This document shows positions 1 to 64,000 of a stretch of 64,000 nt of DNA, in pieces. Origin of the DNA: an uncultured Mycoplasmatota bacterium (lineage in GTDB: Bacteria > Bacillota_I > Bacilli_A > RF39 > UBA660); assembly GCA_947574255.1 (NCBI GenBank), contig CANPJT010000001.1, positions 4,554 to 68,553 on the forward strand. Reading direction: 5' to 3'. The translations under genes were made by a program, and so were the position numbers. Every line of letters starts with the position of its first letter. Within the stretch, counting starts at the first letter, position 1. Below the pieces are notes generated by a model, which saw only the letters and a list, made by a program, of their open reading frames with translations, made no database searches and had not been told where the DNA came from.

Positions 1-9821: not shown

Positions 9822-9864
9822 ATATTTAAGTCTAAACTATTAAAAGTTCAGACAGATTTCCCAA

Positions 9865-9938
9865 TGGAGGGCCTAGTCGGATTTGAACCAACGATCAGGG
9901 AGTTGCAGTCCCACGCCTTACCACTTGGCTATAGACCC
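9865..9938 (-). tRNA. tRNA-Cys (anticodon GCA)
   Basis: Reverse complement GGGTCTATAGCCAAGTGGTAAGGCGTGGGACTGCAACTCCC...GGTTCAAATCCGACTAGGCCCTCCA: 7-bp acceptor stem, D-loop AGCCAAGTGGTAAGG, anticodon loop CTGCAAC, T-loop GGTTCAAATCC, CCA encoded. Confidence 0.85.
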
Positions 9939-9985
9939 ATATCAGAAAAACTTATAATATAAAATATAAATTTTTCTTGATTAAT

Positions 9986-10014
9986 ATTTTAATATAAAAC
10001 TATCTATTTGTCAA
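9986..10014 (-). promoter_or_regulatory. Sigma-A-like promoter upstream of tRNA-Cys (TTGACA-17-TAAAAT)
   Basis: Minus-sense TTGACAaatagatagttttatatTAAAAT, about 45 nt upstream of the tRNA 5' end. Confidence 0.35.
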
Positions 10015-10046
10015 AATATTATATGATCATAAATTAATATTTATTC

Positions 10047-11654
10047 TTATTTTAATTTAATTCGATATCTTTGATTTCTAATAGTTACTAAAAGATTTAT
10101 ACTATCTGCTTTATTAACTTCGTCTCGTAATTCAAAAACTAACTTATTTTTTAATTTATCAGTAGTTCGATTTTTTAAGCTAAGTATTTTAGTAGTTTCA
10201 GCATTTTTATATTCAATAGATAAAAAATTATCAAAAAATTTATTATCTGATCTTATATTATTAGAATAAATAGTTGTTTTATCTAAATTATAGTCAATAT
10301 CTAATACTAAAAGAGTAGTTTTTTCAATAATGCCTAATTTATCAGTAGTAATCATATCTTTTAAGGTTGTACATTTATTTTCACTATAACATTGATTATA
10401 ATCATATATATAACTATTAGTTAATTGATAATTATTAACTTTAAAAGTTGTATATCCTACTGCAGTATTTTTTAAATTAATTGTTTTGCCCATTTCATAA
10501 GTGTCTAAATCTTCTATATTCATTATTTTAGATGGTTTTAATTCTATAATTTTATATTTAGGAGTTATATCTCCAACTTTATATTCTAAACTTTCTAAAA
10601 TCTTTATTTCATATTTATTTTGAAGTTCTGTTTTATCTAATTCATAAACCAAGGCATAAGTATTAGAACTTTCCTTTTTTATTTTTTCATTATTATAGGG
10701 TTTAGCATAATCAATAAAGTATTCTCCTCTATCTATAGTAGGATAAATATTTTTATTATTAACAACTAACCTAAAGTTAGTATGATCAAAGTCATAACTA
10801 GTTGTGGAATGATTTTCAATAAATAATTTTAATACTAAATAATATTTATCTTTATTTATGATATTACCATCATAGCTCATCTGAGTAAGCATACTATCTT
10901 TTATTTCGATGTTAAAAAAATTATGAGTCATTTTATCTGTAACATGATAAGTTTTATTATAGACTTCAAAATGCATATAAAGCATCGTTCCAATAGTAAT
11001 AATTATTACAACCAGAATACAACTAAAAATAAATATATTTTCTTTAATGTAATAAGTAAATTCACGAATAAATCTTCTAGCAGTTCTTTTAACTTTGTAC
11101 CCTTCAACATTAACCAAGAATTCAAATTCTTCAGAATCAATATCTGTTATTTCTAAATCCTTTAAATCATTAGCAAAATTAAATTGCTTTATATCAAAAC
11201 CAATTCCTCTTATTAAAACATATATAAAAAAGAAGTATTGGGGCAGACAAACAATAAATGATATATCTCTGTATGCTCTTGCAGTTTGAGCAGTTATTAG
11301 GTCTGTTTCCATTCCACTTAAAATACTGTGAGCAATTCCAATTAAAACAAATAAAGTAATATAGTATATTAAAGTAAAAAAATATAATTTAGTTGATTTG
11401 TCTTTTTGACGCATTAAATAATAAATTGCTATTACAGCACTTAATATTAAAATGACTGAAAGATACATGAAAACATTAATATGTTCTCCAGCAATATTTA
11501 CAATAGTTGTGGAATAACTATTTGTTACATATGATCTAAAAAAAGTAACTACTTTATACGTTTTATTAATAAGATACCCAATTGGTAATAAAAGTAATAA
11601 ATGAATTATACGAAAGTGTTTAATTAGAAAAGCATAGGGTTTTTTTAGTATCAT
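10047..11654 (-). CDS. Polytopic membrane protein with a large (about 300 aa) extracytoplasmic C-terminal region, unknown function
   Basis: Five to six hydrophobic helices in the N-terminal 230 aa. No recognisable motifs. Confidence 0.5.
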   Translation of the reverse strand: MILKKPYAFLIKHFRIIHLLLLLPIGYLINKTYKVVTFFRSYVTNSYSTTIVNIAGEHINVFMYLSVILILSAVIAIYYLMRQKDKSTKLYFFTLIYYITLFVLIGIAHSILSGMETDLITAQTARAYRDISFIVCLPQYFFFIYVLIRGIGFDIKQFNFANDLKDLEITDIDSEEFEFLVNVEGYKVKRTARRFIREFTYYIKENIFIFSCILVVIIITIGTMLYMHFEVYNKTYHVTDKMTHNFFNIEIKDSMLTQMSYDGNIINKDKYYLVLKLFIENHSTTSYDFDHTNFRLVVNNKNIYPTIDRGEYFIDYAKPYNNEKIKKESSNTYALVYELDKTELQNKYEIKILESLEYKVGDITPKYKIIELKPSKIMNIEDLDTYEMGKTINLKNTAVGYTTFKVNNYQLTNSYIYDYNQCYSENKCTTLKDMITTDKLGIIEKTTLLVLDIDYNLDKTTIYSNNIRSDNKFFDNFLSIEYKNAETTKILSLKNRTTDKLKNKLVFELRDEVNKADSINLLVTIRNQRYRIKLK

Positions 11655-11715
11655 TAATCTCTCCCTCTTTCATTTAAGATTGTAACACAAAAAAAATATG
11701 ATGCAAAGTCATATT

Positions 11716-12168
11716 TTATTTATTTTTCTTAACTATTATTTGTCCTGATAGTAAATAAATTATAGGATTATTGTTTAGAAGTTCATTTTTATTTGTTTTA
11801 AATATATCAGAGACTGTATCTATTGTATCGCCTTCTTTAGTTATATAATAACTATATCCACTTTTAGGAATTAATATTTCTTGATTAGGGTAAATATAAT
11901 CATCTGAATCTAAACCATTCATACTTGCTAATAATTCAGGATTTATATTATATTTTCTTGCTATTTTATAAAGACTATCACCTTGTTCAATAACATAATA
12001 ATTAAAGTATTGGTCTTTATTTTTAGGAACTATTATATCTGATCCAGCTCTTAATTGATCATCTAAATATATGTTATTTATATCTTTTAAAATTTCTACA
12101 TTTGTATTAAACATTTTAGCTATACTTTCTATATTTTCACCTTTTTTCAAAGAATATCTATCGAACAT
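11716..12168 (-). CDS. Triple-LysM protein without a signal peptide (spore coat/cortex-type LysM protein)
   Basis: Three LysM repeats (GENIESIAKMFNTNVEIL..., GDSLYKIARKYNINPELL..., GDTIDTVSDIFKTNKNELL...). No N-terminal signal, as in SafA and SpoVID. Confidence 0.7.
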   Translation of the reverse strand: MFDRYSLKKGENIESIAKMFNTNVEILKDINNIYLDDQLRAGSDIIVPKNKDQYFNYYVIEQGDSLYKIARKYNINPELLASMNGLDSDDYIYPNQEILIPKSGYSYYITKEGDTIDTVSDIFKTNKNELLNNNPIIYLLSGQIIVKKNK

Positions 12169-12211
12169 ATTATCACTCCTAGTAATAAAGTATGCCTAAG
12201 ATTTTTTTGTG

Positions 12212-13330
12212 TTAAAAAATATAAATCATATTTTTATAATTGAAATTCCATTCAAAATAAGTCATTATTAAAATCTCACCATCTAATGGATTAAAAGTAT
12301 ATAACTTATCATCTACTAAATAGTATACTGTATCTTTATGAATGTCGATAATATCTTTAATTTCAAAGTTGCTAACTAAAGTTTTATATTCACCGTCCAT
12401 TAAATATAAACGATTATTTATAATTTTATAATCAAATAAATTTGGATTAGTAAAGCTATATTCCTGATTACTTAGTTTTGTTGTACTTATGTCTTCCCAT
12501 GTACCATTATTAAAAACTTTACCTTTGTTGTTTTTAGTTATGTCATTAATAGTAAGTTTTTTAGTATTAATTTCATATTCTTTTTTGTTTTTTTTGTCCA
12601 TCATATATATTTTATCTTTAAATTTTCCTAAAATATATGATTCAAAAGATAACTCTTTATTTGTTATGATTTCCTTTATTTTATTATTTTTAGCTTGTAT
12701 TATGTAAAATTTATTAAATTTATATTTACTACTATAGTCAGCAATTAATATATTTTTTTCACTTTTATAAGCAATTGGAATACTGTATATATCATCCTCA
12801 AAAATATTTATAGTTTTTTTATTTTTATTATTAATTACGTAAAATCCTTTATAATTCCAAATAAAATACTTTTTATCATTTAAATAATTTATGTTAATTT
12901 TATTATATTCATTATTAAGTGGTTTTATTTCATGATAATATTTTTTGGGAATTAATTCTTTATTATTAATTTGATGATAACTAATTAATTCGTTATTTTG
13001 AATGCATAAAGGATAAAAATTAATTTTTTTACTTTGGGGTATAATACAAACTGTATTATCATCTTTTTTTATTTCTATTTCATTAATAAGCTTTTTTTTA
13101 TAAATGTATTTATGCTCAATTTTAACTATATAATTATTATTATCAACATTTATTAAAAATTGATAGAGATTATTTTTTTTGTCATAACTTTCTGATATTT
13201 CATAAGATTCAAAATTATAATTTATAGTATAATTTTTACTACGGAAAAAATATAATAAAATTAAAAATATAAAGAATAAGAAAATTATTATTATAGTTTT
13301 TTTATATTTTAGTTTTTTCATCTTGAACAT
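12212..13330 (-). CDS. N-terminally membrane-anchored N/K/Y-rich protein, unknown function
   Basis: MFKMKKLKYKKTIIIIFLFFIFLILLYFF TM anchor. Overlaps the upstream PH-domain gene by 29 nt (same operon). Confidence 0.45.
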   Translation of the reverse strand: MFKMKKLKYKKTIIIIFLFFIFLILLYFFRSKNYTINYNFESYEISESYDKKNNLYQFLINVDNNNYIVKIEHKYIYKKKLINEIEIKKDDNTVCIIPQSKKINFYPLCIQNNELISYHQINNKELIPKKYYHEIKPLNNEYNKININYLNDKKYFIWNYKGFYVINNKNKKTINIFEDDIYSIPIAYKSEKNILIADYSSKYKFNKFYIIQAKNNKIKEIITNKELSFESYILGKFKDKIYMMDKKNKKEYEINTKKLTINDITKNNKGKVFNNGTWEDISTTKLSNQEYSFTNPNLFDYKIINNRLYLMDGEYKTLVSNFEIKDIIDIHKDTVYYLVDDKLYTFNPLDGEILIMTYFEWNFNYKNMIYIF

Positions 13331-13757
13331 ACTTTTGTTTTTCCTTTAACATGTATTCACTAATATTAGTTTCTATTTCTGGCAAACTTTTTTTCGATAG
13401 ATTTGTAATAATAACTAATTCTTTTGCAGTGTCTATTGTTATTTTACCAAAAAATATTCCAGAATTAACTTGCATATCATTGAATAAGTCAGGAGTTATT
13501 GTATTTAAAGAATATCCAAATAGTATATTTTTTTGACCAATCATAATTCGCTTTGTTGTAAGTGCAATTGCAGCTGTACAATATGAGTTTAAAGGATTAT
13601 CATTTAATTGCCCTGCAAAAGCATATAATACTTCTTCTCCAGGATTTAAATGGCGCTCAATTACTTTACTGTGTTTTTTGACACGCCACATTACAGTATT
13701 TTTATATTTTTTCTTAAACTTTTTTATTTGGTCATATACTGCACCCATAAAGATCAC
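13302..13757 (-). CDS. Bacterial PH-domain (bPH_2) protein
   Basis: HLNPGEEVLYAFAGQ...AAIALTTKRIMIG fits the bPH_2 pattern. Confidence 0.5.
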   Translation of the reverse strand: MIFMGAVYDQIKKFKKKYKNTVMWRVKKHSKVIERHLNPGEEVLYAFAGQLNDNPLNSYCTAAIALTTKRIMIGQKNILFGYSLNTITPDLFNDMQVNSGIFFGKITIDTAKELVIITNLSKKSLPEIETNISEYMLKEKQKYVQDEKTKI

Positions 13758-13809
13758 CTCTTTAATTTATTTTAACCTTTTTTATTATGAGAAGCAATAA
13801 AAAAGAATA

Positions 13810-15204
13810 CTAATATTTTATATTCATTTCGTCTTCATAAGAAACGGCTTTTATTGATTGAACAAATAAAATTTTTATTTCTTCACTTTTTTCTTGAATT
13901 AAAAAAGTTTCTACTTTTTTTACTAAATCTTGAAATATATCATTTATACTTAAGTCTTTTTCTAAATATTTTTGAATAATTTGATATAGACTTATTCCAA
14001 ACTGGTAATTTTTATGTTTGTATTCTTCAACAAATTCACTTTCATTAATTTTTTTCTGATAAGCTTCAATTGATTTCTTAGTTGAATATATTTGATGTTT
14101 TAATAATTTTTCATATTCTTCAACAGTAGCATTTTGTTCTAGCTCAAACAATAATTTTTTTTGAGTTTCTAAAGATGCTTCTTTAAATATACGTTCTTTA
14201 GCTTCTTTATATTCTCTTAAATATTCTTTTTCTAACAACTTAGGGTTTTGTAATATTTCTTTCATCTTTATTAATTGTTTTTGATATTTTTTTTCTTGTT
14301 CTATTTCAGATTTATAAGAGCTATAGCTTTCTAGTTTTAATAAACAATCTTGATAAGAACAGTTAAGAGAATCTTTTATAGTTTTCAAATTATTTTCAGG
14401 AATGCTTTTAATTAATAAAATTGTGGCAAGAGAAAATATCTCTGAAAAAAAATCTTTTTGAGATTCTGGTAGATAAGCAACGTTAAATTTACCTTGGCAA
14501 AAACTGTCAAACATATTTTTAGGTAAAGAAATTGATAATAACATGTATATTTGATAATAAAATTCATATTTGTAATTTTGAATATGTAATGCATCCCAAA
14601 AAACAAATGGTGAATGTATTTGTCCTTTAAATAGTCTTTCATGATATACAGCATTTCCTTCACGAAACATTTTACGCATATTAGTTGAATATGGATAAAT
14701 ACTAGGATAATAAAATCCTACTAAGTCTTGTTCAAGGTGAGTTAATTCATGATGAAAAGTTACAGTTAATTCTTCTTCTTTTTCTTTTAATAATTGAATC
14801 TCATATCCTAAACACCAACAAGCACCAATACAGTCGAAAAAATAATCACCATTTGAATCAATAACATATTTATTTTTTATTTTTTTTAATAGAAAATTCT
14901 TTTTATTGTTTTTAATTGGATAAACTGATGCTTGCTCTATTTGATTATAAAAATAATTAGATTTATCTTTTAATACTTCTTCAACATTAAATAGAGTTAA
15001 ATGGCGAACTTTTTCTAAAATCTGTAATTTCTTTTTTATATATTCTTCTAATGAAACTTGATTAAAAATATCTAAATTGGGATTATAATATATGATTAGT
15101 TCAAACAGCCATTTTTTTAATAATTGTTTTAATTCTGCATTGTAATTTTTTTCGAAACATATTCTTTCTAATTCTACATAATATTTTTTATAAATTGCTG
15201 GCAT
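13810..15204 (-). CDS. Putative HExxH zinc-metallopeptidase-like protein, paralog B (464 aa, coiled-coil-rich C-terminal half)
   Basis: GACWCLGYEIQLLKEKEEELTVTFHHELTHLEQD...MFREGNAVYH: HExxH plus a downstream Glu, as in gluzincin/ImmA-like folds. Same N-terminus (YVELERIC.EKN) as the partial ORF at 1..1079. Confidence 0.55.
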   Translation of the reverse strand: MPAIYKKYYVELERICFEKNYNAELKQLLKKWLFELIIYYNPNLDIFNQVSLEEYIKKKLQILEKVRHLTLFNVEEVLKDKSNYFYNQIEQASVYPIKNNKKNFLLKKIKNKYVIDSNGDYFFDCIGACWCLGYEIQLLKEKEEELTVTFHHELTHLEQDLVGFYYPSIYPYSTNMRKMFREGNAVYHERLFKGQIHSPFVFWDALHIQNYKYEFYYQIYMLLSISLPKNMFDSFCQGKFNVAYLPESQKDFFSEIFSLATILLIKSIPENNLKTIKDSLNCSYQDCLLKLESYSSYKSEIEQEKKYQKQLIKMKEILQNPKLLEKEYLREYKEAKERIFKEASLETQKKLLFELEQNATVEEYEKLLKHQIYSTKKSIEAYQKKINESEFVEEYKHKNYQFGISLYQIIQKYLEKDLSINDIFQDLVKKVETFLIQEKSEEIKILFVQSIKAVSYEDEMNIKY

Positions 15205-15394
15205 TTATATCCTCTAACATTGCTTGATATAACAAAGGTTCTTTTTCTTTTATTTTAATTATTATTCGTAGTTTTGTTTCTTTAGATATTGTAGAATTAG
15301 TTAACATTAAAGAATTAAATTCATCTATAGTTTCATAAAAAAAGTCTATATTTTGACACAATTTACGATATTTTAATTTTAATTTTTCACTCAT
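15188..15394 (-). CDS. Small (68 aa) partner protein of the HExxH module, paralog B
   Basis: Paralog of 1063..1278. Strong SD AAGGAG. Overlaps the downstream ORF by 17 nt. Sits 35 nt after the rplQ stop with no intervening terminator. Confidence 0.5.
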   Translation of the reverse strand: MSEKLKLKYRKLCQNIDFFYETIDEFNSLMLTNSTISKETKLRIIIKIKEKEPLLYQAMLEDINASNL

Positions 15395-15429
15395 AATTAT
15401 ACTCCTTACATAAAAAAATTAGTTTAAAT

Positions 15430-15771
15430 TTAAACTAACTCTATTCTTACAGTTAACGCATCATCGCCAACTCTTTCTTTTAATTTAATAATTCTTGTAT
15501 ATCCCCCATTACGTGTTTCATAACGATGAGCAAGTTCATTAAAAACTTTATCAACACATTCTTTATTGTTATAAACAAAAGCTAGAGCTTTACGACGAGA
15601 TACTAAAGTACCGCGTTTACCGTATGTAATCATCTTATCTACAAATTTTCTTACTTCTTTTGCCTTTGCTTCAGTTGTTGTAATTCCTTCATTCATAATA
15701 ACATCAACAGTAAGTCCTGCAAAAACACTATGTCTTTGTCTTGTTTCTCTACCAATTTTTCTATATGCCAT
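15430..15771 (-). CDS. rplQ: 50S ribosomal protein L17
   Basis: Conserved L17 sequence, 113 aa. Confidence 0.95.
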   Translation of the reverse strand: MAYRKIGRETRQRHSVFAGLTVDVIMNEGITTTEAKAKEVRKFVDKMITYGKRGTLVSRRKALAFVYNNKECVDKVFNELAHRYETRNGGYTRIIKLKERVGDDALTVRIELV

Positions 15772-15783
15772 ACAATTACCTCC

Positions 15784-16728
15784 TTAATCTCGGAACTTAA
15801 GTCCCATTTCGACAACTTTATCCAATACTTCTTTGAGTGATTTTTTACCTAAATTTCGAATTTTTGTAACTTCTATTTCTCTTTTAGATATAAGATCTTG
15901 AACAGTATGAATTCCAGCTCTTTTTAAACAGTTATATGCTCTTACAGAAAATTCTATTTCTTCAATTGGAGTTTCTAAAGTTTTTGTAATAGTATCAACT
16001 TTCTTTTCTGCCATTAGTCCTGAAATATCACTAATAGAGTTTAAATCTGCGATAATATTAAAATGTTCAATTAATATTTTAGCTGATAGAGCCATACATT
16101 CTTCTGGAGTAATACTACCATTAGTGTTTATATGCATTATTAATTTATCGTAGTTTTCATTATGTCCTACACGAGCATTTTCAGTTTCGAAAGCAACTTT
16201 TTCTACTGGTGAATACAGAGAGTCAATTGCTATTACTCCTACTTTTTTGCTATCAAATTTAGCTTGGTTTTCTTTAGCATCGACATAACCTTTACCATTT
16301 GATACAGTCATTTCCATATCAATTTTTCCACCTTCAACTAAATTACAAATTACTAAATCTTTATTAACTATTTCTAAATCAGCATCGCATTCAATTTCTC
16401 CTGCAAGTACAGGTCCTGGTGTTGATTTAGAAATTCTTATTACTTTATCTTCTTCTGTATGATTTTTTAAAACTACGCTTTTTAGAGCCAAAATAATACT
16501 AGTTACATCTTCATAAACACCTTCTATTTTTTGAAATTCATGAAGTACGCCTTCTATTTTAACGCTTGTTATTGCACAACCTGGTAAGCTTGATAACATT
16601 ACTCTACGTAAAGCATTACCTATTGTTGTTCCAAATCCTCTTTCAAGTGGCTCTAATTCAAATTTCCCATAATGAGCATCTGCTGCATATTCTGTTATTT
16701 TATATTCTGGTTTCTCAAATTTAATCAT
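15784..16728 (-). CDS. rpoA: DNA-directed RNA polymerase subunit alpha
   Basis: 314 aa with RpoA N- and C-terminal domains. Confidence 0.95.
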   Translation of the reverse strand: MIKFEKPEYKITEYAADAHYGKFELEPLERGFGTTIGNALRRVMLSSLPGCAITSVKIEGVLHEFQKIEGVYEDVTSIILALKSVVLKNHTEEDKVIRISKSTPGPVLAGEIECDADLEIVNKDLVICNLVEGGKIDMEMTVSNGKGYVDAKENQAKFDSKKVGVIAIDSLYSPVEKVAFETENARVGHNENYDKLIMHINTNGSITPEECMALSAKILIEHFNIIADLNSISDISGLMAEKKVDTITKTLETPIEEIEFSVRAYNCLKRAGIHTVQDLISKREIEVTKIRNLGKKSLKEVLDKVVEMGLKFRD

Positions 16729-16750
16729 ATACTATTCTTCCTTTCCCCAA

Positions 16751-17134
16751 CTAATTTCTAGGACGTTTTGGTGGACGACAACCATTATGTGGTACTGGAG
16801 TTTTATCAGCCATACTTCTTACTTCAAGACCAGCTCCTTGTAAAGCACGAATTGCATTTTCACGTGCAGGACCAAGTCCCATTGTTTCAACATCAACAAT
16901 TTTAACACCTTGATCAATCGCTGTTTTAGCTGCTGCTTCAGCTGCTACTCCACCCGCATATGGAGTTTTCTTTTTTGAACCTTTATATCCAATTGTTCCT
17001 GATGATGCCCAACAAATTACATTTCCATCTTTATCTGCAAATGTTACTATTGTATTATTGTAAGTTGATTGAATATGAACAATAGCTTCTGGAATATTTT
17101 TTTTAACTTTTCTTTTTCTTCTGTTATATGCCAT
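16751..17134 (-). CDS. rpsK: 30S ribosomal protein S11
   Basis: Conserved S11 sequence. Confidence 0.95.
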
Positions 17135-17146
17135 GATTTTTACCTC

Positions 17147-17521
17147 CTATTTACCTACTTTTTTCTTATTTGCTACTACTTTTCCTTTACCCTTACGAGT
17201 ACGTGCATTTCTGCTAGTTCTTTGTCCTCTTACAGGTAATCCTTTTTTATGTCTAATTCCTTGATAGCAATTAATTTCCATTTTATTTTTGATTGCCATT
17301 TGAGTATCACGACGTAAGTCTCCTTCAACATCATAATTATCAATTTCCTTACGTAATGCAGCAATTTCATTATCTGTTAAATCTTTAATTTTTTTTGTAG
17401 GCTCAACTTTAGCAGATTCACAAATAGTTAATGCTAAATTTCTTCCTATACCATAAATAGCTGTTAATCCAATACAAACATGCTTTTCATTTGGTAATTC
17501 AATATTTTTAATTCTTGCCAT
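17147..17521 (-). CDS. rpsM: 30S ribosomal protein S13
   Basis: Conserved S13 sequence. Confidence 0.95.
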
Positions 17522-17529
17522 ATTTCCTC

Positions 17530-17646
17530 CTATTTACCTTGGGTTTGTTTGTGTTTTTTATTTTCACAAATAACCATTACTTTTCCTTTTCTTTTAATTT
17601 TTTTACATTTGTTACATATTGGCTTTACTGATGCTCTTACTTTCAT
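17530..17646 (-). CDS. rpmJ: 50S ribosomal protein L36 (not in the ORF track, below 60 aa)
   Basis: Manual translation gives [38 protein letters not shown], the classic L36 sequence with a CxxC...C..H zinc ribbon. Confidence 0.85.
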
Positions 17647-17660
17647 TTTTTATACCTCCA

Positions 17661-17936
17661 TTATCTTTTGTTCCATGTTATACGCCCACGTGTTAAATCA
17701 TAAGGCGATAGTTCAATGGTTACTGTATCACCTGGTAAAATACGTATCATATTAACGCGCATTTTACCAGAAACGTAGGCTTCTACAGTATGACCATTTG
17801 AAAGTTCAACAATGTATTTCATACCTTTTACAACATCTATAACTTTGCCTTCTACTTCAATTTTATCACTCTTATTTTGAGTTCCTTTATTTGAAGCAGT
17901 ACTTCTATTTTTATTTTGTATATTTTTTTTCGCCAT
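17661..17936 (-). CDS. infA: Translation initiation factor IF-1, with a roughly 19-aa N-terminal N/K-rich extension
   Basis: ...[36 protein letters not shown]... is an IF-1 S1-like domain. There is no internal Met to shorten the extension. Confidence 0.85.
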
Positions 17937-17939
17937 ATT

Positions 17940-18701
17940 TTATTCTCCTGTTAAAATTTCATATCCATCTTTTGTTACTAATACAGTATGTTCAAAATGG
18001 GCTGATGGTAGTCCATCTTCTGTTACTATTACCCAATCATCTTGATCAGTTAAACAAACATCTTTAGTACCAAGATTTAACATCGGTTCAATAGCAATTG
18101 TCATACCTTCTTTTAAAATAATACCTTTTCCTTCTTCTCCAAAATTTGGAACATCTGGTTCTTCATGAATACTACTCCCAATGCCATGACCAACTAAATC
18201 TTTAACTACACTTAATTGTTTTTTTTTGGCAAACTCTTCAATTGCGTGACTAATGTCACCAATTTTTACTCCACTTTTTACTTTACTTATTCCTCGATAT
18301 AAAGCTTTTTCAGTATTTTTTACTAAGTCCTCTACTTCTTTTGAAACGTCGCCAATAATATAAGTTCTAGCGGCATCAGAATGATATCCTTTATACCCTA
18401 CGCAAAGATCAATAGATACAATGTCATGTTCTTTGAGTTTTCTATTGCTTGGGATCCCATGAACTACTTCATCATTTATAGAAACACATATACTTTTAGG
18501 ATATCCTTCATAATTCAAGCATGAAGGAACACAATTATTTTTGGTAATAAAATCATATGCTATTTTATCCAATTGTTCTGTAGTAACTCCTACTTTTATA
18601 TGTTTTTTTATTTCTTCGTGAGTTAAATAATTAATATGTCCTGCATAACGCATAAGTTCTATTTCACGACTACTTTTGATATTAATCATTAAATTCACCA
18701 A
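17940..18701 (-). CDS. map: Methionine aminopeptidase type I
   Basis: Conserved MAP metal-binding residues, 253 aa. Confidence 0.9.
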   Translation of the reverse strand: MVNLMINIKSSREIELMRYAGHINYLTHEEIKKHIKVGVTTEQLDKIAYDFITKNNCVPSCLNYEGYPKSICVSINDEVVHGIPSNRKLKEHDIVSIDLCVGYKGYHSDAARTYIIGDVSKEVEDLVKNTEKALYRGISKVKSGVKIGDISHAIEEFAKKKQLSVVKDLVGHGIGSSIHEEPDVPNFGEEGKGIILKEGMTIAIEPMLNLGTKDVCLTDQDDWVIVTEDGLPSAHFEHTVLVTKDGYEILTGE

Positions 18702-19344
18702 TTATAATATTTGTTATTTCTTTTATTATTTCTGAATTATCTTGATTTGCATTTATTGAACTTATTATACCTTTATTTTTATAAAAGTTGATAACTGGTA
18801 GAGTGATGTTAATATATGTTTGATATCTGCTTTCAAAAACTTCTAAAGAATCATCTTTTCTAATAATTAAATCTTTATGACAATTATTACATTTATTTTC
18901 TTCTTGAGGTTTATACTTATCAAAATAAACATTATAACTTAATCTACAATCATTACATAATCTTCTACCAGTTGCTCTTTTCTTTAAAGCCTCTACATTT
19001 ATTTCCATGTTAATAACTATATAATTATCAACACTTAATTCTTTAAATACTTGTTCAATATATTCTGCTTGTTCAATATTTCTTGGAATTCCATCTAAGA
19101 TAAATGGTTTATTTTTTATTTTTTGTAATTCTTGTTTAATTATTTCTAAAACAAGTTCATCGCTTACGAATATACCATTATTAATTAAAGAGGCAATGTG
19201 TTTGCCTAATTCTGTTTCTTCTTTAGAAACTTTTCTTAGTAATTCTCCAGTCGATATGTGAATATAATTAAAGTTATCAACTAAATATTTACTTATGGTT
19301 CCTTTGCCAGCGGCAGGAGGAGCGATAAAGATGATGTTTTTCAT
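18682..19344 (-). CDS. adk: Adenylate kinase
   Basis: GAPGAGKGT-type P-loop (PPAAGKGT) and a zinc-finger lid (CNDC...CNNC). Confidence 0.9.
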   Translation of the reverse strand: MKNIIFIAPPAAGKGTISKYLVDNFNYIHISTGELLRKVSKEETELGKHIASLINNGIFVSDELVLEIIKQELQKIKNKPFILDGIPRNIEQAEYIEQVFKELSVDNYIVINMEINVEALKKRATGRRLCNDCRLSYNVYFDKYKPQEENKCNNCHKDLIIRKDDSLEVFESRYQTYINITLPVINFYKNKGIISSINANQDNSEIIKEITNIIIGEFND

Positions 19345-20603
19345 CTAGTACGTCTCCTTTTTTTGTAACTTCTGGATACTAATCCACTTTCTATTTGTTT
19401 ATAAGTTTCAATAGCAACGCCAACAACGATTAAGATACCAGTTCCACCTATTGTAACTGAACTTGGTAAACTTGATACATTGGCTATTAAAATTGGAAGT
19501 CCAGATAATATTACTAAAAATATTGAGCCAACTATTGTTAATTTTCCAATAGAATTACTAATATATTTACTGGTATCATTACCTGGTCTTACTCCTGGAA
19601 TATATCCACCACGTTTATTTAAATCTTTACTCATTTCTTCTGGATTCATCATCATATAAGTATATACATAACCAAAAAACATTATTAATATTACATAAAG
19701 TAAAAAGCCCGTTGGAGTAGTATAAACTATATATTTATTAATGAATTCTGTTGCTCCATTATTCTTTATTAATCCTGCTATTGTTGAAGGAATAGTAAGA
19801 ACTATTGAAGCAAATATGATAGGAATTACTCCAGCACTATTAATTTTTATTGGTAAAAATGAACTTTGAGCTCCATATGCACTAGTTGTATGATTAGCAT
19901 ATTGAATTGGAATTCTTCTTTCAGCTAACGTTACCCAAATTATTCCTACTAACACAACTAAGTATATTATTATAAATAATGCAAACAAGGATATTCCTAT
20001 TCCCATATTATATGTTCCAGAGGAAATAAAACTTTGAAATGCACCAGTAAATATACTCGGCATACTTTGAATTATACCAGCCATTATAAGTAAAGATGAT
20101 CCATTACCTATACCTTTTTTAGTAATTTGATCTCCTAACCATAATAAAAATGAAGTACCAGCTGTCATAACAAGAGATGTTTTTATCATTACCATAACAT
20201 CGTTAGTATTTAAATAAAATATTGATATTACATATGCTTGAACAAAAGCAAATATAATAGCTAAATATCGATTAATTTTTTGAATTTTTTGTCTTCCAAC
20301 GTATCCTTGTTCCTTTAATTCTTTAAAGTAAGGAATTATATCCATTTGAAGTAATTGAGTAATTATTGATGCAGTTATATAGGGACTAACTCCTAAAGCA
20401 AATATTGAAAAACTTTTAAGTCCTCCACCACTCATTAAGTTAAATATTTCTAAAAATCCTAATTCTTCATATAAAACACTTGCCCACGGAATAGTTATTC
20501 CTGAACCTAGGCAAAATATTCCTAAAGCAAAAAGGGTGAAGTATATTCTTTTTCTTAAGTCTTTGTTTTCACTTGCAAATAATTTTGCAACCCAATGAAA
20601 CAT
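19341..20603 (-). CDS. secY: Preprotein translocase subunit SecY
   Basis: 420 aa, 10 TM, conserved SecY. Confidence 0.95.
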   Translation of the reverse strand: MFHWVAKLFASENKDLRKRIYFTLFALGIFCLGSGITIPWASVLYEELGFLEIFNLMSGGGLKSFSIFALGVSPYITASIITQLLQMDIIPYFKELKEQGYVGRQKIQKINRYLAIIFAFVQAYVISIFYLNTNDVMVMIKTSLVMTAGTSFLLWLGDQITKKGIGNGSSLLIMAGIIQSMPSIFTGAFQSFISSGTYNMGIGISLFALFIIIYLVVLVGIIWVTLAERRIPIQYANHTTSAYGAQSSFLPIKINSAGVIPIIFASIVLTIPSTIAGLIKNNGATEFINKYIVYTTPTGFLLYVILIMFFGYVYTYMMMNPEEMSKDLNKRGGYIPGVRPGNDTSKYISNSIGKLTIVGSIFLVILSGLPILIANVSSLPSSVTIGGTGILIVVGVAIETYKQIESGLVSRSYKKRRRTR

Positions 20604-21047
20604 CTAAATCACCTCAGTTTTACCACCAGCAGCTTCAATAGCAGTAACAGATGCACTAGAAAAACGATTTGCTTTAACAGTCAATTTTTTTTCTAATTTA
20701 CCATTTGCTAAAACTTTTATTCCGCTTAATTGTTTTTTTATAATTCCTCTTTCTTTTAAGATTTCTGGGGTAACTTCATCGCCATCTTGAAAAAATTTAT
20801 TTAAATCACTTAAATTTATGCAAGCATATTTAGTTTCAAATCTTTTATTATTGAAACCTCTTTTAGGTAATCTTCTATATAAAGGAGATTGACCCCCTTG
20901 AAACCAAGCTGAAATGCTAGCACCACTTCTTGATTTTTGACCTTTTTGACCATGAGTTGAAGTTTTGCCCATTCCGGTACCAGTTCCACGTCCAACAATT
21001 TTTCTTGCTTTTGTTTCTTTACTTTTTGGTAAACTTTCTAACTTCAT
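20604..21047 (-). CDS. rplO: 50S ribosomal protein L15
   Basis: Conserved L15. It directly abuts rpsE with no rpmD (L30) gene between them. Confidence 0.95.
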   Translation of the reverse strand: MKLESLPKSKETKARKIVGRGTGTGMGKTSTHGQKGQKSRSGASISAWFQGGQSPLYRRLPKRGFNNKRFETKYACINLSDLNKFFQDGDEVTPEILKERGIIKKQLSGIKVLANGKLEKKLTVKANRFSSASVTAIEAAGGKTEVI

Positions 21048-21048
21048 A

Positions 21049-21567
21049 TTATAACTCCTCTACTTTCTTACCGCGAAGAGCTGCTATTTTCGCTGGAGTT
21101 CTTTCACTTTTTAATGCTTCTAACGTAGCTTTAGCGACATTAATTTTAGTATTAGACCCTAAAGATTTTGAAATAACATCTTTGATTCCAGCAAGTTCTA
21201 ATACAGCACGCGCTGCTCCACCTGCGATAACACCAGTACCTTTTACAGCAGGTTTAATTAAAACATTTGCTCTTCCAACTTTTCCAATAGCTTCATGAGG
21301 AATTGTTCTTCCATCGATAATTGCAACTTTTGTAACATTTTTATTAGCCATCATACTAGCTTTAGCTATTGCGGCTGGAACTTCATTAGCTTTTCCAGTT
21401 CCTATTCCAACTAGACCTTTACGATTCCCAACAACCACAGTAGCTGAAAATCTGAAATGTCTACCTCCTTTTGTAACTTTTGTTACACGTCCAATAGAAA
21501 TTACTTTTTCTTCTAAAAGTTTTTTTCTTGAATCTTTAAATTGTTTTTCTTTACTATTTTTTTGCAT
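21049..21567 (-). CDS. rpsE: 30S ribosomal protein S5
   Basis: Conserved S5. Confidence 0.95.
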
Positions 21568-21576
21568 GATGACCTC

Positions 21577-21933
21577 CTAGAAATCTAATCCGTTTTCACG
21601 AGCAGATGTAGCTAATGCTTTTACTCGACCATGATAAAGATTTCCACCTCTATCAAAAACGACCTTTTTAATTTTTAATTTGTTACATTTTTCTGCAATA
21701 TCTTTTCCTACAGCAGTAGCTGCTTCAATATTACCACCATTTTTTAATTTTAATGCAACCGATGATGAACATGTTAATGTTACTCCTTTAGTATCATCGA
21801 TTACTTGAACATATATTCCATTATTTGATCTAAAAACGTTTAGTCTTGGACATTCAGCAGTTCCGCTTAATGACGCTCTTATACGTGCATGTCTTCTTTT
21901 ACGCATATCATTACTTGATTCTTTTTTTATCAT
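21577..21933 (-). CDS. rplR: 50S ribosomal protein L18
   Basis: Conserved L18. Confidence 0.95.
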
Positions 21934-21949
21934 CTACATATCCCTCCCA

Positions 21950-22486
21950 TTAAGCTGCTTTCTTTCCTTCTTTACGACGAACATATTCATTTTTATAACG
22001 AATTCCTTTTCCTTTATAAGGTTCAGGTTCTCTAATTTTACGAATATTAGCCGCAAATTCAGTTACTTTTTGTTTATCTATTCCACTTATATTTATTTCA
22101 GTATTATTTATTAGCTCTGCTTTTAATCCATCTGGAACGATTACTTCAATAGGATGTGAATAACCAGCATTCACAATTATTTTTGTACCTTGAACATTGA
22201 ATTTGTATCCAACACCAACCGCTTCTAAACCTTTATTAAAGCCTTCTGATACACCAATTAACATATTGTTTATAAGAGAATTTGTTGTTCCTTGCATTAT
22301 ATTTGATTCACGAGTTAGTTTTTTTACTGTAGTTTTTAAAATATTATTTTCAACTTCTACATTAATTAAACTAGAAATCTTTAATGATAATTCTCCTTTG
22401 GGACCTTTTACTGTTACTAAATCTTCATTCGTTGTAACTGTAATACCTTCTGGTATTACTAAATTTCTATTACCAATTCTACTCAT
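21950..22486 (-). CDS. rplF: 50S ribosomal protein L6
   Basis: Conserved L6. Confidence 0.95.
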   Translation of the reverse strand: MSRIGNRNLVIPEGITVTTNEDLVTVKGPKGELSLKISSLINVEVENNILKTTVKKLTRESNIMQGTTNSLINNMLIGVSEGFNKGLEAVGVGYKFNVQGTKIIVNAGYSHPIEVIVPDGLKAELINNTEINISGIDKQKVTEFAANIRKIREPEPYKGKGIRYKNEYVRRKEGKKAA

Positions 22487-22498
22487 AAGATGTTTTCC

Positions 22499-22894
22499 TT
22501 ACCAAATATAGGCAAGTACTTCACCTCCAAGTCTATTATTTCTTGCTTCTTTATCAGTCATAAGTCCTTTACTTGTAGAAATAATTGCAATACCAAGCCC
22601 GTTTAATACACGAGGAATTTCATCAGCGGCAGCATATACACGAAGTCCTGATTTACTAATTCTTTTAAGACCTGTAATTACTCTTTCTTTTTTATCTCCA
22701 TATTTTAAAGTTAATGTTAATTTATCACCTTTAATATCTTTTTCATAACTATAATCAGATATATATCCTTCACTTTTAAGAATTTTAGCAATTCCTAAAG
22801 TCATTTTAGTTCCTATAACAGTAACTGTATCATATTTTAAACCATTTGCATTACGTATTCTTGTAAGCATATCTGCGATTTTATCTTGTACCAT
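22499..22894 (-). CDS. rpsH: 30S ribosomal protein S8
   Basis: Conserved S8. Confidence 0.95.
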
Positions 22895-22911
22895 TTAAAA
22901 TTCCTCCTTTC

Positions 22912-23097
22912 TTACCAACTTGATTTCTTAACACCAGGAATTTGACCCTTATTCGCTAATTCTCTAAAACATATACGACATAATTTATATTTACGTAAGA
23001 CGCCATGTGGTCGCCCACATCTTTCGCAACGAGTGTATGCACGAACGCTAAATTTTGGTGTTCTTTGTTGTTTTACTTTTAAACTTGTTTTTGCCAT
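22912..23097 (-). CDS. rpsN: 30S ribosomal protein S14 type Z (zinc-binding, 61 aa)
   Basis: CERCGR...CRIC zinc motif. Confidence 0.95.
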
Positions 23098-23108
23098 ATG
23101 TTCACTCC

Positions 23109-23657
23109 TTAATTTCTAAAGGGCATTCCAAATGCTCTTAATAAACTTTCTGCTTCTTTATTTGATTCTGCTGTTGTAACAAATACGATGTCCATTCCTC
23201 TTATTTTTAGAACATTATCATATTCTATTTCTGGAAAGATTAATTGTTCTTTAATTCCTAAAGTATAATTCCCATGTCCATCAAATGAATGATTAGAAAT
23301 TCCTCGAAAATCTCTTACACGTGGTAATGCCACTTTTATTAATTTTTCCATAAAATTATACATATTTTCATTACGTAATGTTACTTTTACTCCAATTGTT
23401 TGTCCTTCTCTTAATTTAAATCCCGCAATAGATTTACGAGCTTTTGTAACAACTGGTTTTTGTCCTGTAATTATTTCTAAATCTTTTAGTGCTGCTTCGA
23501 TAAATTTTTCTTCACGGGCACCTTCTCCAATTCCCATGTTAATTACAATCTTTTCTAAACGAGGAACTTGCATTACTGTCTTATACTTATGTTCACCCAT
23601 TAATGAGTTAATGATTTCTTTATTATATAATTCTTTTAATGTACTCATAATACTCAC
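23109..23657 (-). CDS. rplE: 50S ribosomal protein L5
   Basis: Conserved L5. Confidence 0.95.
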
Positions 23658-23930
23658 CTACTCATCTTTCTTATCTTCTTTTTTAGAAGCTTTCTTTGTA
23701 TTAGTTTTCTTATCATCTATTTTTTTTACATTTGATACATGAATAGGAGCTGACATTTCAATTATTCCTCCATTATCATTACCATTTTGAGGTTTTTGGT
23801 GTTTTTTTACAATGTTTATGCCATCAACAATAACTTTGTCAACTTTTTTTAAGGTTTTTGTTACATTACCAGTTTTACCTTTGTCTTTTCCAGCTATTAT
23901 TTTTACATTGTCTCCAACTTTTATTTTCAT
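23658..23930 (-). CDS. rplX: 50S ribosomal protein L24 (K-rich C-terminal tail)
   Basis: KOW motif [16 protein letters not shown]. Confidence 0.9.
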
Positions 23931-23941
23931 CTAGTTACCTC

Positions 23942-24310
23942 CTATAAAACTTCTGGAGCTAAAGAAACAATTTTATTAAATTCTTTTTCTCTTAATTCTC
24001 TAGCAACAGGTCCTAAAACTCTAGTTCCAACTGGAGTTTTGTCATCTTTAATAATTACACAAGCATTGTCATCAAATTTGATGAAAGATCCATCTTTTCT
24101 TTTAACACCTTTAACACTTCTAACAATTACAGCTTTTACAACTTTTCCTTTTTTTAATCCTGAATTAGGAATAGCTTTTTTTACAGTTCCTACAACGATG
24201 TCCCCAATATTACCATATTTTCTTTTTGATCCACCAAGTACACGAATTACTAATAATTCTCTAGCCCCAGTATTATCTGCTACTTTTAATCTTGTTTCTT
24301 GTTGTACCAT
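23942..24310 (-). CDS. rplN: 50S ribosomal protein L14
   Basis: Conserved L14. Confidence 0.95.
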
Positions 24311-24321
24311 AAAAATACCTC

Positions 24322-24576
24322 CTATAGAATTACAGCTTCAATTAGAACTTCAACAAGTTCATATCTTTTAGTTTTAGATAATGGTCTTGTACTTCTAATT
24401 CTTACTGTATCTCCTTCTTTAGCTTTATTAGTTTCATCATGAGCTGTATATTTTTTAGATGATTTTACTCTCTTTTTATATAATGGGTGGCTTTTGTAAG
24501 TTTCAACTAGCACAGTAATAGTTTTGTCATTTTTACTACTCACAACTTTTCCAACTAATTCTTGTCTTTTTTCCAT
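24322..24576 (-). CDS. rpsQ: 30S ribosomal protein S17
   Basis: Conserved S17. Confidence 0.95.
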
Positions 24577-24797
24577 TATTCATTACCTCCTGTGCTATCG
24601 TTTTCTCTTTCTTTTAGAATTGTCAACATTCTGGCAACGTCTTTTTTTAATTCTTTAATTTTTGAAGGTTTATCAAGTGTACCAGTTGCATTCTTAATTC
24701 TTAAGTTTAATAATTCTTTTTTAGATTCATTTACTTTTTCTTGAATTTCTGAAGATTTTAATTTTCTAATTTCATTAGCTTCCACTTGTAACACCAT
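24576..24797 (-). CDS. rpmC: 50S ribosomal protein L29
   Basis: Conserved L29. Confidence 0.9.
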
Positions 24798-25209
24798 CCT
24801 TTTTTACAAATTTGGTTTTAACTGGTAGTTTATGAGAAGCAAGTCTTAATGCCTCACGTGCTATTTCTTCTGTTACTCCACTAATTTCAAACATTATTTT
24901 TCCTTCTTTAACTACAGCTACCCATTCTTCAACGTTACCTTTTCCTTTACCTTGACGAGTTTCTAATGGTTTTTTAGTAATTGCAAGATGAGGAAAAATA
25001 TTTATAAAAACTTTTCCACCACGTTTCATATAACGAGTCATAGCAATACGAGCGGCTTCGATTTGACGAGCAGTAATCCAATTGCCTTCTTTGGCCATTA
25101 AACCAAATTCACCAAAATGTAATTCTGTATTACCTTTAGCATGACCATCATAAGTTAGACGATGTGGTTTTCTATATTTAGTTCTTTTTGGCATTAACAT
25201 TCTCGTCAC
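24775..25209 (-). CDS. rplP: 50S ribosomal protein L16
   Basis: Conserved L16. Confidence 0.95.
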
Positions 25210-25858
25210 TCTCCTTATTTACTTTTTTGCTAGGAAGAATTTCGCCTTTGTAAATCCAAACTTTTACTCCAATTTTTCCATAAGTAGTATCTGCTTCACT
25301 ATGAGCATAATCAATATCTGCTCTTAAAGTATGAAGAGGTACTGTTCCCTCAGTATATCCCTCAGTTCTTGCCATTTCAGCACCACCAAGACGACCAGAT
25401 ACCGCGGTCTTAATTCCCTTTGCTCCAGCTTTCATAGTATTTCTAAGTGCTCTTTTTTGTGCACTTCTAAATGGAGCACGATTTTCAATTTGAGCTGCAA
25501 TGTTATCTGCAACAAGTTTAGCAACTAAATCTGGATTTTTTACTTCTACAATTGATATGTAAACTTCTTCTCCAACATATTTAGATAAACTCTTACGTAA
25601 ACGTTCAATATCTTCTCCGCCTCGCCCAATAATTACTCCTGGTTTAGCAGTATTGATTGTTACTTCACATTTATCATTTTTTCTTTCAATAATAACTGAG
25701 GCAATGGCAGCATCTTTTAATTTTTTTGAAATAAATTTTCGGATTTTTATATCTTTATTTAGAATACTACCAAAATCTTTTTTATTGGCATACCAATTTG
25801 ATTCCCAAGTTTTATTAACTCCAAGTCTATATCCGATTGGATTAACCTTTTGTCCCAT
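25178..25858 (-). CDS. rpsC: 30S ribosomal protein S3
   Basis: Conserved S3 with a KH domain. Confidence 0.95.
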
Positions 25859-26203
25859 CTAATTTGCCTCCTTACCATCACTTACTTTTACAGTAATATG
25901 ACTTGTTCTTTTATCTCTTCTATCAACATTTCCACGACTTGCAAATTTTATTCTTTTATATACAGGTCCTGGGTTAATGAAACATTCACTTATAAATAGA
26001 TCTGATTCGTTAGCACCGTTATTATTAACAGCATTAGCAACCGCACTTTTTAATACTTTAATGATTAAGCGACTAGCTTTTGTATTAGTATTTTGTAAAA
26101 TACCTTCAGCAGTAGCCACATCTTTTCCTCTTATAAGGTCAAGTGTCATTCTAGCTTTTCTAGGTGCAATCATTGCACTTTTATGTATTGCATAACTTTC
26201 CAT
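25859..26203 (-). CDS. rplV: 50S ribosomal protein L22
   Basis: Conserved L22. Confidence 0.95.
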   Translation of the reverse strand: MESYAIHKSAMIAPRKARMTLDLIRGKDVATAEGILQNTNTKASRLIIKVLKSAVANAVNNNGANESDLFISECFINPGPVYKRIKFASRGNVDRRDKRTSHITVKVSDGKEAN

Positions 26204-26214
26204 TCATTAACCTC

Positions 26215-26478
26215 CTACTTTTGTCCTGCATGTCCGCCAAATTTACGAGTTGCAGCGAACTCTCCTAATTTATGACCTACCATTTCTTCTGTAACATAAA
26301 CGGGAATAAAATCTTTACCGTTATGAACAGCAAATGTATGTCCTACGAAATCAGGGAATATTGTTGAACGACGAGAATATGTTTTTATTACTTCTTTTTT
26401 ATTAGATTTATTTAATTCTTGTACTTTTTTTAATAATCTATCAAAAACATAAGGACCTTTTTTTAAACTTCTTGCCAT
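26215..26478 (-). CDS. rpsS: 30S ribosomal protein S19
   Basis: Conserved S19. Confidence 0.95.
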
Positions 26479-26487
26479 AATATCCTC

Positions 26488-27318
26488 CTACTTTTTCTTT
26501 CTACTAACAATAAGTTTGTTAGAAGCTTTTTTATTTTTTCTTGTCTTAAATCCAAGCGCTGGTTTACCCCAAGGTGTAACTGGTGTTTTACGACCAATTG
26601 GAGCACGTCCTTCACCTCCACCATGAGGGTGATCATTAGGGTTCATAACAGAACCACGATTAGTAGGTTTAATGCCCATATGTCTTTTTCTTCCAGCTTT
26701 TCCAATGTTTACTAATTCGTAATCTTCATTCCCAACAACACCAATTGTAGCTATACAAGTTCCTAGTATTTTTCTAGTTTCACCAGATTGAAGTCTTACT
26801 AAAACATATTTCCCTTCACGTCCTAGTATTTGAGCTGAAGCCCCTGCACTACGACAGATTTCAGCACCTTTTCCTGGTTTTAATTCAATACAATGGATTA
26901 CAGTACCTACAGGTATATTTTGAAGAGGCAAAGCATTACCAACTTTTATATCAGCATTCTCACCACTTTCAATAATACTACCAACGATTAAATCTTTTGG
27001 AGCAATAATATATCTTTTTTCTCCATCTTTATAATTTATTAGAGCGATGTTGGCACTACGATTTGGATCATATTCAATAGTTGCAACACGTCCTGGAACA
27101 CCAATTTTATTTCTTTTAAAATCAATAATACGATATTTTTGTTTAGCTCCTCCACCAATATGGCGAACTGTTAATTTACCTTGGTTATTTCTACCACCAG
27201 TTTTAGTTTTTTTAACAGTTAAAGCTTTTAAAGGAGCTTTAGCAGTTATTTCTGTATTTGCAAGTGTAGTCATTCCCCTACGACCATTAGTCACAGGCTT
27301 ATATTTCTTAATTGCCAT
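26488..27318 (-). CDS. rplB: 50S ribosomal protein L2
   Basis: Conserved L2. Confidence 0.95.
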
Positions 27319-27333
27319 AAGTTACCTCCTTTA

Positions 27334-27606
27334 TTAAACTTCAATCGTTTCGCCACTTTTTAGCGTTACGATTGCTTTCTTATAGACTTTAGTTTTACCA
27401 GTATATTTTCCAACTCTTCTATCTTTTGGCTTTGTATTTAATGTATTAATTTTAATTACATGAACACCAAAATGATTTTCAATCGTTTTTTTAATTTGAG
27501 TTTTAGTTGCATTTTTAGCTACTTTAAAAGTATAAATACCATTTTGACTATTCAATGCACTTTTTTCAGTAACAACTGGTGCAATTATAATATCGGGGTT
27601 AGTCAT
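27334..27606 (-). CDS. rplW: 50S ribosomal protein L23
   Basis: Conserved L23. Confidence 0.95.
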   Translation of the reverse strand: MTNPDIIIAPVVTEKSALNSQNGIYTFKVAKNATKTQIKKTIENHFGVHVIKINTLNTKPKDRRVGKYTGKTKVYKKAIVTLKSGETIEV

Positions 27607-28228
27607 TTTTTAATACCTCCTCAATGTAATTAATTGCTGCTTCATCACAAACTACATAATCAGCATTTACAATATCATAACAATTAATTTCATCAGCTAG
27701 TATTGCATATGTGTAACCTAAATTTCTTGTTGCCATATATAGGTTTTCACAGTCTTCTTTAGTTACAAATAATACCTTACCATTTATTTTTAATGTTTCT
27801 AATAAATTTTTAACTTCTTTTGTTTTTAATGTACTTAGATTCAAGTTATCTACAGCAATTATCGCTTTATCTTGAAGTTTGTAACTTAAAGCACTTTTAA
27901 GCGCTAAAACTCTTTCTTTGCGATTTATTTTAAAAGTGTAATCTCTTGGTTGAACTCCAAGAGCTACTCCTCCGCCACGCCAAATTGGTGAACGATTTGA
28001 TCCAGCTCTTGCACGTCCTGTACCTTTTTGTTTCCACGGTTTTCTTCCTCCACCTGAAACTTCACTTCTAGTTTTAGTTTTAGCTGTTCCTTGTCTTGTT
28101 GTGTTAAGTTGAAGTCTTATCATTTTTTTTAGACAATCATCATTAGTTTTAATTTTCCATATAGAATCACTTATTGTGATGTCATTTAGCTTTTCGCCTT
28201 TTATATTTTTAAGTTCTACTTTAGCCAT
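27599..28228 (-). CDS. rplD: 50S ribosomal protein L4
   Basis: Conserved L4. Confidence 0.95.
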   Translation of the reverse strand: MAKVELKNIKGEKLNDITISDSIWKIKTNDDCLKKMIRLQLNTTRQGTAKTKTRSEVSGGGRKPWKQKGTGRARAGSNRSPIWRGGGVALGVQPRDYTFKINRKERVLALKSALSYKLQDKAIIAVDNLNLSTLKTKEVKNLLETLKINGKVLFVTKEDCENLYMATRNLGYTYAILADEINCYDIVNADYVVCDEAAINYIEEVLKND

Positions 28229-28249
28229 ATTTTTCCCTCCAATAAGTGC

Positions 28250-29020
28250 CTAGTTATTTTCTACTTCTTCAGTAGCTTTTTCTTCAGTTACTGTTTCTTC
28301 TGTTCCAATATTTTCTTCTACTGTTTTTGTTACTTCTTCAACTGCATCAACTACAGTTTCTTCTTCATAAGAAATAAGTTCAATATCTTTTTTCTTACCA
28401 TTATTTTTTACAGCAGATTTAATTAAAACTAATGAATTTTTTGGTCCTGGGATATTTCCACTTACTAAAATATAATTTTCTAGAGCATTTACTTCAATAA
28501 TTTGTAAATTTTGAATTGTAATAGTAACATTTCCCATATGCCCAGGTAATTTTTTCCCTTTTAATACTCGTTTTGGTAACATAGTACCCATTGATCCAGG
28601 TCCTCTGTGATAATGAGATCCATGTCCCATTGGACCGCGATTTTGATTGTGTTTTTTAATAACACCTTGAAAACCTTTTCCCTTTGATGTACCAGTTACA
28701 TCTACAATTTCACCACTAGCAAAAACATCTGCAGATAATGTTTGACCTAGTGAATATTCTCCTTCAACATTTCTTAACTCTTTTAAGAAGCGCTTAGGTG
28801 TAGTTTTTGCTTTTTTTGCATGTCCAATGCTTTGTTTGCTTGAATTTTTTTCTTTTTTATCTACTACGCCAAGTTGAATAGCATTATATCCATCACTCTC
28901 AACAGTTTTTACTTGCATTACTGTATTTGGAGTAACACTAACAACTGTTACAGGAATTAATTTCCCATCAGTTGTAAATACTTGAGTCATTCCTACTTTG
29001 CGTCCTAAGATTCCTTTCAT
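28250..29020 (-). CDS. rplC: 50S ribosomal protein L3 (about 45-aa acidic T/E-rich C-terminal extension)
   Basis: Conserved L3 core, with a tail ...[37 protein letters not shown]. Confidence 0.9.
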
Positions 29021-29041
29021 ATAAACTTTTCCTTCCTTTAA

Positions 29042-29350
29042 TTATAATTTAATATCAATATCAACACCACTTGGTATATCTAAATGAGTCAAAGCGTCGA
29101 TGATTTCTTTACTTGGTTCTAATATATCGATTAATCTTTTATGAGTACGACTTTCAAATTGTTCTCTTGAATCTTTATATTTATGAACCGCTCTTAATAC
29201 TGTAATACGTTCAATCTCAGTTGGTAGAGGAATTGGCCCGCTAACTTTACCTCCTAGCCTTTTTACAGTCTCAACGATCTTTTTAGCAGCCAAATCTAAC
29301 GTTTTATTATCATAAGCCTTTAAATTGATACGCACTTTACTTTTTGACAT
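29042..29350 (-). CDS. rpsJ: 30S ribosomal protein S10
   Basis: Conserved S10. Confidence 0.95.
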
Positions 29351-29510
29351 CTTTAAATGTTCTCCTTTCGCCTATATCTAGTATAGACTAGCTCCGTACA
29401 AATTACCTGATTTAAGCGATATTTATTTAACAACATCACCTAGTGTATCAGCAACCTTGCACATCCAAGCCGTCATACAGACATCATTTTAACACTACAT
29501 TATATGAAAA
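29351..29510 (-). promoter_or_regulatory. S10-operon promoter and about 170-nt structured, GC-enriched leader (candidate r-protein autoregulatory element)
   Basis: Minus-sense perfect -10 TATAAT (plus 29499..29504). The leader has local inverted repeats (CTAGT...ACTAG, CTTG...CAAG) and a GC content well above background. Confidence 0.35.
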
Positions 29511-29546
29511 TCAAGTAGAAATTTGCCTATTTTAAAAGAAATTTGA

Positions 29547-29575
29547 AAAATAAAAAACTACATTATTTTGTAGCT
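29547..29575 (-). terminator. Putative intrinsic terminator after gpmI
   Basis: Minus-sense AGCUACA-aaauaa-UGUAGUU followed by a UUUUUUAUUUUU tract. Confidence 0.4.
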
Positions 29576-31090
29576 TTATTCTTTTTCTTTAATTAATAAA
29601 CTTTTACTTTCCTTCATCTCTTTTGGAATTGTTATATCCATGTATTCTAATATAGTTGGAGCAATATTAGTTAAATCTCCTGTTTCTTCTAATTTAATAT
29701 TATTATCAGTAATTATAAATGGTACTTTAGCAGTAGTATGAGTAGTTACTATATTATCATTTTCATCAAGCATCTTATCCACATTGCCATGATCAGCGGT
29801 GATAATTACTTTATAAAAATTATTTTCTGCTTCTTCTATTAATTTTCCTAAACACATATCAACAGTAATAACTGCTTTTACAGCAGCATCATAATTTCCT
29901 GTATGACCTACCATATCTGGATTAGCAAAATTAACTAAAATAAAATCAACATCTTTTTGCATACAAAATATTGTTCTTTTGGTTACATCAACCGCACTCA
30001 TTCTAGGATCTAAGTCATATGTTTTTATTTTTAATGAAGGTATTAAGTATTTATTACAATTTTCAAGATTGCCATTATATTCTCCATCAAAAAAATAAGT
30101 AACATGAGCATATTTTTCAGTTTCAGCAATTCTAGCTTGTGTAAGACCTAATTTAGATAAATATATTCCTAAGGGATTTTCTATTTTTTTATTTTCTAAA
30201 AAAGTAATAGTAGGAATCTTTTTATCAATTGTAACAAATGAATATACTTGGAGATTATTATATTTTTTAACTGGAAATTTATCATATTTTGGATTTACAA
30301 AACAATCTATAATTTGTTTAGCTCGATCAGTTCGATAATTCATCCATATCAAAATATCATTATCTTTTATTATTCCTTCTGGTTCTACTAATATAGGTGG
30401 TAAAAATTCATCGGTAACTTTCTTTTGATAACTTTTCTCAAGAACTTTTTTTATATCATTTGTTTTAAGTCCTTTACCAAGTGCAACTAAGTCATAATAA
30501 TATTTGGTTCGGTCTAATTTATTATCACGATCCATAGCAGTATATCTTCCACAAATGGTTGCTATTTTACCAATTTTTGTTTCTGCTAATTTATCTTCTA
30601 AACGCTTAATATATTTATAAGCAGAGGTGATACTTGTGTCTCTTCCATCTGTGATTACATGAAAATATATTTCTTTTATATCACTATTTATTAAATGATT
30701 ATATAATTTAAAAAAATGCTCAATATCACTGTGGACTAAACCATCACTAAAAAGCCCCATTATATGAACTCTGGAGTTATTTTCTTTTATATGCTCTATC
30801 ATATTTTTATATTTTTCATTTTCATCTATTAATTCATCTAAAAAGTTATGCATACGATCAATATCTTGAACTAATTTTCTTCCTGCCCCAATTGTCATGT
30901 GTCCAACCTCACTATTACCAAATTGCCCAGGTAATAAACCTATTGCTTCTTCGGAGGCAGCAAGTGTTGAATGGGGATATTTTTTCCATAATTCATAAAA
31001 ATTTTTAGGATCTGCTTCCATAAGAGCATTCCCATGACTCTCTTCGCTCAAGCCAAACCCATCTAATATTATAGTTAATATCTTTTTCAT
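29576..31090 (-). CDS. gpmI: 2,3-bisphosphoglycerate-independent phosphoglycerate mutase
   Basis: 504 aa with iPGM metal-binding motifs (DGFG, SEVGHM, ADHGN). Confidence 0.9.
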   Translation of the reverse strand: MKKILTIILDGFGLSEESHGNALMEADPKNFYELWKKYPHSTLAASEEAIGLLPGQFGNSEVGHMTIGAGRKLVQDIDRMHNFLDELIDENEKYKNMIEHIKENNSRVHIMGLFSDGLVHSDIEHFFKLYNHLINSDIKEIYFHVITDGRDTSITSAYKYIKRLEDKLAETKIGKIATICGRYTAMDRDNKLDRTKYYYDLVALGKGLKTNDIKKVLEKSYQKKVTDEFLPPILVEPEGIIKDNDILIWMNYRTDRAKQIIDCFVNPKYDKFPVKKYNNLQVYSFVTIDKKIPTITFLENKKIENPLGIYLSKLGLTQARIAETEKYAHVTYFFDGEYNGNLENCNKYLIPSLKIKTYDLDPRMSAVDVTKRTIFCMQKDVDFILVNFANPDMVGHTGNYDAAVKAVITVDMCLGKLIEEAENNFYKVIITADHGNVDKMLDENDNIVTTHTTAKVPFIITDNNIKLEETGDLTNIAPTILEYMDITIPKEMKESKSLLIKEKE

Positions 31091-31173
31091 TAATCATCAC
31101 CATTTATAAAAATAATACTAACATATAAAAAATAAAAACTCAATTAGCTAAACTAATTAAGTTTTATCGTTTA

Positions 31174-32367
31174 TTAATTAACTTTTAATTTAATAGGTGA
31201 AGCACTTGTGCCTGTTCCTCCATTTTCTATTCCTATATCCGATTTTAAATATATTGATGGCCGAATGGCATATGTAGTAGTAGTTCCTGTTTTTCCAACC
31301 TTTCCACTCGATCCTACATATAAAACTTGGTACCCATTAAGAGAGGTTGGTGTTATCGTCCATTGGGTACTACTATTATACAACCAGTCATTGTTCTTAC
31401 AATCACTTACTCCACTTCCATTCCATGTACCTAAACTTGTATGTATACATGTATCTCTATTTGTTTTACTCCCGCCATTAGTAGCATATCCATATTCTGA
31501 TGGATACATTAAACCAACATGGCCTGTCCATTTTACGGGATTATTATTATATGAATAATTTCCTTTTTCATAACCAGACAAATATGTAAGTTCAGTTAAA
31601 CTATTAGGTATTCCACCGATACTCCATACGACTTCACTTATCATATTCTTAGCATCATTTGTTAATCCAGTATCACTAAAATCACATGATTTTGTTGCTC
31701 CATTACTTCCACTTGGGCAATCTCCGCTTGTTCTATTATAATATGCGCCTTCATTTAATACTTTCTGAAGTTCACTATCCGTCCAATTATTACTTCCTTC
31801 AATACTTGTTGATGATCCTGTTCCATCTGGTTTGTTATCCCATGCATAACTTCCGATACTTTCACTTCTTATTAGTTTAACTTTATCACTCTTAGTTCCA
31901 TCGGGATTTTCGATACCTTTCATTACTCCTATTATTCGCCATAACTCTCCATTAAATTGCACATAATTATTTGGATTTGCTCCTATATATCTTAATTCGC
32001 CAGATACATCTTTTACTATTTCATTAGAATAGTTAGACATCATTTTTACATAATCTATTAGTGTTCCTTCATATGTAAAATCAATATTACAACTTATTTC
32101 ATTATTATTATTTGAGTTTATATTTACTAGTCCCCATAAATCATTGCTCCATTCTGCTGTTACTCCATTTTCACATGTTACATTATTTGTACTTGATTTT
32201 AATCCACTTTCCTTTGTAGGGAAACTATCCTTTACTTTTATTCCATTAATTGTATAAGCTATTTCGTTTGTTTGTTTTATCTTCTTTATTTTGCTATAGT
32301 TATCCTCATATAAGTTATCTTTCTTATATAAGACTACTATACCCCCCCCAGTAGTGCTACTGCACAT
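31174..32367 (-). CDS. Secreted G/S/T/N-rich surface protein. As sequenced, its signal-peptide start codon is out of frame because of a G8 tract (phase-variable or frameshifted).
   Basis: Long ORF begins MCSSTTGGG. Upstream ATG (32423..32421, RBS AGAGGG) encodes MRLKNFKKNQKLKRTLLALCAVALLGGV*, a typical signal peptide that stops just after the G8 run. A run of G9 or G6 would fuse it in frame to a 415-aa preprotein. Confidence 0.6.
   Translation of the reverse strand: MCSSTTGGGIVVLYKKDNLYEDNYSKIKKIKQTNEIAYTINGIKVKDSFPTKESGLKSSTNNVTCENGVTAEWSNDLWGLVNINSNNNNEISCNIDFTYEGTLIDYVKMMSNYSNEIVKDVSGELRYIGANPNNYVQFNGELWRIIGVMKGIENPDGTKSDKVKLIRSESIGSYAWDNKPDGTGSSTSIEGSNNWTDSELQKVLNEGAYYNRTSGDCPSGSNGATKSCDFSDTGLTNDAKNMISEVVWSIGGIPNSLTELTYLSGYEKGNYSYNNNPVKWTGHVGLMYPSEYGYATNGGSKTNRDTCIHTSLGTWNGSGVSDCKNNDWLYNSSTQWTITPTSLNGYQVLYVGSSGKVGKTGTTTTYAIRPSIYLKSDIGIENGGTGTSASPIKLKVN
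32342..32349. repeat. G8/C8 homopolymeric tract at the signal-peptide/mature-protein junction
   Basis: tatACCCCCCCCAgtag on the plus strand. G/C 8-mers are rare in a genome of about 27% GC. Confidence 0.9.
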
Positions 32368-32515
32368 AGAGCTAGGAGGGTTCTCTTTAATTTTTGATTT
32401 TTCTTAAAATTTTTTAATCTCATTTTTATCCCTCTTTCTATTATTTAGATTATATCATTTATCTTTTTATTTAACAATTAAAAAACTAGGAACTTTATTA
32501 TCCTAGTAGCAAAAA

Positions 32516-33274
32516 TTATCTTTTTCTAGATATTACACTAAATTTTTCTTCTAAAATTTCCATACATGCATCCGCATATTCACAAGCACCTTTTATTTCA
32601 TACCATTTTAACCAACCATTATAAGTTCCAAAAACATTTCTGTAATCTATCTCATCAGTATATTGATAATAATCTAAAATATCTTTTAAAAGAAAGGCTT
32701 GAGCTTCGATAGATTTATATGGATCATATCGTAAATCATCAGATGTAAAACCTAAATTTTCTTCTATATATTTATGATTTATTTCATTAATTTGAGTTAA
32801 TCCATAATCATTTGTAGATGAGATAATCCCATTTGTATGCCATCTTCCCCCTGATTCTCTTTCAATTATTACCATTATTATTTCAAATGGAACATTATAT
32901 TTTTCACTTATTTGAAAGATATAATCTTGCATTTCTTCAGAACAAGCGAAATCATAATATATAGTTTGTTTTTCTTCAACTATATTTTCAGTTTGCTCTA
33001 TTGGAGTCAAACATTTTAATAATTCCGCTGCAATACCCGCACATCCTTTATATGGCTTTATATCTTGTAGTGTTTTTTTCATATTTATATCTGCTAATAC
33101 TTTTGATGGTTCTTCATTTAATGTATCCATAACATTTTCTTTAACATTTAAAGCTTTTATATCTTTTTCTTCATTATTCATACTCATAACACGAGCTGTC
33201 ATACTTAAAGTATATAAATATAATAATAAATATTTTTTTTGCTTATAAAAAATTTTTTCTTTTTTATTAGACAT
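32516..33274 (-). CDS. Lytic transglycosylase (SLT domain) protein, secreted
   Basis: ERESGG...NDYGLTQIN matches the SLT catalytic region. Hydrophobic N-terminus. Confidence 0.65.
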   Translation of the reverse strand: MSNKKEKIFYKQKKYLLLYLYTLSMTARVMSMNNEEKDIKALNVKENVMDTLNEEPSKVLADINMKKTLQDIKPYKGCAGIAAELLKCLTPIEQTENIVEEKQTIYYDFACSEEMQDYIFQISEKYNVPFEIIMVIIERESGGRWHTNGIISSTNDYGLTQINEINHKYIEENLGFTSDDLRYDPYKSIEAQAFLLKDILDYYQYTDEIDYRNVFGTYNGWLKWYEIKGACEYADACMEILEEKFSVISRKR

Positions 33275-33373
33275 AAAATCTCCCCCTCTTTAAGCGAGCA
33301 TATTATAAACTTTCTCTCTACCATTTGTCAATCAAAATTTTTAAACAATAAAAAAAAGATAATTTTTATTATC

Positions 33374-34153
33374 TTAAGCAAAAACTATATCTTTTTTTAA
33401 TCTTAAATTATCTGCAAGTGTTGCAATAAATTCAGAATTAGTTGGCTTACTACGGTCATAATCAACACTATGGCCAAATAATTCTTCCATTAAATCGTAA
33501 TCTCCTCTAGACCAGCTAACTTCAATAGCGTGTCTTATTGCTCTTTCAACACGTGAAGCTGTTGTATCAAAGCGAATGGCTATTTCAGGGTATATTGATT
33601 TTGTTATCCCACCTATCATATCAGGATTTTCATACATCATGTATACACTTTCTCTTATATATTGATATCCTTTAATGTGAGAAGGTATTCCTAAAGAATG
33701 CAATAATTTACTTATTTCTAATTCTACTTTGTTACTTTTTTGCTCTTTTTCTTCAGGTGAATTTATAATTTGTAAAATTCTTTTTTCTAAAACATTATTA
33801 TCTATTGGTTTTATCATATAATAATCAACATCAAATTGACTTACCATCTTAATTGTTGTTTCTTTTTTATAACTTGTTAAAACAATTACATTCTTATTAA
33901 TATTTTGTTTTTTCATTTCTTCCAAAATACTAATACCATCAATTTCTGGCATTATAATATCCATCAGAATTAGATCAAATTCTTTGTTATGATTAATAAT
34001 ATAATCTAGTCCTTCTTTCCCATTATTAATTGCTTTAACTATATTGATTACTGCGTGACTACTAAAATACTCCTTTGCGTTGTTTATAACTGATTTATTA
34101 TCATCAATTACAAGAACATTTATACTTGTTTTCATATTTTCTCCCTTTTTCAT
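33374..34153 (-). CDS. spo0A: Sporulation master regulator Spo0A
   Basis: Receiver domain (VLVIDDN...DLILMDIIMP) plus the Spo0A-specific C-terminal domain (HIKGYQYIRESV...ITKSIYPEIA...TASRVERAIRHAIEVSW). Confidence 0.85.
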   Translation of the reverse strand: MKKGENMKTSINVLVIDDNKSVINNAKEYFSSHAVINIVKAINNGKEGLDYIINHNKEFDLILMDIIMPEIDGISILEEMKKQNINKNVIVLTSYKKETTIKMVSQFDVDYYMIKPIDNNVLEKRILQIINSPEEKEQKSNKVELEISKLLHSLGIPSHIKGYQYIRESVYMMYENPDMIGGITKSIYPEIAIRFDTTASRVERAIRHAIEVSWSRGDYDLMEELFGHSVDYDRSKPTNSEFIATLADNLRLKKDIVFA

Positions 34154-34254
34154 ATTTATTTACTGCACGCAACTTTATTATAAAAAATTGGAGAGAAAAA
34201 TACTAGATTTTATTTTGTCTTTTGTTGTAAATTTCTGTAAAACTTTGTCGATTT

Positions 34255-34956
34255 TTAAAACTTTACAGCTATTTTTAATATATTTTCAGGTTTATTTGCA
34301 CAATTACCTAGTAGATAACCATCTAAATTGTCGATTTTTACTAATTTATCAAAGTTTTCAATATTAATACTTCCACCATATACAAAATCAACTTTAATGT
34401 CATATTCACAATTAATATATTGCTTTAGTTTTTTTATGATATTTTTAAGGGCACTAGCATTAATAACATCTTCTTTATTAATCGCCCAGCATGGTTCATA
34501 AGCAATAATAATATTTTCCATTTCAGTTCTTATTAATTGATCAAAAATAGATTTTATTTGTCCTTTTAATTTTTCGATTTCATAACCATTTGTTTCTTTA
34601 CCAATACAATAAACTACTTTTATTTGATTTTTAGTAGCATTTTTTATTTTTAAAAGACAAGAGTTTAGTGTTTCTCTTATTTCACAATGATTAATTAATA
34701 CATATGAAACACGCAAACTAGCTAGTTGGTTAGCTAGTATTTCACCTGTATAACTTCCACTTTCATGTTCTGATATAATTTGAGATCCTATTTTATAATT
34801 TGTATCATAAAAAAGGCCTAGGTAAATACTTGAAGGAAATAAAATAAATTCTTTATTTGAATGATTAATACTTTCTAGTTTTTTTTTATATATTAATATT
34901 TCTTTTAGCGTTTTATTTGATTTTAAATTACACATCAAGTACTTCAATTTCTTCAT
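34255..34956 (-). CDS. tpiA: Triosephosphate isomerase (divergent; start probably internal to the listed ORF)
   Basis: NHCEIR (GHSERR-like), IAYEPCWAI (AYEPVWAIG-like) and YGGSI motifs. Confidence 0.7.
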   Translation of the reverse strand: MKKLKYLMCNLKSNKTLKEILIYKKKLESINHSNKEFILFPSSIYLGLFYDTNYKIGSQIISEHESGSYTGEILANQLASLRVSYVLINHCEIRETLNSCLLKIKNATKNQIKVVYCIGKETNGYEIEKLKGQIKSIFDQLIRTEMENIIIAYEPCWAINKEDVINASALKNIIKKLKQYINCEYDIKVDFVYGGSINIENFDKLVKIDNLDGYLLGNCANKPENILKIAVKF

Positions 34957-36139
34957 CCTCCATAATACTATCAATTCCAACTAAATGTCCATAAATAAGG
35001 TACTCTAAGGTAGCTCCTCCACCACAAGAAAGATATGTAAAAGCATCATTAAAACCAAAATGCTTAACTGAACTTACAGAATCTCCACCACCTGCAACAA
35101 CTATTTTACCGCTTTCTTTTAAAATATTTAATATTTCTTTAGTGCCGTTAGAATAGCGATAATCTTCATATACTCCCATTGTTCCATTTAGAAAAATAGT
35201 TTCACTTTCTAAAATAATTTTTTTATATTTTTCAATAGTTTTTATGCCAATATCATAAATTATTTCATTATCACTTATTTCATTTATTTTTTTATATTTA
35301 GTGTAATTTTTATCATAACTGCTTCCAACAATTGCGTCTAAGGGAAGTAAGATTTTTTCACGATTATTTAATAGGATATTTTGAAGTTTTTGAATTGTTT
35401 GATAATTATTAGTTGCCAATGAAGATCCAATATTAAAGTTTAATGCTGCTAAAAAGCTATTAGCAAGACCTCCAGCTAATAATAAATGTTCACATTTAAG
35501 AAGCATTGCTTCTATTAATTCAAGTTTATCTTCTACTTTAGCACCACCCATTATAACAGTAAAAGGCCTTTTAGGGTTCATTAAAAGTTTATCTAAAGCT
35601 GCTAGTTCTCTTTCAACAGAAAATCCTATACAACTGGGTAAAAATTTAGTTATTCCAACAGTTGATGCATGAGCACGATGACATGATGCAAAAGCATCCA
35701 TTACAAATATTTCTCCTAAAGAAGCTAGGAAACTCGCTGCTTGTATATCACAATTACTTTCTAATTTATTAGGTATATCTAAAAATCTAGTATTTTCTAA
35801 AAGTATAATATCTCTTGGTAACATAATTTTAATGCGTTCAGGAAGTTCTGGATCCATTGTGTCATGACTAAAATATATTTCTTGTTTTAATATTTTTTTT
35901 AAATTTTCAGCTACTAATTCTAAAGAATTATTTAATTTATCTTCTTCTTTTTTTATTTTTCCTAAATGACTTAAAATAACAATTTTACAATCGTTTTTGA
36001 GTAAATAATTAATTGTATCTAAACTAGCCATGATTTTGGTATTATCTATTATTTTACCATTTATAATTGGAACATTATAATCAAAACGAACTACAACAGT
36101 TTTTTCTTTAACATCCGTTTTTTCTAATCTTTTTTTCAT
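34928..36139 (-). CDS. pgk: Phosphoglycerate kinase
   Basis: 403 aa, conserved PGK. Confidence 0.9.
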   Translation of the reverse strand: MKKRLEKTDVKEKTVVVRFDYNVPIINGKIIDNTKIMASLDTINYLLKNDCKIVILSHLGKIKKEEDKLNNSLELVAENLKKILKQEIYFSHDTMDPELPERIKIMLPRDIILLENTRFLDIPNKLESNCDIQAASFLASLGEIFVMDAFASCHRAHASTVGITKFLPSCIGFSVERELAALDKLLMNPKRPFTVIMGGAKVEDKLELIEAMLLKCEHLLLAGGLANSFLAALNFNIGSSLATNNYQTIQKLQNILLNNREKILLPLDAIVGSSYDKNYTKYKKINEISDNEIIYDIGIKTIEKYKKIILESETIFLNGTMGVYEDYRYSNGTKEILNILKESGKIVVAGGGDSVSSVKHFGFNDAFTYLSCGGGATLEYLIYGHLVGIDSIMEDEEIEVLDV

Positions 36140-36217
36140 TTTATCACCATTATTCTTAGTATATCAAAAAATAAAAAGTTAATAAATCACTTATCAACTT
36201 TTTATTATAATATATTC

Positions 36218-37222
36218 TTATTTGCCAAACATTTTTTTGGCTGTTCTAAGCATTTGGTTAGTATATCCCACTTCATTATCGTACCAAGAAGCTATTTTTA
36301 TTAGTTGCGTACTTTCCACTTCTAAAATTTTAGTTAATGAGCCATCTACTAAAGATCCGCACTTTTTACCAATGATATCACTTGATACAATTGGATCAAA
36401 AGTTATTTTTAAGGTTTCATTTTGATGATTTATTAAACTATTATTTATTTCCTCTACTGTCACATTTTTATTTAGCTCTAAAACTAAATCTACTAAAGAC
36501 CCATCACTTACAGGAACTCGATAAGCCATTCCATCAATTTTATTATTTAATTCGGGAATTACAACACCAATTGCTTTTAATACTCCAGTTGATGTAGGAA
36601 TAATATTAGCCGCAGCTGCTCTTCCTCTTCTTTCTTTGATTCCTTTTTTATGAGGTATATCGAGCGTTGCTTGATCATTAGTGTAAGCATGTATAGTACT
36701 CATAAATCCTTTTTTTATTCCAAATTCATCATTAATTACTTTAAGAACAGGAGCTAAACAATTAGTTGTACATGAAGCTCCACTAACAATTATATCATCA
36801 TCAGTTAACGTATCGTCATTAACATTATAAACAATGGTTTTGATATCTCCTTTGGCAGGAGCTGAAATAAGCACTTTTTTACTTCCGGCTTTTATATGTT
36901 TATATGCTCCTTCTTTGTTTGTAAATAAACCTGTGCATTCTAATACTAAATCAACATCTAATTCTTTCCAGGGCAAGTTTTCAGGATCGCTTTCTTTATA
37001 TACTTTTATTTTTTTTTCATTAATTATTATTTCATCACCATCAAAATCAATAATATCTTCATGAAATGAGCGATGATTAGTGTCATATTTTAAAAGGTAT
37101 GCTAATTGTTCTGGCTCTGTTAAATCATTAATACCTACTATATCAAAATCAGGACTAGTAATCATTTCTCTAAATGCTACTCTACCAATTCTTCCAAAAC
37201 CATTTATAGCTACTTTAATCAT
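36218..37222 (-). CDS. gap: Glyceraldehyde-3-phosphate dehydrogenase
   Basis: INGFGRIGR NAD-binding motif and SCTTNC active site. Confidence 0.95.
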   Translation of the reverse strand: MIKVAINGFGRIGRVAFREMITSPDFDIVGINDLTEPEQLAYLLKYDTNHRSFHEDIIDFDGDEIIINEKKIKVYKESDPENLPWKELDVDLVLECTGLFTNKEGAYKHIKAGSKKVLISAPAKGDIKTIVYNVNDDTLTDDDIIVSGASCTTNCLAPVLKVINDEFGIKKGFMSTIHAYTNDQATLDIPHKKGIKERRGRAAAANIIPTSTGVLKAIGVVIPELNNKIDGMAYRVPVSDGSLVDLVLELNKNVTVEEINNSLINHQNETLKITFDPIVSSDIIGKKCGSLVDGSLTKILEVESTQLIKIASWYDNEVGYTNQMLRTAKKMFGK

Positions 37223-37237
37223 TTTTAACCTTCTTTC

Positions 37238-38872
37238 CTAACCAATGAATTCTCTTAATATTGAATCTCTTCCTATATATTCACTCGATATTGTATAGAA
37301 TACTTGCATTGAATTAATTAATCTTCTTGCTTCTTCATAAAATGGGGAATCAAACCCTACTGAATATAATAATGGTTCTGCAAATACTTTTAGCACACCG
37401 ACTTCAAAAGCATAAGCGGTGTTGATAACTTTATCAGCTTGATGAATAAATGGGAAAATATATTTTTCTTCTCCATCCCTAACTGTTTGCCATGTTTTAA
37501 TAGTATCAGATATTTTTGTTCCCCTAGTTCTATTATCTCTAACAATACGTCTTAATAATCGTAAATCAACTGTAGAAACATAATTATGACGATCAATGCC
37601 TAAGGAGATAAATGGACTTAAATAAATTTTATATTTATGTTTATTATCAATATCTATAGATAATTCATCATTTAAACAATGTAAACCTTCTATTAATAGA
37701 ATACTTTTTTCCTGCATTTTTATACTAGTGGCATTTCTAGTTTTTTTCTTTGTAATAAAGCTATAAGTAGGTAGATATACTTCTTCTCCATTCATTAATT
37801 TGTTAATATCTTCATTAAACATTTTTACATCAATTGCTTCTAACATTTCATAATTTTCAACTTGCTCACGTTTTATTTCTTTTTCATCTTTATAATAATC
37901 ATCAACAGAAATTGGAATAGGATTATACCCTAATGTTTCTAAATAACTAGATAAACGTTTTGTTGTAGTAGTTTTTCCTGATGATGATGGCCCAGATATT
38001 AAAATTAATTTTAAATCTGCATTATTTTTAATTGTTTTTGCTACTTCAGATATATGATCGTTAAAGGTAAGTTCACTTGCTTTAATAAAATTATCTATTT
38101 TTCCATCACTTACTAAATCATTTATATCAGCAAGATAAGGAACTTTCATTGTTTTTAACCATTCATATCTTTCAATAAAACTATTAATAATGATATCATA
38201 ATGAACATATTCTGGTACTAATCCATCAGTACGAACACTTGGATAAACTATAACAATTTTATTCTTTCCTAAATAAACTAAATCAAATTTATTTATGTTC
38301 TTAGTTTCACAAGGTAATTCAGTATAAAAATAGTTATATTTATCTTTTAGCTTGTAAAAAGTTATAATTTCTTTATTTACAGAATTTATATTTTTGGCTT
38401 TTTCAAATTGATTGTTTTTTTCAAAATAATTAAGAGCCTCTTTTTTTAAAATATTAAATTTTTGAATTGGTTCATTATCACTAATTATTTTAGCCATTTT
38501 TTCTTTTATTTTACTAACATCATCTTTAATAATATTCACTTTCCCTTTAACTTCAGCCATTATTCCTTTAGGGACACTATGTAAAAAGTGAATTTCAGTA
38601 TCAGGAAATATTTCTCTTGCAGCAACACCAAAAATAAATTTTAAAGCGGCTTGGTACATACGATAACCATAAGGATCATTAATATCCACAAAATCTATTT
38701 CACAGTTTTGTTTTATTTTAGTATTCATTGTTACAATAGCATTATTAATACGTGCTCCTAAAATACCATTAGGGCATTCTTTTTGATAAAATTCAGCTAT
38801 TTCATAAACAGTTGTATTAATAGGAAAATTTTGTGTTTTTTTATTTTTAAACGTTATTTTTATTTCTTGCAT
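37238..38872 (-). CDS. TGS-domain / uridine kinase-like (PRK family) fusion protein
   Basis: N-terminal threonyl-tRNA-synthetase-like TGS domain. C-terminal P-loop ISGPSSSGKTT plus uridine-kinase-like core. Confidence 0.7.
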   Translation of the reverse strand: MQEIKITFKNKKTQNFPINTTVYEIAEFYQKECPNGILGARINNAIVTMNTKIKQNCEIDFVDINDPYGYRMYQAALKFIFGVAAREIFPDTEIHFLHSVPKGIMAEVKGKVNIIKDDVSKIKEKMAKIISDNEPIQKFNILKKEALNYFEKNNQFEKAKNINSVNKEIITFYKLKDKYNYFYTELPCETKNINKFDLVYLGKNKIVIVYPSVRTDGLVPEYVHYDIIINSFIERYEWLKTMKVPYLADINDLVSDGKIDNFIKASELTFNDHISEVAKTIKNNADLKLILISGPSSSGKTTTTKRLSSYLETLGYNPIPISVDDYYKDEKEIKREQVENYEMLEAIDVKMFNEDINKLMNGEEVYLPTYSFITKKKTRNATSIKMQEKSILLIEGLHCLNDELSIDIDNKHKYKIYLSPFISLGIDRHNYVSTVDLRLLRRIVRDNRTRGTKISDTIKTWQTVRDGEEKYIFPFIHQADKVINTAYAFEVGVLKVFAEPLLYSVGFDSPFYEEARRLINSMQVFYTISSEYIGRDSILREFIG

Positions 38873-38973
38873 ATCATATCACCCTCTTATTTTAGTATAT
38901 TTTACCATATGTCTATTATTTTGTCATACTTTTTTTGAATAAAAAAATATTTTTTTTACTATTATATTAGTAG

Positions 38974-39546
38974 GTGATTGATTTGAACATTATTCCTACA
39001 GTAGTAGAAAGAAGTAATAATCATGAATATGCTTATGATTTATATTCAAGACTTTTGAAAGATAGAATTGTTTTTTTAACAGGAGAAATTAATGAATCTA
39101 CTGCTAACATTGTTATCAGTGAGCTTTTATATTTAGATTCTTTGTCTCATGAAGAAATATCTCTATATATTAATAGTCCTGGTGGAGAAGTTAGTAGCGG
39201 TTTTGCAATTTTTGACACGATACATTTTATAAAAAGTAATGTAAGAACTATAGTAGTTGGAATGGCTGCTAGCATGGCTGCGTTTCTACTTTCCTCTGGT
39301 GATAAAAGATCGGCTTTAGAAAATGCAGAAGTTATGATTCATCAACCTCTCGGTGGTATTCAAGGACAAGCAACTGATATTAAAATTGTGGCTGATCATA
39401 TATTAAAAATGAAACAAAAACTAATTAAGATAATGGCCAAAAACACAAAACAAAAAGCTTCTGTTATTGAAGCAGATATGGAAAGGGACTTTTACATGAG
39501 TGCAGAAGAAGCGTTAAAATATGGTATTATTGATGAAATATTATAA
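38974..39546 (+). CDS. clpP: ATP-dependent Clp protease proteolytic subunit (GTG at 38974, or the more likely TTG at 38983 with RBS AGGTGA)
   Basis: Catalytic triad context GMAASMAAF (Ser), HQP (His) and Asp. The N-terminus MNIIPTVVE is typical of ClpP. Confidence 0.95.
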   Translation: MIDLNIIPTVVERSNNHEYAYDLYSRLLKDRIVFLTGEINESTANIVISELLYLDSLSHEEISLYINSPGGEVSSGFAIFDTIHFIKSNVRTIVVGMAASMAAFLLSSGDKRSALENAEVMIHQPLGGIQGQATDIKIVADHILKMKQKLIKIMAKNTKQKASVIEADMERDFYMSAEEALKYGIIDEIL

Positions 39547-39549
39547 TAT

Positions 39550-40242
39550 TTAACGTTTTCTAGCAGTGATGATTGGAGAATCTGTCATTCTAGATAAATT
39601 AAGATATTCTTTTTCTACTATAAATCCTGAATTTTCCAATGATTTTGCTTTATCAATTAGGCTGGATATATAATAATGCCAATCTTTTCTACTATAAAAA
39701 TTGAAACTACTACCTGATGTACATTTACAAGTTTGAATAGTAAATTCTTTTTTTTCGTTAACAGCTTTATTTAAAATGGTTTCTAAAGCTTCACATGGGC
39801 AATGTGCAATTAATAAATCAATATTCTGTAAATCTGTTTCTAACGAAAATAAGTTATTTTTTATAGTAACTCCTTTAATTTTCAAGGGTAAACTTACAGG
39901 ATCCATCGCAACAATAATATTTTCCATTTTTTGATTTATAACCAATAAATAGGAAAACGCTGGAATATATCCACTAGCAATTTCTAATATCTTCTTTTTC
40001 GAAATATTGGCATGTTTTTCACATAAATATTTATAAAAATCATAATATGGATTTACATAATCTTCTATTGCATGTAGATAGGTATAGAATTCTAATAAAG
40101 TATCACAAAGAAATTCATTTTCTAAATAAAATTCAGTAAATAAATAATGAACATCTTTAGAAAATAATTCTCTATATTTTAAATAAAATTTTAATATTTC
40201 TTTTCTTTTTTCATTTGTAATTCTATACATTGTTGTCACCAA
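39550..40242 (-). CDS. Hypothetical protein, possible Rossmann/SAM-binding fold with a CPC...CKC cysteine cluster
   Basis: EIASGYIP...AMDP resembles methyltransferase motifs I and II. Weak. Confidence 0.35.
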   Translation of the reverse strand: MVTTMYRITNEKRKEILKFYLKYRELFSKDVHYLFTEFYLENEFLCDTLLEFYTYLHAIEDYVNPYYDFYKYLCEKHANISKKKILEIASGYIPAFSYLLVINQKMENIIVAMDPVSLPLKIKGVTIKNNLFSLETDLQNIDLLIAHCPCEALETILNKAVNEKKEFTIQTCKCTSGSSFNFYSRKDWHYYISSLIDKAKSLENSGFIVEKEYLNLSRMTDSPIITARKR

Positions 40243-40285
40243 TTTGGATATTTTATCATAAAGTTATAAAATTACAACAAATAAT

Positions 40286-41209
40286 TTATTTTTTTTTATG
40301 ATGTTCAATCATTTTTTTTACTTTAATAAAATGATGATTTATTCCTGATTTACCAATATTATAAACAGTTTCTAAAGAGATTATTTCTGCAAGTTCACTA
40401 TAAGAAGATTCAGGATATTTAGAACGATACTCTAAGACAATTTTGGTTTTTTCATCTAATAAATCAATTAGATTATGATCTTTTAAATATTTTATAGCTT
40501 CTAGTTGCTTCATTCCAGTTGTAGTACTTTTTTCTTGATTAGCTATTTCACAATTATTTAAGCGATTAACCATATTCTTATGATCACGATAAATCCTTAT
40601 ATCTTCAAAATAAAATAGTGAATTTATAGCATTAAATAGTTTAATCACATCACTTATGTCTTCAGCACTTTTCATATACACCATATATCGATTATTTCTT
40701 TTTAAAATTTTAGAAGAGAATTTAATTTCTTTTAGAATTTTTTTTATAAACTCAGCATCTGTTTTGGTAGAAAAAACAAATTCTAAATGATAACCACTAG
40801 TACTTGGATCATTAACTGAGCCTGTAGTTAAAAAAGTTCCTTTTAAATACGCAACTTTTTCTTCTTTAGCTTCAAAGTAGTTTTCATTTACTTTTATTTT
40901 TCGATTATTATTATATATATATAAAGATTCTAAAATATAATTAACTTTTGTGTTAATTTCTAAAATATAAATTTGTTTTATACGAAATCTTTTTTGATTA
41001 CGAATTATTATTTTTATATTAATGCCAAAAATTTCTTTTAAATAAGAATATATTCGTCGAATTATTTTGGCATTTTCACTAGTTATGATAATTTTATCTT
41101 TGGTTATTTTAGCAGCATATCGAATTATGGCAGATAATTCTGCTCTTTTTTCTATTAAATTACTATCATATTCTGTAATTTCTTCTTTTAATCTACTAGA
41201 AAAAGTCAT
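40286..41209 (-). CDS. whiA: DNA-binding sporulation/cell-division regulator WhiA
   Basis: 307 aa. MTFSSRLKEEI N-terminus and a C-terminal HTH are typical of WhiA. Confidence 0.8.
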   Translation of the reverse strand: MTFSSRLKEEITEYDSNLIEKRAELSAIIRYAAKITKDKIIITSENAKIIRRIYSYLKEIFGINIKIIIRNQKRFRIKQIYILEINTKVNYILESLYIYNNNRKIKVNENYFEAKEEKVAYLKGTFLTTGSVNDPSTSGYHLEFVFSTKTDAEFIKKILKEIKFSSKILKRNNRYMVYMKSAEDISDVIKLFNAINSLFYFEDIRIYRDHKNMVNRLNNCEIANQEKSTTTGMKQLEAIKYLKDHNLIDLLDEKTKIVLEYRSKYPESSYSELAEIISLETVYNIGKSGINHHFIKVKKMIEHHKKK

Positions 41210-41224
41210 AATTTTTTCTCCGTT

Positions 41225-41797
41225 CTAATAATAATTATATCTTTTAATTTGTTTAGTTAATTTTTTCATTAAAATGTTTTGTAAAATTCTACTTGTTCCT
41301 GTTTTTATATCGTATTTTTTTTTAAATGGCTCTACTAAAATAGTATAAAGTCCATATTTATTTCCACCAACAATATCAGTTAACATTTGATCTCCAATCA
41401 TCACAGTATTTTTTTTAGTACTTTTTAACATTTTCAAAGATTTATCAAATGCTTCTTTTTGAGGTTTATTAGCATTAGATATAACTAATACTTTTAGTTT
41501 TTCTTTTATTGGATTAACCCTTTCTAGAGAATTATTAGATACAAGACATATATTAAATTCTTTTTTTAATTTATTTATAAATTCTTTTAGCTCATCTGTA
41601 ACATATGTATCATTTACTGGCATTATAGTATTATCTATATCAAATATTAAGTTAATATATCCGTTTTCTTTTAATTGTTTATAATTAATTTCAAAAATAT
41701 TTTTTTGATAAGAATTAGGTATTACAAGATTAATCGCATTTTTATCTTTAAATAAAACTTTAAAAAAAATATGTAACATTTCTTTGTTTTTAGCCAT
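41225..41797 (-). CDS. HAD-IIIA family phosphatase (YqeG-like)
   Basis: DIDNTI motif I and the GDQ.LTD motif. Confidence 0.55.
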   Translation of the reverse strand: MAKNKEMLHIFFKVLFKDKNAINLVIPNSYQKNIFEINYKQLKENGYINLIFDIDNTIMPVNDTYVTDELKEFINKLKKEFNICLVSNNSLERVNPIKEKLKVLVISNANKPQKEAFDKSLKMLKSTKKNTVMIGDQMLTDIVGGNKYGLYTILVEPFKKKYDIKTGTSRILQNILMKKLTKQIKRYNYY

Positions 41798-41865
41798 AAT
41801 ACACCTCTTTTATATTATATCTTTAAATTAATTTATGTCAAAATAAAAAAAGATTTTACTCTTTT

Positions 41866-43080
41866 TTATCCATAATAATCTGTACGTGATGAGAATGTGT
41901 AACCAGTTCTGTTTGGGAATCCTGGTGGAGTTATTACATTAGCTCGTTTTATTGTCCCTGTAAAATATCCTTTAGCAACTCCAAAATGTAGATGTGCTCC
42001 AGTCGTACAACTATCATATCCTCCATGACTGGAACTTGTAGAATATCCTCCTACTGTTCCTATAATAGTATTTTGATTAACTACGTCTCCAACTTTTACA
42101 TTTACTTTTAATAAGTGATAATAATAAGTAGTATATTTTTGACCTCCTACAATAACGTTTATGTAAACCATATTTCCACCACATTTATATCTTGGGATAA
42201 ATCCAGACACGGTTCCTGATGCTGCTGCATATATAGGTGTACCTTCAGGATTTCCACCAATATCTAAAGCATTATGATAGCTTCCCCATCTTGAGCCGAT
42301 TGTACTAGTTATTCTTCCTTTCTTTAGTGGTTTTAACCAGTTTCCATTATAAGCAACAACGTCTAATTCTGCGAGAGTTGCAGTATCTACTTCTTTTCCA
42401 AATTTTTGCTTGCTTAATCTAACATAATTGTTTACTTGATCCTGTTTGACTTTTATTTTAGAATCAATATCAAGTTCAAATTTATCATATGATTCTAAAT
42501 CTCCATGTAATTCTTGTATTTTTGCTTGATAGCTAGTAATTTTAGCCGATAAATCTTGTTGTTTCTTTTGTAAATCAACTTTTAATTGTTCATTTTCTTC
42601 TATTAGCTTTTCTAATTCTTCAAGCATATTTTGAGCTGATTCAGTAGTTTGTTCAATCATGTTAATTCGCATGATTAAATCAGTCATACTAGTAGCACCT
42701 GACATATATTCTACATATGCATTTTTACTTTTCATTTGTTGAGTAAACTCTAAAACTTTTTTAGTTTGTTCTGTGAGAGATTTTAATTTGGCATTAGAAT
42801 CCTCGATATTTGATTCTGCTGTTTCTATATCACTTTGAGCTTGGCTAATATCTGATTCTGCTGTTACAATAGCATTTTCTTTGGCCTTAATTTGATTTTG
42901 AGTGTTTTTTTGATTAGCTTCATTATCGGCTTTTTGTTTTTTTAATGCAGCTAATTCTTGCTTTAATTCTCCCAGTGTTTCCGCTTCTTTTGCTTTAACT
43001 GGTATAGGGCTTATAGTATAAGCAAAAGTAAGGGTTATAATCATTAATAGGCTAAAGCTTTTTTTCATTATTTTTTTCAT
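41866..43080 (-). CDS. Coiled-coil M23 peptidase (EnvC/PcsB-like FtsEX-associated murein hydrolase activator)
   Basis: Signal peptide, about 200 aa of coiled coil, and a C-terminal LytM/M23 domain (HxxxD..GAHLHFGV). Immediately downstream of ftsEX. Confidence 0.75.
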   Translation of the reverse strand: MKKIMKKSFSLLMIITLTFAYTISPIPVKAKEAETLGELKQELAALKKQKADNEANQKNTQNQIKAKENAIVTAESDISQAQSDIETAESNIEDSNAKLKSLTEQTKKVLEFTQQMKSKNAYVEYMSGATSMTDLIMRINMIEQTTESAQNMLEELEKLIEENEQLKVDLQKKQQDLSAKITSYQAKIQELHGDLESYDKFELDIDSKIKVKQDQVNNYVRLSKQKFGKEVDTATLAELDVVAYNGNWLKPLKKGRITSTIGSRWGSYHNALDIGGNPEGTPIYAAASGTVSGFIPRYKCGGNMVYINVIVGGQKYTTYYYHLLKVNVKVGDVVNQNTIIGTVGGYSTSSSHGGYDSCTTGAHLHFGVAKGYFTGTIKRANVITPPGFPNRTGYTFSSRTDYYG

Positions 43081-43081
43081 A

Positions 43082-43975
43082 TTATATTTTCAAATACTTT
43101 CTAACTGCCCTATAACTTCCAAACATTCCAATAACACAACCTATAACTACTAAAATCATTGAAACATAAAGAATAAAATTAAATGGTTTTACTAGCTGTA
43201 TAAATTGAGTAAAGATATGCCCATTAAAATGATCATATATAATTACATAACCATAAATAGTAACGATAATTGGAATTATGCTTCCTAAAAATCCTAATAT
43301 TAATCCTTCAAATATAAATGGAATTTTAATTGTAATATTACTAGCTCCGACTAAACGCATAATCTCGATTTCACTTCTCCTAGAAAATATAGTAAGCCTT
43401 ATTGTGTTACTTATTAAAAACGCTGTAACTAAAACTAAAGCAATAACGATAATTATGGTTACTTTTTCAATAACTTCAAATGCTGCAATAAGATTTTCCG
43501 CCATGCCCTCACCATAATCAGCACTAGAAACAAAGTCATTTTTCAAAATTTCGGTTGATGTTTCTTTTAAATGTTTAACGTCTTTCACATTAATTATAAA
43601 TGAATCTAACAATGGATTTTCATCTAAATATTCTAAAGTAGTATTTAGTGTTTCAGAAGAATTTTTCATTTCAAGCTTCCATTCATCTTTACTTTTAAAA
43701 GTATAAGAATCAATATTTTTCATTTTTTCTAATATATTTTTTAATTCATTTATTTGTTCTTCAGTAGTATCTTTTTTAACATAAGCAACAATTGTTAATT
43801 CATGTTCCAAATCTTTAGTAATATTTTTTACGTTGTAAGAAAGAATAAGAGAAATGGCTACTAATATTAATGTTATACTACTACAAGCAATTGCTGCTGT
43901 TGATAAGCTAAAATTACGAAGAACACTTTTAAAAGAATCACGAATTCCTCGGCCAAATAATCTAATTATTTTCAT
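43082..43975 (-). CDS. ftsX: Cell-division ABC transporter permease FtsX
   Basis: 4-TM FtsX topology. Overlaps ftsE. Confidence 0.8.
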   Translation of the reverse strand: MKIIRLFGRGIRDSFKSVLRNFSLSTAAIACSSITLILVAISLILSYNVKNITKDLEHELTIVAYVKKDTTEEQINELKNILEKMKNIDSYTFKSKDEWKLEMKNSSETLNTTLEYLDENPLLDSFIINVKDVKHLKETSTEILKNDFVSSADYGEGMAENLIAAFEVIEKVTIIIVIALVLVTAFLISNTIRLTIFSRRSEIEIMRLVGASNITIKIPFIFEGLILGFLGSIIPIIVTIYGYVIIYDHFNGHIFTQFIQLVKPFNFILYVSMILVVIGCVIGMFGSYRAVRKYLKI

Positions 43976-44663
43976 GGTCTTTATAACTTCCTTTCAGGCT
44001 ATCATCAGCTAATACTCCATTTTCTATTAATATAACTCTTTTCTTCATTTTATTAACGATTTCTTTATCATGAGTAGCCATAATAATTGTTGTTTCAGAT
44101 GTTTGATTTATTTTATCCAAAATATTAACAATTTCTTTAGATATAATTGGATCTAAGTTTCCAGTTGGTTCATCACATATTAAAAGTTTAGGTTCATTTA
44201 CTATTGCTCTTGCAATACACACTCTTTGTTGCTCTCCACCAGATAATTGATTAGGAAAACTTCTTATCTTTTCTTTTAGCCCAACACTTTCTAGTGCTTT
44301 TAATACTTTTGGTCTAATATCTTTGCTATTCATTCCAATTGATTCAAGGGCAAAAGCAACATTTTCGTATACAGTAAGTTTAGGTAAGAGTTTAAAATCT
44401 TGAAAAACTATTCCCAATTTTCGACGTAGTTTATACACTTTAGAGTTTCTTAATTTAGCAACATTTATTCCCCCAACTATTACACTACCTTTGGTAGGTT
44501 TTTCTTCTCGATATAACATTTTAATTAAAGTAGATTTTCCACTTCCACTGGCACCTATAAGAAAAACAAATTCACCTTTTTTTATAGAAAGATTTAAATC
44601 TGCTACTGCTGTTACTCCATTATTATAAATCTTATAACAATTTTTTACTTCTATCAAATTCAT
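43962..44663 (-). CDS. ftsE: Cell-division ABC transporter ATPase FtsE
   Basis: Walker A GASGSGKST, LSGGEQQR signature and Walker B. Confidence 0.85.
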   Translation of the reverse strand: MNLIEVKNCYKIYNNGVTAVADLNLSIKKGEFVFLIGASGSGKSTLIKMLYREEKPTKGSVIVGGINVAKLRNSKVYKLRRKLGIVFQDFKLLPKLTVYENVAFALESIGMNSKDIRPKVLKALESVGLKEKIRSFPNQLSGGEQQRVCIARAIVNEPKLLICDEPTGNLDPIISKEIVNILDKINQTSETTIIMATHDKEIVNKMKKRVILIENGVLADDSLKGSYKDHENN

Positions 44664-44858
44664 TACTACACCTCAGTACTATATTCATTATAACATATTA
44701 ATTAACCATATATAAATGGTAAATTTAAACAAAAAAGACCACTATTGATCTTTAGATTACTCTATTTTTATTACTTTATTAGCATATAATTCTTATTTTT
44801 CACACAATAAATTTATTTATTTTTATTATAATTGATATATATCATAAAAGTAAATAAA

Positions 44859-45770
44859 TTAAATTATTCTTTTACGTCCTTTGACACCACCTGCGACTTC
44901 ATAACAATCATTAATTACAAAAAATGCTTTATCATCAATTGCTAGTACAGTTTCTTTAAATAAATAATAGTCTTTTGTAGGAACTACACACATTATAACT
45001 TGATTTTTTTCTTTAGAAAATCCTCCTTGAGCATTTAAAATTGTGACTCCTGTTTTTAAATCTTTAATTATAAATTCTTTTACTTCATCTATTTTTTTTG
45101 TATAAATAAAGAATAATTTGCTACTTGAAATACCTATTAAAATACGATCAATTAATTGAGAATTTAAGTATAAAATAATTAAAGAATATATAAATTTATT
45201 GGCTCCAAAAATAATGAAACCAAATATCATTATGATTATATTAACTACAAATATGGATTTTCCTTCAGGAATTTTTGCATATTTATTTATTATTTTCATT
45301 AAAATATCGCTTCCACCAGTAGTAAATCCAGTTTTATATATAATTCCATTAGCTATTCCACAAATAATTCCTGCAATTAAAACAATTATTACCATACTAT
45401 CAAATTCTAAATAATTTGATAAAAGTTTAGCTATAGGTGAAGTAAGAGAGACAAAAACTGGATACAAAATAGAACCAATAATATTTTTCTCTGTTTCTTC
45501 TTTTCCTAAAAATATAAAAGATAGAATAATTAATATCAAACTTGATATATATATAAATAAAGTTGGGGATAAGCTAAATACTTTTTTTAAAATAATGGCG
45601 ATTCCACTTGTACCACCTATAACAAAATTGTTAGGAACTAAAAATAAATTATAATTTAAAGCAAGAAGAGCAATTCCAAAAATTAAAGAAATTGTGCGTG
45701 TATAAAAATTCTTTTCTGTTACTTTTTTAGTTATTTTTTTTAAATCTATATTTATATCCATAATTATCAT
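44859..45770 (-). CDS. YitT-family membrane protein (DUF161/DUF2179)
   Basis: Multi-TM with a C-terminal DUF2179-like domain. Confidence 0.65.
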   Translation of the reverse strand: MIIMDINIDLKKITKKVTEKNFYTRTISLIFGIALLALNYNLFLVPNNFVIGGTSGIAIILKKVFSLSPTLFIYISSLILIILSFIFLGKEETEKNIIGSILYPVFVSLTSPIAKLLSNYLEFDSMVIIVLIAGIICGIANGIIYKTGFTTGGSDILMKIINKYAKIPEGKSIFVVNIIIMIFGFIIFGANKFIYSLIILYLNSQLIDRILIGISSSKLFFIYTKKIDEVKEFIIKDLKTGVTILNAQGGFSKEKNQVIMCVVPTKDYYLFKETVLAIDDKAFFVINDCYEVAGGVKGRKRII

Positions 45771-45847
45771 CCTTACTATTAAAATTATACTAAAAAAATA
45801 ATTATTTTTAAATGATTATCATATTATTTAAAGAGAGGTGATTTAAA

Positions 45848-46222
45848 ATGAATGGAAGTTTCTATCAGAATCCAACTTTTCCTGGAGCAAATGATGATAT
45901 GCCCTTTAATACATCAAATTTAACTAGTCCTCCAGGAAACATAAGTTATGATCCTTATAGTGATGGAGAACAAAGCTATATTGAAAATATTTTACGTTTA
46001 AATAAAGGAAAAAAAGTACGTGCGTATGTTTCTTATCCTGACTCTATTGAATGGAAAGATAAGATATACGATGGAATTATTGAAGAAGCTGGAAGAGATC
46101 ATTTAATTCTTAGTGATCCAGCAACAGGAAAATGGTTCTTAATTCGTCTAATTTATTTAAATTATGTTGAATTTGATACTAGAATTAATTATAGTCATGC
46201 ATATTCAGAAAAAACTTTTTAA
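45848..46222 (+). CDS. Spore coat protein GerQ-like
   Basis: SYIENILRLNKGKKVRAYVSY...GRDHLILSD...GKWFLIRLIYLNYVEF matches the conserved GerQ core. Confidence 0.55.
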   Translation: MNGSFYQNPTFPGANDDMPFNTSNLTSPPGNISYDPYSDGEQSYIENILRLNKGKKVRAYVSYPDSIEWKDKIYDGIIEEAGRDHLILSDPATGKWFLIRLIYLNYVEFDTRINYSHAYSEKTF

Positions 46223-46236
46223 ATCTAAAAGTTTTT

Positions 46237-46743
46237 TTATATGTAATATTTAAAATAATTTTTTTCAATTCCTAAAATACTTTTTTCTCCATGACCAGGA
46301 TAAATAACAATATCATTTGGATATTTTGAAATAAGTTCTAAACTATTTTTCATATCATTTATATTTCCTCCTGGTAAATCCATTCTACCAACGGTTCCCT
46401 TAAATAGAAAATCTCCAGTAAACATAATTTTTTCTTTAGGAAAATAAAAAGTTAAAGAATCTTTAGTATGACCAGGAGTTGAAATTATTTCATAATCAAA
46501 AAAATCTATTTCACTATTATGTTTTAAATTATATTTTTTTTCAAAATAAGATAGTGCTCCTATATGATCAAAATGGTCATGAGTTAATAAAATGCCAACA
46601 ATGTTTAAATCATTTATTTTATCTTCAATTTTTTCATATTCATCTCCTGGATCAATTAATATGGCATTATTATTTTTTTCTATAAGATAACAATTTTCTG
46701 CTAATTCTCCTACTACTATTTTATTTATGGTAATTTGATTCAT
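46237..46743 (-). CDS. MBL-fold metallo-hydrolase (small, glyoxalase II-like)
   Basis: THDHFDHIG motif. Confidence 0.7.
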   Translation of the reverse strand: MNQITINKIVVGELAENCYLIEKNNNAILIDPGDEYEKIEDKINDLNIVGILLTHDHFDHIGALSYFEKKYNLKHNSEIDFFDYEIISTPGHTKDSLTFYFPKEKIMFTGDFLFKGTVGRMDLPGGNINDMKNSLELISKYPNDIVIYPGHGEKSILGIEKNYFKYYI

Positions 46744-47242
46744 TATTTTCCTCCCATTTTTTTAAGTTTTCGGCTTGGTTATATATTTCATAATATAATG
46801 ATTCCGCATCTGTTAATTTTCTTCCATTAATTTTATCTTCATATTTCATTTGTTTTAAGTCACCTTTGTAGGCTAGTGTTTGATTTGGAATAGCACAACT
46901 TGTTATAGATTCATAATCTGTAAAAAATTCTGTTTTTTTGAATTCTAAGATTGCTAATTGTATTTTTGTAATTTGTTTAGGAAGTATAACTATTCCAGAT
47001 TGTTTATTATTATTTATACCGTAGTTTAATATCACAATATGACCATATTTAGCGATTATTTTCATCATTTCCAATTCGTTATTACTCATTTCAATAATAT
47101 TTAAATCTCTAGCTATTTTTTGAAGTTCTGTTATATGGCGTTTACCTATTTCATTTTTTATTTCAATAATCAAATCTTGATACTTTTCATCATTATTATC
47201 TAGTTCTTTAGCAAGTATTATTGTTAACATATTGTTTTTCAT
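46721..47242 (-). CDS. Hypothetical protein
   Basis: ORF only. Overlaps the downstream gene by 23 nt. Confidence 0.4.
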   Translation of the reverse strand: MKNNMLTIILAKELDNNDEKYQDLIIEIKNEIGKRHITELQKIARDLNIIEMSNNELEMMKIIAKYGHIVILNYGINNNKQSGIVILPKQITKIQLAILEFKKTEFFTDYESITSCAIPNQTLAYKGDLKQMKYEDKINGRKLTDAESLYYEIYNQAENLKKWEENNESNYHK

Positions 47243-47333
47243 TTATTTATCACCTTATTTTTAGTATAACATATTTTATTTTAAAAATTTTACTAATACG
47301 TGTTATAATTAGATTAAGAATGGTGGTTGTTGT

Positions 47334-47879
47334 ATGAGTTTTTTATATATTTTACTAGTTCTTATTATTATAACTGGCGTGCTAGCAATTATTTATATAA
47401 TCTATTATAATAAAATGCAATTTTTAAAAACAAAAATTGAACAATCAGAAGGTATTATTGATGAAACACTCAGAGAAAGATATGATATTTTAGTTAGAGC
47501 TAGTAATATTGTTAAAAGTGTATTAAAAGATGAAAGAGATTATTTTAAAGAAAATATTAATATTAAAAATAAGCAAGTTACAAATTTTGAAATGGATCGA
47601 AGTTTGAAAGAAGCATTTAATATTTTAAATAAATTAATTGATGATTATCAAGAACTACAAAAAAATAAAGAGTTAAAAAAAATTTTAATAAGTATTAAGG
47701 CATCTAATGAAAAAATTGTTGCAACAACTAATTATTTTAATAAAAATACAAATGAATTAAATAGTTTTATAAGAAAGTTTCCTTCTAATTTAGTTGGAAA
47801 AATTCATAAATTTAAAATTAGTCCTTTCTTTGATGGTAAAGATATGACTGATGATATTTATAACGACTTTAAATTATAA
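47334..47879 (+). CDS. LemA family protein
   Basis: N-terminal TM plus a LemA-type helical domain (RERYDIL...). Confidence 0.75.
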   Translation: MSFLYILLVLIIITGVLAIIYIIYYNKMQFLKTKIEQSEGIIDETLRERYDILVRASNIVKSVLKDERDYFKENINIKNKQVTNFEMDRSLKEAFNILNKLIDDYQELQKNKELKKILISIKASNEKIVATTNYFNKNTNELNSFIRKFPSNLVGKIHKFKISPFFDGKDMTDDIYNDFKL

Positions 47880-47890
47880 ATTTTAGGAGG

Positions 47891-48325
47891 GTGGTTTTTA
47901 TGAAAGTTTCGTTAGGAATTTTAATAATTTTATTGGGAGTAAGTTTAATGGGAATTGTGACTAAAAGTAAATTTTTCCAAAGTTTATTTTTCGGTTGCAT
48001 AGGAGGATTAATTACTTTCTTTATAGGGTTTTCAAATAACTCTATTTTTATCAGTATACTTTTATGTGATTTAATAGCTTTTACTTCTTTATATTTTATG
48101 AAAAAGAATTTTTGGATTTTTCAAACTAGTTTTTCTATTAGTTTTATATTAACTATTTCAATTTTTTTAATATTATTAGGTTGTTGTGAATTTTCTTATG
48201 AAAAAGGATTAACAATATTTAAATGGATTAACGAAATTCATCCAGTATTTGTATTTTCTATAATGATGATTATAAGTATGGTTTTAGAAACACCAGTATT
48301 TAAAATAGTTAATCCCAAAAAATAA
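47891..48325 (+). CDS. Small polytopic membrane protein
   Basis: 4 TM. Co-oriented with LemA and separated from it by 11 nt. Confidence 0.45.
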   Translation: MVFMKVSLGILIILLGVSLMGIVTKSKFFQSLFFGCIGGLITFFIGFSNNSIFISILLCDLIAFTSLYFMKKNFWIFQTSFSISFILTISIFLILLGCCEFSYEKGLTIFKWINEIHPVFVFSIMMIISMVLETPVFKIVNPKK

Positions 48326-48357
48326 CACCAAAAAAGTTTTTGATGTTATTTTTTTTT
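48324..48357 (+). terminator. Intrinsic terminator (possibly bidirectional) between the LemA operon and ung
   Basis: AACACCAAAAA-ag-TTTTTGATGTT stem (10 of 11 bp) followed by T9. Confidence 0.45.
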
Positions 48358-48377
48358 GATTCATGAAGAAAATATTT

Positions 48378-49073
48378 TTATTTTAAATCCCAATTAATTG
48401 GATCGATATTATTATTTATTAAGAAATTATTAGTTTTTGAAAATGGTTTACTTCCAAAAAATCCATTGTTAGCTGAGAATGGGCTTGGATGTGTTGAAGT
48501 TATTATTAAGTGTTTAGGATTTGTTATTAATCCTTTTTTTTCTTTGGCAAAATTTCCCCATAATATAAAGACTACTGGTTCTTCCTTTAGATTTAGAGTT
48601 TTAATAATATAATCAGTTAAACGCTCCCAACCTAAATTTCTGTGAGATGCTGCTTTATCTTTTTCAACTGTTAAAACAGCATTTAAAAGTAATACTCCTT
48701 GTTTAGCCCAATTAGTTAAATCACCTTCGGTTGCTGGAGTTATACCTAAATCCATTTCTAATTCTTTGTAAATATTTTTTAAAGAAGGGGGTATTTTTAC
48801 ACCTTTTTGAACTGAGAAAGATAGACCATGTGCTTCTCCCACTCCATGATATGGATCTTGACCTACTATTACCACTTTAACATTTTTGTATGGAGTTAGT
48901 TTTAAAGCATTAAAAATATTTTCTTTAGAAGGAAAAATTATTTTTTTATTATACTCTTCATCTATAATATTATAAAATTTTTTAAATCCAGGGCTTTGAA
49001 AAATAATTTTCAAAATCTCATCCCAGTCATTATTTATCATTTTTACTGCCTCCTTATTTATGATAATTTTCAT
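48378..49073 (-). CDS. ung: Uracil-DNA glycosylase
   Basis: VIVGQDPYHG and HPSPFSA motifs. Confidence 0.9.
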   Translation of the reverse strand: MKIIINKEAVKMINNDWDEILKIIFQSPGFKKFYNIIDEEYNKKIIFPSKENIFNALKLTPYKNVKVVIVGQDPYHGVGEAHGLSFSVQKGVKIPPSLKNIYKELEMDLGITPATEGDLTNWAKQGVLLLNAVLTVEKDKAASHRNLGWERLTDYIIKTLNLKEEPVVFILWGNFAKEKKGLITNPKHLIITSTHPSPFSANNGFFGSKPFSKTNNFLINNNIDPINWDLK

Positions 49074-49527
49074 TATTATTTATCTTAAAAGCTCGATATA
49101 TTTGCTCTAATAATATTCCTCGAAATAAACCATGTGGAAAAGTCATTTTGGAAAAAGACAATTTATAATTGCTTAAAGCTTTTATTTGGTCTGATAATCC
49201 AAAGGAACTTCCAATGATAAAAGTAATATTACTATTCGCTATAAATATGTTGTCAATTAGTTTAGCCATTTCATCACTAGTTATTTTTTTACCTTCAATT
49301 TCTAAAGTTATTATAAAATCCTTAAGATTCAGATGTTTTAAAATACTTTCTTCTTCTTTTTTTAAATTATTTTCATCTTTTAATTCAATTATTTCTATTT
49401 TATGAAATCTATTAATTCTTTTTAAATAATCATTTATTAATTCTGTTAAATAATTTTCTTTAATCTTTCCTAAGCATATTATTTTAATCATCCTATTACC
49501 TCTGTTATTTCTGATTGCTTTGCACAA
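49054..49527 (-). CDS. rlmH: 23S rRNA (pseudouridine1915-N3)-methyltransferase RlmH
   Basis: SPOUT fold, 157 aa. Confidence 0.85.
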   Translation of the reverse strand: MCKAIRNNRGNRMIKIICLGKIKENYLTELINDYLKRINRFHKIEIIELKDENNLKKEEESILKHLNLKDFIITLEIEGKKITSDEMAKLIDNIFIANSNITFIIGSSFGLSDQIKALSNYKLSFSKMTFPHGLFRGILLEQIYRAFKINNNENYHK

Positions 49528-50249
49528 ATAATATCATCAAAATATATTTCATATTCTTTAAATGTTTCATGAATCATATCTAAAGCTTTTTCTTCAGTAT
49601 TATTTATATGACTTAAATGCATAAGAACAATTTTTTTGGTGTTTTCTCCAATTAATTTGCTTAAATAAAATGATGAATCTTTATTTGATAAATGCCCATA
49701 ACTACCAACTACACGAGTTTTTAGCCATTTAGGATATGGACCATTAAGAAGCATTTCAATGTCATGATTGCTTTCAAATAAATACACATTTCGATTTCTT
49801 AATAATTCAAAATATTTACGATTTATATAACCTGTATCGGTAACATATACTACTGAATTATTTTTATTTTCTAAAATGAAATTTCTAGCATCAGGAGAAT
49901 CATGGGATGATTTTATAGTTTTAATTATTAAATCGTTTAAATATATATCATCATTATAAATGATAATATTTTCATATTCTTTTATATCATCTAATTCATA
50001 AAACATTTTTTGACTTAATAGTATTGTTGTTTTGTAACGTTTTATAAAAGTTTTTAATGCACTTGTATGATCTTTATGGGTATGACTGATTAAAATATAG
50101 TTTATTTCAGAAGGATCTACATTAATAATTTCTAATTGATTTTTTAAGTATTTTGTATTTTTTCCTAAATCTATTAAAAGCTTTACTTTATCTGTTTCAA
50201 TATATGTAGAATTACCTTCTGAACCGCTTGCTAAAACTACAACTCGCAT
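49488..50249 (-). CDS. MBL-fold hydrolase WalJ/YycJ-like
   Basis: HTHKDH motif. Lies in the walJ-like position relative to dnaB. Confidence 0.7.
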   Translation of the reverse strand: MRVVVLASGSEGNSTYIETDKVKLLIDLGKNTKYLKNQLEIINVDPSEINYILISHTHKDHTSALKTFIKRYKTTILLSQKMFYELDDIKEYENIIIYNDDIYLNDLIIKTIKSSHDSPDARNFILENKNNSVVYVTDTGYINRKYFELLRNRNVYLFESNHDIEMLLNGPYPKWLKTRVVGSYGHLSNKDSSFYLSKLIGENTKKIVLMHLSHINNTEEKALDMIHETFKEYEIYFDDIICAKQSEITEVIG

Positions 50250-51787
50250 TATCTAAATAAACTCCATGGATTTAACCAAGTACCAATATCTGGTTCTCCT
50301 CTTGACAATCCAAAATGTAAGTGCGTTCCAGTTGATGAACCACTACTTCCCATATGGCCGATAATTTGACCTCGACTTACTTGTTGGCCAACGGATACCT
50401 TAACATCTTTCGTTAAGTGTGCATACATTGTATACATACCATTGCCATGATTTATTACTACATGATTACCATATGTATTTCCACACATATTTCTATATGA
50501 ACCAATATTAGCACATGTATTTGTTACGCTTTCAATTGTTCCTTCTCGAGAGGCATAAATAGGTGAGCCAAATCCAGTTCCAGAAATATCTATAGCATTA
50601 TGGAAAGATCCCCAACGCCATTCGAAGTTACTTGTAATAATATATGGACGATTGGTTGGCCAACCCCAAGCACCACCTGTATCAATATAAGTTCCTGTAA
50701 TGTTAGATGGTTTATAAGTATTTGTTTTAGGCTTTGTTCCACCTTTAGTAGTTATCTCATTTTGTGCTTCACGAATTGTTACAACACTAATTGGTTCAGC
50801 ACCTTGGCGTTCTTCACCATTTACAACTTCTTTTTTTCGGGTATATCTAACAATTCCTGTAATTCCTTGTTGAGTTATTTCTTCAAATGAAGTGGGTTTA
50901 TCTTTATCATATACAGTTTCCTTTTCAAAAGTTTGTTCACTATCCTCAACAACATGTAGATTTTCTACTAATGTTAAAACAGGATTGATTAAAGCAATGT
51001 TAACATTATCACCAATAGCTAAAATACTTGATTCATTTTTAAATTTAGGATTAGCTATTAAAAATTCTTGAGTATTTAATTTATTATTTTCAGATATAGA
51101 AGAAATAGTGTCTCCTTCTTGAACTGTATGAGTATTTTGTTTTTTGGTTGTACCAAATAATAAATACTGACTTAATTCAATAGGATCAGTATAAATATTT
51201 TCATGAACACTTATATGAGATAGCTTTATAGTAATAGTTTCCTCAAAATACATATTTTCTATAATTTGACCAATATCATCAATTTCTTCTTGATTATTAT
51301 TAATATAATCTTCAAAATCGTCTTTATCTATAAAGGCAGTTACAACATTTTCTAAAGCTTCTTCAAATATTTCTTTACTTAAAACATTTAAGGTTATATC
51401 TTTTTTATCTTCTTCTTGAAATTTTATTTTTACTTTATAAGCTTCTATCGTAAAATCATCAGCTTCTTTAATTTTATTATAAACAGATTTTACATCCGAT
51501 ATATCTTTAGTATAAGTTTTATATTCCTCAATATTAAATCCATTAGGTGGATAAACTGTTGAAACATTATATGCTTCTTTTATATCTTTTTGTTCTTCGT
51601 TAATTAAACTATACAATTCATTTTCATCACTAATTAAACCTATTTTATCTCCATTTAAATAAACTTGATAATAACTTTCTGCAATTTTATAGTTTCTACC
51701 TGACATGCCATTTACTAGAAATAAAACTATAATAATACAAGAAAGAATAGTAGTTTTTATTATTTCATTAGTTTTCAATATAATCAC
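50249..51787 (-). CDS. Membrane-anchored LysM + M23 family metallopeptidase
   Basis: N-terminal TM, LysM (QEGDTISSISENNKL) and a C-terminal M23 domain (HxxxD...HLHF). Confidence 0.7.
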   Translation of the reverse strand: MIILKTNEIIKTTILSCIIIVLFLVNGMSGRNYKIAESYYQVYLNGDKIGLISDENELYSLINEEQKDIKEAYNVSTVYPPNGFNIEEYKTYTKDISDVKSVYNKIKEADDFTIEAYKVKIKFQEEDKKDITLNVLSKEIFEEALENVVTAFIDKDDFEDYINNNQEEIDDIGQIIENMYFEETITIKLSHISVHENIYTDPIELSQYLLFGTTKKQNTHTVQEGDTISSISENNKLNTQEFLIANPKFKNESSILAIGDNVNIALINPVLTLVENLHVVEDSEQTFEKETVYDKDKPTSFEEITQQGITGIVRYTRKKEVVNGEERQGAEPISVVTIREAQNEITTKGGTKPKTNTYKPSNITGTYIDTGGAWGWPTNRPYIITSNFEWRWGSFHNAIDISGTGFGSPIYASREGTIESVTNTCANIGSYRNMCGNTYGNHVVINHGNGMYTMYAHLTKDVKVSVGQQVSRGQIIGHMGSSGSSTGTHLHFGLSRGEPDIGTWLNPWSLFR

Positions 51788-51792
51788 CCTTT

Positions 51793-53145
51793 TTAAAATA
51801 CTTCTTCTGGTTCCGATTTTAAATAATTTTTAAAACAGCTTTTGTCAAGCTCAAATAATATTTGAAATAAACCAGTTGACCCTCGACGATGTTTCGCTAT
51901 TATTAAATCAACTGGTACAATTTTTGGTTTTTCTTCAGCAGTTTTATTTTCAAAGTAATCTTGTCGATTTAAAAACATTACTAAATCTGCATCTTGTTCA
52001 ATTGATCCTGATTCACGTAAATCAGCTAGTCGAGGTTGATTGGATTCTCGTCGCTCTGCATTACGAGAAAGTTGGGCTAAGGCGATAACTGGAACTTTTA
52101 ATTCCATGGCCATTGTTTTAAAAGCACGAGATATGTCTGAAACTTCTACTTGACGAGATTCAGTTCTTCCCCCAGTAGTAACTAATTGTAGATAATCAAT
52201 TACAACTAAAGCTAAACCTTTTTCGCTATTAGCAAGTCTGCGACATTTTGCTTTTATTTCTGATGATGTAACTGAAGCATTATCTTCTATATAAATATTT
52301 GTATCAGCAAGTTGACTCATGGCTTCATTATATTTTTTCCAATCTGTATGATTTAACATTCCAGTTTTTAATTTATCTCCTTCGATACTACCTACAGCAC
52401 TAATCATACGGTTAACTAGTTGTTCGGCGCTCATTTCTAAATTGAAAACAGCTATAGCTTTATCTGTTGTAAATGCTGCATTAGTTGCTACATTAAGAGC
52501 AAAAGCAGTCTTTCCCATACCTGGACGTGCAGCAATTATAATTAATTCTCCTTCATGAAGACCACTTGTTGCTTTATCAAGTTCATAATATCCTGTTTCA
52601 AGCCCAGTTATTTGACTTTTATTTTTTGCCATCATTTCTAAATTTTCTTGAGCTCTTCTAAGTGCTTCACTAATAGGAGTAAACTCAGATGTTGTTCTAC
52701 TTCTAGCAACATCCAATACTTTTTTTTCTGCTTTATCTAATAATAGTGATAAATCTTTTTCTTCTTCGTATGTTGAAGTTATAATATTTGTAGCTGTGTC
52801 AATTAATTTTCGACGTATTGCTTTTTCTTTAATAATTTGAATATAGGAATCTAAATTAGCTGTAGTAGCAACCGAATCTATTATTTCACTAATATATTCT
52901 ATACCGCCAATGGCATTTAAGTTTTTTTGCTTATCTAATTCATTTTTTACTGTTGTAATATCTACAGGTGTATTAGTTTTATGTAGTTCTTCCAAAGCTT
53001 CGAATATTTTTCGATTAGCATCATTGTAAAACATACTGCCATCTACTTCTTCGCAGATTTTTTCTAAAGCATATTTATTTAAAAAACAAACTCCTAAAAC
53101 ACTCATTTCAGCTTCATTATTCTGGGGCATTTGTTTTACAGCCAT
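51793..53145 (-). CDS. dnaB: Replicative DNA helicase (DnaB family; DnaC in Bacillus nomenclature)
   Basis: Walker A GMGKT and RecA-like motifs, 450 aa. Confidence 0.9.
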   Translation of the reverse strand: MAVKQMPQNNEAEMSVLGVCFLNKYALEKICEEVDGSMFYNDANRKIFEALEELHKTNTPVDITTVKNELDKQKNLNAIGGIEYISEIIDSVATTANLDSYIQIIKEKAIRRKLIDTATNIITSTYEEEKDLSLLLDKAEKKVLDVARSRTTSEFTPISEALRRAQENLEMMAKNKSQITGLETGYYELDKATSGLHEGELIIIAARPGMGKTAFALNVATNAAFTTDKAIAVFNLEMSAEQLVNRMISAVGSIEGDKLKTGMLNHTDWKKYNEAMSQLADTNIYIEDNASVTSSEIKAKCRRLANSEKGLALVVIDYLQLVTTGGRTESRQVEVSDISRAFKTMAMELKVPVIALAQLSRNAERRESNQPRLADLRESGSIEQDADLVMFLNRQDYFENKTAEEKPKIVPVDLIIAKHRRGSTGLFQILFELDKSCFKNYLKSEPEEVF

Positions 53146-53163
53146 TTGTTTTTCACCCTCTTA

Positions 53164-53607
53164 CTATTTTTCTATAATATGAATATTTATTTCAAATTTC
53201 ACTTTTTTATGAAGCTCAATTTCAACTTTATGAACTCCTAAAGAATCTAGTGCATAATTTAAATGAATTGTTTTTTTATCAATTTTATAACCTATTTTTT
53301 TTAACTCCTCTTGAATTTGTTTAGATGAGATAGTACCGAAAGTTTTGCCATCTTTTCCCGCTTTTAATTTAAATATCAATTCTTTTGAATTTAATTCATT
53401 AGCAATTTTTTGACAATTATCTATAAGTTTATCTTCATTTATACGTCTTATTTCTAATTCATTATCTAATACTTCTTTACTTTTCTTAGAATAAGGTACT
53501 GCTAGTTTATTTTTTATTAAAAAATTATTAGCATATCCATCACTAACTTCTATTATTTCGTCACACTTACCTTGTCCTTTAACATCTTTTAGTAGTATTA
53601 CTTTCAT
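53164..53607 (-). CDS. rplI: 50S ribosomal protein L9
   Basis: Conserved L9 ([13 protein letters not shown]...). Confidence 0.9.
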
Positions 53608-53699
53608 TTAAAAAATAATCCTCCAATCTTTTTTATTATATCATGTATATTACTTATATTCCAAATAAAAATTCTTTTGCTCTTTTTATCTTTAAACTC

Positions 53700-54566
53700 T
53701 TAATCTATTTTATTATCACTTTTTTTGCTTACAATTGAATCGATATTTTGTAAATTTTTTTGATAATTTTTTATTAATCTTAATTTTAACTCATTAGGAA
53801 ATCTTTTTGAAGTTTTCTCTTCTATTTCCTCAATAATCATTTTAGTGTTTGTTTCTTTCATTTTTTCTAACCATATTTTAAATATTTCTAATTCTTTTGA
53901 AGTACCATTTTTTAAAAAATTGGTAAGAATTTTAAACGAAGTGGGGAAACTATTAATTTCGGCATTATATTCGAGCATATATGTATCCATTAAATAAGAG
54001 TTAATATCATCATTTAAGTTTATTGTTCCACAAGATTCAAAGTCGTAATATGAAGTTAATTCTATTGGTTCGTCTATAAGTAATTCGATATTTGGTTCTG
54101 ATAAATCACTATTAGCTAAAAATATTTGAATCATAAATCGAAAAAATAATTCATTTTTTATTTGAGGATTATATTTGTATTTATGTTCTACACAAAATGT
54201 TTCAATTATTTCTGGTAACATTATTACATTATAAATCCTACTAGAGTTTGCTTTTTGATATTCTTTAATAACATTAGCTAATGAAATATTTGGTAAATTT
54301 TTTGGATTATAATTTTTTGAAATAATTCCAAATTTTCCTTTATATTGAGCTAGATCATAAGTTATTGTATTTAATCCTTTATTTTTTAATATTGTTGAAT
54401 AAAATAATTCTTTATATTGAATTTTTGTACCAACCACTTTATAAAACCATTCAATGTTACCATCAGTTAATTTATAAATTTTATTACGACTTATTTTTCT
54501 ATCGCTAAAATAAATACATTTATAATCATCTATTATTTTATAGCCATTTATTCGTTCCATAATCAA
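53700..54566 (-). CDS. Kinase-like protein (possible CotS/aminoglycoside-phosphotransferase fold, spore-coat type)
   Basis: LANSDLSEPNIEL resembles the HGDLHxxNI catalytic loop and YYDFES the (I/L)IDFE metal-binding motif. Weak. Confidence 0.35.
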   Translation of the reverse strand: MIMERINGYKIIDDYKCIYFSDRKISRNKIYKLTDGNIEWFYKVVGTKIQYKELFYSTILKNKGLNTITYDLAQYKGKFGIISKNYNPKNLPNISLANVIKEYQKANSSRIYNVIMLPEIIETFCVEHKYKYNPQIKNELFFRFMIQIFLANSDLSEPNIELLIDEPIELTSYYDFESCGTINLNDDINSYLMDTYMLEYNAEINSFPTSFKILTNFLKNGTSKELEIFKIWLEKMKETNTKMIIEEIEEKTSKRFPNELKLRLIKNYQKNLQNIDSIVSKKSDNKID

Positions 54567-54640
54567 TCACAAAGCGTATTTTAACATATAAAACATTTTT
54601 TACAAAGTAATAAAAAGCATTTGAATAATTTCAAACGCTT

Positions 54641-56278
54641 TTAATAATTAATATTATCTTCTAAAACTTCTTGTTCATCTAATAGAACTTCATTTTGTGG
54701 AAGAAAACTATCATCTTGTTCAAGAATTGCATATCTTTGGTCACTTTCAATTTTTTCAGCCCATATTGCTAAGAAGGATTCTGCTGATTCTTCTCCTCTA
54801 GTTGAGATTATTTGCTGTAAATATGATTCTCCGCCTAATTTTTCTATTGTTTCTGGAGAATATATTTGTAGCCAATCAGGCAATTCAAAATTATTTCTTT
54901 TAAATGTAAATAAACTTTTAGTTTGATCAAAAGTAATATTTGAATTTTGGATACTTCCGTCTTCTTTAATTAAAGAAATACTATGCATTATTTCCTCAGT
55001 ATTTTCTTTAGACCATTTCATAACTTCTAAAGCATCTTTAGCACCAATCATTTCAATCATTTCATCTAATTTTTTAGAGAACATTTCTTGATAGTTTTGA
55101 AGAATAGGGCTAATACTTTTTCTTAACTCTGCACTATAATACTGAGTACTTAAAGCTAAAGCCATTACTTGCATCCAATCATTAGTATGATAAGTTGACC
55201 AATGTCCATAATCATTTTTTTCTTTTTCATTTTGTAATTTTTTACTTAATATATTTAATTCATTATTTAGCAAATTAGAAATTGTAACACTTGATAGATT
55301 ATTATATTCTCCTAAACGCCAAGTATTTGAAATACATTTTGCGTCTTCTAATTTATTATAAATAGATATTAAATCGTTAGTAGCATCAATCGTAACACTT
55401 ATTCCTTCTTTATCATAACTTGATTCTGAAATTGGCTTTTCATATAAATCGAAAGTAGGATAATTTTTACGATTGCACAATAAAGACATAGTAGCACCAT
55501 AAAATCCTAGTTTTTGTTTATCAGGATATGGATCTTTATTACCATAAATACCTACTTCATCTAAAATAACACTATCATCTAATGGTACACTTTCAGTTAA
55601 TTTAATATTTGCTGTGTCCTTAAATAGGAAGTATTCGTGTTTCATTTCAGCTAAATTTTTGCATTTTTTTTCTGTTGCTGTATGATATCCTAATTGAAAG
55701 TTTTTTACTCCAACTAAATAATGATATAAAAGTTTGACTGGCATTTCTGTATTAGTATCAAAATTATCATATATAAAACGCTTTTTAGGAATCTTGTTTG
55801 ATTTTTCTTTTTTTCTCCACCATTCATAAGCATTATTTAATGGCTCTTTTTTTACATAAGATGGAAGTTCTTCAATGTCATCTCCATAAATACTAAATTT
55901 TTTCTTATAAAATAATTCTGATATATCATGCATTATAACTTGACCCAACGAATTTACAGTTCTAAAAAGAGATGGTTCTCCAGATTCATCTAAATAAACG
56001 TTAGTAATTTGGAAATTAGATTGATTAACGCCTAAGTCAATTAATTTACTTATATCAAATTCTGCTTCTAAGTATTCTGTAGGATTTTGAAGAACTGATT
56101 TATAATTCCCCATATTAACTCTAACATTTACGCATTTGCTAATTTCGACAATATTTAAATCTTGCCATTCTTGTTTTGTAGGTTCAAAAGAGTCTACATC
56201 AACAATATACATTTTATAAGGTTCCTGTTCTTCTAATAAGCCATTTGATAAACCGATTAATACTTTCATTTTTAACAC
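54641..56278 (-). CDS. Hypothetical 545-aa cytoplasmic protein, no recognisable motifs
   Basis: ORF only. Lies between rpsR and rplI, where Bacillus has gdpP and yybS. Confidence 0.4.
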   Translation of the reverse strand: MLKMKVLIGLSNGLLEEQEPYKMYIVDVDSFEPTKQEWQDLNIVEISKCVNVRVNMGNYKSVLQNPTEYLEAEFDISKLIDLGVNQSNFQITNVYLDESGEPSLFRTVNSLGQVIMHDISELFYKKKFSIYGDDIEELPSYVKKEPLNNAYEWWRKKEKSNKIPKKRFIYDNFDTNTEMPVKLLYHYLVGVKNFQLGYHTATEKKCKNLAEMKHEYFLFKDTANIKLTESVPLDDSVILDEVGIYGNKDPYPDKQKLGFYGATMSLLCNRKNYPTFDLYEKPISESSYDKEGISVTIDATNDLISIYNKLEDAKCISNTWRLGEYNNLSSVTISNLLNNELNILSKKLQNEKEKNDYGHWSTYHTNDWMQVMALALSTQYYSAELRKSISPILQNYQEMFSKKLDEMIEMIGAKDALEVMKWSKENTEEIMHSISLIKEDGSIQNSNITFDQTKSLFTFKRNNFELPDWLQIYSPETIEKLGGESYLQQIISTRGEESAESFLAIWAEKIESDQRYAILEQDDSFLPQNEVLLDEQEVLEDNINY

Positions 56279-56404
56279 TCACTTTCATTAATTTTCAAAC
56301 TGCTTAGGTTTTTATTTTATACCTATTCTTTTAGATTATACCATATGATTTTCTTCCCATTCAATGATATATTTAATTTTATTTTTAATTGACATTTAAA
56401 TTTG

Positions 56405-56436
56405 ACATAAAAAAACTATTGATTTTTCCAATAGTT
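56405..56436 (-). terminator. Rho-independent terminator of the rpsF-ssb-rpsR operon (overlaps the rpsR stop codon)
   Basis: Minus-sense AACUAUUG-gaaaaau-CAAUAGUU (8-bp perfect stem) followed by UUUUUUUA. Confidence 0.55.
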
Positions 56437-56650
56437 ATTTAACATATGGTATTAATGCCATAAATCTTGCATATTTAATTTGCTCAGCAATATGTCTTTG
56501 ATGTTTAGCACAAGCCCCTGTCATACGTCTTGGCATAATTTTACCTTTTTCATTAATATATTTATTAATAATTACAACATCTTTATAATCAACACTTTTT
56601 CCAGCACACATTTGACATATTTTTTTCTTTTTTCTACGAAATTCTGCCAC
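56435..56650 (-). CDS. rpsR: 30S ribosomal protein S18
   Basis: Conserved S18. Confidence 0.9.
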   Translation of the reverse strand: MAEFRRKKKKICQMCAGKSVDYKDVVIINKYINEKGKIMPRRMTGACAKHQRHIAEQIKYARFMALIPYVK

Positions 56651-56667
56651 TTTAATTATCTCCTTTC

Positions 56668-57135
56668 TTAAAATGGTAAATCATCATCACTTAATGCTAT
56701 TTCTTCGCCAAAATCTTTAAATGGGTCTTCTGAAATATCAGAAGTTGGCATTGCCCCACTTGGTTCATTGAACGTTCCATTATTATCAAAACTATTGTAA
56801 GAACTTGAATTATTATCATTTTTTGAACCTAGGAATGTAACATTATCACAGATGATATCAGTTGTATATCTTTTTGTTCCATCTTGTGCGTCATATGATC
56901 CAGTTTGGATTCTTCCATCAATAGCAACTTGCGTTCCTTTTGTACAATATTTAGCAATATTTTCAGCTTGTCTTCGCCAAGCAACGCAGTTAATAAAGTC
57001 AGTTCCTCTTTCACCGTTTTGATCCTGATAAGTACGATTTACTGCAACGCTAAATCTTGTTACATTAACCCCACTTATTGTTGTACGCATTTCTGGATCT
57101 TTTGTAAGTCTCCCTATTAAAATAACTTTATTCAT
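56668..57135 (-). CDS. ssb: Single-stranded DNA-binding protein
   Basis: OB fold and an acidic C-terminal tip DDDLPF. Confidence 0.9.
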   Translation of the reverse strand: MNKVILIGRLTKDPEMRTTISGVNVTRFSVAVNRTYQDQNGERGTDFINCVAWRRQAENIAKYCTKGTQVAIDGRIQTGSYDAQDGTKRYTTDIICDNVTFLGSKNDNNSSSYNSFDNNGTFNEPSGAMPTSDISEDPFKDFGEEIALSDDDLPF

Positions 57136-57139
57136 TAAT

Positions 57140-57430
57140 CTACTCCTCGTCTAATTTAATAATTAGATGTCTTAAAATATTTTCGTTTATTAAAGCTTTA
57201 CGATCTAATTCACTTATAGCTTCAGTACCTGCTTCAATAATCATTACATAGTAATATCCATTAATTTCTTTTTTTATAGGATAAGCTAATTTTTTCTCAC
57301 CTAGTTCATTAAATTCTACAACTTTACCTTTATTTTCTGTAACAATACTTTTCATTTCTTCAGCATATTTTTTAATATCATTACTTTCATTAGTAGATTT
57401 AACAATGAACATAACTTCATATTTTTTCAT
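57140..57430 (-). CDS. rpsF: 30S ribosomal protein S6
   Basis: Conserved S6. Strong SD AAGGAGGTG. Confidence 0.9.
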   Translation of the reverse strand: MKKYEVMFIVKSTNESNDIKKYAEEMKSIVTENKGKVVEFNELGEKKLAYPIKKEINGYYYVMIIEAGTEAISELDRKALINENILRHLIIKLDEE

Positions 57431-57505
57431 TATTCTACACCTCCTTATGGTCTTAATTGGCTTTAGAACTACCTAAAGCAAGGAGTAAATTCATACTCGT
57501 TTAAG

Positions 57506-57534
57506 ATTATAACAGACTTTCTTTGATATGTAAA
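57506..57534 (-). promoter_or_regulatory. rpsF operon promoter (TTTACA-17-TGtTATAAT, extended -10) with about 70-nt leader
   Basis: Read directly on the minus strand. The leader may carry the S6:S18 autoregulatory mimic known in other bacteria. Confidence 0.45.
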
Positions 57535-57610
57535 TCAATAATTTATTATGTTAAAATTTACAAAAATATTCTTTTTTTTGTCTTATCTTTAAAGTTTATT
57601 TATAATAAGA

Positions 57611-58375
57611 TTATTTTTTTATATAATAATCTTTAATCTTATTTCTATTTTGTTCTATTACTTCCTGAATTTTTGGAAATAATTTACTCAAAAACAGTAT
57701 TTTGTATTGATAAATATTTAAATGCTCTTCTTTACTGGATAAAGTTTTTTTATATAGTGTTCCAAATATAATATTAAAACCTAATATATTTAATAGTGTT
57801 TCAATAGTTTTAAAATATTCTGAATCTTTATAATTTGGATTAAAACTTAAATAATTTATTATGTCTATAATAGTTTGGCTTTTTCCATCATGTATTGTTA
57901 CATCATTAAGTTTTATAATATTATTTTCTAATAAAATACAATTTGCTGACTTTTCGAGTTTATCAAAGGGAATCGCAACTTCAAAAGATAAATTGTATAT
58001 AAAATCTTTTGTAAATTCATAATTTCCAATTCCTAAATATTTTAAAACTAATTCATCAGGTAGTTCTAACTCTAATATTTTATATTCAAGAACAATATTA
58101 TTATTGCTTTCTAATTTATTACTAAAATAGTTTACATAATTTATTGCATCAAATAAATCAAGAAAAAAGAATAAAGAATTTTCGATTTCTTCTTCATTAA
58201 ATGTATTAACACATGGTTCGCCATTTTTAATTATGGAAGCTTGGTGAAATAGATTATTAAATTCTTTTCTTTTATTATATTCTATTTTTTTATAATCAGA
58301 AAGACATAGAAACCCCTTATTTAAATTATCCCAATTATTTTGATCATTTTTAAAAAAGACTTTATATAATTTCAT
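57611..58375 (-). CDS. Hypothetical protein
   Basis: ORF only (254 aa). Confidence 0.35.
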   Translation of the reverse strand: MKLYKVFFKNDQNNWDNLNKGFLCLSDYKKIEYNKRKEFNNLFHQASIIKNGEPCVNTFNEEEIENSLFFFLDLFDAINYVNYFSNKLESNNNIVLEYKILELELPDELVLKYLGIGNYEFTKDFIYNLSFEVAIPFDKLEKSANCILLENNIIKLNDVTIHDGKSQTIIDIINYLSFNPNYKDSEYFKTIETLLNILGFNIIFGTLYKKTLSSKEEHLNIYQYKILFLSKLFPKIQEVIEQNRNKIKDYYIKK

Positions 58376-58414
58376 AATTTTTTGCTCCTTTTATAATAAA
58401 AAACAAAGGAGAAT

Positions 58415-59065
58415 CTAATCTTTAGAATCTCCAAATATACTTAATAAATGTAAAAAAATGTTAATATAGTCTAAATAAAGATTTAAAGCTCCAATAATTG
58501 CTAAAGCATCTTCATCAATATTCTCATTTGATAACTGTTTTATTTTTTGAACATCATATGCAGTAAAACCGAAGAATATTAAAACTGATATAACAGATAA
58601 AACTAAATCAAAATTATTACTTCCAACAAATATATTTATAATGAAACAGACAATTACAGCAAACAAAGCCATCATTAAATATGTTCCTAGCCTTGTTAAA
58701 TCTATTTTAGTAAAAAAACCAATAAGACCGAATACTAAAAATACTGTAGCGGCTATTAAAAATATAAATATTATAGATGTAAGTTTATAAACAATAAATA
58801 TTGACGAAAAAGTTAACCCTGATACAAAACTATATAACAAAAAGAATATTCTTGCTGTATTTTTACTCATTTTTCTTACTCTAACCGATAAAAATATAAC
58901 TAATCCTAATTCAATTAAGGATAAAATTATATATGTAGAACTTGTAAAGATATTAATTAACATTGTTTCATTATGTGCAACTCCATATCCTGTTATAAAT
59001 GTAATTAATAATCCAATAAACATCCAGATGAATGTTTTACTCATTATTTTATTTTCCATAGACAA
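58415..59065 (-). CDS. Bax inhibitor-1/YccA family membrane protein
   Basis: 7-TM, 216 aa, BI-1-like. Confidence 0.7.
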   Translation of the reverse strand: MSMENKIMSKTFIWMFIGLLITFITGYGVAHNETMLINIFTSSTYIILSLIELGLVIFLSVRVRKMSKNTARIFFLLYSFVSGLTFSSIFIVYKLTSIIFIFLIAATVFLVFGLIGFFTKIDLTRLGTYLMMALFAVIVCFIINIFVGSNNFDLVLSVISVLIFFGFTAYDVQKIKQLSNENIDEDALAIIGALNLYLDYINIFLHLLSIFGDSKD

Positions 59066-59134
59066 ACTCCTTTATTTATATATGTAATTATTATATCACA
59101 ATTTTATGATTTTAATATAAAAGAAAGATTAATA

Positions 59135-60235
59135 TTATACATTAAAGCGAAAATATACAATATCACCATCATGCATAATATAATCTTTTCCTTCTAAATA
59201 CAATTTCCCAGATTCTTGCACTTTTTTTTCGTCATTTAATTCTTCTAAATCATTAAATTTCATAATTTCGGCTTTAATAAAGCCTCTTTCGATATCACTG
59301 TGTATTATTCCAGCACATTTTTTAGCATTAGTTCCTTTTTTAAAAGTCCAAGCCTTAACTTCATCTTTTCCTACTGTAAAAAATGTTTGTAACCCTAATA
59401 AGTCATATGTTGCAAATATTAACTTGTCTAATCCACTATAATTGATCCCCAGTTCTCTTAAAAATTCTATTTTATCACTTTCTTCAAGTTCTGCTAATTC
59501 TGATTCTATTTTACAACACATTATTATAACTCCAGCATTTTCGCTTCCAGCATATTCTTGAACTTTTTTTGTATATTCATTACCATTTTCTACTACATCA
59601 TTTTCTGTTACATTTGCGACATATATTAAAGGTTTTAATGTTATAAAATTAAAATTTTTTAGTATTAATAATTCTTCTTCTTCAAATTCTAGTTGACGTA
59701 ATGCTTGATTATTAAGTAAAGATTCTCGAGCTTTTTTTAAAGTATTCACTTCTTTTAAAGCATTTTTATCCTTAGTAGTTTCAGCTTTTTTGGCTATTTT
59801 TTCAATTCGATTTTCAATAATTTCTAAGTCTGCTAAAATAAGTTCTAAATTAATTATCTCAATATCACGAATTGGATTAACATCTCCTTCAACATGAATG
59901 ACATTTTCATCTTTAAAACATCTTACGACTTCAACAATAGCATCTACTTCTCGAATATGTGATAAAAATTTATTTCCTAATCCTTCTCCTTTAGAAGCAC
60001 CTTTAACTAGACCAGCTATATCAGTAAATTCAAAAGTGGTTGGTACTAAACTTTTGGGCAAATACATATTTTCTAAAAACTCTAGCCTTTTATCTGGTAC
60101 AGTTACTACTCCAATATTAGGATCAATTGTTGCAAAAGGATAATTAGCTGCTAAAATATTTTTTTTAGTTATTGCATTAAATAAAGTAGATTTACCAACA
60201 TTAGGTAAACCTACAATTCCTGCTTTTAATGACAT
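59135..60235 (-). CDS. ychF: Ribosome-binding ATPase YchF
   Basis: GLPNVGKST G1 motif and a TGS C-terminal domain. Confidence 0.9.
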   Translation of the reverse strand: MSLKAGIVGLPNVGKSTLFNAITKKNILAANYPFATIDPNIGVVTVPDKRLEFLENMYLPKSLVPTTFEFTDIAGLVKGASKGEGLGNKFLSHIREVDAIVEVVRCFKDENVIHVEGDVNPIRDIEIINLELILADLEIIENRIEKIAKKAETTKDKNALKEVNTLKKARESLLNNQALRQLEFEEEELLILKNFNFITLKPLIYVANVTENDVVENGNEYTKKVQEYAGSENAGVIIMCCKIESELAELEESDKIEFLRELGINYSGLDKLIFATYDLLGLQTFFTVGKDEVKAWTFKKGTNAKKCAGIIHSDIERGFIKAEIMKFNDLEELNDEKKVQESGKLYLEGKDYIMHDGDIVYFRFNV

Positions 60236-60253
60236 ATAATCACCTCTTTAAAA

Positions 60254-61807
60254 TTATAAGCTTGGATATACACCAATACCTATCGGAAGTCCTACTATAT
60301 ACCAGACGATTAAAATTGTCAATAATACTAAAAATGTCATAATCGCGTATGGTAATTGATATTTTATAGCTTTTAATAAATGGATAGACTTTTTTCCTTG
60401 ATTGTATTTTTCTAAAAAGGCTAAATATACAACGAAGTAGGAAAATAATGGAGTAAGTCCAATAGAAACCGATTCTCCAAAACGGAATATTACTTGAGCA
60501 AACTCTGGAGTTATTCCCGCTTCAATTAAAACAGGTATTATTGTTCCTGACATAATTGACCATTTTGCTAAGCTTGAAGGAATAAATAATGTTGCTATTA
60601 TAGTGATTAAAAACAATAAAGCTATTAAAGGTATTCCAGTAAATGGTGCTTTACTTACTAAATTAGCTAATAAAGTTACAACTATTGTACCTATATTAGT
60701 ATATTTGAATATATTTATTAGGATTGATGAGAAAAAAATTAAAACTAAAATTTTTCCTATTCCATCTAAAGAATGTCCTAGATCTTCACATAAATCTCGA
60801 TTATTTTTTATTGTTTTTGCTCCTATTCCATAAAAGAAACCTAATATAATAAAAAACATAGTAACAATAAAGACGAACCCTGTACTGAAGAAAGAATTAT
60901 AGCTAAATAATTTATCTATATAAAATATTTGACTATCGTCTAATAATTTCCCAGATAATGGTAGTCCTGGAATAATATTATATAAAAAGAAGAGTAAATA
61001 AATAGATCCAGCAAGTATGGCTAAGGCTAAACCTTTTTTTTCTTTTTTTCCAATTGAAAATTCTTCTTCAACTTCTGTTTCTTCTATTTCATATTTGTCT
61101 ATTTTATAAACTAAGTATTTTTCTGTTAGTTCTGTTATTAAAAATGCTAGTAATAAGAATGTAAAAGACATTATAATGACAAAACTTGTTGTTTTAATAA
61201 TATAATTTGGATCTACCATATTAGCAGCCAGTTGAGTTAATGATAATAAAGAAGAATCAACACTAGTTAATATAAAACTAATTCCTGTTCCACAAGTTAA
61301 GCCTGCAAAAGTTGCTATTATTCCAAGTGAAGGATTTCTTTTACCATAATTAAATAAAATAGCACTTATTGGTATCAAAATAATATAAGAAAGATCTCCA
61401 ATAATTCCTAATAAGATACTTATTAACACTAAAATAAAGGTTACAGTATTTTTTTTAGATTTTTTAGTTAATAAAGTAAAAGCTGTTTTTAAAAAACCAC
61501 TTTTATCCATTATACCTATACCAATTAATATAATGATTAAACTACTTAATGGAGCGAAAGCAACAAAATTAGAAACTGTACTAGTGAATATATATTTTAA
61601 ACCACTAATGCTTATTAAAGAAGAAACTTCTGTTATTGATGTTCTATATTCTAGTGAAGTTGTATTAATTTTTTTGATTGTTGCTTGAACTCCAAAAACG
61701 GATAGAATTCCACTCAATATAACTATTATTCCTACTATAATTAATAATGTCATTATAGGATGAAGAGTTATTTTTTGTTTTATTTTATTTACATTCATTT
61801 TTTTCAC
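60254..61807 (-). CDS. AbgT-family transporter (aminobenzoyl-glutamate / antimetabolite transporter family)
   Basis: 517 aa, about 12 TM, with the size and pattern of the AbgT/MtrF family. Moderate confidence. Confidence 0.5.
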   Translation of the reverse strand: MKKMNVNKIKQKITLHPIMTLLIIVGIIVILSGILSVFGVQATIKKINTTSLEYRTSITEVSSLISISGLKYIFTSTVSNFVAFAPLSSLIIILIGIGIMDKSGFLKTAFTLLTKKSKKNTVTFILVLISILLGIIGDLSYIILIPISAILFNYGKRNPSLGIIATFAGLTCGTGISFILTSVDSSLLSLTQLAANMVDPNYIIKTTSFVIIMSFTFLLLAFLITELTEKYLVYKIDKYEIEETEVEEEFSIGKKEKKGLALAILAGSIYLLFFLYNIIPGLPLSGKLLDDSQIFYIDKLFSYNSFFSTGFVFIVTMFFIILGFFYGIGAKTIKNNRDLCEDLGHSLDGIGKILVLIFFSSILINIFKYTNIGTIVVTLLANLVSKAPFTGIPLIALLFLITIIATLFIPSSLAKWSIMSGTIIPVLIEAGITPEFAQVIFRFGESVSIGLTPLFSYFVVYLAFLEKYNQGKKSIHLLKAIKYQLPYAIMTFLVLLTILIVWYIVGLPIGIGVYPSL

Positions 61808-61997
61808 CTATAACTTTTTTTAATTTACGTTCAAATTCTAAACGATCCATCATAATTTCACGTCCACAATTTATACATTTTATTTTTATATCTACTCCTA
61901 ATCTTTTAATTTGCCATTCGTTAGTTCCACAAGCATGTGGTTTTTTCATAATTACAATTGAATCTAATTTATAGGGTTTCATTATTATGCACCTCAA
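61785..61997 (-). CDS. DUF951 (YyzM-like) small protein with a CxxC...CxxC motif
   Basis: 70 aa, HACGTNEW...CINCGRE. Sits between ychF and the mscS-like gene, as in Bacillus. Confidence 0.5.
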   Translation of the reverse strand: MRCIIMKPYKLDSIVIMKKPHACGTNEWQIKRLGVDIKIKCINCGREIMMDRLEFERKLKKVIGEKNECK

Positions 61998-62784
61998 TTT
62001 GTTGATAAGGTATTTTTATTTTATCCTTTTCATAAGTATCTTTGATTATCTTTAAAATATCTCTTTTAATTTGCCACTGATTATCTTGCGAACAAATAAT
62101 GCTTATAGTATATATTACAGCACTATCACTTAATTCTGAGATTCCTAAGTATTCAGATTGATCAGACACTCCTTTAATTTTTTTTGCCTCTTCCAATATT
62201 TTAGAAATTGATTTTTCAGCTTTTGCTGTTTTGACTTCATAAGCTGTTGCTATATTTATTTTTAAATTTGCTTTCTTTTGACTAATATTTATTACTTCAT
62301 TAATATTTCTATTAGCAATTATCATTACTTCTCCTGTACTTTTTTTTACTTTAGTAGCTTTTAAACTCATTTCAATTACTTCTCCAGTAAAATTATTATA
62401 AGTAATAATATCTCCAACAACAAAGTAATTATTTAAAACTATATCTACTCCACTAATTAGATCTTTTAAAGTATCTTGAAGAGCAAGACCAAGTAAAGCA
62501 CTAGCTACTCCTAAACTTGCTATTATACCTTTAGTATTTACGCCATACAAATCTAGAATAAAGAATATAACTAATGCATATATCATTACTTTGGCAACAT
62601 TAGATAATAATTTTACAATTGTAGCTCTTTTTTTTCTTTCATAAGAACTTTTGCCATGGTTAACTATTTTATCAATTAGCTTATTTCCTAATGTATATGC
62701 AATTATTCCAACCAAAATAATAATTGCTAAGCCATATACTTCTTTTTTTCCTAAAATATTTAAAAAATTTTTTGCAAAATCCAT
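61969..62784 (-). CDS. Mechanosensitive ion channel (MscS family)
   Basis: 3 TM plus an MscS beta domain (VGDIITYNNFTGEVIEMSL). Confidence 0.7.
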   Translation of the reverse strand: MDFAKNFLNILGKKEVYGLAIIILVGIIAYTLGNKLIDKIVNHGKSSYERKKRATIVKLLSNVAKVMIYALVIFFILDLYGVNTKGIIASLGVASALLGLALQDTLKDLISGVDIVLNNYFVVGDIITYNNFTGEVIEMSLKATKVKKSTGEVMIIANRNINEVINISQKKANLKINIATAYEVKTAKAEKSISKILEEAKKIKGVSDQSEYLGISELSDSAVIYTISIICSQDNQWQIKRDILKIIKDTYEKDKIKIPYQQIEVHNNETL

Positions 62785-63675
62785 TTAATCACCCGTTATT
62801 TCTATTCCTAAAATTTCGAGAATTCTTTCTAAGTCTTTTTCTCGCACAAAAGGAATTTCAATTTTATTATCCTTTATTTTTACTTTTGTTCCTAATTTTT
62901 CTCGCATAACCTTTTCATAAATAATAAAATGAATACTTTTTTCATCCACTTTACGATTTAATTTATTTTTCTTGGGAACATTTTCTATAGCTATAATATG
63001 TTCTAAATCTCGAACACTTAAAGATTCATTTATTATTCGATCTGTCAAATCATTTATTAATTCATCATCACTAATTTTACTTAAAGCTCTGGCATGCCCC
63101 ATACTAATTTTATTTTTCTCTACAAGCTTTTTGGTTGCACTTGGAAGTTTTAATAAACCAAGCATATTAGTTATATGGCTTCTGCTTTTACCAAACTTTT
63201 TTGCAAATTCTTCTTGAGTTAAATTGCTTATCTTAATAATATTTTCATAGGCTAAAGCTTCATCAATAGGATTTAAATCTTCTCTTTGAATATTTTCAAT
63301 TAGTGCTACTTCCATCATTTCTTGATCATTAAAGTCTTTTATAATGGCTGGAATCTTTTCTAGACCTGCTAAAATTGCTGCTTTTGTTCGACGTTCTCCT
63401 GCTATAAGTTCATATCCCTTGATACTTTTTTTGACAATTACAGGTTGAACTATTCCATATTCTTTAATACTTTCTGATAGTTCTTTTAAGGATTCATCAT
63501 TAAATGTTTTTCGGGGTTGATAGGGATTGCTTCTTATTTCTTCAAGAGGTATTTCAATTATGTCACTTTCTTTAGTGGAAGCAACTATTTCACTTTCAAA
63601 ATTTTCAAAGTTTATTACTTCATTTGAGAATAGTTGTTCTAATCCTTTACCTAATGCTTTTCTTTTAGTTTCCAT
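62785..63675 (-). CDS. parB: Chromosome partitioning protein ParB/Spo0J
   Basis: LIAGERRTKAA (GERR box) and HTH. Confidence 0.85.
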   Translation of the reverse strand: METKRKALGKGLEQLFSNEVINFENFESEIVASTKESDIIEIPLEEIRSNPYQPRKTFNDESLKELSESIKEYGIVQPVIVKKSIKGYELIAGERRTKAAILAGLEKIPAIIKDFNDQEMMEVALIENIQREDLNPIDEALAYENIIKISNLTQEEFAKKFGKSRSHITNMLGLLKLPSATKKLVEKNKISMGHARALSKISDDELINDLTDRIINESLSVRDLEHIIAIENVPKKNKLNRKVDEKSIHFIIYEKVMREKLGTKVKIKDNKIEIPFVREKDLERILEILGIEITGD

Positions 63676-64000
63676 TTCTACTTATCACTTCCTTTGCTAA
63701 ATTTGCATACGCAAGTGTTGCTCTACTAGTTGGATCATAAGCATTAATTGGTTTACCATGACTTGGAGCTTCTACTAGTCTAACAAGTCTCGGAATTATT
63801 GTATTAAATACCTTATTTTTAAAACATTTTCGTACTTCTTCGATAACTTCTAACCCAATATTTGTACGACCATCAAGCATTGTTAGTAATACTCCTTCTA
63901 TCCTTAAATCTGGATTCATATTTGATTGAACCAATATTATAGAATTTAAAAGCTGAGTTATTCCTTCTAGAGCAAAATATTCGCATTGTACTGGAATTAT
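63665..64000 (-). CDS. parA: Chromosome partitioning ATPase ParA/Soj (C-terminal part; the ORF continues past the window end)
   Basis: The frame stays open to the window end. IPVQCEYFALEGITQLLNSI...DLRIEGVLLTMLDGRTN matches Soj. Confidence 0.8.
   Translation of the reverse strand: MIPVQCEYFALEGITQLLNSIILVQSNMNPDLRIEGVLLTMLDGRTNIGLEVIEEVRKCFKNKVFNTIIPRLVRLVEAPSHGKPINAYDPTSRATLAYANLAKEVISRNGN

Follow-up and report, generated by a model that had tools for sequence, protein, structure and literature searches.

An eight-guanine homopolymer probably serves as the ON/OFF switch of a putative surface lectin-like gene in an uncultured gut bacterium. The run lies near the start of a gene in the 64,000-nucleotide stretch of contig CANPJT010000001.1 analysed here (the window), and we judge it probable that this gene is a slipped-strand phase-variable contingency locus caught in its OFF state. 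In the mechanism we propose, translation from an ATG at 32423 would be driven by a constitutive promoter of the extended -10 type together with a strong Shine-Dalgarno sequence. The poly-G, set within the hydrophobic core of a putative signal anchor, would encode Gly-Gly-Gly and would gain or lose single Gs by replication slippage. At G9 (or G6 or G12) the leader would be joined to the gene body to give a ~416-aa membrane-anchored or secreted DUF6273/C-type-lectin-like protein. At G8, G10 or G11 a stop codon a few codons past the run would leave a leader peptide of 28-32 aa only, and the window sequence would represent the OFF (G8) state.

Direct reading of the window established the anatomy of the locus. 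The G8 tract proposed as the switch lies on the coding minus strand, as C8 on the plus strand, at 32342..32349. Upstream of it, a Shine-Dalgarno GAGGG (32430..32434, minus strand) is separated by a 6 nt spacer from the ATG (32423..32421, minus strand) that opens the leader; the AGAGGGA block around this site is kept in all paralog cassettes. The leader ORF (32337..32423, minus strand) consists of 28 codons and a TAG, translates as MRLKNFKKNQKLKRTLLALCAVALLGGV, and carries a charged n-region and most of the putative signal-anchor hydrophobic core. Its TAG, at 32339..32337, falls 2 nt past the G8. A 397-aa ORF at 31174..32367 (minus strand) crosses the G8 in a different frame (..TTGGGIVVLYKK..). 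Past the tract, the gene body (31174..32341, minus strand) extends for 389 codons and a stop, free of internal stops and frameshifts, and is predicted to encode the last part of the hydrophobic segment and, after it, a beta domain and a DUF6273/C-type-lectin-like domain.

A single-unit change in the tract toggles the product between full-length and truncated forms. One additional G (G9) produces a 416-aa fusion and the loss of two (G6) a 415-aa fusion, while G8 yields the 28-aa leader and then a stop. The G9 product matches the in-frame homologs: they read LGGGIVVLYKK (P0002), LGGGIIAYKR (P0003) and LGGGLVAYKS (P0049) at the junction, and the G9 fusion predicts the same LGGGI. A sequence-only reading of this DNA had already placed the G8/C8 run, the ATG with its Shine-Dalgarno sequence, the TAG after the run and the long ORF continuing from it in another frame at these positions, and direct reading bore all of them out. 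It had also given 415 aa as the fusion length for either G9 or G6, which is right for G6 but one residue short for G9.

Candidate expression signals flank the gene. A promoter-like TTGTTA-17 nt-TATAAT at 32449..32477 (minus strand), whose -10 is extended by a preceding TG (TGATATAAT), has 10 of 12 matches; we treat it as a putative promoter because the promoter scan overall was not enriched over shuffles. Thirteen nucleotides past the stop codon, an AT-rich hairpin seen by eye (CTTAATTAG..CTAATTGAG, then a T-run; 31127..31161, minus strand) is a possible terminator, and a terminator scan requiring at least three G-C pairs did not report it. No second copy of the gene turned up when the window was searched by tblastn and blastn for the protein and for the cassette. 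The window also encodes Spo0A, ribosomal proteins and glycolytic enzymes.

The G8 run did not arise by chance. The window is 26.5% GC, close to the 27% quoted in the sequence-only reading, and G and C account for 15.8% and 10.7% of its minus strand. G/C runs of 8 occur just twice, each time as G on the minus strand, and runs of 6 or 7 are absent. Runs of at least 8 are expected 0.022 times per window under an i.i.d. model and 0.08 times on average in dinucleotide-preserving shuffles, so the earlier remark that G/C 8-mers are unexpected here holds; just 1 of 100 dinucleotide shuffles reached two such runs. Codon usage points the same way. GGG makes up 6.6% of the Gly codons in 53 long ORFs of the window, and the remaining seven Gly-Gly-Gly tripeptides in window ORFs are all written with GGT, GGA or GGC. 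Given the scarcity of GGG and the rarity of such runs against expectation, the G8 is strongly atypical for this genome. It is a homopolymer in the length range of ~7 or more, it sits in the 5' part of an ORF, and it is over-represented for composition. The second G8 run (9385..9392, minus strand) lies in a region (8799..9600) with no homology to the retrieved family loci or to the family protein.

The tract keeps its position among homologs and varies in length. Poly-G occurs at the identical Leu-Gly-Gly-Gly codon in ten homologous genes of related gut MAGs, in lengths of 8, 9, 10 and 11 that cover all three frames (offsets 0, +1 and -1); the window tract occupies the same codon as the G9/G10/G11 tracts of L001-L004 and L084-L095. 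L001 (G9) and L002 (G10, via a T-to-G change at the tract edge) are ON and carry no other lesions. The window copy at G8 is OFF and otherwise intact, as are L003 and L095 at G11 and L084, L085, L086/L087, L088 and L093 at G10. The remaining OFF copies bear a further lesion: an in-frame TAG in L004, L090 and L091 (all G10) and an additional T insertion in L094 (G8). The protein itself does not require poly-G, since the paralog L021 lacks the run and has GGA GTA GGA (Gly-Val-Gly) in the same place.

One homolog also differs in tract length between assemblies. The gene upstream of dnaE has G9 in the mouse-gut assembly ERZ28659971 (L092), whose annotation gives it as a 398-aa protein (P0121). Four other assemblies, ERZ941151, GCA_948479395, ERZ27255241/GCA_949737775 and GCA_949416165, have an out-of-frame G10 instead. 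Between L092 (G9) and L084, L085, L086 and L088 (G10), the flanks are otherwise identical over ~230 nt. What these assemblies show is a G9/G10 polymorphism within a homolog from a related species. The slipped-strand interpretation put forward from the sequence alone gains support from these ten homologs, which share the codon, range from 8 to 11 Gs and include ON and OFF frames. That reading had named orthologues without the tract, together with uniform tract lengths, as the observation that would speak against it; the homologs carry the tract, and one of them occurs as both G9 and G10.

Out-of-frame tracts leave a trace in sequence databases. The fused protein has thousands of gut-metagenome homologs (4876 at E <= 1e-3 among the candidates scored), and many close matches are 318-342 aa long, starting at internal Met or Val codons. 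In the DNA of these matches, the gene calls had been placed downstream of an out-of-frame poly-G. Database entries of 397, 342, 340, 333 and 324 aa likewise begin at internal codons, and P0049 and P0051 are downstream truncations. If the switch is confirmed, MAG annotation would be systematically mis-calling these genes as N-terminally truncated and signal-less.

Could the G8 simply be a miscalled G9? On this account, which we consider unlikely, the gene is intact and its OFF state arose as an error of sequencing or assembly in a metagenome-derived contig. In the closest in-frame homolog, the TATAGTAGT of the window follows a G9. All the related sequences come from contigs of short-read MAGs or metagenomes, with coverage of 2-9x in some cases, and long G runs are error-prone. 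Yet the out-of-frame G10 of the gene upstream of dnaE recurs in four assemblies, of which three or more are independent; this indicates that consensus lengths at these tracts are reproducible and can be stable. The family as a whole includes lengths of 8, 9, 10 and 11. A miscall would account for the OFF state only and not for the retention of a G run in 26.5% GC DNA that so rarely uses GGG; even if true, it would leave the nature of the tract unchanged. The window gene is on record in a single contig. Its cluster (P0001) has one member, exact-protein look-ups for the 397-aa product and the adjacent gpmI returned no match, and an S10 look-up for a further assembly of the locus led to a contig of 2.3 kb that stops short of the gene. 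A search of JGI metagenomes, whose sources lack this species, with the cassette pattern gave 0 matches; the same pattern matches 11 retrieved loci.

The proposed switch is part of a cassette shared across the family. Among paralogs, nucleotide identity is 82% in the promoter and Shine-Dalgarno block and 84% in the leader, against 69-76% in the gene body and 62% in the far upstream region, and from this better conservation we conclude that the family has a promoter, leader and poly-G cassette in common. The window leader is 79-83% identical to the paralog leaders. The paralogs occupy unrelated chromosomal sites, adjoining rny/rnj, eno, miaB, dnaE and rpoB, and gpmI in the window. In one mouse-gut MAG, MGBC109233, the family occupies at least 14 loci, and several contigs of this MAG break off within the shared N-terminal segment. 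The source MAGs of the loci are labelled uncultured Bacilli or Tenericutes, Candidatus Ventrenecus, or Clostridium sp. CAG:451. With a multi-copy family that shares this cassette and whose members would stand in different ON/OFF states, a clonal population could display different subsets of surface lectin-like proteins.

Some copies appear to be decaying rather than switching. L004, L090 and L094, three of the ten homologs, carry extra nonsense or frameshift lesions, from which it follows that part of the family is in decay. The window gene could be a further case, a redundant paralog permanently inactivated by a frameshift in its mutable tract, with the switch out of use; we regard this as improbable. 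It would fit the combination of an out-of-frame tract with an in-frame TAG in L004 and L090, the extra T insertion in L094, the downstream truncation of P0049 and P0051, and the lower conservation of the window copy, which keeps 113 of 123 family-conserved residues (92%) against a family median of 99%, the fifth lowest of 72. That shortfall and the agreement of four assemblies on G10 both count against switching. Other features count against decay. The reading frame is open for 389 codons past the tract and 24 before it, where base counts predict a stop in about 1 of 10 random codons; promoter, Shine-Dalgarno sequence and leader are conserved as well as in the in-frame paralogs; all 46 invariant family positions are kept; and one +1 slippage restores the frame. 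We retain a phase-variable gene as the probable reading, in which slippage in the window organism would be frequent and reversible.

A hairpin at the end of the tract raises the question of recoding. The RNA structure spans 32294..32343 (minus strand), beginning at the tract's 3' end, and is stable (MFE -16.7 kcal/mol, z = -4.4). G codons in a row are in principle slippery, and the assemblies show most copies of the family out of frame, as they might be if the protein were made constitutively through hairpin-aided -1 ribosomal frameshifting or through RNA-polymerase slippage on the run. We consider such constitutive expression very unlikely. The shift needed is not conserved, since homologs are in frame, +1 or -1. 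The structure downstream of -1 frameshift sites usually lies 5-9 nt away, whereas this hairpin starts 0-1 nt past the run. It is also neither conserved nor covarying in the paralogs, which have in common only a 7-bp core, AUAUAAG/CUUAUAU. We rejected the hairpin as a conserved RNA or DNA feature of the family, as it is strong in the window copy only, and regard it as probably a by-product of the Tyr-Lys...Leu-Tyr codons. With offsets of 0, +1 and -1 in the family and a hairpin specific to the window copy, we also rejected a programmed -1 frameshift site. Polymerase slippage could nonetheless coexist with DNA switching as a source of leakiness.

The fused product looks like a membrane-anchored protein. 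Lysine or arginine fills 7 of its first 14 residues, followed by the uncharged TLLALCAVALLGGGIVVLY and then KKD, and the hydrophobic stretch is 19 residues long; by sequence, this N-terminus resembles a signal anchor. The secreted or surface protein envisaged from the sequence alone is thus plausible on the strength of its K/R-rich N-terminus, its hydrophobic stretch and its predicted DUF6273/C-type-lectin-like fold, and we infer that it is exposed at the surface. Two other targeting signals were considered and rejected. A SipW-dependent signal peptide (TIGR04088) had no NCBIfam match, and the window reads VLYKKDNLYE in place of the (T/S)-(F/Y)-A-x-(F/Y) motif. On inspection only, a lipoprotein reading of L-A-L-C against the lipobox L-[AS]-[GA]-C was dismissed because the Cys is not conserved, homologs having Gly there (LLALGAIAIL and similar). 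By eye, paralogs show RSYALYKE after GGG. A TasA-like neighbour at 6789..7448 has a weak TIGR04088 match (E = 0.0077).

Structure prediction places the protein near the DUF6273 fold. An AlphaFold (AF2) model of the fusion built on 72 homologs (pLDDT 80, pTM 0.80) places a helix at residues 11-22, is of low confidence as far as residue 55, and then shows a small beta domain at ~57-118 and an alpha/beta domain at ~125-416 (fusion residues). In a Foldseek search of the PDB, the sole significant match was the Thomasclavelia ramosa IgA peptidase 9qa6 (E = 4.4e-8, probability 1.00, 305 columns), below which came weak matches to C-type lectins and the Legionella Lcl C-terminal domain. Against a phage structure library, the best matches were DUF6273 proteins and receptor-binding proteins (E 5e-8 to 1e-4). 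The modelled fold resembles a solved DUF6273 domain, with the kinship distant because TM-scores are modest (0.3-0.4). The N-terminal domain of the IgA peptidase is a DUF6273 domain with a C-type-lectin-like core, and in phage receptor-binding proteins diversity-generating retroelements target DUF6273 (PMC12402451, PMC12237041, PMC10743442).

Sequence profiles reach the same family at the margin. Pfam DUF6273 matched residues 182-394 at 22.0 bits (E = 1.6e-4), short of the gathering score of 23.5 bits, and 14 of 72 family members matched it at E <= 0.01. NCBIfam had no match for the fused protein or P0051, and a PDB profile search found none. The protein has no peptidase domain (M64), and its surroundings offer no phage context. 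It is reasonable to infer that it is a ligand- or glycan-binding surface protein, which suggests a host- or glycan-binding role for DUF6273 outside phages and IgA peptidases.

Poly-G tracts also occur outside this sub-family. In distant family members (38-47% identity), G8-G11 lies ~45-110 nt upstream of the ATG (L020, L043, L051, L061, L067 and L080), and some of these runs sit between TTGACA and TGnTATAAT. The promoter spacers seen with poly-G are 20-22 nt, a length not obviously optimal in any assembly. In the unrelated L042 (G12) and L048 (G10) the promoter layout is the same, at a distance of ~700-1750 nt upstream of the family gene. Genes for other, unrelated putative secreted proteins carry G9-G10 directly after the start codon or within the signal peptide (L030, L037, L038, L047 and L068, from related MAGs of chicken, rabbit and human samples). 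Across the surveyed loci and the window excerpt, 26 of 26 G/C runs of at least 7 place G on the sense strand, a bias due in part to the strong GC skew of the minus strand given above.

These tracts may belong to a broader system. We advance tentatively, as a possibility well below the confidence we place in the window switch, that the lineage runs a Campylobacter-style genome-wide poly-G contingency system whose main client is the DUF6273/C-type-lectin-like family, with at least 14 loci per genome and each wired either through the portable cassette, as a translational switch, or through a promoter poly-G, as a transcriptional one. Assemblies of this lineage of gut Bacilli come from mouse, chicken, rabbit and human. 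If the proposal is true, it would amount to mycoplasma-like combinatorial surface variation in a commensal, undescribed for this group; the variation may serve immune, phage or niche adaptation. If the switch is confirmed, the family would offer a marker by which metagenomic reads could reveal ON/OFF population dynamics, such as responses to IgA, phage or diet. Slipped-strand switches are textbook material in Campylobacter, Neisseria, Haemophilus and Mycoplasma and little documented in uncultured gut commensals, and our literature searches found no description of this protein family or lineage.

The closest parallel in tract composition is Campylobacter jejuni. Its poly-G/C tracts are most often 9 long, and the switching measured at G8-G11 is high (PMC3401435); strain NCTC11168 has 29 tracts of at least 7, among them cj1139 at G8 and cj0031 at G9 (PMC3401435, PMC4965091). 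Both organisms have low GC and rare long G/C homopolymers of ~8-11 with a mode of ~9-10, and in both, intragenic tracts frameshift surface-related genes ON or OFF, with loci found in different states (PMC3401435, PMC4965091). C. jejuni belongs to the Campylobacterota, whereas the host here is an uncultured low-GC lineage of Bacilli. Its tracts also take assorted positions in unrelated genes, unlike the one fixed codon of a paralog family's signal-peptide cassette described here.

The family arrangement is closer to Neisseria Opa. The ~11 Opa paralogs have their own constitutive promoters and switch independently. Like them, the present family is a scattered, multi-copy set of adhesin-like surface genes, each with its own promoter and a repeat in the leader coding region, where three-nucleotide changes are tolerated in the hydrophobic core. 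The Opa repeat, CTCTT in the signal-peptide coding region (PMC3960869), is a pentamer, in contrast to the G homopolymer found here. Opa is a beta-barrel outer-membrane protein, and the product here, from a Gram-positive-type lineage, would be a DUF6273/C-type-lectin-like protein with a signal anchor.

Homopolymer switches are known in commensals as well, in the poly-G of a Bifidobacterium breve pilus (PMC9187656) and the poly-C of Gardnerella nanH3 (bioRxiv 10.1101/2020.09.16.300947). These share with our locus a 5' G/C homopolymer in a gene for a surface structure, and in the human microbiota they give a full-length or truncated product via replication slippage. They are single loci in high-GC Actinobacteria, unlike a family-wide cassette at 26.5% GC. 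Homopolymers in promoter spacers provide another kind of switch, as in Mycoplasma hyorhinis vlp (poly-A), Treponema pallidum tpr (poly-G) and N. meningitidis porA/opc. The distant family members with G8-G11 upstream of the ATG resemble these transcriptional switches, whereas the window gene would be the translational version.

At the level of the protein, the model-based DUF6273 fold match suggests likeness to the N-terminal domain of the T. ramosa IgA peptidase and to phage 'tentaclin' receptor-binding proteins. The family differs from the former in having no M64 peptidase domain. It differs from the DGR-diversified tentaclins in that variation would come from ON/OFF switching of paralogs, outside any phage context, and not from DGR hypermutation of a loop. 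The mechanism is classical; the novelty lies in the lineage, in the protein family and in the placing of tracts at two kinds of site, coding or promoter, within one family.

Tracts across a wider gene set suggest that poly-G contingency loci form a lineage-wide repertoire. In related MAGs from chicken, rabbit and other hosts, runs of G9-G10 sit directly after the start codon or within the signal peptide of putative secreted or membrane protein genes unrelated to the switch gene, the surface-protein gene whose leader and body are set out of frame by a G8 tract. We found such tracts in fetched loci L037 (3439..3447), L030 (113..121), L038 (2488..2497), L047 (85..94) and L068 (4802..4811), and the majority of these genes are out of frame.

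Poly-G also occurs upstream of coding sequence. In distant members of the switch-gene protein family, a G8-G11 run precedes the ATG by about 45-110 nt: L020 (2447..2456), L043 (2447..2457), L051 (1653..1661), L061 (1652..1659), L067 (1830..1838) and L080 (1814..1822). Some of these runs are placed between TTGACA and TGnTATAAT, with spacers of 20-22 nt. What separates L020 from L043 at the tract edge is a G/T substitution rather than an indel. The same promoter layout surrounds a G12 in L042 (724..735) and a G10 in L048 (1767..1776), neither with a family gene nearby, the tracts lying about 700-1750 nt upstream of one.

The window itself holds only one other G/C run of at least 6 nt besides the switch tract, a minus-strand G8 at 9385..9392. 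It falls within a non-coding stretch of about 770 nt between a tRNA gene (9868..9938) and a SUFU-domain gene (8169..8798), and is followed by TATAAAAT, then an AT-rich hairpin and a T-run. This region showed no homology with the family or with any fetched locus. The run may represent a tract of the promoter type or a remnant. Across the whole window, nearly all ORFs of at least 120 aa are on the minus strand and the plus strand has a strong C excess (C 10110 versus G 6845); this places the window on a single replichore, and the G-rich strand carries its genes and both G-runs.

At the switch tract, the 3' end of the G-run marks the start of a stable minus-strand hairpin (32294..32343, z = -4.4). 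The hairpin is built from near-palindromic CTTATATAAG ... CTTATATGAG, which are Leu-Tyr-Lys / Leu-Tyr-Glu codons, and in paralogs nothing beyond a 7-bp core is conserved.

In several paralogs the tract is out of frame and the gene carries a further lesion: a TAG in frame, one inserted nucleotide or a frameshift farther downstream (loci L004, L090/L091 and L094; proteins P0049 and P0051). Either the family is partly pseudogenised, or these lesions are errors in low-coverage assemblies. In the mouse-gut MAG MGBC109233, many contigs (L005, L006, L012 and others) begin or stop where family genes encode their conserved N-terminal segment, about 50-60 nt past the tract position. Such ends fit assembly breaks at a repeat present in multiple copies, and family size and the ON/OFF census are therefore underestimated.

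Elsewhere in the window, a minus-strand gene (4491..6695) encodes a 734-aa protein whose sequence is nearly all D-x-D/N-G-D-G-x-P-D calcium-binding-like repeats. The signal peptide of its 219-aa minus-strand neighbour (6789..7448) is of the TasA/SipW type (TIGR04088, E = 0.0077), and this neighbour also gives a weak pilin-D1-like match; together the two proteins may constitute a surface-fibre module. The switch gene lies between tpiA and gpmI, as do minus-strand genes for Spo0A (33374..34153; Response_reg + Spo0A_C, E = 5e-41) and an SLT-domain transglycosylase (32516..33274). tpiA and gpmI would normally belong to a contiguous glycolytic gene cluster.
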